In this document: positions 1 to 31,305 of the stretch, piece by piece
Numbering within the stretch: the first letter of the stretch is position 1
How the letters are laid out: each line of letters opens with the position of its first letter
NCBI GenBank assembly: GCA_965650895.1
Contig: CBFGQN010000001.1
Location: forward strand, 1 to 31,305
DNA length: 31,305 nucleotides
Direction of reading: 5' to 3'
Origin: an uncultured Ignavibacteria bacterium
GTDB taxonomy: Bacteria > Bacteroidota > Ignavibacteria > OLB7
Program-made: the position numbers and the translations under genes
The notes under the pieces: generated by a model
The model's database searches: none
Seen by the model: the letters and a program-made list of their open reading frames with translations, nothing else
Told to the model about the DNA's origin: nothing

Positions 1-851
1 AGACCGCACCGCATGAAGTTGCGTACGACAGCACGGAGAACCACACGGTCCTGCGGCTGCGGAGCGCCGGAAAGGACCGGCAATTCCTCTCGGCCCTCGT
101 GCCGCGATCCCTGAGTAACGACCAGGAATTGGAATCGACCGTCGAAGAGGGGAGCACAACGATGGTGACCAGACTGCCGGACCACACGGTTATCACCGTC
201 GGTGCGGACACGACATTCCGAACGGTTTCTCCATTGGCAACCGCTCTGCCGGGAGAGATCGGCACCGATGCGCCGCTGGCTCTGCTGAGGATCGAACCGT
301 TCTCCGGATTCCCGACAAAGATGTTCATGCGCAACGGCAAGACGCTGAGTTATGACGGTAGGGAACTCCTGTCGAGCAGTGTTCGCACTGATCTGGCGAT
401 CGTACCCGGAACCTCCGGATATCAGGGGTACTGCAAAGACTCCGGATTCATCTTTATCGGCATCGATTTCATTCCCCATGAAGTCACAGGCAAAGGAGTG
501 CGTGAATGGCATATCCTCTGGGCCACCGGACGAATCGCCATCGATCTGCAGGAGGGAGGCTATTTCTCCATGCTGCAGGGACTGACCGCAGACGACCCGA
601 ATATCGCCTCACGGGAGACCCGCATCGCCGGCATCAGACGACTGGACGACGAACATCTCTTCCTGGAGATCGCGGGAACAACTCCGGACGAAATGGAGAT
701 CGCCGTCTTCGACCTGACCGGACGGCGGATCCTCCCCGACAGCGACTCCCCGATCCTCCCGGTCGCCGAGTTGCCGGAAGGGGTCTACATCATCGCACTC
801 TTCAGCGAAGGAAGGCGGGTCGATTCGCGGAAGTATGTGATGGTGCGGTAG
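1..851 (+). CDS. T9SS type A sorting domain-containing secreted protein, 5' truncated by the window edge
   Basis: The frame of ORF 99..851 is open back to position 3 (TAPHEVAYDSTENHTVLRLRSAGKDRQFLSALVP...). The C-terminus has a typical T9SS CTD (IAVFDLTGRRI...LPEGVYIIAL...RKYVMVR). The function of the upstream part cannot be determined here. Confidence 0.8.
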   Translation, partial: TAPHEVAYDSTENHTVLRLRSAGKDRQFLSALVPRSLSNDQELESTVEEGSTTMVTRLPDHTVITVGADTTFRTVSPLATALPGEIGTDAPLALLRIEPFSGFPTKMFMRNGKTLSYDGRELLSSSVRTDLAIVPGTSGYQGYCKDSGFIFIGIDFIPHEVTGKGVREWHILWATGRIAIDLQEGGYFSMLQGLTADDPNIASRETRIAGIRRLDDEHLFLEIAGTTPDEMEIAVFDLTGRRILPDSDSPILPVAELPEGVYIIALFSEGRRVDSRKYVMVR

Positions 852-855
852 GGGT

Positions 856-1896
856 TTACCACCATTCGTAGTGGTATTCTTTGATAAGAAGTGGGCGGGT
901 GTCGGAGTCGTCGACACCAGACCAGATGACAGGGGCAAATCCGGAGGCACCATAGTCCGCCCTACGGTTCCATATCCATGAGAGGAGAGGCAATCCGTAC
1001 ACATCAAACAGTGTCTGGTCCAGAAGCTCTCCTGTTGATCCGAAGCGACGTTCTACTCTACCAATTCCCTGATACCATTCAATCTTCGTTTCGCCACCAT
1101 AATTTTTGAACGGATCAAGAATTATTCTTTTGCTCATCTCTCCATTTTTACCGTAGACAAAGAGAACCGAGTACCAGCATGAATCGAGTCTTGTCACTCT
1201 GTTGTCGTCTATCCAGTCATCGTAATGGTAGTGTACGGTATCGTAGTATCTGTCACTACCAAGCAGCATCGGAAGCGGAATGATCGTACTCTCAAGCCGA
1301 CCTGCGGTGTTATACAGAAAGCGTGCCCGCACTGTCCGATTTCCCGTCTCGGTCCAAACTGCTTCAATGCGATCAGTATCTCCACGATGGTTATAGAAAT
1401 AGTACTCCCTTTCTGTTATACCGGAATCCGAGAAAAGACTGAACAGGTCAGCGATGAAATTTGCCCCCAGATTAACGGTCCCTTCAAAGCATCGGATCTC
1501 GCTCACCCTTTCCTTGTCGGGAGTATAAAAGTAGAAAGCCTGTCGAACTGAACAACTCGGCAAGGATAAGAGGTTGCAGTATATCTGCGGACCGAAGTCG
1601 TCACCCAGATCCGAATTAGGGTAGAAAGAAAGCTCGAATTCCGACATTGTTCTTCCTGCCGTATCATAGGTAGTCATACGCACCGGCATCACGACTTGAC
1701 CCGAATCATATTCCTCTCTAGAGGAGAAACAACCAGCATCAACACCGACGGAAAGACCGTCCACCAGACTCCTCTCCCAACTCATCACCGAACGGATACG
1801 ACGTGGCGGGTGGTCCTTGACCCGTCTATCCCTTTGTCCATCGCAGGCAATAATCATCAGCGGAACGATCAGGCAGATTGCAATTGCGTGTCTCAT
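856..1896 (-). CDS. Putative lipoprotein with YD/RHS-like repeats, 346 aa
   Basis: Likely start is the ATG at 1896 (MRHAIAICLIVPLMIIACDG: hydrophobic signal with lipobox Cys). The first 92 aa of the called ORF are non-coding-like. Repeated YD-type motifs (YDTAGR, YNHRGD, YNTAGRL, YGKNGE, FDVYGL). Locally low GC (21/60 at 1081-1140). Confidence 0.6.
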   Translation of the reverse strand: MRHAIAICLIVPLMIIACDGQRDRRVKDHPPRRIRSVMSWERSLVDGLSVGVDAGCFSSREEYDSGQVVMPVRMTTYDTAGRTMSEFELSFYPNSDLGDDFGPQIYCNLLSLPSCSVRQAFYFYTPDKERVSEIRCFEGTVNLGANFIADLFSLFSDSGITEREYYFYNHRGDTDRIEAVWTETGNRTVRARFLYNTAGRLESTIIPLPMLLGSDRYYDTVHYHYDDWIDDNRVTRLDSCWYSVLFVYGKNGEMSKRIILDPFKNYGGETKIEWYQGIGRVERRFGSTGELLDQTLFDVYGLPLLSWIWNRRADYGASGFAPVIWSGVDDSDTRPLLIKEYHYEWW

Positions 1897-1952
1897 GGCG
1901 ATGCTCTCCGTTATGAAAAGTGAATGCGGGAATCGGTGACGGAGAGGAATGC

Positions 1953-1988
1953 AAAGAGAGAGCCGGAACGGGTCGGCTCTCTCTTTTT
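1953..1988. terminator. Intrinsic terminator-like hairpin
   Basis: Perfect 13-bp inverted repeat aaagagagagccg (1953-1965) / cggctctctcttt (1974-1986) with an 8-nt loop, followed by a T run on +. It lies downstream of the minus-strand TPR-like gene. Confidence 0.6.
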
Positions 1989-2068
1989 CGGGAATTCGTG
2001 GGTTGGGTGGGGTCGGATCGTGCAATGTGCAATCGGGAATGTGGCGGATGCAAGGGAGTGCCCGATCA

Positions 2069-2109
2069 ATGGTACACGGATGACGCGGATCGGACGGATT
2101 TGCACAGAT
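2069..2109. repeat. Intergenic repeat family A, single arm (9-nt periodic CGGAT units)
   Basis: atggtacacggatgacgcggatcggacggatttgcacagat matches 16385-16425 at 38 of 41 nt. Confidence 0.85.
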
Positions 2110-2134
2110 CGGAAAAGATTGCGTGTCGGAACGA

Positions 2135-2806
2135 CTACACCGATTCCTCGTCTCCGGAGCGAACCATCTCAACGCATCGGGCGATCACATCCTCCACCCT
2201 CTTCCGTTCACCATCAGGCAATCCGCCGGTGGCGGCGAGACGGCTGAGTGCGCTGGAGATCCGGGCGATGTCGTCACGCGAGCCGAGGTAGCCGACCCGG
2301 GCCGGGAGGATCATCGCAAGGGATTTCAGGTCGCGCCGCTCGCACCACTCGTCGATCAGTTCGTCCAGTCCTTCGATCCGGACCGCGTCGCTCCCCACTC
2401 TTCGCAGGCCTTCGGCAATGCCGGAGCGGATCATGTCGCCGTAGGGTCCGGCCGGAAGACCGGAGGCATGATCGGCCCCCTCGCGATAGAACGATTCGGC
2501 CTTTTCTCTTTCACCCATCACTTCGTATGAGTGACCGAGATTGAGACAGAGGGAGGGAAGATGTTCCTTCACCCCGTCGAGTCCACGCGCCCGCTCCAGC
2601 GCCTCCCGGTTCCAGCGGAGCGCCTCGGCCGGATCGCTCCGGTTGCGGGCCAGATAGTGGGCGGCGGTAAAGGCTTCGAAATCGTTCGAGGCGATCTCCC
2701 ACGCCTCCTGAAAACGCCGGTCGGCCCCCTCCCGATCTCCCAGCCCCTCCAGTTCCATCCCCGCCGCGCAGAGACGGACGACGGGATTTTCCGGATCAAA
2801 CTTCAT
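2135..2806 (-). CDS. TPR-like helical-repeat hypothetical protein
   Basis: 223-aa ORF. The N-terminal segments FDPENPVVRLCAAGMELEG, FQEAWEIASNDFEAFTAAHYLAR and LPSLCLNLGHSYEVMG resemble a TPR-like family I recall as sometimes fused to rifampin ADP-ribosyltransferase. No Arr domain is visible here. Confidence 0.65.
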   Translation of the reverse strand: MKFDPENPVVRLCAAGMELEGLGDREGADRRFQEAWEIASNDFEAFTAAHYLARNRSDPAEALRWNREALERARGLDGVKEHLPSLCLNLGHSYEVMGEREKAESFYREGADHASGLPAGPYGDMIRSGIAEGLRRVGSDAVRIEGLDELIDEWCERRDLKSLAMILPARVGYLGSRDDIARISSALSRLAATGGLPDGERKRVEDVIARCVEMVRSGDEESV

Positions 2807-2926
2807 GGCAGTATATCCTGATGAACGTTCATGTGAAGTGTGTGCGGGACGAATCTACAACTGTTCATCCGGATGGAAAGGCTTGTTCCGGCGTCAGTGG
2901 CGGAAACACGGGACGGGAAACCCCGA

Positions 2927-3310
2927 TCAGTTTTCAACCGCATCGGGATGGGGGAACGTCCCCTCATCTTCGGAGGGATCGCGCGGCTTCAGACAGGCGA
3001 AATCCTTCTCCACGTTCAGCCCCAACGTCATCCCCTCTCCGATGCCGATCTCCCCTTCAAAGCCGACGTCGTCGGAATCGTTCAGGCGACGGCACAGTTC
3101 ATCGGCCATCAGCACCCGGATTTCTCCCGGACGGTAGCGACAGTCGAAGCCGGAAATCCCCGAAGCAGCTTCCACCCCGTAGGAGAGCGTCATCTCCTCG
3201 CCCGGACCGAATCGCAGAACATCCGTGACGCTCCCCTGCTCGACCAGACGACGCAGATCCTCACGGCCGAGACGAAGCCGGATCGTGTTTGCCCGAATAC
3301 GCAGTTTCAT
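2927..3310 (-). CDS. DUF7009-like hypothetical protein, 127 aa
   Basis: Start MKLRIRANTIRLRL at 3310 with a purine-rich RBS upstream. C-terminal LNVEKDFACL motif. Family recognised from memory. Confidence 0.7.
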   Translation of the reverse strand: MKLRIRANTIRLRLGREDLRRLVEQGSVTDVLRFGPGEEMTLSYGVEAASGISGFDCRYRPGEIRVLMADELCRRLNDSDDVGFEGEIGIGEGMTLGLNVEKDFACLKPRDPSEDEGTFPHPDAVEN

Positions 3311-3380
3311 CTTCTCTCTCCTCCCGATACTGAACAGTTGAATCAATACTCCCCACTCCGGGGTGAACGTTCGGCAGGTT

Positions 3381-4697
3381 CTACAGGTTGACCGTCATCA
3401 TACCGTAACCCCACCATCCGAGGTCGCCTCCGACAACGCTTCGCATCAGCTCATCGGCCAGGAAGACCGAAGCGCCGAAGGTAAAGGTCGCGTGACTCCT
3501 GTTGTTTTGCGTGTGATACTTCCAGACGAAGGTTGCGTCGATCTCCTTCCCGAGTCCGGTCCCCCCTCCCTGGTCGACGGCGGTCGTAAACAGATGACCG
3601 TCGAGGGCGGCCGAGACATCATCGGAGAACTTCAGCCGCGTCGTCACCCCCACGTCCTGCAATCCGGCAGTTCCGTTGCCGCCGGGGAAATAGTCCATGT
3701 AACCGTAGAACTTGTGGTTGGTGGCAAAAAGCGTGTTGAACGCACCGAACGTGTCGTCGGTCGGATCGTCATCGCCGGAAAGTCTGGCATAGAGTGCGCC
3801 GATTCCGAACCGGTCGACCGTGTAGAGGAGCTTGCCTGCGACCAGAAACGCCCCGTAGGAAGAGAGGGGGAGTCCGTCTCCTCCCTCAAATCCCCTCCCT
3901 CCCTGCCACGCGAATTCACCTTCGTAATCGAAGGGGGCGATCGATCCGCGAACAAACGTTCCGGCCGTGATCCGGTTCCGGGCCTGCGATCCGGAGTCCT
4001 CTCCGCGAGGAAGTGCCCGCGTGTCGTTGTCGTACAGCGCAAAGACATCCCCCTTGTGGTTTCCACCGAAGTTCAGCGAACTCCAGAGACCGTACAGATT
4101 CGTCGAGAAGAGATCGTCCAGCCGCTCAAGCGAATCGGTTTCAATGCCGAAGCCGAGGCGTGAGGCGAAGAGATCGACCGATCCCCAGTCATCTGCGGTC
4201 CGGAGTCTGATCGCATCGAACGACCGGCCGACATTGCTCCAGCCGACCGCACCGATCAGCCGCTCATTCCCGTAGATCATCTCCTGCCGACCGATCTGCA
4301 GGTCCAGACCGGAGCCGAGAAGATCGGGAAGGCGGACAAACGCCTGATGCACATCGAGCCGGTCGGCACTTCCGTCCATAGTGCTCTGCTCCTCACCGAA
4401 GGTGCGTGAATCCTGAATCACCATGACCCCTTCCACATCATCAGTCGGCGAGAAGAAGATCCCGGCACGGGTACGCAAAAGATGAAAATCTCCGAACCGA
4501 TCCCCCCCATCCTCCGCGACACGTCGTCCGTCGGCCTCGAAACGATAGCGGATCTCGCCGCTGAACTTCACCACCCGCTCCCGTACCGCAATGTCTGCCG
4601 TCTCCTGTCCCATCAACCCGGTCTGACCGCTGAGGAAGAACGTCGCCAGCAGGAAGGGGACCGGCAGGATCTGCCGAAACCGTCTGTTCGCATTCAT
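3381..4697 (-). CDS. Alginate export family outer-membrane beta-barrel protein (porin)
   Basis: Signal peptide, GEIRYRFE N-terminal motif, QIGRQEMIYGNERLIGAVGWSNVGRSFDA, FNTLFATNHKFYGYMDYF, amphipathic beta strands, and a terminal strand ending YGMMTVNL. Confidence 0.85.
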   Translation of the reverse strand: MNANRRFRQILPVPFLLATFFLSGQTGLMGQETADIAVRERVVKFSGEIRYRFEADGRRVAEDGGDRFGDFHLLRTRAGIFFSPTDDVEGVMVIQDSRTFGEEQSTMDGSADRLDVHQAFVRLPDLLGSGLDLQIGRQEMIYGNERLIGAVGWSNVGRSFDAIRLRTADDWGSVDLFASRLGFGIETDSLERLDDLFSTNLYGLWSSLNFGGNHKGDVFALYDNDTRALPRGEDSGSQARNRITAGTFVRGSIAPFDYEGEFAWQGGRGFEGGDGLPLSSYGAFLVAGKLLYTVDRFGIGALYARLSGDDDPTDDTFGAFNTLFATNHKFYGYMDYFPGGNGTAGLQDVGVTTRLKFSDDVSAALDGHLFTTAVDQGGGTGLGKEIDATFVWKYHTQNNRSHATFTFGASVFLADELMRSVVGGDLGWWGYGMMTVNL

Positions 4698-4758
4698 AGG
4701 ATCTTCTGTCGGTTTTAGAAGGTTTCTTAAAAGTCTCGAATTGCAGAAATCTCAGTTG

Positions 4759-4843
4759 CTTGGTGATTCTTGGTGCCCTTTGTGTCTTGGTGGTAAGAAT
4801 CAGACGCACCACCAAGACACCAAGAGCACGAAGCATCACCAAG
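4759..4843. repeat. Intergenic palindromic element, family B
   Basis: 36-nt arms 4759-4794 and 4808-4843 are inverted repeats with 4 mismatches and a 13-nt spacer. The arms are built of about 9-nt CCAAG/CGAAG units. Confidence 0.85.
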
Positions 4844-4919
4844 TGGTAGAGCATTTCGCTGATACTTCTCTGTGACTGCTCAGACCACAGAGCACACAGG
4901 CTACTTTTAAGACTCCCTC

Positions 4920-6185
4920 TTAGTGATGCTTGTCGAAACGAACGTGTCCCAGTTCTATCGGGACGGCGATTCTGACCAGCAGGGTAAAGACGAAGGCGCC
5001 GAAGGCCCAGACGCCGACGGTAACGGCGATCTCCACCCAGCTCGGCGAGTATTCCACAATCTGTCCCCACTGTCCGGGGATAAATCCCGGAACGATCAGT
5101 CCCATCCCCTTCTCGATCCAGATGCCGAGGAAGAGAAGGGCGCAGGCCCAGTTCAGCAACCGGAGGTTCTTGCGGAAGCGATGAATCGTCAGTGCGGCGG
5201 TCGCCAGGACGTTCAGCGTGATCCCGGTCCAGATCCACGGGACAAGACTGTTGTGTCCTTCCAGACCGAAGAAGAGGTAGAGCGCACTGGCGCTGTGTTC
5301 GGTCGGCGCGTAGAACTCCTTGAAGATTTCCGAACCGAGCATGATCAGGTTGATCTGCGCGGCAACGGTAACGATCAACGCGATCTTGTTCAGGGTTTCG
5401 GTCTTGATGTCGTAGTCGGTGTTGCGACGGATAAAGCCGAGGATCAGAATGATGAGGGCGGGACCGGCGGCAAACGCCGAGGCAAGGAACCGGGGACCGA
5501 GGAGAGAGGAGTTCCAGAAAGGACGGGAGGGAAGACCGGCGTAGAGGAATGCCGTGACCATGTGGATGCCGACCGCCCAGAAGACCGAGAGGAAGACACC
5601 GGGGAGATAGATCTTCGGGTTCGGATGTTCCCCCCTGTAATGCTTCCAGAGGATGTAGGCCGGGATGGTGAGGTTGATGAAGAGATAGCCGTTGAGGACG
5701 ATCACATCCCAGGCCAGCATCGACTGAGGCCAGTTGAACAGACCGATTCCCGGAATCAGATGCCACATCCGGGCCGGTCCACCGAGATCGACCACGACGA
5801 AACTGAGACACATCATCAACGCGGCAACGGCAAGTCCCTCGCCGATCAGCACGGCCCCCTTGAAATCCACATCTTTCAGGACGTAGGCCGGCAACACAAG
5901 CATGACCGCCGCCGCTGCAACGCCGACAAGGAATGTGAAGTTTGAAATGTAGAGTCCCCAACTGACATGATCGTTCATCCCGGTCGCCCCCAGCCCTTCG
6001 CGCAACTGCACCGAGTAGGCAAAGGCACCCAGAAGCATCAGAAAGGTCAGCGATCCCATCCAGAGATGGTAGCGTGCCCCCCCGGAGGTAACGGAGTTGA
6101 AGGCGTCGCGGATGAAAGAGCGGAGGACCGATATCGATGATACCGATTCGTTTCGTTCCGTTCCGGCTATTGTCTTGCTTCTCAT
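4920..6185 (-). CDS. nrfD: NrfD/PsrC (DsrP/HmcC-like) integral membrane quinol-interacting subunit
   Basis: 421 aa, about 10 hydrophobic helices. Motifs: SWGLYISNFTFLVGVAAAAV, VDLGGPAR, SMLAWD, HMVTAFLY...RPFW, EKGMGLIVPGF, Y.PSWVE. Confidence 0.9.
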   Translation of the reverse strand: MRSKTIAGTERNESVSSISVLRSFIRDAFNSVTSGGARYHLWMGSLTFLMLLGAFAYSVQLREGLGATGMNDHVSWGLYISNFTFLVGVAAAAVMLVLPAYVLKDVDFKGAVLIGEGLAVAALMMCLSFVVVDLGGPARMWHLIPGIGLFNWPQSMLAWDVIVLNGYLFINLTIPAYILWKHYRGEHPNPKIYLPGVFLSVFWAVGIHMVTAFLYAGLPSRPFWNSSLLGPRFLASAFAAGPALIILILGFIRRNTDYDIKTETLNKIALIVTVAAQINLIMLGSEIFKEFYAPTEHSASALYLFFGLEGHNSLVPWIWTGITLNVLATAALTIHRFRKNLRLLNWACALLFLGIWIEKGMGLIVPGFIPGQWGQIVEYSPSWVEIAVTVGVWAFGAFVFTLLVRIAVPIELGHVRFDKHH

Positions 6186-6266
6186 GGTCTCTTCCGTTGC
6201 TGCATTTCGAACGTTGGATGTCGGCGGGTCGCATCGAAGGGCGTACCCGGACGGAGGCTCCGGTCG

Positions 6267-7310
6267 CTAATCCATGAAGTACCAGAATTTCGGTTCCGTC
6301 CCCAGATCTTCCTTCAGCCGGAAGACTTTCTTGTTCTTCAGCACCCAGCGGATCGTGCTGTCCGGATCGAGCAGATTTCCGAAGATGCGGGCCCCCGTAG
6401 GACAGGCCTCCACACAGGCCGGGTTTCTCCCCTCACGCGTTCGCTGGATGCAGAACGTACACTTCTCCACCACTCCTTTCTTCCGCGGCCGGTTCCCCAG
6501 ATAGTGCTGGTTCCGGTTCAGCTCCTCCTGCGGCACCACCGGCTCGTGCCAGTTGAAACGGCGGGCGTGATACGGACAGGCCGCCTCGCAGTACCGACAG
6601 CCGATGCACCAGTCGTAGTCGACCACCACGATCCCGTCCTTCTCCTTCCACGTCGCCTTCACCGGACAGACGTCGACGCAGGGAGGGTTCTCGCACTGGA
6701 AGCACTGCGTGCCGACATAGAAGTGTCCGGCCGCCGGAACTTCGTGATAGAAATCGGTCTCCGCTCCGTGGAAGTTCAGACTGCCGTTCTCCAGTTCATG
6801 GATCTGGATATACTGCATCCCCGACTTCCTGTCCTGATTGTTCTCGGCGATGCAGGCGGTGACGCAATCCATGTAGCCCTTGCATCGGGAGATGTTGAAG
6901 GCATAGCCGTAGAGGACCCGGTCACGCGGACCGGTGGCGGCGATATTCACCGATCCGGGATTGTTCTTCTCGTACAGTCGTTCCAGTCGCGTTACCGTCT
7001 CCTCTTTCTCCTCATCGTTCATCAGACGGAAGTTCTTCTTGAAGTAATCCTCCCACTCCAGCTCCGCCTTCTCCGAATCGCCGAACGGACTGCAGGCGGC
7101 GTTGAGAAGGCCGAGACCGGCCATCAGGCTTCCGGCGATCGAGCTCATGGCGCTGCGGCGATCAAGCTTCCGCTCGAAAAAAAGTTCGTAGCCGTTCTTT
7201 CCGACCTCGGATTCATCGCTGCAACCACACCCGCCGCCGTTGCAACCGCACGAGGTGTTGTTCTCGCGGTGAAGAATCGGCAGGCTCCTGTCTTCCTGAT
7301 TTCGGTTCAT
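6267..7310 (-). CDS. NrfC/PsrB (DsrO/HmcB-like) periplasmic 4Fe-4S ferredoxin subunit, probable Tat lipoprotein
   Basis: Four cluster motifs: CKGYMDCVTAC (atypical), CFQCENPPCVDVCP, CIGCRYCEAACPY and KCTFC...ACVEACP. Twin-Arg DRRSAM followed by a hydrophobic stretch ending NAAC. C-terminal GTEPKFWY. Confidence 0.9.
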   Translation of the reverse strand: MNRNQEDRSLPILHRENNTSCGCNGGGCGCSDESEVGKNGYELFFERKLDRRSAMSSIAGSLMAGLGLLNAACSPFGDSEKAELEWEDYFKKNFRLMNDEEKEETVTRLERLYEKNNPGSVNIAATGPRDRVLYGYAFNISRCKGYMDCVTACIAENNQDRKSGMQYIQIHELENGSLNFHGAETDFYHEVPAAGHFYVGTQCFQCENPPCVDVCPVKATWKEKDGIVVVDYDWCIGCRYCEAACPYHARRFNWHEPVVPQEELNRNQHYLGNRPRKKGVVEKCTFCIQRTREGRNPACVEACPTGARIFGNLLDPDSTIRWVLKNKKVFRLKEDLGTEPKFWYFMD

Positions 7311-7406
7311 ATCACTCTTTCGCTCCGTGATCTTCGATTGACAGCCAACTCCCTTCTCATCAGCGGCACGTCGGACGTTTCCGTGGCGATGGAAGGACTC
7401 GTTTCT

Positions 7407-8081
7407 CTACTCTTTCTCCCGCACCGCCCGGCTTGCCCGTGCGGGGAACCGTATCGGAAACCCGGGATCGTGCGGGTTGTGGCAGGAGGTGCATGGAGCC
7501 GCCACCCGCGGAGGAGCCCAGCCTCCGAGTCGCTTGCCGTGCGCACCGCCGACCCAGTCGGCCGCCTGCGTTGCGTGACACTGGGCGCAGAGGCGATAGC
7601 TTTCGTCGAAAGCGATCCGCTCGCCACTTATAAGCCGGAGAGAATCGGTCTGCTCCGGATCGTGACAGGTCTGACAGTTCATGATCTCGGCCGGGGCGTG
7701 ATGGAGTTCCATCTCCCAGTGAGCACGAGCCAGTCCGGGATCGGGAGACTGCATTCGGCTCAACGGCACCGTGTGGCACTCGCCGCAGTTGAACCGCTCG
7801 ATGCTGTCGGTCCGGCGCGCCACAAAGAACGTGTCGACATCGCCGAGTTCCATTCCCGTCACCCGGTCATACCGCACTCCCTCGATCCAGCGATCGGATG
7901 TCAGACCGGCATTGTTGTTCGGCTCGACCGCTTCTTCCAGTTGTTCCAGTACCGAATGATGTCCCTTCGGTCCCTCATGTTCTCCCCCGCCGCAGCCGAT
8001 CAGCAGGAAGATCGCCGGCAGAATCGCAAGGAACGATCCCCGACGGTTTCCTCCACGCTTCTTTTCTCTTCGATGGTTCAT
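7407..8081 (-). CDS. Tetraheme c-type cytochrome, lipoprotein
   Basis: Four CxxCH motifs (CGECH, CQTCH, CAQCH, CTSCH). Lipobox LLIGC after a hydrophobic stretch. Start overlaps the upstream stop by 4 nt. Confidence 0.88.
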   Translation of the reverse strand: MNHRREKKRGGNRRGSFLAILPAIFLLIGCGGGEHEGPKGHHSVLEQLEEAVEPNNNAGLTSDRWIEGVRYDRVTGMELGDVDTFFVARRTDSIERFNCGECHTVPLSRMQSPDPGLARAHWEMELHHAPAEIMNCQTCHDPEQTDSLRLISGERIAFDESYRLCAQCHATQAADWVGGAHGKRLGGWAPPRVAAPCTSCHNPHDPGFPIRFPARASRAVREKE

Positions 8082-8782
8082 GGCAGCTTGTCTCCTCCCG
8101 GTCGTTCCCAGATAGCGTCATCGGAAGAAAGTGCGTGACACTGGCGGCAGTTGACCCGCTCCGGATGAGTCGTCCTGATCTCCTCGACCGCTCCGGGACC
8201 GGCATGACAGCTCAGGCAGTTTTCCCGCATCCTGAGCCGGTGCGGAATCGGCGGCGGACCGGTCGGCAACGCCTGTCCGTCGAGAGAAGGATAATCGACC
8301 GGCTGGAACAGATTGGCCCGGAACGTCCCCTCGACCCGTGCGGGATTGTGGCATTGACGGCAGTTCTTCAGGTCGGGATGGGGGGTGACCGGCGTGAAGG
8401 CGTTGAACTTCGGGACGTAGCCCCCCTTGCCGTGGCACGTCAGACAGTGATCGCCGCCGAGACTCCGGTCATCTTCCACCTCGTGCGGAATCATCGGAGG
8501 TCCCCCGGGATAGGCGCGACGCGCATGGAACATCGCCAGCGTCCGGCTCCCCTCCTCACTCGATTTCAGATAGCTCAACGCCTCGGCTCCGGACTGAAAG
8601 CCGGAGACTTCACCGGCAAGCCGACTCGGCTCGGCCGGCCGCAGCACTTCTCCTTCCTCTCTGCCTGCCGACACTTCCTCGATCAGACTCTCGCCGACGA
8701 CAACGATACCGGATGCCATCAGCACGATGCAGAGTCCGATGACGACATACCGTCGTTCAGGTCCTCTTTTCATCCGCTTCAT
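8078..8782 (-). CDS. napB: NapB-family cytochrome c, tetraheme (internally duplicated), N-terminal membrane anchor
   Basis: Likely start at 8782 (ATGA overlap with the napA stop). The NapB signature PPxIPH occurs twice (YPGGPPMIPH, GPPPIPH), each followed by two CxxCH motifs (CLTCH/CRQCH and CLSCH/CRQCH). Confidence 0.8.
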   Translation of the reverse strand: MKRMKRGPERRYVVIGLCIVLMASGIVVVGESLIEEVSAGREEGEVLRPAEPSRLAGEVSGFQSGAEALSYLKSSEEGSRTLAMFHARRAYPGGPPMIPHEVEDDRSLGGDHCLTCHGKGGYVPKFNAFTPVTPHPDLKNCRQCHNPARVEGTFRANLFQPVDYPSLDGQALPTGPPPIPHRLRMRENCLSCHAGPGAVEEIRTTHPERVNCRQCHALSSDDAIWERPGGDKLP

Positions 8783-11133
8783 GCGACGATCTTCTCCAGC
8801 CGTACGGCGCATTTCTTGTAATCGGGTTGCTTCGAGATCGGACAGAAGGCGTCGAGCGTCAACTCGTTGATCAGGTAGGACTCGTCGAAGAAGGGGACGA
8901 AGACCTGTCCCGGCGTGGGCAATCCCCGACCGTTGATCGACGCCGGCAACACAAGTTCGCCCCGCCTCGTCACCAGCTTCACCCGTTCACCGTCGTTGAT
9001 GCCGAAGCGGACGGCATCCTCCGGATGGATCTCCACATAGGCGTTCGGGACCGCACGGTGGAGGATCGGCACCCGGCGCGTCATCGATCCGGTGTGCCAG
9101 TGTTCAAGGACGCGTCCGGTGTTCAGCCAGAAAGGATAGTCGTCATCGGGGACTTCCGGAGCCGGTTCGTAGGGACGCAGCCAGAGCCAGGCCCGGTGAT
9201 CCGGCTTGCCGTAGAAGTCGTACGGACTGTTGCCGACCGTCTGTTTTGCCGCCGGATCGTAGTCTGCGTTGTATCGCCACTTCGTCTCCTTTCCATCCAC
9301 AAAAGGCCAGATCACTCCCGGACGTTCTTTCAGCAATTCATAGGGGGCCATGCCATGTTTCGCTCCCTCCTGGAACCGGCTGTACTCTTTCCAGATCTCT
9401 TCGATGTGCGTCTCGTAGCTCCACGGGAAAAGGTCTCCGTAGCCGAGTCTTCGGGCCACCTCGATCAACTGCCATCCGTCGCTCATCGCCTCTCCCGGAG
9501 GCGTGAGCATTTGCTGAAAATGCTGGGTTCGACGCTCCGAATTTCCGAACATTCCCTCCCGTTCGATCCACATGGCCGAAGGGAGAATCACGTCGGCGAT
9601 GTCGGTTGTCGGCGTCGGGTAGACATCGGAGACGACCACGAAACGTCCCTCCTTCAACGCCCCCTCACGGTAGCGTTTCAGCTTCGGCATCGTCACCATC
9701 GGATTGGTCACCTGGATCCACATGAAGCGGATATCCCCCCGGTCGAGGGCGCGAAACATCTCGACGGTGTGAAAGGTCGGTTTCGACGGAATGTTCTCCA
9801 CCGGCACGCCCCATATCTCCGCGGCCATCTTCCGGTCTTCCTCGCTGGTCACCACGCCGTGCGGCAGCCTGTGCGTCAGCGTTCCCACCTCGCGGACCGT
9901 GCCGCAGGCCGAGGGCTGACCGGTCAGGGAGAAGGGACTGTTGCCGGGCGTGGCGATCTTGCCGACGAGCAGATGGATGTTGTAGACAAGATTGTTGATC
10001 CACGTCCCCCGGGTATGCTGGTTGAATCCCATGCACCAGAGACTCATCACGTTCTTTCCGGGATCGCCGTACAACGCGGCCAGGTAGCGGATATCGGCGG
10101 CGGAGACACCCGAAAGCTTCTCTACTTTTTCGGGCGTGTAGTCCTTCAGGAAATCGACCAGATCATCGAAATCCGATTCCATCGCCTCGTCCTCGAACTT
10201 GAATCCGTCCTCCAGACCGTAGCCGATATTTGTCTTTCCCCGCTTGAAGGAGACGTGGTTGGCGACGAACTCTTCGTTGACCTGACCGTTGCGGATGATC
10301 TCGTGGCAGATCGCATTGGCGATTGCCAGATCGGTCTGCGGCGCAAAGAGGATAGACCGGTCGGCGGCCATACTCGTGCGAGTGGTTCGCGTGGCCAGAT
10401 CAATAATCCGGGCTCCCCCCTTCATCTTTCTGTCGAGCAGACGGGAGAAGAGGACCGGATGCATCTCCGCCATGTTGTTCCCCCACAGGACAAAGACGTC
10501 GGCATGGTCGATGTCCTCGTAGCACCCCATCGGCTCATCGAGTCCGAACGACGTCATGAACCCGGTGACCGCACTCGCCATGCAGAGTCTGGCGTTCGCC
10601 TCCAGGTTGTTCGTCCCGATCCCCCCCTTCATCAGCTTCGAGGCGACGTAGCCGTCCGGTATCGTCCACTGTCCCGAACCGTAGAGGGAGACCGAGTCCT
10701 TGCCGTATTCGGCAATCGTCTCCTTGATCTTCTGCGCCACCAGATCGAGAGCTTCGGCCATCGGAACCGGAGTCAATCGTCCATCCTTCCGCACATAGGC
10801 CTGCCTCAACCTGTCTGCGCCGTACAGAGCAAGAATCGTGTGGTATCCCTTGACGCAGCAGAGACCTTTGTTGACCGGACTGGCAGGATCCCCCTGGACG
10901 GCGACGGCACGTCCGTTCTCAACGGCCACAAGGAGTCCGCATCCGACACCGCAGAAGCGACACGGCGTCTTCTTCCAGACAACCCCCTCGTTCTCCCCCA
11001 ACACTCTCCCCTCTCCGTACCCCTCGTAACCCTTGTCCCCCTTCTGATTGAACGTAACGGTAGGGAACAAAGACTGAGCAACGGAAAAGGCCGACCCTGC
11101 GGCAGCCATTCTGAAGAACTCGCGACGGTTCAT
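8779..11133 (-). CDS. napA: Periplasmic nitrate reductase catalytic subunit (Mo-bis-PGD, 4Fe-4S)
   Basis: Tat signal MNRREFFRMAAAG. 4Fe-4S motif CRFCGVGC...C (GLCCVKG). Mo-ligand motif NARLCMASA. Nap-type QPSACGTVREVG. C-terminal DAFCPISKQPDYKKCAV. Confidence 0.95.
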   Translation of the reverse strand: MNRREFFRMAAAGSAFSVAQSLFPTVTFNQKGDKGYEGYGEGRVLGENEGVVWKKTPCRFCGVGCGLLVAVENGRAVAVQGDPASPVNKGLCCVKGYHTILALYGADRLRQAYVRKDGRLTPVPMAEALDLVAQKIKETIAEYGKDSVSLYGSGQWTIPDGYVASKLMKGGIGTNNLEANARLCMASAVTGFMTSFGLDEPMGCYEDIDHADVFVLWGNNMAEMHPVLFSRLLDRKMKGGARIIDLATRTTRTSMAADRSILFAPQTDLAIANAICHEIIRNGQVNEEFVANHVSFKRGKTNIGYGLEDGFKFEDEAMESDFDDLVDFLKDYTPEKVEKLSGVSAADIRYLAALYGDPGKNVMSLWCMGFNQHTRGTWINNLVYNIHLLVGKIATPGNSPFSLTGQPSACGTVREVGTLTHRLPHGVVTSEEDRKMAAEIWGVPVENIPSKPTFHTVEMFRALDRGDIRFMWIQVTNPMVTMPKLKRYREGALKEGRFVVVSDVYPTPTTDIADVILPSAMWIEREGMFGNSERRTQHFQQMLTPPGEAMSDGWQLIEVARRLGYGDLFPWSYETHIEEIWKEYSRFQEGAKHGMAPYELLKERPGVIWPFVDGKETKWRYNADYDPAAKQTVGNSPYDFYGKPDHRAWLWLRPYEPAPEVPDDDYPFWLNTGRVLEHWHTGSMTRRVPILHRAVPNAYVEIHPEDAVRFGINDGERVKLVTRRGELVLPASINGRGLPTPGQVFVPFFDESYLINELTLDAFCPISKQPDYKKCAVRLEKIVA

Positions 11134-11387
11134 CGTGTACTCTCCTCATGTTGTTGTTCGGGATCGTCGTAGCCGGCCACCAGGGCAAGGAAGGCAAGGG
11201 AGTCGATGTTCAGCAATTCGGACTGCAGGATCGTTTCCTCTTCCCTGCCGTTGGTGTCGGTGACAAGAACAAGCAGATCGCGGTTGTCTGCGGGATGGAC
11301 GGAGCACTCCTTTATCTGCCGGAGCCGGCGCATCAGCTCATCCTTTTTTCCATCGACCGGATAGGCCAGATAACTCATGATGGGCAT
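11130..11387 (-). CDS. napD: NapD-like chaperone
   Basis: 85-aa ferredoxin-like pattern (MPIMSYLAYP...LLVLVTDT...). GGAGG RBS. Overlaps the napA start by 4 nt, the usual napD position. Confidence 0.75.
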   Translation of the reverse strand: MPIMSYLAYPVDGKKDELMRRLRQIKECSVHPADNRDLLVLVTDTNGREEETILQSELLNIDSLAFLALVAGYDDPEQQHEESTR

Positions 11388-11423
11388 GGGACCTCCACAA
11401 CAATGTTCGATAGTTTCCGGTTC

Positions 11424-11446
11424 CGGAGGAGATACTTCTACCTCCG
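11424..11446. other. Hairpin between ric and napD
   Basis: cggagg-aga-tact-tct-a-cctccg stem-loop. No U tract follows on the minus (sense) strand. Confidence 0.45.
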
Positions 11447-11453
11447 CAAAGAA

Positions 11454-12215
11454 TCAATTCAGCATACAGGCTCCTCTCCCACCACCGTTCAGCTCCTCCT
11501 CCAGCCGGATCGCCGCCGGGAACAGGATGTTGTTCTCTACATGGACATGGCGGTGAAGATCCTGCTCGAACTCCTGCAGCTCCTTGAACAGCACCCGATA
11601 GGTTGTGCAGGCGTCAGGAGGAGGCATGTAGTTATTGGTCAGTTCACGTATCTCCGCCATCTCGTCGCCGGCCGCCTCGTGTTCCTTCAGCATCACCTGA
11701 ATCGGATCATGCACCGTCGCGAAGGGGGAAGCCTTGACCGGCAGCCCCTTCTCCTTTGCCTGTGCCAGATTCCATATATAGGGGAAGAGGACTCGCTCTT
11801 CCTTCATCATATGGGAGAGCATCTCCTCGGCAATCAGAATAAACTTCTCCTCGATGCTGACCATGGCCGGATGCTTTGCCCCGTGAACGCGGGCAACCTT
11901 CTCGGCATGCGTCTGGATCGTCGGCAGAACGGAGCGGACATAGGTATGATGATTCTGAAGAATATAGTCGATCAACAGTTCAGGACTCCACATACCGAAG
12001 CGTGGTTCCCCTGCCGATGGGGCGGCGAGCGTCACGTTCAGATCTTCGATCAAACGCTCGACATCCACTCCCTTTTTGTGACAGGCCTGTTCGATCGTTG
12101 CCCCGCCGCCGCAACAGAAATCCAGCTCGTACTTCTGAAATACGGCGGCTGTCCGGTAGTCGGTAACGACAACTTCCCGGATGGTTCTGTCGGCAGCAAG
12201 ATTCGTCTGGTTCAT
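11454..12215 (-). CDS. ric: Iron-sulfur cluster repair di-iron protein (YtfE/ScdA/Ric), 253 aa
   Basis: Start at 12215 with GAGGA RBS. N-terminal DFCCGG motif. Hemerythrin-like ligands HHTYVR, HMMKEERVLFP, EHEAAG, HVHVENNILFP. Confidence 0.95.
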   Translation of the reverse strand: MNQTNLAADRTIREVVVTDYRTAAVFQKYELDFCCGGGATIEQACHKKGVDVERLIEDLNVTLAAPSAGEPRFGMWSPELLIDYILQNHHTYVRSVLPTIQTHAEKVARVHGAKHPAMVSIEEKFILIAEEMLSHMMKEERVLFPYIWNLAQAKEKGLPVKASPFATVHDPIQVMLKEHEAAGDEMAEIRELTNNYMPPPDACTTYRVLFKELQEFEQDLHRHVHVENNILFPAAIRLEEELNGGGRGACMLN

Positions 12216-12238
12216 TATGGTTCCTCGTAAACGATGAA

Positions 12239-12254
12239 TGGATATACCTATCCG
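12239..12254. promoter_or_regulatory. Candidate Rrf2 operator upstream of ric
   Basis: Minus strand CGGATAGGTATATCCA = CGGATA-N4-TATCCA palindrome in the 73-bp rrf2-ric gap. Arms and spacing match the site at 12759-12782. Confidence 0.55.
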
Positions 12255-12288
12255 TCTCCGTGCATGGGAAACGAGAATTATCTGCGAT

Positions 12289-12726
12289 TTACGGTGCCAG
12301 CCGTAAGTCAAATCTGGTCACTTTATCCCTCAACTCCGCTACCGTCGTCCCGGCAAAGACCTGCGAAAGCTCCGTCCGCACAGCAGCCCACCACTGGTGC
12401 AGAGGACAGGGTCTCTGCTCACCACATCCCGGCAAGCCGAGCAGACACTCAAAGAACAGTTCCTCCCCGTCAATGGCGGTGACAATCTCCCTGAGTGTGA
12501 TCCGGTCGGCCGACCGGGCAAGAGCCACCCCTCCGTTCGGTCCGCGGTAGGAAATAAGGATGCCCTCCTGCGCCAGGGTCTGGACAATCTTCGCAAGGAA
12601 ATGATAGGAGATATTCAAATGTTCCGCAACCGCACGTACCGGCACATATTCCTCTGCCTTCTGTACTGTCGCTATGTGCAGAACGCTTCGTATCCCGTAC
12701 TCACACGTCTTCGACATGATTTTCAT
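12289..12726 (-). CDS. Rrf2 family transcriptional regulator with Fe-S-type Cys triad (NsrR/IscR-like)
   Basis: SKTCEYGIRSVLHIA, winged HTH (HFLAKIVQTL...SYRGPNGGVALAR), C-x6-C-x5-CPLH. Start may be 12726 or 12717. Confidence 0.92.
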   Translation of the reverse strand: MKIMSKTCEYGIRSVLHIATVQKAEEYVPVRAVAEHLNISYHFLAKIVQTLAQEGILISYRGPNGGVALARSADRITLREIVTAIDGEELFFECLLGLPGCGEQRPCPLHQWWAAVRTELSQVFAGTTVAELRDKVTRFDLRLAP

Positions 12727-12758
12727 GAGCGGTTATCCGGTTCTGACCGACATTAAAG

Positions 12759-12791
12759 TTTTCGGACTCCTTTATCTGAAAACAAGATAAA
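12759..12791. promoter_or_regulatory. Candidate Rrf2 autoregulatory operator, two overlapping palindromes
   Basis: TTTTCGGAC-N6-ATCTGAAAA (12759-12782, 7/9 arm match) overlaps TTTATCT-N7-AGATAAA (12771-12791). It lies 33-65 bp upstream of the rrf2 start in an AT-rich region. Confidence 0.55.
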
Positions 12792-13054
12792 AAAACGGGG
12801 GCATCTGGAAAAGAAACAATGCATATCGCTATCCAGCCCCCGTTTGTCGCTTAAGGAAATACTAGCACGTGTACCTATAAGACCACGGCACGCAGAATAA
12901 CGCAACACAAAAAATGCGGGTACTGAAAAAAAAAATTGAGGGAGGGAAATGAGCTGTCAGCAGTCAGCTTTGCGTCTTTGCTCTTCGCGTGATTCCGGTA
13001 ACATGGCGGTCAGGGACAGAAACAGGTTCAGGTAAGCGGAGAAATTTCGGCCCC

Positions 13055-13438
13055 TCACCTCACCATCCTCTCCAGCAGATGCTCCAGCGTTCTCTCCACA
13101 TCGGTTGTGAAGCCGGTGTGGACCGGCGAGGTCTGGATGATCGTGCTCCGCTGTGCGGTCAGCCAGTAGAAGCGTTCGCGCTGCGTCAGCCGTCCGATCT
13201 CTCCGGCCTGCGGGTCTCCCTGACAGATCTTCGGAATGATCGCGAGATACCGCTCGATCTTCTCCCGATCAAGCTCCGGAGCAAAAGCCTGCAGTCGTTC
13301 CCAGTCCGGCTCGATCCGGGCTTCAAGGAATTTCCGTCCGGCACAGGAGAGGATCACGCCGGCGTTGATGAACTCCTCACGCTCCACCCGGGGGACCACG
13401 CGGATCACGGCGTAATCAAAGGTGCAGATGTCGTGCAT
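13055..13438 (-). CDS. DUF3037 domain-containing protein
   Basis: FDYAVIRVVPRVEREEFINAGVIL and RFYWLTAQRSTIIQTSPVHTG. Overlaps the kinase stop by 23 nt. Confidence 0.9.
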   Translation of the reverse strand: MHDICTFDYAVIRVVPRVEREEFINAGVILSCAGRKFLEARIEPDWERLQAFAPELDREKIERYLAIIPKICQGDPQAGEIGRLTQRERFYWLTAQRSTIIQTSPVHTGFTTDVERTLEHLLERMVR

Positions 13439-14180
13439 CGATCGCCTCCTTCACAAATTCACGTCCATGTTCCAGCCGATTGGTCAGGAACTCTTCGTAG
13501 ATGCTTCGTCCCTCCTCCCCCCGCTCCAGCCACTCCTCCGGGATCAGGGCGACAATATCGCGCAACGCTTCGGGCGTCAGTCTCCCCCGCAGAAATTCAT
13601 CGGCCTCCTCAAGTTCGTCGGCAAACGGAAGAAGCATATGGTCTTTGATCTGCCGGAACGGATTGCGGCTATTCTCCGGAAACCGGTCCCAGTCGTGCTG
13701 ATAGAAGAGAGCCGCCCCGTGATCGATCAACCAGAGCTCCCGGTGCCACCAGAGCATGTTGGCGTTCCGCGGAGTCCGGTCGACGTTTGCGGTGTAGGCA
13801 TCGAACCAGACGATGCGCGAGGCGAGTTCGCCGGAAGGTTGTTCGATCAGCGGGTCGTACATGATCGAACCGGGAAGGTAATCCAGCGCCAGATTGATTC
13901 CCCCACTGGCTTTGATCAGATCCTGAATCTCCGGATCGGGCTCGGTCCGGGCCATCTCCGGATCCAGATCGACAAAGACGATCTCCGGCACCCTGAAGCC
14001 GAGAAGACGGGCAATCTCCCCGGCGACAAGCTCCGCAATCAACGCCTTCACCCCCTGTCCGGCCCCCCGGAACTTCAGGACGTAGAGACCGTCGTCGTCC
14101 CCTTCAATAATGGCCGGCAGCGATCCCCCCTCCCGCAACGGGGTCACGTATCGCATCGCATTGACGGTTCGCAGCTTCAT
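13416..14180 (-). CDS. HipA-like kinase, 254 aa
   Basis: Start MKLRTV at 14180. Motifs: TPLREGGSLP, YVLKFRGAGQG (ATP-binding Lys), NVDRTPRNANML (catalytic loop), WLIDHG (Mg-binding). Confidence 0.88.
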   Translation of the reverse strand: MKLRTVNAMRYVTPLREGGSLPAIIEGDDDGLYVLKFRGAGQGVKALIAELVAGEIARLLGFRVPEIVFVDLDPEMARTEPDPEIQDLIKASGGINLALDYLPGSIMYDPLIEQPSGELASRIVWFDAYTANVDRTPRNANMLWWHRELWLIDHGAALFYQHDWDRFPENSRNPFRQIKDHMLLPFADELEEADEFLRGRLTPEALRDIVALIPEEWLERGEEGRSIYEEFLTNRLEHGREFVKEAIDARHLHL

Positions 14181-14353
14181 GAACAAGAATAAGATGATGA
14201 CCGGAAAACCGGCAAGATAGATGTTGTCGGGCAATGCGTCTGTTTCGATGAACATCTGTCAGACGGGGTTTCGGTAACTTTCGGAAGCGTCAGTCCGTTT
14301 TGTCGACATCGATCAACCGGAACTCCGAGACCATCAACTATCATGCTTGATTT

Positions 14354-14716
14354 ATGAAATCCATGCACTTCCAACCCGGAGAGACAAACATCATCTGCCG
14401 GGATGCAAAAGCAAGTCTCCGCTTCTACCGGGATGTTCTCGGCTTCACACTCGTCGAGAAAGAGAATGGCGCCGTCCGTCTCTCGGCGGCGGGCAGAACC
14501 TATCTTCTCCTCCCTTTTGCAACGGAACCGAGAACGGAGCATTCCTACTGCGCAACTCCCGAGTTCTCTCTCGACCTCTACGTCGAGAACCTTGAGGAGG
14601 CGTACGCATACCTCAAAGAGCACGATGTGCAGTTTATCAGGGAGTGGGAGAAAGGGAAGCCGAGCTGCATCATCCGCGATCCCGACGGTCTGGTTATTGA
14701 AGTCATTCAGGCATAG
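14354..14716 (+). CDS. VOC (glyoxalase/bleomycin resistance) family protein
   Basis: SLRFYRDVLGF...LDLYVENLEEAYAYL...IRDPDGLVIEV. Confidence 0.9.
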   Translation: MKSMHFQPGETNIICRDAKASLRFYRDVLGFTLVEKENGAVRLSAAGRTYLLLPFATEPRTEHSYCATPEFSLDLYVENLEEAYAYLKEHDVQFIREWEKGKPSCIIRDPDGLVIEVIQA

Positions 14717-14746
14717 CCTATCCATCATATCGGTCAAACGACGACA

Positions 14747-15433
14747 ATGAACGCTATAGCGAACCGGGGAATCCATCCTCTGCTGATCGCCCATCGGGAT
14801 AATCCCGCAGCAATTCTGCGCCGGGTTTCAGACGCCGATCCTCTCCGCCTGCTGGTCAGCGGCTGCATCGCCGGACTCCCGGTCGGAATCGACGGAACCG
14901 ACTACGGCATGGGAGGATGTCTCGACGAACTCCTCTCCCTCCGTTCGATCCGGCCCTTCACCTTCTGTCCGGAGACGACCGCTCTCGGAGTGCCCCGAAA
15001 CATGCCGGACATCCACGGAGGCGACGGATTCGACGTACTCGACGGGAAAGCCCGGGTGCTGGACGAACTCGGGAACGATCTGACCGACGGGATGATTCTC
15101 GGTGCTGAAAAGATGGCCGAATATGCGCGGGCCGAACGGATCGAACTGGCCGTCCTGACCGATATGAGCGCCGCCTGCGGATCGCAGGTCATCTCCGACG
15201 GATGCAGGCTCGTCGAAGACCGGAAGTATCGCAAAGGGGTCGGAACGGCGACCGCCCTTCTGCTGCGCAACGGCATCCCGGTCGTCAGTCAGCGGGATTA
15301 CCGGACGCTCGGACTGATTCGCGCACACCTCGATCCGGCATACGTTCCCGCTCCTTCACTAATCGACCATCATCAGAATACATGGTACCGGGAATATTTC
15401 GGGGAGCAACCGTCTGGACAAGAGGCGCCGTAA
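14747..15433 (+). CDS. DUF523 / 2-thiouracil desulfurase (TudS-like) family protein
   Basis: LVSGC, FCPE...LGVPR and SAACGS contain the three conserved Cys. G.GTATALLLRNGIPV. Confidence 0.8.
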   Translation: MNAIANRGIHPLLIAHRDNPAAILRRVSDADPLRLLVSGCIAGLPVGIDGTDYGMGGCLDELLSLRSIRPFTFCPETTALGVPRNMPDIHGGDGFDVLDGKARVLDELGNDLTDGMILGAEKMAEYARAERIELAVLTDMSAACGSQVISDGCRLVEDRKYRKGVGTATALLLRNGIPVVSQRDYRTLGLIRAHLDPAYVPAPSLIDHHQNTWYREYFGEQPSGQEAP

Positions 15434-15495
15434 GGGCCGCGCTCACTCTTCATCCGACACTCCCTTCTCCGGACACAGAGGACATCTCAAACGAT

Positions 15496-15954
15496 ATGCA
15501 AAAGGCTCTACAACTCATTCGGATTTCTCCTTCCGGTCTTCCCGCCTCGGAGATCGGAGACCTTCCCCCGATCGCAACCGAAACAGGGGCCGACTTTGCG
15601 GCTTTCTTCCGGACCGTAGGATTTCAGCCTCCGTGGGTCGGCTACTTCGCGCTGGTCGGAGAAAAGTGCGTCGGGGTCTGCGCATTCAAGGGGCCGCCGA
15701 TGGAGAACCGTGTGGAGATCGCCTACTTCACGTTTCCGGAACATGAAGGGGAAGGATATGCAACCGGCATGGCCCGCAGCCTGGTCGACATCGGACAAAA
15801 GACCGATCCGCAACTGATTATCGCCGCGCAGACGCTTCCGCAGGAAGGAGCCTCAACGGCGATTCTGCAAAAGCTCGGTTTTCGATTGGTCGGAACGGTC
15901 GATCACCCGGAGGATGGCGAAGTCTGGGAGTGGCGGTATGAGAAAAGAGCATAA
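15496..15954 (+). CDS. GNAT family N-acetyltransferase (RimJ/RimL-like), 152 aa
   Basis: Start at ATG 15496 with an AGAGGA RBS. VEIAYFTFPEHEGEGYAT and ASTAILQKLGF. Confidence 0.88.
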   Translation: MQKALQLIRISPSGLPASEIGDLPPIATETGADFAAFFRTVGFQPPWVGYFALVGEKCVGVCAFKGPPMENRVEIAYFTFPEHEGEGYATGMARSLVDIGQKTDPQLIIAAQTLPQEGASTAILQKLGFRLVGTVDHPEDGEVWEWRYEKRA

Positions 15955-15976
15955 CCATCAACAGAACAGAGAACAC

Positions 15977-16384
15977 ATGATATCGGCAACCGGAGAATTT
16001 GAAGTCCATCTGAACCCTATGGAACCGTACGCATCGGGGAGTGAGGGAATCACCCTCGGCCGCATGTCGATCGACAAGACGTTCCGGGGAGATCTTGAAG
16101 CGGAGAGCAAAGGGGAGATGCTGAGCGCACGGACGCCGGTTCAGGGATCGGCGGGCTATGTGGCCCTTGAACAGGTTACCGGCACGCTCGGCGGAAAGCG
16201 GGGGACGTTTGTCCTGCAGCATTTCGGCGTGATGAACGGTGGGGAGAACCGGCTTGTGCTGGAAGTGGTTCCCGACTCCGGGACGGGGGAGCTGGCGGGG
16301 TTATCGGGACGGATGGAGATCATCGTCGAGGAGGGGAAGCATCGATACGAGTTCGGGTATGCTTTGGCCGGGGCTTCAGAATAG
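15977..16384 (+). CDS. DUF3224 domain-containing protein
   Basis: ATGEFEV, KTFRGDLEAESKGEML, GSAGYVALEQVTGTLGGKRGTFVLQH, VVPDSGTGELAGLSG. Confidence 0.88.
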   Translation: MISATGEFEVHLNPMEPYASGSEGITLGRMSIDKTFRGDLEAESKGEMLSARTPVQGSAGYVALEQVTGTLGGKRGTFVLQHFGVMNGGENRLVLEVVPDSGTGELAGLSGRMEIIVEEGKHRYEFGYALAGASE

Positions 16385-16470
16385 ATGGTACACGGATGAG
16401 ACGGATCGGACGGATTTGCGCAGATGCTGATCCGTGCGGATCCTGCGTTCCATCCGCGTCATCCGTGTAC
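16385..16470. repeat. Intergenic repeat family A, full palindromic copy
   Basis: The left arm matches 2069-2109 at 38/41 nt. The right arm (16451-16470) reverse-complements to gtacacggatgacgcggatg, identical to the other copy over 19 nt. Starts immediately after the DUF3224 stop. Confidence 0.85.
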
Positions 16471-16501
16471 GATTTCATCCACACGTTCAATCAACACAAC
16501 C

Positions 16502-17293
16502 ATGTCCGCACACAACACCTGGTTCGACGACGAAACATTCTGGGAAGCAACGTTCGATTCGATGTTCCCCGCCGAACGCCTGGAGGCGGCCGAACGTGAA
16601 GTCGACGGATTGATGGAGCTGACCGGACAGACCGACGGTCCGGTTCTCGACCTGGCCTGCGGTCCCGGCAGGCACAGCGTCCGCTTTGCGCAGCTTGGAT
16701 TCGATGTCACCGGCGTCGACCTGAGTCCGTTCCTCCTTGCGAAAGCCCGGAATCACGCAGAGGATCAGGGAGTCGGGGTCGAGTGGGTGGAGTCGGACAT
16801 GCGGGATTTTCTCCGTCCGAACACCTACGCTCTGGCCGTCAATCTTTTCACGGCGTTCGGATATTTCCGCGAGCACGAGGAGAACATGCGCGTCCTGCGG
16901 AACGTCCACGAGAGTCTGCTCCCGGGGGGAACGTTCGTGATCGACGTCGCCGGGAAGGAGATTCTGGCCCGCATCTTCCAGCCGACCGGATCGAGCGAGA
17001 TACCGGGGACCCTCATCATCCAGCGCCGCAACGTCACCGATGACTGGAGCAGAATGGAGAACGTGTGGATAGCGATTCAGGGGGAGAAAATTCGCTCCTA
17101 CAGAGTCGATCACTGGATCTATTCGGCCCGCGAACTGAAGTTGATGATGGGGGAAGTCGGATTCGGAGAGGTTGCGGCCTACGGCGATTTCTACGGTGCC
17201 CCCTACGGCACCGGAGCGGCCCGGCTTGTGGTGGTGGGGAAGAAACAGTCCGGAAACCGGCCGGACGTATCCCGGTGTTCCCGACCATTGTAG
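16502..17293 (+). CDS. Class I SAM-dependent methyltransferase
   Basis: Start MSAHNTWFDD at 16502. Motif I VLDLACGPGRHS, then GVDLS and DMRDF...NLFTAFGYF. Confidence 0.92.
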   Translation: MSAHNTWFDDETFWEATFDSMFPAERLEAAEREVDGLMELTGQTDGPVLDLACGPGRHSVRFAQLGFDVTGVDLSPFLLAKARNHAEDQGVGVEWVESDMRDFLRPNTYALAVNLFTAFGYFREHEENMRVLRNVHESLLPGGTFVIDVAGKEILARIFQPTGSSEIPGTLIIQRRNVTDDWSRMENVWIAIQGEKIRSYRVDHWIYSARELKLMMGEVGFGEVAAYGDFYGAPYGTGAARLVVVGKKQSGNRPDVSRCSRPL

Positions 17294-17348
17294 TCTTGGT
17301 GTGCCTTTGTGGTTTTCACCACCAAGGCACGAAAGGCACAAAGAGACC
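17293..17348. repeat. Intergenic palindromic element, family B, shorter copy
   Basis: 17318-17343 matches 4808-4833 at 21 of 26 nt. Hairpin tgcctttgtggt / accaccaaggca. Immediately after the methyltransferase stop. Confidence 0.7.
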
Positions 17349-17573
17349 ACATAAGGGAATGCCGAACCGATTGGCCGGGTTCGCTCCGTCGACTCATTAT
17401 CCAACCATAACACACCCCCTCCTCTCTTAACCTGAAGTTAACGTACGCCCCTCCTCTGCCGATCCTAACTTGCATCGCTGTACATGCTCCCATGCATTCC
17501 CTTTTTAATGTCATGCTCCGGTCCCGGAAGACCGGAATCAATCAACGATTCAACGATCAGGAGAAATCGACAG

Positions 17574-19478
17574 ATGAGAGAATTTGTTCGGAACACCCGA
17601 ATTGCCGTCCGACGCACGGCGGCGATCTGCGGAATGCTGGCGGCGGGAGCCTTCATCAACGGAACGCTGTACGGACAGTGCGGTCCCTGGACCATCGAAC
17701 TGGACCGGCTCGATACCTATCATTCGGGTCTGTTTGACGAGGGAGGGGCGGAGATCGGAGCCTACGATTCGCGATCCGAACGGATCTTCGTCACCAACGC
17801 CGGAGACAACAGCATGGATGTGCTCGACGCGAGCGATCCGGAGAATCTGTCGCTCGACTTCACGGTCGACCTTTCCGGTTACGGCGGAGGACCGAACAGC
17901 GTGGCGGTCTATCGCGGCGTGGTTGCCGTGGCGGTGGAGGCCGATGAGAAGACCGACAACGGATCGGTCCTCTTCTTCGATACCGACGGCGAGTTTCTGA
18001 ACAGCGTCGAGGTCGGTCCCCTTCCGGATATGCTCACCTTCACGCACAACGGTCAGTACCTGCTTGTGGCAAATGAAGGAGAGCCGAACGACGACTACGA
18101 CGTTGATCCTGAAGGGTCGGTCAGCATTATCGACATGAAGGGAAAGATTTCAAAACTGAACGCCTCGGACGTAAAGACCGTATCGTTCACCTCGTTCAAT
18201 TCGGCGACGCTCGATGGGAGCATCCGCATCTTCGGTCCCGGCGCCTCCGTGGCGCAGGACCTGGAGCCGGAGTATATCGCCGTCAGTCACAACTCGAAGT
18301 ATGCCTACGTCACGTTGCAGGAGAACAATGCGATTGCCGTGATCGATATAAAGAAAGGGACCGTCATCTCTCTGTTCGGCCTCGGCTTCAAGAACCACAA
18401 CACGACCGGCAACGGTATCGACGCAAGTGATCGCGACGATGAAATCAACATCGTCAACTGGCCGGTCTACGGCATCTATATGCCCGACGCAATCGCCGCC
18501 TACCACTATCGCGGCGACGACTATCTGGTGACGGCCAACGAAGGGGATGCCCGCGACTACGATGAGTTCGCCGAGGAAGAGCGGGTCAAGGACCTGACGC
18601 TCGACGAGACCGCCTTCCCGGATGCCGACGATCTCCAGGAAGATGAGGCAATCGGTCGCCTGACCGTCACGACGGTCAACGGTGACACGGACGATGACGG
18701 AGATTACGACGAACTCTACACGCTCGGCGCACGTTCCTTCTCGATCTTCACAACAGACGGCACACTCGTCTTCGACAGCGAGGACGACTTCGAGCAGATC
18801 ACCGCCCTTCTCTACCCGGACGATTTCAACGCCACCAACGACGAGAACGGAACCTTCGACAACCGGAGCGACAACAAGGGTCCGGAACCGGAGGGGTTGA
18901 CGATCGGGACGATCAAGGGGCGGACCTACGCATTTATCGGTCTGGAACGGATCGGCGGCATCATGGTCTACGACATCACCGATCCCTACGATCCTTCCTT
19001 CGTCGAGTATGTCAACAACCGCGACTTCTCCGGGGATGCGGAGGACGGCACCGCAGGCGATCTGGGACCGGAAGGCTTGCACTTTGTCGACAAGGCATCG
19101 AGTCCGACCGACTCTCCCCTGCTGATCGTCACCAACGAGATCAGCGGCACAACCACGGTCTACGAAATCAACAGCCTGCAGAGCGGAAGCGGCAAGAGTG
19201 TGTCGGGTGAATCAATGGAAATATCCGGCACCGTCAGTCCGAATCCGGCTACAACCGACGCAACGATCTCCTTCACAATGGAGCAGGCCGCCAATGTCCG
19301 TCTGGACATCGTGGACATCAACGGCGCGACAGTGACCGGTCTGACCGATGAAGTGCGTAATGCCGGCCACCACTCCGCAACGGTCGACGTCTCCGGACTC
19401 CCGCAAGGGACGTATTTCTGCCGTCTGCTGATCGACGGACGTATCACATCAGTACGACCGATTCAGGTCGTCCGATAG
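17574..19478 (+). CDS. Choice-of-anchor I (alkaline phosphatase/5'-nucleotidase-associated beta-propeller) protein with T9SS type A sorting domain
   Basis: Start at 17574 with an AGGAG RBS. Motifs: GPLPDMLTFT, ANEGEP, DLEPEYIAV, TANEGDARDY, RSDNKGPEPEG, GLERIGG, GDLGPEG. CTD SPNPA...LPQGTYFCRL. Confidence 0.9.
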   Translation: MREFVRNTRIAVRRTAAICGMLAAGAFINGTLYGQCGPWTIELDRLDTYHSGLFDEGGAEIGAYDSRSERIFVTNAGDNSMDVLDASDPENLSLDFTVDLSGYGGGPNSVAVYRGVVAVAVEADEKTDNGSVLFFDTDGEFLNSVEVGPLPDMLTFTHNGQYLLVANEGEPNDDYDVDPEGSVSIIDMKGKISKLNASDVKTVSFTSFNSATLDGSIRIFGPGASVAQDLEPEYIAVSHNSKYAYVTLQENNAIAVIDIKKGTVISLFGLGFKNHNTTGNGIDASDRDDEINIVNWPVYGIYMPDAIAAYHYRGDDYLVTANEGDARDYDEFAEEERVKDLTLDETAFPDADDLQEDEAIGRLTVTTVNGDTDDDGDYDELYTLGARSFSIFTTDGTLVFDSEDDFEQITALLYPDDFNATNDENGTFDNRSDNKGPEPEGLTIGTIKGRTYAFIGLERIGGIMVYDITDPYDPSFVEYVNNRDFSGDAEDGTAGDLGPEGLHFVDKASSPTDSPLLIVTNEISGTTTVYEINSLQSGSGKSVSGESMEISGTVSPNPATTDATISFTMEQAANVRLDIVDINGATVTGLTDEVRNAGHHSATVDVSGLPQGTYFCRLLIDGRITSVRPIQVVR

Positions 19479-19548
19479 AGAGCATCGGGGGATCGTGATG
19501 CATTTGATGTGTGTCAGCGTAGACGTTACCGTCTGCACTCACAGAGGG

Positions 19549-19581
19549 ACGCTCCGGACGTTGTCCGGGGCGTTTTTTTTT
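19549..19581 (+). terminator. Rho-independent terminator
   Basis: acgctccggac-gtt-gtccggggcgt stem followed by a run of T, downstream of the T9SS protein gene. Confidence 0.85.
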
Positions 19582-19687
19582 ATCCTGAAACTTCTCTCAT
19601 CCCCGATCATTTTCCGGAAGAACCTGTGTATGTTTGAGCCGATGCGATTCGGGTATCCGGTCCGATCACTATAAATCCTGATACGCC

Positions 19688-21022
19688 ATGCCCTCTGCTC
19701 CTTTTTTTTCATCCGCCTCGGTCTTCACCGTCGATCGCGACGGGACCGTCCACACAGGTCAGCGGAACAGCGGACCGAACGATCAATCGTATGATCTTTC
19801 CGTCATCGAATTCCTCGACGACGGATCGTTTGCCCGACCGGAGCAACTCGACAGGACTGCTTCAGCGATTACAAAAGCGCGAGGTGACAATCCGAACGGA
19901 GCGATTGTCCTCCTCTTCATTCACGGATGGCATCACAACGCCGCGTGGGATACGGAGAGCGATTCGGGGGATACGCACTTCCGCTCGTTCCGCGAAATCC
20001 TCCTCCACCTGACGCTGAGAGAAGCCGAGCGCTACCTGCCGAACGCATCGGGACGGCGCGTCATCGGCGTCTACGTAGGCTGGAGCGGAGTCACCGAGGG
20101 GATGATCGGCAGGATGGGACCGTTGAAAAACCTGAGTTTCTGGGATCGGTACGGGACGGCGGAGAAGATCGGCGGAAAGGACCCGTTGCGCCGGACGCTT
20201 CAGACGATCGTCGCCGCAGCCAAGGATCCGCTGGAAGGTCAGCGTTCCGACGTGGAATCCCCGCTGATCCTGATCGGACACTCGATGGGTGCGCTGATGC
20301 TTCAGTCGGCGTTCCTGTCGTTGCTGAAAGCCGAAGGCCAGCCTCTTCTCCGTCCGCAGGCTCCCCTCAGGGACCGTGGCGTCACGGTCAAACGGAGCGG
20401 TGTATCGTATTCGTTTCCGGATGTCCTGATCGCCCTGAACTCCGCCGCCGACTCACGCATTGCCCGGGAAATCCTTCAGGAGCTTGAGGCGCAGAAATTC
20501 AGCAAAACCGTCACGGCCGGACGGTATCACTACTCTCCGCCGATGCTGATCTCGGCCACCTCCGAGGCCGACAGCGCAACCGGCTTCGTCTGGCGACTTG
20601 CGCAGGGACTCTATTACAGCCGCAGGACCGACGGTCACGATCAGGACCTGTATACCCACGTATTCAAACAAAACGGTGAGCCCTGTTCCTGTCCAGCTGC
20701 AGGCATAATGGATTTCGGACAGGACTGGCATTGCCTGCGCCCCCCCTATCCTCCCGATATGCCGACTCCGGAGTTTGCCCTCGATCTTCCCGCCGTCAAA
20801 CGGACCCCTCATGGAGAATACCATCACGAGCGCTACGTGCTTCGCTCCGTTGACAACCCCGCGACACCTCACCTTGCATGGATTTTTCAGGTGCCCGATG
20901 ACGTCATTGCCGACCACAACGACATCTTCAACTTCAAATCCAGTCTCCTCATCCTGGCGTTGATCCAGATATCCGGGGCAACGATGAGTCTGGCTGAAGA
21001 CTGGGAAGGGAATTTCGAGTAG
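19688..21022 (+). CDS. Alpha/beta-hydrolase fold protein (putative esterase/lipase)
   Basis: LLFIHGWHHNA oxyanion region, nucleophile elbow GHSMG, candidate acid in SEADSAT and His in ADHNDIF. Confidence 0.75.
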   Translation: MPSAPFFSSASVFTVDRDGTVHTGQRNSGPNDQSYDLSVIEFLDDGSFARPEQLDRTASAITKARGDNPNGAIVLLFIHGWHHNAAWDTESDSGDTHFRSFREILLHLTLREAERYLPNASGRRVIGVYVGWSGVTEGMIGRMGPLKNLSFWDRYGTAEKIGGKDPLRRTLQTIVAAAKDPLEGQRSDVESPLILIGHSMGALMLQSAFLSLLKAEGQPLLRPQAPLRDRGVTVKRSGVSYSFPDVLIALNSAADSRIAREILQELEAQKFSKTVTAGRYHYSPPMLISATSEADSATGFVWRLAQGLYYSRRTDGHDQDLYTHVFKQNGEPCSCPAAGIMDFGQDWHCLRPPYPPDMPTPEFALDLPAVKRTPHGEYHHERYVLRSVDNPATPHLAWIFQVPDDVIADHNDIFNFKSSLLILALIQISGATMSLAEDWEGNFE

Positions 21023-21081
21023 GAGCCTGCTTGCAGCAGGCTTCAAACCGCGCAGAACCGAACCGGTTCGGATCGGCGATT

Positions 21082-21690
21082 TCATTCGCGTACGACAACA
21101 AACCGCTCCGGAAAGATCGGCTCTTTCGGCCTCCACTTCGGAAAGACCGGATCATCCGGAGTTCTCTTCCACTGCGTGGCCATTCGATGGTATCGCTCCA
21201 CCCATTCCGGATACTCGTAATCGGCCGAGAGCGTCGAGTCGTTCACCAGTCGGAAGCGTGCGAAGGGTTCTCCGATCAGCGGATGATTCTTCAGACCGAA
21301 AGTCGTATCAAGCATCGCATCAAAAACGCAATCCATGTTCCGGTCCCAGTACATCACGATCTCGTCGCCGACGATGGAGACCGGATAGCAATAGGCGCAC
21401 TGTCCGTGGTATTCATAGTTGAGGGAATCGTCGATGAAGACCGGAGAAGACCAGGTTCCTTCGCCGTTCCAGCGGGTGTATGCCGTATCGTGGATAATTT
21501 GTTCAAGAGGGCTCCGTACGGTTCGGGGCGCGGTCGGCGCACGTTCGGTCAGGGAGTCGGATTGATCGGATAGGCTGGTGTCGGGGAAGTTCCCGGCCGA
21601 TTCTTCCGTTCGAGAACAACCAGGAATAATGAGTAAAACGAACATTGCCCTGAGCAGCAAGTCGGTTGTTCTGTGGAGATGATTGTTCAT
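21082..21690 (-). CDS. Hypothetical lipoprotein
   Basis: 202 aa. Hydrophobic signal ending IIPGC, then an S/D-rich linker. No family recognised. Confidence 0.6.
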   Translation of the reverse strand: MNNHLHRTTDLLLRAMFVLLIIPGCSRTEESAGNFPDTSLSDQSDSLTERAPTAPRTVRSPLEQIIHDTAYTRWNGEGTWSSPVFIDDSLNYEYHGQCAYCYPVSIVGDEIVMYWDRNMDCVFDAMLDTTFGLKNHPLIGEPFARFRLVNDSTLSADYEYPEWVERYHRMATQWKRTPDDPVFPKWRPKEPIFPERFVVVRE

Positions 21691-21900
21691 GAACGTTCTT
21701 CCATTTTATTTCCGCGCTCAATGTTCAACCGGATGCCTCTTCACTTCGAGACAGCTCGGGAAGCCTTGTCATCCTCCGGGGCTCCCGGCGTCGGCTGAAG
21801 ACCGACGGCTACCGACTCCCGACCATTCAACTAATCCCGATCCGCAGTCAGCTATCAGCTATGAGCCTTCAGCATGAATGCCTTCATCTTTCCCTGACTT

Positions 21901-21938
21901 CCAACTCTACAAACTCCCAACTCTATGAACTCTCAACT
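21901..21938. repeat. Short imperfect tandem repeat (16-nt unit, about 2.4 copies)
   Basis: ccaactctacaaactc / ccaactctatgaactc / tcaact. Confidence 0.6.
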
Positions 21939-21980
21939 AAAAAAAGGGGAAGACCGGCCCCACCGATCTCCCCCTTTTTT
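21939..21980 (-). terminator. Rho-independent terminator of nrdJ, possibly bidirectional
   Basis: Minus strand GGGGGAGATCGG-tgggg-CCGGTCTTCCCC (12-bp stem, 2 GU pairs) followed by T7. A T run is also present on +. Confidence 0.85.
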
Positions 21981-22008
21981 CATTTTGCCTTTTGAGTTTT
22001 GCATTCAC

Positions 22009-25000
22009 CTACGAGCATCCGCTCGTCGTCCCGCACTCCTCGCAGACATGGCAGGCTCCGTTCTGCTTGACCCGCATCGAGCCGCAGTTGCCGCACTGTT
22101 CGCCGGTATAGCCCTGGGCCCTTGCGGTGGCTACTTTTTCCTCGGCGTTGCTGCCGGTTTTTGTTGCCTGTGCGGTGCGGACCGAGCCGCCGGCTCCGTT
22201 TGTCCCATTCGTTCCACCGTTGGTCTCCCGCTTGCGGTACTGCTGGCGTTCCCACAGTTCACGTCCTGGTGAAAGCCGGGCGGCACCGGAATCTTCATCC
22301 CCCGGCCCGTACTCGATCCCCTCGGTCTCATCCACCGCCTTGATGTGGATGAAGTCCTCACGCCCCAGATACTCGTAGCCGATCGCCCGGAAGACGTAGT
22401 CGACGATCGACGTGGCGTTCTTGATCGCCTCGTGTCCCTGCACCGGCCCCGACGGTTCGAAGCGGGTGAAGGTGAAGGTGTCGACCATCTTCTCCAGCGG
22501 CATACCGTACTGCAACGCCTTCGAGGCGAGCACCGCAAAGCAGTTGAGCAATCCCTTGAAGCTTGCCCCCTCCTTGTACATGTCGATGAAGATCTCTCCC
22601 AGCTTGCCGTCTTCGTATTCTCCGGTCCGCAGGAAGACCTTGTGTCCGCCGACGGTCGCCTCGCGGACGAAGCCGTGGCGCCTCTTCGGCAGACGACGAC
22701 GGTCGGCCCGGTGATAGACCTTCTCGACGATCTTCTCCTGCACCTGCTGCGGCCCGACCTGCTCGTTGAAGTCCTGTCCGCTTCCGACCATGTGGGAGGC
22801 GTCAACATCGATGTCACGGAGCGTGACCTGCTCGACGAGTTCGGACTCGGCCGAGACGTTCAGCGGCTGCGAGAGCTTCGAGCCGTCGCGGTAGAGGGCG
22901 ATCGCCTTCAGCATCAGCTTCCACGACTCCAGGTAGACCTTCTCGACATCCTCCAGCGTCGCCTCGCGGGGCATGTTGATCGTCTTGGAGATCGCCCCGG
23001 AAATAAAGGGCTGGGCCGCGGCCATCATCTTCACGTGCCCCATGTAGGCGATATACCGCTTGCCGATCTTGCCGCACCTGTTTGCACAGTCGAAGATCGG
23101 CAGATGCTCCTCCTTCAGATACGGCGCCCCCTCGATCGTCATCGTGCCGCAGACGTAGCGGTTGGCCTCCTCGATCTCCTCTTTGTTGAAGCCGAGTTCG
23201 GCCAGCACGTTGAGCGACGGGTCGTTGACCTGCTCGTCGGTGAAACCGATCGACTTCAGGAACTCGTCGCCGAGCGAATAGCGGTTGAAGGCAAAGGTGA
23301 TGTCGAAGGCGGTCTCCAGTCCGGATTCCACCGCATCGACCTTCTCGTCGGTAAATCCTTTTGCCTTCAGCGAGGCCCGGTTGATGTGCGGACATCCCTT
23401 CAGCGAGGCATAGCCCTTGATATAGGAGGAGATGTCGGCGATCTCCGCATCGCTGTAGCCCAGCCGGTTCAGTGCCTTCGGCACCGACTGGTTGACGATC
23501 TTGAAGTAGCCGCCGCCGGCCAGCTTCTTGAACTTCACCAGCGCGAAGTCCGGCTCGATACCGGTCGTGTCGCAGTCCATGATCAGCGAGATCGTCCCGG
23601 TCGGCGCGATCACCGTCACCTGCGCGTTCCGGTAGCCGTGCTCCTCACCGAGCGCGACGGCCCGGTCCCAGCACTCCTTCGCCGCAGCCGAAAGGTTTGC
23701 CGGACAGAGGGAGTGGTCGATGCCGACCGGCGTCACGGTCAGTCCTTCGTACTCACCCTCCGGAGCGTTATATGCGGCGCGGCGGTGGTTCCGCATCACG
23801 CGAAGCATATCCTTTGCGTTCCGCTTGTACCGGTTAAAGGCTCCGAGCCGACCGGCCATCTCGGCACTGGTCGCGTAGGATTCGCCGGTCATCACCGCAG
23901 TGATCGCTCCGGCCCACGCCCGCCCCTCGTCCGAATCGTACGGGATACCGGCACGCATCAGAACCGTGCCGAGATTTGCATAGCCGAGACCGAGCGTCCG
24001 GGTGTCGAAGCTGATTTGCGCAATTTCTCTTGAAGGGAATTGGGCCATCAGAACGGAGATTTCCAGAACGATTGTCCAGATACGAGTAGCATGTTTATAG
24101 CTTTCGACATCGAATATTCCGGTTTCATCATCGTAGAAATGACCCAGGTTCAGTGATGCCAGATTACACGCAGAATCATCTATAAAAAGGTACTCTGAGC
24201 ACGGATTGCTTCCGTTGATTCTCCCTTCCTTCGGACTGGTGTGCCACTCGTTGATCGTCGTGTCGAACTGCAGACCCGGGTCGGCGCAGCTCCAGGCGGC
24301 GTAGTTGATCTTCTCCCAGAGATAGCGGGCCTTCACCGTCTTCGCCCTCTCCTCGCTCGTCCGCCACATCAGGTGCCAGTCTGCGTCCTCGGCTACCGCT
24401 TTCATGAAGTCGTTTGAAATCCGGACGGAGTTGTTGGAGTTCTGTCCGCTGACGGTATTGTAGGCCTCCCCCTCGTAGTTCAGGTCGTACTCGTTGAAGT
24501 CGATCTTCTCCATCCCCTGATCGACCAGCGAAAGGACGCGGACGATATAGTTGAAGGGGATGCCGCGGCTGAGGGCCCGCTGCACCAGACTGTGAAGTTC
24601 GGACGAGGGATCGGAATAATCGGTCCCCTGCTCCCGTCCCACCTCTGCGATCTCCGCCAGGAAGGCCCGGCAGATGCGCGAACCGGCCACCAGCGCAGCC
24701 ACCTTCTGCTCCTCGACCATCTTCCAGTCGATGAACTTCTCGATGTCCGGATGATCGATGTTCAGGATCACCATCTTCGCGGCCCGCCGCGTGGTTCCGC
24801 CGGATTTCACGGCACCGGCTGCCCGGTCGTTCACCTTCAGGAAGCTCATCAATCCGGAGGAGACGCCGCCGCCGGAGAGGGGCTCACCTTCGCCCCGGAG
24901 TTCGGAGAAGTTGCTTCCGGTTCCGGAGCCGTACTTGAAGATGCGGGCCTCGCGGGTGACCAGATCGAAGATGCCCCCGTCGTTTACGAGGTCGTCGCTG

Positions 25001-26769
25001 ACCGACTGAATGAAGCAGTTATGGACAACAACTCCATTTGCAGCGAAACGGGAGGTCGCAGTCTGGATATCGTAGACCGTTTCTTCTCCCACATAATCAA
25101 TGGAGATCACCGTTTCCTCAGATGTCAGTCCCTTGTTCTTTCCGGAAACGGTCCGGTTGAGCTTCCTGAGCTTTTCTTTCTTCTCTTCCGAAACGAAACC
25201 GATCGAGTCCTCAAATTTGAGACGTTCGGAAGACCAGGAGATACTGACATGGTAAAGAGGATGTCTGTTCTCGCGTGAATCACGACCAACCGCAACGTTC
25301 GCATAGATGCCGAGACTTAACAGAAGGATTTGCACACCGTGAGCCAGCTCCTCGGATATTGTCGAGAGCACAACATCGCCGCTGTTGCGACCGTCGGTAT
25401 TGCGGATTCGGACACACCCGTCGGCCTGAAACAGTGATCTGAGGAAGGCAATCTTTTCCTCCCGTCTTCCCTTGAATATTCTTTCAGGCACCTTCGCTAC
25501 AAGCGAGCCGGCATCCAGCTCATACTGTTCAACAAAGTCGTCCACCACTTTCGAATCGAGTTTGACTATGCGATAGAGATCGTGGACATTTTTACGGGTT
25601 ACGACTTTGTACTTACCGAAGATTGATGTGAACAGATCCGTGACGAAGGCATATTCATCCTCGTTAACCGTGATCGCTCCAAACAGTGTGGTCTTGTTAT
25701 TGCGATTGTACTTTCCATAATAGCCGTCTCCGACAATCCATCCCGCCAACGCAGCCGACTTCACATCAATATCGGTGGTCTCCGAAGATTCTTCATCGAA
25801 GCCCGAATCAATCCCCTCACGATCAAGAAGGGTGTGCAGATCGGATATTACGGAGGTCATCTCTCCATGTCGGGATGCAACCGCATGCAGGTCTTCGCCG
25901 ATCGATATGGATTCTCCGTATGGAAGGGCTGCCTGCAGTACTTTTTGTCCGAGTATGGTCTCAAGTTCATGCCAGCCGTATTGCCCCCCATCCTTTTCTC
26001 TTCTGTCGGCACTCCACACCAGATGGTCGCCGGTAAACTCGATAAAGTTTCCGTTCTTCAGAGTGGCTCGCCAGATCCTCCGGACACCATTATTTTTCAC
26101 TGCCTGTACGGGAACAAAGTCATTCCCGTCAAACACCCGAAGATCGGTACGGTTCCCCTCTACGATCTCACGTATCTCCAGAATACCCTGGTCGGTGAAA
26201 AGCCGTGTGTTTTCACGAGCGCACGCATGGGGTTGCGGATGCGTATAGGCATCCTTCGAGCGGGTCAGCTTGCCGGTCTCCGGATCGACGTAGTAGTGTC
26301 CCTGCGCCGGACCCTCGATGCCGTAAGCCCAGTGGAGTCCGGTATTGAACCACTGCGGCGAGTTCGGGGCGGCCATCTGGTTCAGGAGCGTGTAGGCGAT
26401 CTCGTCGTAGAAGGCCTGCGCATCCTCGGGCGAATCGAAGTAGCCGTGCTCCTCCCCCCAGTGGCGCCAGCATCCGGCCAGACGGTGGACCACCTGCCGG
26501 GCGCTCTTCTCGGCGCCGAGAATCGGCTCACCCTGTTCGTTGAAAAGCTGATTCCCTTCGGCATCGAATTGCGGCACCCCGGCCTTGCGGAAATATTTCT
26601 GCGCCAGGATGTCGGTGGCCATCTGCGACCAGCGACTCGGGACCTCGATATCGTGCATCTCGAAAACGACCGATCCGTCCGGATTGCGCAGCACCGAGCT
26701 GCGGAGCGAATAGTCGAACATATCGTAGACGTTCTTCCCGGCGGTCGTGTAGAGACGTGAAATTTTCAT
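22009..26769 (-). CDS. nrdJ: Vitamin B12-dependent (class II) ribonucleotide reductase, intein-containing precursor (1586 aa; about 1184 aa after splicing)
   Basis: Start MKISRLYT at 26769. Motifs: APNSPQWFNTG, PQPHA/CFIQSV, KSGGTTRRAAKM, GSNPCSEY (N, C, E catalytic), CNLASLN, TVIAPTGTI, AAAQPFISGAISKTIN. C-terminal TSCPD-like domain and Zn-ribbon CxxC...CxxC...GCS. Confidence 0.97.
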   Translation of the reverse strand: MKISRLYTTAGKNVYDMFDYSLRSSVLRNPDGSVVFEMHDIEVPSRWSQMATDILAQKYFRKAGVPQFDAEGNQLFNEQGEPILGAEKSARQVVHRLAGCWRHWGEEHGYFDSPEDAQAFYDEIAYTLLNQMAAPNSPQWFNTGLHWAYGIEGPAQGHYYVDPETGKLTRSKDAYTHPQPHACARENTRLFTDQGILEIREIVEGNRTDLRVFDGNDFVPVQAVKNNGVRRIWRATLKNGNFIEFTGDHLVWSADRREKDGGQYGWHELETILGQKVLQAALPYGESISIGEDLHAVASRHGEMTSVISDLHTLLDREGIDSGFDEESSETTDIDVKSAALAGWIVGDGYYGKYNRNNKTTLFGAITVNEDEYAFVTDLFTSIFGKYKVVTRKNVHDLYRIVKLDSKVVDDFVEQYELDAGSLVAKVPERIFKGRREEKIAFLRSLFQADGCVRIRNTDGRNSGDVVLSTISEELAHGVQILLLSLGIYANVAVGRDSRENRHPLYHVSISWSSERLKFEDSIGFVSEEKKEKLRKLNRTVSGKNKGLTSEETVISIDYVGEETVYDIQTATSRFAANGVVVHNCFIQSVSDDLVNDGGIFDLVTREARIFKYGSGTGSNFSELRGEGEPLSGGGVSSGLMSFLKVNDRAAGAVKSGGTTRRAAKMVILNIDHPDIEKFIDWKMVEEQKVAALVAGSRICRAFLAEIAEVGREQGTDYSDPSSELHSLVQRALSRGIPFNYIVRVLSLVDQGMEKIDFNEYDLNYEGEAYNTVSGQNSNNSVRISNDFMKAVAEDADWHLMWRTSEERAKTVKARYLWEKINYAAWSCADPGLQFDTTINEWHTSPKEGRINGSNPCSEYLFIDDSACNLASLNLGHFYDDETGIFDVESYKHATRIWTIVLEISVLMAQFPSREIAQISFDTRTLGLGYANLGTVLMRAGIPYDSDEGRAWAGAITAVMTGESYATSAEMAGRLGAFNRYKRNAKDMLRVMRNHRRAAYNAPEGEYEGLTVTPVGIDHSLCPANLSAAAKECWDRAVALGEEHGYRNAQVTVIAPTGTISLIMDCDTTGIEPDFALVKFKKLAGGGYFKIVNQSVPKALNRLGYSDAEIADISSYIKGYASLKGCPHINRASLKAKGFTDEKVDAVESGLETAFDITFAFNRYSLGDEFLKSIGFTDEQVNDPSLNVLAELGFNKEEIEEANRYVCGTMTIEGAPYLKEEHLPIFDCANRCGKIGKRYIAYMGHVKMMAAAQPFISGAISKTINMPREATLEDVEKVYLESWKLMLKAIALYRDGSKLSQPLNVSAESELVEQVTLRDIDVDASHMVGSGQDFNEQVGPQQVQEKIVEKVYHRADRRRLPKRRHGFVREATVGGHKVFLRTGEYEDGKLGEIFIDMYKEGASFKGLLNCFAVLASKALQYGMPLEKMVDTFTFTRFEPSGPVQGHEAIKNATSIVDYVFRAIGYEYLGREDFIHIKAVDETEGIEYGPGDEDSGAARLSPGRELWERQQYRKRETNGGTNGTNGAGGSVRTAQATKTGSNAEEKVATARAQGYTGEQCGNCGSMRVKQNGACHVCEECGTTSGCS
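25018..26223 (-). mobile_element. Intein with LAGLIDADG homing endonuclease (402 aa) in nrdJ
   Basis: Block A CARENTRLFT (Cys1), block B FTGDH, blocks C/E LAGWIVGDG and FLRSLFQADG, block H LAHGVQILLLSLGI, block F VYDIQT, block G VVHN followed by the +1 Cys. Removal restores PQPHACFIQSV. Lower GC (24/60 at 25561-25620). Confidence 0.96.
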
Positions 26770-27263
26770 GGAGTTTTCCCTGTTAGAATTAGAGTATATG
26801 ATTGAGAATTCCCACACGACGCCCTGAACCAAGCGCGCAGTCCGAATGAGGCTTTTGCACGGGCAGACCCCCGGCGTGCGCTTCGATCAGCGAGACGTGT
26901 GGAATGCGATGTTATCCTGAACGGCGACCCGCCGCGGCGAGCCGTTGGAAGACGGGAAGGAGGGCACGGCGACAACGATGGATTCGCAGAAGATGCGGAT
27001 GTGAATAGTCCTTCGATGTAGTGTTGAAAAGATATGCCATGGTGCTTTGTCCCGTTTTAGAAGCGGGCGAAAGATACGGGATCGCAGAGGGGGAAGTAAA
27101 GGGAAATCTCATGTGCAATAACAGCTCCAGAACGGTCCGATTCCCCTCACTGTTTCAACCTATCCCTCCCCCTCTCCTCCCCTTCTCTCTTCCTCCACGA
27201 TTCTCTATCTTTACGGTTCTTTCATCGAAAACATCTCTGATTTTATCCATACTTCACGAAATC

Positions 27264-29426
27264 ATGGCACAAGGGACGGCAAAAAGGAAAACCGCGGGGG
27301 GAAAGGCGTCGGGGAACGGGACATCGACGAAAACGAATGGACGGAACGGAAGTCCGGAGAGGACCGGTATCGACTGGAAACGGGTGGCCCGGACGCTCCT
27401 CCTCTCCAGGGCGCTCGACCGGATCGAGGAACGGGAACTGGTGCCGGCCGGACTGATTACCTACCAGTTCTCCTCGCGGGGGCATGACCTGGCGCAGATC
27501 ATTCTGGGCGAACAGATCACCAATACGTATGATGCCGCCACTCTCTACTACCGCTCCCGCCCCTTCGTCCTGACCCAGGGACTGACCCCGGTCGAGGCAC
27601 TGTGCAGCACGATGGGTCGCTCCGGAGGGATCAGTGAGGGACGGGATATCGGCGTCGTCCACAATCTTCCCCGTCGCGACCGCGGAACGGTGCTGCCGAC
27701 CAGCGGTGATGTCGGCGCACAGTTTACCCCGGCAATCGGGTGGGCGCAGGCGATCCGCTATCGGAGTGAAGTGCTGAAAGAGAAAGAATGGAACGGCGCA
27801 ATCGCCGTCGCCCTGGCCGGAGATGCCGCCTGCGCCACCAACGGCTTCTGGTCGGCACTGACCATCGCGACGACCCTGCGGCTCCCCTATCTCTTTTTTA
27901 TCGAGGATAACGGCTACGGTATCTCCGTAACCGGTGATCTCCAGACGCCCGGAGGCAACATCTCGGAGAATCTCGCATCCTTCAGGGATCTGAAGATTCT
28001 CTCCGGCAGCGGCGTCGAGCCGGAGGAGACCTCGCAACTGATCGAAGAAGCGGTCCGCTCCACCCGCTCGGGGGAAGGTCCGGTCCTCCTCCACCTCCGC
28101 GTCCCCCGTCTGTGCGGACATTCCTTTGCCGATAATCAGGCATACAAGTCGGAAGAACAGGTGGCCGAGGAGGAGGCGAACGATCCGCTGCCGAAGCTGC
28201 GGGAGTATCTCGTCGGGAAGAAGATCCTGTCCGAGAAAGAATGGTCGGCAATGGAAGAAGAGGCGTGGGAAGAGGCGGGCAAAGCCGCCGAAGAGGCGAA
28301 GAACGCAAAGGAGCCGGAGACGGCGGGCGTGCTGAAGGACAGATTCTACGAGAAGGGATCGGTACAGGTGGCCGGAGGACGGATGGCGGAGACCGGTGAG
28401 AAAGAACATGAGAAGTGGACCGGAGGGACATCGGAAGCGAAGCCGGAAGGGCCGAGGATGAACATGATCGATGCGATCCGGCGGACGCTTGAGAACGAAT
28501 TGAAGAAGGACGACCGCCTCCTGCTCTTCGGTGAAGATGTCGGGATGAAAGGGGGCGTACACGGGGCGACGGTTGACCTGCAACGGGCCTTCGGAGAGGA
28601 ACGGGTCTTCGATACCTCGCTGAACGAAGAAGGGATCATCGGTCGCGCGGTCGGCATGGCGATGGCCGGACTGATGCCGGTGCCGGAGATCCAGTTCCGC
28701 AAGTATGCCGATCCGGCCCACGAGCAGATCACCGACTGCGGCACCATCCGCTGGCGAACCGCCGGAAAGTTTGCCGCTCCGCTGGTCGTTCGCATACCGG
28801 TCGGCTACGGAAAGAAGACCGGCGATCCATGGCACTCGGTCTCGGGAGAGGCCCTCTACGCACACCTGATCGGATGGCGCATCGCCATCCCCTCGAACGC
28901 TGAGGATGCCGTCGGCCTGCTCCGCTCGGCGTTGCGGGGGAATGATCCGACGATGTTCTTCGAGCACCGCGCACTGCTCGACACGCGGGACGGCCGCCGT
29001 CCCTGGCCGGGAGATGATTTTCTCCTCCCCTTCGGAAAAGCAAGGATCGTTCGCGAAGGGACCGACGTCACCGTGGTGACCTGGGGAGAGATGGTCCACC
29101 GGGCCGTCGCAGCCGCAGAGGAATGCAAGGCAAGTGCCGAGGTGATCGACCTGCGAACGGTCTCCCCGTGGGACAAGGAGACCGTTCTCGAATCGATCCG
29201 CAAGACAAATCGTTGTCTGGTTCTGCACGAAGACAACTGGACCTGCGGGTTCGGCGGAGAGATCGCCGCAACAGTTGCGCAGGAGGCGTTCCGTTATCTG
29301 GATGCACCGGTCGAGCGAATGGCTCCGCCGGACGTTCCGATCCCCTATAACCCGATGCTGATGGCCGCCGTCGTTCCGGGTATCGGGGAGATCGGGGAAA
29401 GAATCGACACGCTCGGAAGCTTCTGA
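27264..29426 (+). CDS. 2-oxoacid dehydrogenase E1 component, fused alpha/beta subunits (branched-chain/pyruvate type), 720 aa
   Basis: Start MAQGTAK at 27264. TPP motif GDAACATNGF...IEDNGY, RLCGHS, beta domain FGEDVGMKGGVHG, DTSLNEEGIIG, EIQF, EVIDLRT, LDAPVER. Confidence 0.93.
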   Translation: MAQGTAKRKTAGGKASGNGTSTKTNGRNGSPERTGIDWKRVARTLLLSRALDRIEERELVPAGLITYQFSSRGHDLAQIILGEQITNTYDAATLYYRSRPFVLTQGLTPVEALCSTMGRSGGISEGRDIGVVHNLPRRDRGTVLPTSGDVGAQFTPAIGWAQAIRYRSEVLKEKEWNGAIAVALAGDAACATNGFWSALTIATTLRLPYLFFIEDNGYGISVTGDLQTPGGNISENLASFRDLKILSGSGVEPEETSQLIEEAVRSTRSGEGPVLLHLRVPRLCGHSFADNQAYKSEEQVAEEEANDPLPKLREYLVGKKILSEKEWSAMEEEAWEEAGKAAEEAKNAKEPETAGVLKDRFYEKGSVQVAGGRMAETGEKEHEKWTGGTSEAKPEGPRMNMIDAIRRTLENELKKDDRLLLFGEDVGMKGGVHGATVDLQRAFGEERVFDTSLNEEGIIGRAVGMAMAGLMPVPEIQFRKYADPAHEQITDCGTIRWRTAGKFAAPLVVRIPVGYGKKTGDPWHSVSGEALYAHLIGWRIAIPSNAEDAVGLLRSALRGNDPTMFFEHRALLDTRDGRRPWPGDDFLLPFGKARIVREGTDVTVVTWGEMVHRAVAAAEECKASAEVIDLRTVSPWDKETVLESIRKTNRCLVLHEDNWTCGFGGEIAATVAQEAFRYLDAPVERMAPPDVPIPYNPMLMAAVVPGIGEIGERIDTLGSF

Positions 29427-29575
29427 AGCTGCACGGCGAAACCGATTGTCGTCTGAACATTTTCTTCTTTCCGGGTGTTATATCCGGTTTGCCAAGGTGT
29501 TCTGTATGGTCGGAAGATATTTCTCAGAACAACTTTTTTTGTCGATACTCACATTCAAAATCAGGTGAAGTACAC

Positions 29576-30283
29576 ATGATGCGACGCAGTTATACTCTTG
29601 TACTCTCAACCCTTCTGCTTGCCGGATTCTTCATGACCGGCTGTGGTGAGGATACCGTGGAACCGACACCCGAAGAACCGCAGGTCCTCTTCCTCCATGC
29701 CGCTCCGGTCACCGGCGATAAGGGACTGGATCTCCTTGTGGAGGACGAAGCGGCTGCTACAAATAAAAAATTCGGCGAAGTGAGCGACTATACGGAGGTC
29801 CGTTCGGGACTGCGGAGAGTGCAGATTGTGGAGAACGGAACGACATCGGCTCTGTTCGATGAGAACATCAAACTGGACGAGGACAGAAAGTATACGCTGA
29901 TCGCCTACAACGAAACGAGCGGTACGATCGGTACGCTTCTGTTTCGGGACGACCTGACCGCTCCGGCAGCCGGGAAGGCGCTGATCCGCGCCGCCCACCT
30001 GATCAACGACGGACCGAAAGTCCGGGTGGCGTTCCAGGGAGGAGGGGCCCCTCTCTATGACAGCATCGCCTTTACGCAGAACACGGAATTCTTCAACGCC
30101 GTGAACGCCGGCACCTATACCCTCCGCTTTATCGACATTGCCGAACAGGGGAACGGAGACCAGACCGGAGGGGCCGACGCCATCGTCGAGCAGCAGGTGA
30201 CGCTGGAGGCCGGAAAGATCTACACGTTTGCCGCCGTCGGGACGACTGCCTCGCCCGGACTGGTTGTCATCACGCATAATTAG
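29576..30283 (+). CDS. DUF4397 domain lipoprotein (paralog 1)
   Basis: Lipobox FMTGC followed by acidic GEDTVEP. Two repeats FLHAAP...LDLLV and IRAAHLINDGPKVRV. LEAGKIYTFAAVG. Confidence 0.85.
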   Translation: MMRRSYTLVLSTLLLAGFFMTGCGEDTVEPTPEEPQVLFLHAAPVTGDKGLDLLVEDEAAATNKKFGEVSDYTEVRSGLRRVQIVENGTTSALFDENIKLDEDRKYTLIAYNETSGTIGTLLFRDDLTAPAAGKALIRAAHLINDGPKVRVAFQGGGAPLYDSIAFTQNTEFFNAVNAGTYTLRFIDIAEQGNGDQTGGADAIVEQQVTLEAGKIYTFAAVGTTASPGLVVITHN

Positions 30284-30364
30284 GACAAGGCACGGAGACG
30301 CACAGCATACAGCACGTACAGAGTTCGCCATTCAATAGAACTCGCCATTCAACAAGGACGGAAC

Positions 30365-31111
30365 ATGAAGACTATCAGATTCCTTTTTCTTTTTTCACTG
30401 ATCACAATTGCCGGTCTCGGATTCTACGGATGCGAAGAGGACACGACCCAGCCGCCGGACGACACGCACGATCATGCGGAGATACTCCTGATGCACGCGG
30501 CTCCGGCCGGTCCGGGAGTTGATCTGCTGATCGACGACTCGGTCTACGTGACCAACGCCACTTTCGGTCAGTTCGGCACGGCCTATGCCGAGATCGAAGC
30601 CGGATCGCGCCGGGTCCGCATCCTGCCGACCGGCACGACGGCATCACCGGTTATTGACGAAACGCTTGACTTCACAAAGGACGAGCACTACACCCTCTTT
30701 ATCCTCAACGACGCGGCCCCGCTGGTCTTCCAGGACAACCTGAGCGAACCTGCGGCAGGCAAGGCCCACATCCGGATCGCTCATCTGATACCGGACGGAC
30801 CGGAGGTGAAGCTGTCGTTTCAGGGCTCGGGTCTCGGACCGATTTTCGACAACATCGAGTTCAAGGAGAACACCGAATTCTTTACGCCGGTCAATGCCGA
30901 AGAGGTTGTGCTCCGGGTGCAGAAAGCCGGCAGTTCCGGCGGCGGCGGCGGTGGTGGCGGAGGGGGCGGAAGCGAGCCGATCGCGCCGGATCTTTCCTAT
31001 ACGCTTGAGGATGGCGGCATCTACACAATCGCCATCATCGGCACGGTCGCCGCTACCGACGACCACGATCCGGAGATCGTGGTGATCAAGCACGAAGAAG
31101 ATCACGAATAG
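30365..31111 (+). CDS. DUF4397 domain lipoprotein (paralog 2) with poly-Gly loop and His/acidic termini
   Basis: Lipobox FYGC followed by EEDTT. LLMHAAPAGPGVDLLID and IRIAHLIPDGPEV. Gly11 at 30938-30970. Confidence 0.85.
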   Translation: MKTIRFLFLFSLITIAGLGFYGCEEDTTQPPDDTHDHAEILLMHAAPAGPGVDLLIDDSVYVTNATFGQFGTAYAEIEAGSRRVRILPTGTTASPVIDETLDFTKDEHYTLFILNDAAPLVFQDNLSEPAAGKAHIRIAHLIPDGPEVKLSFQGSGLGPIFDNIEFKENTEFFTPVNAEEVVLRVQKAGSSGGGGGGGGGGGSEPIAPDLSYTLEDGGIYTIAIIGTVAATDDHDPEIVVIKHEEDHE

Positions 31112-31142
31112 AAACCGGAAGAACGATCTTCCGCAAACGTAT

Positions 31143-31187
31143 GGAACGGGCAGGTGCCGGGACAACATCCCCGCACCTGCCCGTTCC
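31143..31187. terminator. Strong hairpin after the DUF4397 pair
   Basis: Perfect 15-bp stem ggaacgggcaggtgc / gcacctgcccgttcc with an inner ggga/tccc pairing. Only a short T tract follows. Confidence 0.6.
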
Positions 31188-31305
31188 GTTTCCCCCATCT
31201 CCATCCGACCCCCCTCCTCCATACCCTGCAACTCGTGACTCGCCCAGTGCCAGCCGAGCTCGCATACAGACCGGGGCGATGGACCTATCCTGACGGCCGC
31301 GCCGG

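Follow-up and report, generated by a model that had tools for sequence, protein, structure and literature searches.

A six-gene periplasmic nitrate reductase operon, recurring in eight phyla, with a likely DsrP-like quinol dehydrogenase module in place of NapC and NapGH

Reviews of the periplasmic nitrate reductase Nap up to 2026 recognise four canonical operon types, napEDABC, napDAGHB, napCMADGH and napAGHBFLD (Biochem Soc Trans 2026 PMC13223375), all with NapC and/or NapGH. A nap cluster from a soil Bacteroidota raises the question of how else NapA might receive electrons from quinol. As the original prediction had noted, none of napC, napG, napH and napF lies in the window, which is the whole stretch of 31,305 nucleotides analysed. 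We consider it likely that the locus is a six-gene Nap operon whose quinol dehydrogenase is a triad of a DsrP-like protein, a DsrO-like ferredoxin and a tetrahaem lipoprotein. The minus strand carries, in this order, rrf2, ric, napD, napA, a tandem napB (napB4), a tetrahaem cytochrome gene (cyt4), FeS, nrfD and a porin gene, all intact. Families were assigned by Pfam and NCBIfam profile searches.

12289..12726, minus strand: Rrf2-family (NsrR/IscR-like) transcriptional regulator, heading the cluster (Pfam Rrf2 109 bits; TIGR00738 104.8 bits)
11454..12215, minus strand: RIC/YtfE-type di-iron iron-sulfur cluster repair protein with ScdA_N and Hemerythrin domains (TIGR03652 246.6 bits, cut-off 204.7)
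11130..11387, minus strand: NapD-like chaperone, 85 aa (weak Pfam NapD match; position)
8779..11133, minus strand: NapA catalytic molybdoenzyme with Tat signal NRREFFR (NF010055 954 bits)
8078..8782, minus strand: tandem (duplicated) four-haem NapB, with a membrane helix at its N-terminus (four CxxCH; PF03892)
7407..8081, minus strand: cyt4, a lipoprotein with four c-type haems, whose gene opens the conserved triad (four CxxCH; lipobox)
6267..7310, minus strand: DsrO-like Fe-S protein with four clusters, Tat-exported and probably a lipoprotein (NF045797 DsrO 191.6 bits)
4920..6185, minus strand: NrfD-family, DsrP-like integral membrane subunit, predicted to bind quinol, with 10 predicted helices (NF045798; Pfam NrfD)
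4759..4843, no strand: long inverted repeat with 36-nt arms, 89% complementary, between the nrfD-like and porin genes
3381..4697, minus strand: Alginate_exp-family outer-membrane beta-barrel porin (Pfam PF13372 95.7 bits)

Gene calls and family matches bear out the predicted co-directional cluster of nap, cytochrome, Fe-S, NrfD and porin genes. The predicted 4-nt ATGA overlaps are present at the napD/napA, napA/napB and napB/cytochrome junctions; the second requires the napB start at 8782, the longest-ORF start being 8812. The gaps that follow measure 96 nt between cyt4 and FeS, 81 nt between FeS and nrfD, and 222 nt between nrfD and the porin gene; the inverted repeat in the last of these could represent a REP-like element or a hairpin at the transcript end. 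Associated with the nap cluster, the porin may act as an anion channel. Homologous porins adjoin the nap cluster, at varying positions, in eight loci, and homologues of the Rrf2 regulator and RIC recur near five related clusters.

Judged by its motifs, the molybdoenzyme is a genuine NapA equipped with the full catalytic set. It scores 954.1 bits with NF010055, above the cut-off of 904, and 923.4 bits with TIGR01706, just under 930.55, and it matches the solved NapA chains 3ML1_A and 2NYA_A at 802 bits. Besides the Tat motif NRREFFR it carries an Fe-S motif, CRFCGVGC...C, the Mo-ligand Cys184 (ARLCMASA), which aligns to the NARHCMASA motif of 3ML1_A, and GQPSACGT. One might still suppose a NapA-like enzyme acting on another oxyanion, with the cluster serving a different respiration, since the TIGR01706 score falls just short and NapA enzymes of solved structure are somewhat promiscuous towards substrates (J Biol Chem 2025 PMC12769810). 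We regard this as highly improbable in view of the NF010055 score, the match to solved chains, and the conservation of CRFCGVGC, ARLCMASA and GQPSACGT, which are essentially invariant across 18 loci: Cys184 is kept in 18/18, and a single locus has an Ala-to-Ser change beside it (ARLCMSSA). The NapB-type partner cytochrome, and the upstream RIC and Rrf2 regulator, which fit nitrosative stress from nitrite, argue in the same direction.

The NapD-like protein gives 17.1 bits with Pfam NapD, under the cut-off of 28, and is called mainly by size and position; homologues occupy the same place in at least 20 loci. NapB is usually a soluble dihaem protein of ~130-160 aa, whereas NapB4 has 234 aa, four haems and an N-terminal helix. 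Its four CxxCH motifs are accompanied by four distal His (H100, H135, H181 and H206) that are invariant across 19 homologues, and alignment of its N-terminal to its C-terminal half (hhalign, 99.2%, E 1e-19) points to an internal duplication. It reaches 29.1 bits with PF03892 (cut-off 25.1) and contains the NapB signature PPxIPH ... CxxCH ... CxxCH. The only PDB matches of a profile built from the 19 homologues are NapB chains (1OGY_B, 3ML1_B and 1JNI_A). The hydrophobic helix, residues 12-30, is conserved among homologues.

The first protein of the triad, cyt4, has four CxxCH motifs, four invariant His and a lipobox, LLIGC, and its gene lies upstream of the FeS-NrfD pair in 80/80 related loci, wherever the contig reaches. 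We rejected its assignment as a NapC, its PF03264 score of 20 bits being under the cut-off of 24.1. The Fe-S protein, of 347 aa, is nearest to the DsrO family (NF045797) but at 191.6 bits stays under the cut-off of 200; its nearest solved relatives are ArrB, PsrB and ActB. It has a twin-arginine motif and a conserved Cys after a hydrophobic region. In 24/25 Nap-linked homologues motif I reads CxG(Y/F)xxCxxxC and lacks its second Cys, so that the most membrane-distal cluster is probably of the [3Fe-4S] kind or changed in some other way; in ActB it is motif III that is Cys-deficient. The NrfD-family protein scores 118.7 bits with Pfam NrfD and 420.1 bits with NF045798 (DsrP), above the cut-off of 350, has 10 hydrophobic segments, and shares 80 near-invariant positions with bona fide DsrP.

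The Fe-S and NrfD-family pair has its nearest paralogue in the DsrOP of the sulfite-reduction complex. The original prediction of an NrfCD/PsrBC-type pair must accordingly be revised to a DsrOP-like one (DsrP 420 bits, DsrO 192 bits). Three further identities were rejected: E. coli-type NrfC/NrfD (TIGR03149 123.7 bits against 377.6, with a superfamily-level match to Pfam NrfD only), Qrc (QrcC 160.9 bits against 400; QrcD 46.5 against 570), and alternative complex III (ActC 46.7 bits; an Fe-S protein of 347 aa without the B1 domain). The prediction that the non-catalytic periplasmic subunits are membrane-tethered agrees with the NapB4 helix, the cyt4 lipobox and the Fe-S protein Cys, all predicted anchors that are conserved in homologues.

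A gene-neighbourhood survey and an NrfD phylogeny showed that the FeS and nrfD genes stay next to napA well outside this genome. The order napD-napA-napB4-cyt4-FeS-nrfD recurs co-directionally, often with overlapping codons, in 25 loci of 8 phyla: Bacteroidota, Rhodothermota, Calditrichota, Chloroflexota, Gemmatimonadota, Nitrospirota, Thermodesulfobacteriota and a Myxococcota-labelled MAG. Such recurrence in 25 independent loci is far beyond chance. The Nap-linked NrfD proteins, including that of the window, form one clade (SH-aLRT 99) comprising 25 Nap-linked, 2 truncated and 1 undetermined members. Among 401 sampled Bacteroidota genomes, three have NapA, 3/3 of these have the tandem NapB and the full cluster, and triad and NapA always occur together. 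The true DsrP of five sulfate reducers forms a separate, long-branched clade (support 100), scoring 480-500 bits, against 386-403 bits for the Nap-linked paralogues of the same genomes.

The triad is not intrinsically Nap-specific, because relatives occur with other partners: MtrCAB-like conduits, HAO-like octahaems, and ImcH-like and CbcL-like proteins, in Gammaproteobacteria, Verrucomicrobiota, Acidobacteriota and Hydrogenedentota. Gamma-/Betaproteobacterial and Desulfobulbales members fall in one NrfD-tree family with the window protein. A similar module, the 'DsrOhPh-tetrahaem' (DsrOhPhCyt) locus, has been described in cable bacteria, some Desulfobulbales and Gamma-/Betaproteobacteria, apart from dsrMK and also in organisms without sulfur metabolism; both 2026 papers list its function as unknown and name no terminal acceptor (BMC Genomics 2026 PMC13047784; bioRxiv 10.64898/2026.08.25.746951). 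Like the present triad, it combines homologues of DsrO and DsrP, separate from dsrMK, with a His/His tetrahaem cytochrome c, a match that is based on gene order, motifs and the shared Gamma-/Betaproteobacterial and Desulfobulbales relatives. It differs in that the triad here sits within a nap operon with a tandem NapB, and in that the small TMH1 protein found in cable bacteria has no counterpart here.

These relatives, and the general quinone-to-periplasm role proposed in the cable-bacteria papers, would suit a triad that works as an all-purpose quinol:cytochrome c oxidoreductase, substituting on a small scale for ACIII or bc1 and reducing the periplasmic cytochrome pool, with Nap as one acceptor among several, co-located for regulation. 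We think this unlikely, since the six genes run side by side in one direction throughout the monophyletic Nap-linked clade, in many cases with codons that overlap, since triad and NapA are inseparable in the sampled Bacteroidota, and since the predicted tethering of all carriers favours a fixed local chain. A dedicated Nap module is the reading we retain.

Could a conventional donor be encoded elsewhere? In the organism's own genome, whose assembly is 93% complete in 744 contigs, no NapC/NirT, NrfH, NapG or NapH reaches its cut-off. PF03264 gave no match above its cut-off; the best NapH match, a 507-aa CcoG-like frame, scores 60.9 bits against 213, and the best NapG match 21 bits against 179. 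Two closed genomes with the same cluster (G006 and G312) likewise contain no NapC/NirT family protein, no NrfH and no NapGH. The NapC/NirT relatives of other cluster carriers are NrfH adjoining NrfA or octahaem reductases; NrfH is present in 11/17 other Nap-linked genomes and could in principle cross-feed Nap. A search of the own genome for NarG, NrfA and NirK found none of them, which leaves Nap as the sole dissimilatory nitrate reductase observed there.

The own genome also encodes an alternative complex III (an ActB/ActC pair with ActB-type motifs, contig C169), which could feed periplasmic cytochromes. Together with the fragmentation of the assembly and the quinone-reducing activity of Qrc, a relative (Nat Commun 2018 PMC6303296), this lends something to the idea that Nap draws on another donor (ACIII, NrfH, or a NapC/NapGH missing from the assembly), with the triad acting as a Qrc-like quinone reductase or serving another substrate. 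Such an arrangement seems to us very unlikely. The closed carriers manage without NapC/NirT and NapGH, no Nap-linked cluster contains a periplasmic donor enzyme such as a hydrogenase or formate dehydrogenase, the nearest characterised relative, DsrP, oxidises quinol, and the QrcC and QrcD models score far under their cut-offs.

In the dedicated module that we favour, a cofactor-free DsrP-like 10-helix protein would work with a Tat-exported four-cluster ferredoxin and a bis-His tetrahaem lipoprotein. Menaquinol would bind and be oxidised on the periplasmic side of the NrfD/DsrP-like subunit, releasing its protons to the periplasm. Electrons would pass through the Fe-S chain of the DsrO-like protein to the tetrahaem cytochrome, then to the membrane-anchored tandem four-haem NapB and on to NapA, which would reduce nitrate to nitrite. 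This path, from quinol through NrfD, FeS, tetrahaem c and NapB to NapA without NapC/NapGH, had been proposed at the outset, and the comparison of synteny, clade and closed genomes supports it. The carrier order, quinol oxidation at NrfD, taken from DsrP homology, and electroneutrality are what we infer to be most likely.

The proposed path resembles, in parts, several known systems. With DsrJOP it shares the nearest named families, a 10-helix membrane subunit, the gene order cytochrome, Fe-S protein, membrane subunit, and the flow from a quinol-oxidising DsrP to DsrO and a cytochrome; here, however, no dsrMK is nearby, the neighbours are nap genes, cyt4 has four haems with no sequence similarity found to the trihaem DsrJ, and, in contrast to DsrMKJOP, electrons would stay in the periplasm. 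Canonical Nap has the same NapD, NapA, NapB-type cytochrome, Tat export and catalytic motifs. It differs from the present system, which has no NapC, NapG, NapH, NapF or NapM, a duplicated, four-haem, membrane-anchored NapB, and proposed quinol oxidation by a cofactor-free NrfD-family protein with a ferredoxin and a second tetrahaem cytochrome. E. coli NrfABCD also feeds a periplasmic reductase via a cytochrome (the pentahaem NrfB), a four-cluster ferredoxin (NrfC) and an NrfD-type quinol dehydrogenase, whereas here a DsrP-like subunit of 10 helices takes the place in the membrane and the terminal enzyme is a molybdoenzyme instead of a pentahaem nitrite reductase. ACIII (ActABCDEF), a quinol:cytochrome c oxidoreductase, combines an NrfD-type subunit of 10 helices with a Tat Fe-S subunit and multihaem cytochromes, and supplies the nearest solved structures in ActC and ActB, but the molybdopterin-like ActB1 domain, ActD, ActE and ActF have no counterpart here and the similarity to ActC is weak.

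In the DsrMKJOP cryo-EM structure, menadiol is bound and oxidised at DsrP, with electrons passing to DsrO and the cytochrome; the quinol site lies at the periplasmic face, protons are released to the periplasm and no pump path is evident (bioRxiv 2026). By analogy, quinol oxidation in the present Nap system is probably electroneutral, like that of NapC, and the energy conservation originally suggested as possible gains no support. It is rather unlikely that vectorial proton transfer is coupled to the oxidation of menaquinol by the DsrP-like subunit, or that the whole chain forms one fixed, membrane-bound NapA-NapB4-cyt4-FeS-NrfD supercomplex. If either were true, this would be the first energy-conserving periplasmic nitrate reductase, which would also explain why many anaerobes, and Chloroflexota with their single membrane, have it in place of NapC/NapGH.

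Our literature search found no paper linking a DsrOhPh-tetrahaem-like module to Nap, and the layout is absent from the reviews to 2026. The operon thus appears to be a fifth Nap type, and the only form of Nap in the sampled Bacteroidota. The NCBIfam DsrP cut-off admits the Nap-linked proteins, and one orthologue in a nap operon is named 'DsrMKJOP subunit DsrP' in GenBank, a misannotation to correct. Pipelines that require napC/napGH, or that read the membrane subunit as DsrP, would misjudge both the nitrate-reducing and the sulfur-cycling potential of soils and sediments. The nap operon also suggests a job for a module whose function was listed as unknown: Nap is a candidate for a concrete terminal acceptor of the DsrOhPh-tetrahaem module, and this is directly testable in culturable carriers.

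The nap cluster of the window comprises nine genes, all intact, running on the minus strand from position 12726 down to 3381. From upstream to downstream, these encode:

Minus strand: Rrf2-family regulator (Pfam, 109 bits)
Minus strand: RIC/YtfE di-iron repair protein (TIGR03652, 247 bits)
Minus strand: NapD-like protein of 85 aa (weak match, 17 bits)
Minus strand: NapA (NF010055, 954 bits against a cut-off of 904)
Minus strand: NapB4, a four-haem NapB of 234 aa (four CxxCH motifs and a NapB signature)
Minus strand: cyt4, a tetrahaem lipoprotein cytochrome of 224 aa (four CxxCH motifs)
Minus strand: multi-cluster ferredoxin (Fe-S protein) of 347 aa (DsrO model, 192 bits, under the cut-off of 200)
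4920-6185, minus strand: NrfD-family protein of 421 aa (NCBIfam DsrP model, 420 bits, cut-off 350)
Minus strand: Alginate_exp-family porin, the last of the nine genes

The ATGA overlaps noted at the napD/napA, napA/napB and napB/cytochrome junctions were confirmed, the second of these requiring a napB start at 8782. The other intergenic gaps in the cluster measure 96, 81 and 222 nt. Within the cluster, matches to sigma-70 promoters and terminators are not commoner than in shuffled sequence, and the Bacteroidota -7 motif TAnnTTTG is not found. Between the nrfD-like and porin genes lies an inverted repeat (4759-4843) with 36-nt arms that are 89% complementary and contain CTTGGTG-like units; it is probably a member of the dispersed palindromic element family of the window. 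Just upstream of rrf2, an overlapping gene pair encodes a HipA_2-like kinase and a DUF3037 protein (13055-14255). The choice-of-anchor I protein encoded at 17484-19478 has a C-terminal sorting domain of the T9SS type (Por_Secre_tail), in keeping with a contig of Bacteroidota/FCB-group origin. The locus was found in soil and rhizosphere DNA sequencing runs only, and in no RNA run.

NapA aligns with the solved NapA chains 3ML1_A and 2NYA_A at 802 bits and retains the Tat motif, the [4Fe-4S] motif, the molybdenum ligand Cys184 and the GQPSACGT motif. These motifs are essentially invariant across 18 related loci, one of which reads ARLCMSSA, and Cys184 is present in all. Judged from its sequence, NapB4 is a NapB unit duplicated in tandem. 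Profiles of its N- and C-terminal halves match each other with 99.2% probability (E 1e-19), and NapB chains are the sole PDB matches of the family profile. Among 19 homologues, all four CxxCH motifs are invariant, as are four distal histidines, and the N-terminal hydrophobic helix is conserved. The family amounts to 633 clusters at 50% identity (E <=1e-10).

The remaining three carriers, cyt4, the Fe-S protein and the NrfD/DsrP-like protein, form a triad. Cyt4 harbors a lipobox, four CxxCH motifs and four invariant histidines, and its matches among solved structures are weak, generic multihaem ones only. Assignment of cyt4 to NapC was rejected, its score being under the Pfam cut-off, as was a relationship to DsrJ (no similarity, E 0.7 or worse). 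In the Fe-S protein, a conserved cysteine follows a twin-arginine motif, and cluster motif I reads CxG(Y/F)xxCxxxC in 24 of the 25 homologues encoded directly behind napD-napA-napB4 (hereafter Nap-linked). The deviant motif is thus the first, whereas in ActB of alternative complex III (ACIII) it is the third. In the NarH/DmsB scheme, the cluster built by motif I is the one most distant from the membrane, so that here the cytochrome would be faced by the altered cluster. A Cys-rich stretch, SCGCNGGGCGCSDE (residues 20-33; 7212-7253, minus strand), is located N-terminal to the twin-arginine motif, within the portion of the Tat signal peptide that remains cytoplasmic. Homologues from Rhodothermota, Cytophagales, Saprospiraceae, Caldilineaceae and Gemmatimonadota have similar CxC...CxC stretches ahead of the RR motif; those from Desulfobacterota and Flavobacteriales lack them. 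Finally, the NrfD-like protein comprises 10 hydrophobic segments and has 80 near-invariant positions in common with genuine DsrP.

The absence of NapC and NapGH, originally noted for the window, extends to its own assembly (744 contigs, 93.3% complete). Neither a PF03264 (NapC/NirT) match nor NrfH is present there, and the NapH and NapG matches lie far under their cut-offs, one of them being a 507-aa CcoG-like frame. NarG, NrfA and NirK were not found in this 93.3%-complete assembly either. On contig C169, a second NrfD-family gene adjoins a ferredoxin gene with the ActB-type motifs CTGCNACVIAC and CIGTRYCSNNC (locus L002); the genome therefore also has ACIII. We surveyed the canonical donors in 17 Nap-linked genomes. 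Six of these, including a closed Ekhidna chromosome, contain no NapC/NirT protein whatever; NapH exceeds its cut-off in one genome and NapG in none. Every NapC/NirT match inspected in the Nap-linked genomes is an NrfH beside NrfA or an octahaem reductase. In a closed deltaproteobacterial MAG (L025 2600-4800; G012 C1 888843-889328), NrfH-type and octahaem cytochromes are encoded immediately upstream of napD-napA-napB4 and the triad, all together forming a compact nitrate-to-ammonium island.

We scanned species-representative genomes with the NrfD protein, which returned 80 loci. The triad is present in all 80 wherever the contig reaches, and in 25 of them napD-napA-napB4 is directly upstream and co-directional. 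Nap-linked loci occur in Bacteroidota (Kapaibacterium, Agaribacillus, Ekhidna, Saprospiraceae, Flavobacteriales), Chloroflexota (Ardenticatena, Caldilineaceae), Rhodothermota, Calditrichota, Gemmatimonadota, Nitrospirota and Thermodesulfobacteriota. In a maximum-likelihood tree, their NrfD proteins form a single clade (SH-aLRT 99) made up of the 25 Nap-linked loci, two truncated loci and one with masked sequence. Genuine DsrP from five sulfate reducers nests elsewhere, on a long branch; the genomes of these five organisms hold a true DsrP (480-500 bits) alongside a Nap-linked paralogue (386-403 bits). NapA was detected in only 3 of 401 sampled Bacteroidota genomes, the very ones in which the tandem NapB and the full cluster occur; the closed genome among them lacks NapC/NirT and NapH. 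A genome of the same genus is without the nap cluster, which, together with the mixing of phyla in the NrfD tree, indicates horizontal spread.

Relatives of the triad outside the Nap clade have other neighbors (L044, L048, L052, L086 and L087 for non-Nap partners). They adjoin MtrC/OmcA-like and MtrAB-like extracellular electron conduits in Gammaproteobacteria, HAO-like octahaems in Hydrogenedentota and one deltaproteobacterial MAG, and ImcH-like and CbcL-like proteins in Verrucomicrobiota. In Planctomycetota and Verrucomicrobiota, they also adjoin napAB in divergent orientation. These differing partners point to a portable quinone-to-cytochrome coupler, and the triad of the window appears to belong to a lineage of this module dedicated to Nap.

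By analogy with DsrMKJOP, electrons would flow from menaquinol through the NrfD-like subunit, the Fe-S protein, cyt4 and NapB4 to NapA. The proposed order of carriers draws on gene order, on the presence of the triad throughout and on the recognition of NapB4 as a NapB. The wiring put forward in the original prediction is well supported by comparative genomics. For the Fe-S protein (75-347) and cyt4 (31-224), a complex prediction with NapB4 (35-234) as their partner gave 0.01, the mark being 0.32; this score speaks neither for nor against contact. Distance matrices of the five cluster proteins correlate (r 0.68-0.88), to a degree that common genome ancestry alone could yield. In the DsrMKJOP cryo-EM structure (2026 preprint, bioRxiv 10.64898/2026.08.25.746951), menadiol occupies a site in DsrP close to the periplasmic side, under 8 Å from a DsrO cluster; turnover oxidises it, and electrons pass through DsrO to a cytochrome. 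The proton path opens to the periplasm, and a structural basis for proton pumping is not evident. NapA takes up two protons on the periplasmic side, so that the step, like that of NapC, would be electroneutral. The suggestion that the module might conserve energy is unsupported. Tethering of all carriers makes sense in the single-membrane Chloroflexota. Nitrate reduction is known from the cultured species Ardenticatena maritima, for whose genome no nitrate reductase other than NapA has been reported.

A recent review of Nap (Biochem Soc Trans 2026, PMC13223375) describes four operon types, and a review of the NrfD family makes no mention of Nap. Other Nap variants are reported for Deferrivibrio, Caldithrix and Thermosulfurimonas. 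No published description of a napD-napA-napB4-cyt4-FeS-nrfD operon was found in the literature on Nap, NrfD, DsrOP, Cbc4, ACIII, Bacteroidota, Ardenticatena or Kapabacteria. The distinct architecture first proposed from the window is a widespread and apparently undescribed Nap variant. A 'DsrOhPh-tetrahaem' complex, also present in non-sulfur organisms, is described in a cable-bacteria paper (BMC Genomics 2026, PMC13047784) and in the DsrMKJOP preprint, both of which give its function as unknown; neither links it to Nap, and the text portion of the PMC13047784 supplement mentions neither NapA nor nitrate. We rejected cable-bacteria dsrOP as part of their nap operon, which in Ca. Electrothrix scaldis is napFDAGHB, with NapGH. 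The Nap-linked triad points to a function for this orphan respiratory module. Nap-linked NrfD proteins score 386-420 bits with the NCBIfam DsrP model NF045798 (cut-off 350), and in GenBank a Rhodothermales orthologue within a nap operon (L006 10001-11236) is named 'DsrMKJOP subunit DsrP'. Such naming amounts to systematic misannotation, and the sulfur-cycling potential inferred from it would be too high.

Follow-up and report, generated by a model that had tools for sequence, protein, structure and literature searches.

The window analysed here, a stretch of 31,305 nucleotides, comes from a soil bacterium whose genome is a metagenome bin. On its minus strand lies nrdJ, which is interrupted by a resident intein and carries, about 0.8 kb downstream of the end of that intein, a short patch of low GC3 over the catalytic site. 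The features are as follows:

22009..26832, minus strand: nrdJ open frame, encoding a class II adenosylcobalamin-dependent ribonucleotide reductase (open reading frame, translation and Pfam)
25018..26223, minus strand: resident LAGLIDADG intein, 402 aa, PHA/C...HN/CFIQ, GC3 0.55 (coordinates and Pfam)
24238..24270, minus strand: conserved block QFDTTINEWHT, directly upstream of the patch, with 31/33 nt the same as in the congener G003; probable upstream crossover zone
24016..24228, minus strand: 71-codon patch of low GC3 (bounds set by maximum likelihood in a change-point scan), with a possible patchy extension to ~23950
24199..24204, minus strand: vacant NP/C homing site, junction 24202/24201, with the thiyl-radical Cys at +1; occupied in the congener G001
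24172..24189, minus strand: three family-conserved residues altered in a six-codon stretch that lies between the homing sites (M>L at 24189, L>I at 24183, T>S at 24174; codon alignment)
24166..24171, minus strand: vacant A/C homing site in DDSA/CNLAS, junction 24169/24168; occupied in the family member G016
23965..24000, minus strand: conserved block RTLGLGYANLGT, downstream of the patch (residue alignment); probable downstream crossover or patchy-repair zone

The open frame has its conserved start, MKISRLY, at 26769 and matches the Pfam families Ribonuc_red_lgC (PF02867, E 3.8e-130), Ribonuc_red_2_N (PF08471, E 4.1e-41) and TSCPD; with the RNR barrel and the class II N-terminal domain both present, it is classed as NrdJ. 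It is the sole RNR detected in the 93%-complete genome: PF02867 matches no other gene, a search of the genome for a class III RNR (PF13597) found none, and no second copy was found there. The thiyl-radical Cys of GSNPCSE is intact (TGC at 24201-24199) and the frame remains open over it, as the first-pass annotation of this DNA had claimed, and the enzyme is predicted to be catalytically competent. The resident intein scores above the cut-off for LAGLIDADG_3 and reaches 31.6 bits for Intein_splicing, below the cut-off of 35.8. In genome G012, the copy of this intein type is without the stretch bearing the first LAGLIDADG motif.

An unsupervised change-point scan of the intein-free nrdJ coding sequence (1184 codons, 500 permutations) recovered the 71-codon segment with an LLR of 28.5, compared with a permutation mean of 5.6 and maximum of 12.6 (n = 500); the Fisher p value is 5e-14. 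The composition of the patch is foreign to the gene, with GC3 at 0.42 within 24228..24016 versus 0.84 in the remaining extein. The codon counts given in the first-pass annotation were reproduced exactly, 40/70 codons ending in A/T in 24222-24013 versus 2/40 in 24360-24241, and downstream, over 24012-23761, successive counts are 6/20, 4/20, 4/20 and 6/20. The patch had also been described as sharply bounded. This holds for the upstream edge, which lies between 24243 and 24226, but the downstream edge is graded to ~23950. Across the block RTLGLGYANLGT, whose amino acids are common to all seven genomes aligned save for one L/I position, GC3 climbs stepwise through 0.60, 0.65 and 0.80. The distance of 0.8 kb to the resident intein was likewise confirmed, with ~775 bp of extein with host-like codons (GC3 0.75-0.95) in between. 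We rejected an origin in the tract of the resident intein itself because of this intervening sequence, and such an origin is also contradicted by G012 and G016, which have the same intein type and match the patch at only ~72%.

In the genome as a whole, 60-codon windows have a mean GC3 of 0.75 (sd 0.08), and just 0.26% of them have a value of 0.45 or less. No other internal GC3 dip of the genome is as sharply flanked as the patch, which stands at 0.40 between 0.88 and 0.75 and ranks second or third by LLR among ~1250 long ORFs, several of which look spurious.

The patch is not an assembly chimera, its edges being bridged in independent assemblies and runs. An independent ENA contig has 3 SNPs relative to the window, with zero in the patch. 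Logan contigs from four runs and three studies cover the patch; one (X6) spans the upstream edge and two (X4 and X5) the downstream edge, contigs from studies P1 and P2 show zero differences in the patch, and a strain from the third study, 3.5% divergent, crosses both edges. When sequencing runs were searched, words from the patch and words from its flanks occurred in the same three studies, and no run with the patch but without its flanks was found; rows at 2/20 words (X24-X26) were excluded from the search with the patch alone. An artefact in which a metagenome graph bubble was resolved with another organism's path would be in keeping with a bin of 744 contigs and with an increase in depth over 24132-24295, although the latter arises because other organisms share the conserved block. 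Given the identical patch in the independent assembly, the per-run contigs across both edges and the occurrence of patch and flank words in the same studies, we see hardly any chance that the patch arose in this way, and the same data speak against the chimeric assembly that the first-pass annotation had wished to exclude.

The GC3 dip is absent at this position in three congeners, all of which have a lower GC3 (~0.6) than the window gene. Among 203 other nrdJ genes, the difference between the GC3 of the rest of the gene and that of the patch region has a mean of -0.013 (sd 0.049, maximum 0.16), compared with 0.42 in the window. The dip is thus no general property of this site in nrdJ, nor is it an ancestral one, a possibility that had been raised against its being a footprint of recombination. 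Lineage-specific base changes, counted at sites where the three congeners agree, run in reverse within the patch: 13 are GC>AT and 2 AT>GC, whereas outside it 24 are GC>AT and 94 AT>GC (p = 7e-7). They are also in excess, at 11.5% in the patch versus 6.3% outside, and lineage-private changes reach their gene-wide maximum there (20 per 71 codons; mean 10.8, sd 2.8). The same is true of private amino-acid changes, with a maximum of 7 per 71 codons; 6/71 are counted in the patch versus a background of 2.3% (p = 0.006). Relative to the congeners, pS is 0.80-0.91 in the patch and 0.61-0.64 elsewhere in the gene, and relative to G001 and G003, dN is 0.062-0.074 in the patch and 0.043 elsewhere.

These changes bear directly on whether the patch could have evolved in place, through a mutational hotspot or through local selection for A/T-ending codons (for a translational pause or an RNA element), with no import at all. 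Several codons need two substitutions (ATG->CTT, TTG->ATA, ACG->TCT); the changes, a mixture of 12 transitions with 6 transversions that affects both strands, are unlike a single mutagenic burst; the drift of the lineage elsewhere is strongly AT>GC; and neither the congeners nor the 203 other nrdJ genes have the dip. Rfam has no match in the patch, the lone weak one (E 0.13) lying upstream at 24346-24393. Evolution in place would agree with a protein that is still genus-like, with topology tests that reject neither tree and with the negative donor searches described below, but we consider it highly improbable. The recovery of the patch from independent data, the absence of the dip from the congeners and from the 203 other genes, the changes that run counter to drift and the peak of private changes together make import from a lower-GC source the best reading of its origin, and one that we hold to be highly probable.

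In a protein tree of the patch, the window groups inside its own genus with 99% bootstrap support and falls outside its congeners with support of just 69%; in the comparison of trees, the terminal branch is 0.093 versus 0.034. AU tests gave p values of 0.33-0.67 for the rest-of-gene topology and the alternative alike, so that neither is rejected. Since the rest-of-gene topology is not rejected and the patch protein is genus-like, phylogenetic incongruence is not demonstrated, and the data are still compatible with a congruent patch tree, which the first-pass annotation had named as a refutation. The closest non-self match to the patch is the congener G003, at 88% amino-acid and 77-78% nucleotide identity. 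Patch-restricted searches for a donor reached a best non-self match of 84% among 5.8 billion proteins of 883-2813 aa and a best of 78% among protein fragments of 126-403 aa. Scans with peptide patterns gave at best 69% in viral contigs, 80% in JGI metagenomes and, with one genome per species, 88%, which was again G003. At the nucleotide level, a search across all 21 genomes of the order reached 78%, and blastn against all 216 fetched loci found none closer than the window's own genus; the best tblastn matches were 61% in phages and 75% in plasmids. The earlier claim of recombination with a lower-GC donor is partly supported, by composition, by the reversed changes and by the private-change peak, but none of the collections searched yielded a donor, and the patch protein lies inside the genus clade.

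The patch contains two homing junctions, NP/C and, 11 codons downstream, A/C, both of which are empty in the window as well as in the second assembly and the aligned contigs, and both of which are occupied in relatives. G001, of the same genus, has a 370-aa intein exactly at NP/C, with the ends CVTADTFV...GIAIHN/C, matches to PF14890 (E 9e-16) and PF14528 (E 2e-23), and Cys1, the terminal HN and the +1 Cys all present; judged by its domains and ends, it is a LAGLIDADG homing intein, with predicted endonuclease activity. In G016, of the same family, a 401-aa intein sits at DDTA/C...IAHN/CNLAS. The NP/C intein family occurs in 24/400 other sampled genomes of the phylum, and relatives of the G001 intein occupy the same NP/C junction in another 20 of the phylum's sampled genomes; the first-pass annotation had proposed a search for relatives with an intein at this motif. 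Inteins of the G001 type insert at precisely the junction that is vacant in the window, with the thiyl-radical Cys as their +1 nucleophile. In GC3 they usually fall 0.2-0.3 short of the host flanks; they are thus mobile and AT-shifted like the patch.

Co-conversion was checked with a control pair, G001 and G003, a near-identical sister that has no intein. Immediately downstream of the intein in G001, the two differ by 14 and 10 nt per 20 codons, versus a gene mean of 5.0 nt (sd 2.7). No raised divergence was seen around the A/C intein of G016 when it was compared with G012 and G014, so co-conversion is not obligatory. Unlike the 21 occupied NP/C alleles, the window has an empty junction and different flanks: the nucleotide identity of the patch to their C-extein flanks is 0.40-0.67, and 0.74 for G001, with no match. 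Viewed as a co-conversion tract, then, the patch spans homing junctions, differs from the flanks of the candidate donor alleles and holds no element. The intein scar proposed in the first-pass annotation gains from the occupied sites in G001, in G016 and across the phylum, which lend it strong circumstantial support, but the flanks of the 21 alleles are unlike the patch.

We suggest that the patch arose by gene conversion, that its source was an unsampled congener of lower GC and that intein traffic was probably the cause, and give this statement as a whole a probability of about 0.55. A short tract of ~213 bp, perhaps patchy to ~290 bp, would have entered nrdJ as a copy from some unsampled member of the genus-level clade with a lower GC, the crossovers falling within the pair of conserved blocks on either side of the patch. 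Two routes can be proposed. An intein may have homed in with the extein flanks of its donor and later been lost, or recombination with an allele free of the intein may have removed a resident one; in both cases foreign flanks would be left around a vacant site. Because both junctions are vacant in the window, the claim is one of a footprint after loss or curing. The tract covers two homing sites that are empty here and occupied in relatives and is therefore most likely the footprint of intein traffic, and we lean slightly towards an involvement of inteins. Moreover, such patches are rare in the genome, so that a chance coincidence with a homing site seems unlikely.

The conserved blocks around the patch would favour intein homing sites and ordinary recombination between species alike, which makes the co-location less telling than it appears. 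Inteins could be irrelevant if ordinary short-patch homologous recombination with a lower-GC congener, for example after natural transformation, had taken place where the nucleotide conservation of the catalytic-site blocks allows crossovers between diverged genomes. Two highly conserved blocks do border the patch, the upstream one sharing 31 of 33 nt with G003, and contigs of unrelated GC-rich organisms align over it and diverge at 24238/24239. The genus-like protein, the failure of the flank of any intein-bearing allele to match the patch, and the lower GC3 of all three sampled congeners also fit. On the other hand, a random 213-nt tract in the 3.55-kb extein would be expected to cover NP/C only ~6% of the time, and inteins actively use both homing sites within the genus and family. 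The patch is also the most sharply flanked internal dip among the long ORFs, which suggests that low-GC imports are too uncommon to make a match with a homing site likely. We therefore regard ordinary recombination as possible but rather unlikely, and prefer a conversion tract left by intein traffic.

The concept of such a footprint is itself already known. In angiosperm mitochondria, the cox1 group I intron leaves co-conversion tracts, and rare intron loss with retention of the full tract has been described (Sanchez-Puerta et al. 2011, PMC3192709). As in nrdJ, a short donor stretch beside a homing site is read there as the footprint of endonuclease-driven gene conversion, and a tract that lacks its element is taken to mean that the element was once there. 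Unlike in cox1, the proposed element here is an intein of a bacterial chromosome, the 213-bp tract extends on both sides of the site, and the patch was detected by codon composition rather than by a donor match and matches no element-bearing allele found. The five papers in which a full-text search found intein and co-conversion tract together all concern introns. For the neighbouring inteins of haloarchaeal MCM, co-conversion of the extein has been shown for one or a few codons, along with invasion-resistant alleles whose resistance was tested experimentally (PMC10643990). MCM and nrdJ have in common two close homing sites in a conserved gene, flanking codons that travel with the intein, frequent loss that has been inferred, and residue changes at empty sites, with the blocking of invasion being a result for MCM. 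In contrast to MCM, the nrdJ tract is 71 codons long, its host is a soil bacterium, and it is known from sequence alone.

Homing elements are reportedly subject to a cycle of invasion, fixation, decay, loss and re-invasion. Its stages can be matched to the vacant site in the window, the occupied site in a congener, the resident intein in the same gene and the decayed copy in G012. The cycle (Goddard and Burt 1999; Gogarten and Hilario 2006, as cited in PMC2814812) is not known to address compositional scars, and the loss step in nrdJ is one that we infer. The stages of loss and resistance in the life cycle of homing elements have left few records, footprints at empty homing sites among them; these stages are well argued for organellar introns and poorly documented for bacterial inteins. 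The nrdJ genes offer a natural comparison set in the intein-bearing congener G001, its near-identical intein-free sister G003, the family member G016 with the adjacent site occupied, and the endonucleases.

The imported allele might also have spread by selection, through resistance to the NP/C and A/C endonucleases or through altered properties of the enzyme. The M>L, L>I and T>S changes lie within six codons exactly between the junctions, at positions where the residue other than that of the window is kept in 14, 15 and 15 of 15 family members, respectively. Around NP/C, 10/39 nt differ both from the unoccupied G003 site and from the G001 flanks once rejoined, which are themselves only 3/39 apart. 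All 21 of the 21 intein-bearing alleles read CSEY[MI]-[FY]-L at the altered positions, unlike the window, and the patch is invariant among contigs from studies P1 and P2. However, M and L also predominate in empty alleles, and the contrast with occupied alleles therefore carries little weight; one of the fetch patterns was CSEYLFID, so that motif frequencies in this biased set are not population frequencies. Target sites of LAGLIDADG endonucleases are also far shorter than the 213-bp tract. We consider a selected replacement very unlikely. A related possibility, which we rate as quite unlikely, is that a vacant double homing site was immunised, as the first-pass annotation had also envisaged, by the import of a diverged allele predicted to be endonuclease-resistant, with the enzyme kept working. 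Its donor could be a fast-evolving lower-GC copy on a phage or other mobile element of the genus, and such a copy would explain a patch protein that is genus-like and yet over-diverged. The identical motif L-F-I-D-D-S occurs in unrelated lineages, which speaks against selective replacement, and in the window the catalytic core of an essential enzyme has tolerated changes at family-conserved positions.

The catalytic site of the nrdJ gene, read from the minus strand, lies within a short segment whose codon usage departs strongly from that of the rest of the gene. The gene and its intein are placed as follows.

22009-26832, minus strand: open reading frame of the class II ribonucleotide reductase (NrdJ), 1607 aa, with a conserved start at 26769
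25018-26223, minus strand: LAGLIDADG intein, 402 aa, the sole intein in the window's NrdJ, junction PHA|C...HN|CFIQ

The first-pass annotation had counted 40 A/T-ending codons among the 70 in 24222-24013 and 2 among the 40 directly upstream, and both counts proved exact. When the intein-free coding sequence was scanned for change points, the segment, hereafter the patch, fell at 24228-24016 (71 codons), where GC3 is 0.42 versus 0.84 outside (Fisher p = 5e-14); its LLR of 28.5 compares with a permutation maximum of 12.6 (n=500). The description of the patch as sharply bounded holds for the upstream edge only, since downstream the composition recovers stepwise over a conserved block to about 23950. 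Genome-wide, 0.26% of 60-codon windows have a GC3 <=0.45, the patch is the most sharply flanked internal GC3 dip, and by LLR it takes second or third place among some 1250 long ORFs, with several of the others resembling spurious frames. Another strong internal dip occupies codons 103-173 of a 1295-codon, minus-strand ORF on another contig, C198 (GC3 0.33 versus 0.76, LLR 27.7), in a Gly/Thr/Ser-rich part of a large protein whose family is unassigned.

An assembly artefact was ruled out, since both patch edges are bridged by independent assembly or run contigs. Against a chimeric assembly, a possibility raised in the first-pass annotation, a separate ENA contig of 5278 bp matches window positions 20895-26139 with 3 SNPs, none of them in the patch. 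Logan contigs from four runs in three studies were compared along the gene: the upstream edge is bridged by record 20 of run X6 (24078-24439), and records 9 and 10 of X5 and record 3 of X4 extend over the patch and its downstream edge with zero differences. An 892-bp air-metagenome contig (23662-24553; 31 differences, from a strain about 3.5% apart) spans the whole patch, and runs with patch words and runs with flank words come from the same studies. The patch as an ancestral trait, or as a property of the catalytic site, was likewise ruled out. The congeners G001, G002 and G003 have no dip at this position, and GC3 of the rest of the gene minus that of the patch region averages -0.013 in 203 other nrdJ genes (sd 0.049, maximum 0.16), versus 0.42 in the window. 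An Rfam search gave no match within the patch.

We consider recombination the best-supported origin of the patch, with a probability of roughly 85%. Nucleotide identity to the congeners is 0.70 over the first 40 patch codons versus about 0.83 elsewhere, and third-position identity is 0.35 versus 0.55-0.6; pS is 0.80-0.91 in the patch and 0.61-0.64 in the rest of the gene, and dN against G001 and G003 is 0.062-0.074 and 0.043, respectively. The nrdJ extein has a GC3 of 0.84 in the window and about 0.6 in the three congeners, and within its genus the window's species has undergone a strong shift to G/C-ending codons. When changes were polarised, using only sites at which all three congeners agree, the window lineage showed 94 AT>GC and 24 GC>AT changes outside the patch, versus 2 and 13 inside it (p = 7e-7). 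Lineage-private changes reach their gene-wide maximum in the patch, as do lineage-private amino-acid changes; M>L, L>I and T>S fall within six codons, yielding CSEY-L-F-I-DD-S-AC, and 14-15 of 15 family members share the replaced residues. For several of the altered codons two substitutions are needed, and transitions and transversions are mixed, so that the patch resembles the outcome of long separate evolution rather than of a single mutagenic burst. The patch's unusual motif CSEYLFIDD[ST][AS]C is likewise present in a GC-rich metagenome lineage that is unrelated (L125 / P0059) and in two viral-contig nrdJ genes (L040, L044), whose patch regions are all only 51-78% identical to the window's.

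The patch protein retains genus-specific residues (KEGRING, LNLGHFY, VESYKHATRIWT). In the patch tree the genus holds together with 99% bootstrap, and the window's terminal branch is 0.093 in the patch versus 0.034 in the rest of the gene (2.8x). By the AU test, the rest-of-gene topology and the alternative were not separable on the patch. The closest non-self match is G003 (88% aa, 77-78% nt), and no donor closer than the congeners was found in the protein database (whole proteins and fragments), in species-representative genomes or 21 genomes of the order, or in metagenome contigs, viral contigs, phages, plasmids and the run index. Read most simply, the patch was imported from a member or sister of the same genus, unsampled and lower in GC, probably later than most of the lineage's shift to higher GC; it has only 2 AT>GC changes, where we infer that about 6.6 would be expected. 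Three proteins of 150-260 aa with the RNR barrel active-site region (P0123, P0126 and P0131, on contigs of 24-330 kb) may represent split, frameshifted or interrupted nrdJ genes.

Two junctions inside the patch hold inteins in relatives, and conserved blocks lie on either side of it.

24238-24270, minus strand: conserved block QFDTTINEWHT, upstream of the patch, 31/33 nt identical to G003
24202|24201, minus strand: NP|C junction, inside the patch, occupied in G001, vacant in the window
24169|24168, minus strand: A|C junction, inside the patch, vacant in the window, holding a 401-aa intein in the same-family member G016 (there DDTA|CNLAS)
23965-24000, minus strand: conserved block RTLGLGYANLGT, downstream of the patch

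The search for relatives with an intein at NPC succeeded within the genus: a 370-aa insert (CVTADTFV...GIAIHN|CSEY), with Intein_splicing and LAGLIDADG_3 domains and a GC3 of 0.46, interrupts the nrdJ of G001 at the catalytic Cys. Of 400 other genomes sampled from the phylum, 24 have relatives of this intein (52-72% identity), which occupy the same NP|C junction in 20 examined loci (L217-L236) of other families. In most of these the host flank has a GC3 of 0.8-0.9 and the intein one of about 0.6, lower by 0.2-0.3, which argues that the element is mobile and AT-shifted like the patch, and points to a recent spread from a lower-GC pool. Directly downstream of its intein, G001 differs from its near-identical, intein-free sister G003 (dS about 0.46) by 14 and 10 nt per 20 codons, versus 5.0 on average in the gene (sd 2.7). 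These 40 codons, homologous to window 24179-24060 and diverged at two to three times the average, are likely a co-conversion tract, the signal being a modest one. G016 has no raised co-conversion-like signal at its A|C intein, and the comparison of flanks went against the intein link, with patch-like flanks in 0 of 21 occupied alleles.

A link between the patch and inteins is on balance probable, and circumstantial. The patch would be a gene-conversion tract across two vacant homing sites, left either by intein homing with flank co-conversion and later intein loss, or by recombination with an intein-free allele that cured the gene of an intein. Related behaviour is known from haloarchaeal MCM inteins, whose flanks co-convert, whose empty sites can be resistant and which are often lost (PMC10643990), and from the plant cox1 intron, whose co-conversion tract is kept after intron loss (PMC3192709). 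The main rival to this link is plain short-patch recombination, which is favoured by the conserved blocks; both are plausible crossover zones, and at QFDTTINEWHT even contigs of unrelated organisms align. The patch might, less probably, be a selected, endonuclease-resistant replacement: around NP|C, the window differs at 10 of 39 nt both from G003 and from the rejoined flanks of G001, whereas G001 and G003 differ from each other at only 3 of 39. The PHA|C intein of G012 is of the window's resident type and much shorter; it lacks the part around the first LAGLIDADG motif, kept in G016 and the window, which looks like endonuclease decay. The G016 nrdJ has four inteins in a 2433-aa frame, at sites that include PHA|C, DDTA|C and APTG|C.

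The host genome has a GC content of 57.7% and a mean GC3 of 0.75, and runs holding the sequence derive from rhizosphere, soil and air metagenomes. In this 93%-complete, 744-contig genome PF02867 matches this nrdJ only, making it the only RNR found, and PF13597 has no match. The genome's second LAGLIDADG intein lies in dnaB (L237:3-2171, contig C85), where Pfam assigns DnaB_C (E 6e-106), Intein_splicing and LAGLIDADG_3 in a frame that passes beyond the contig start.
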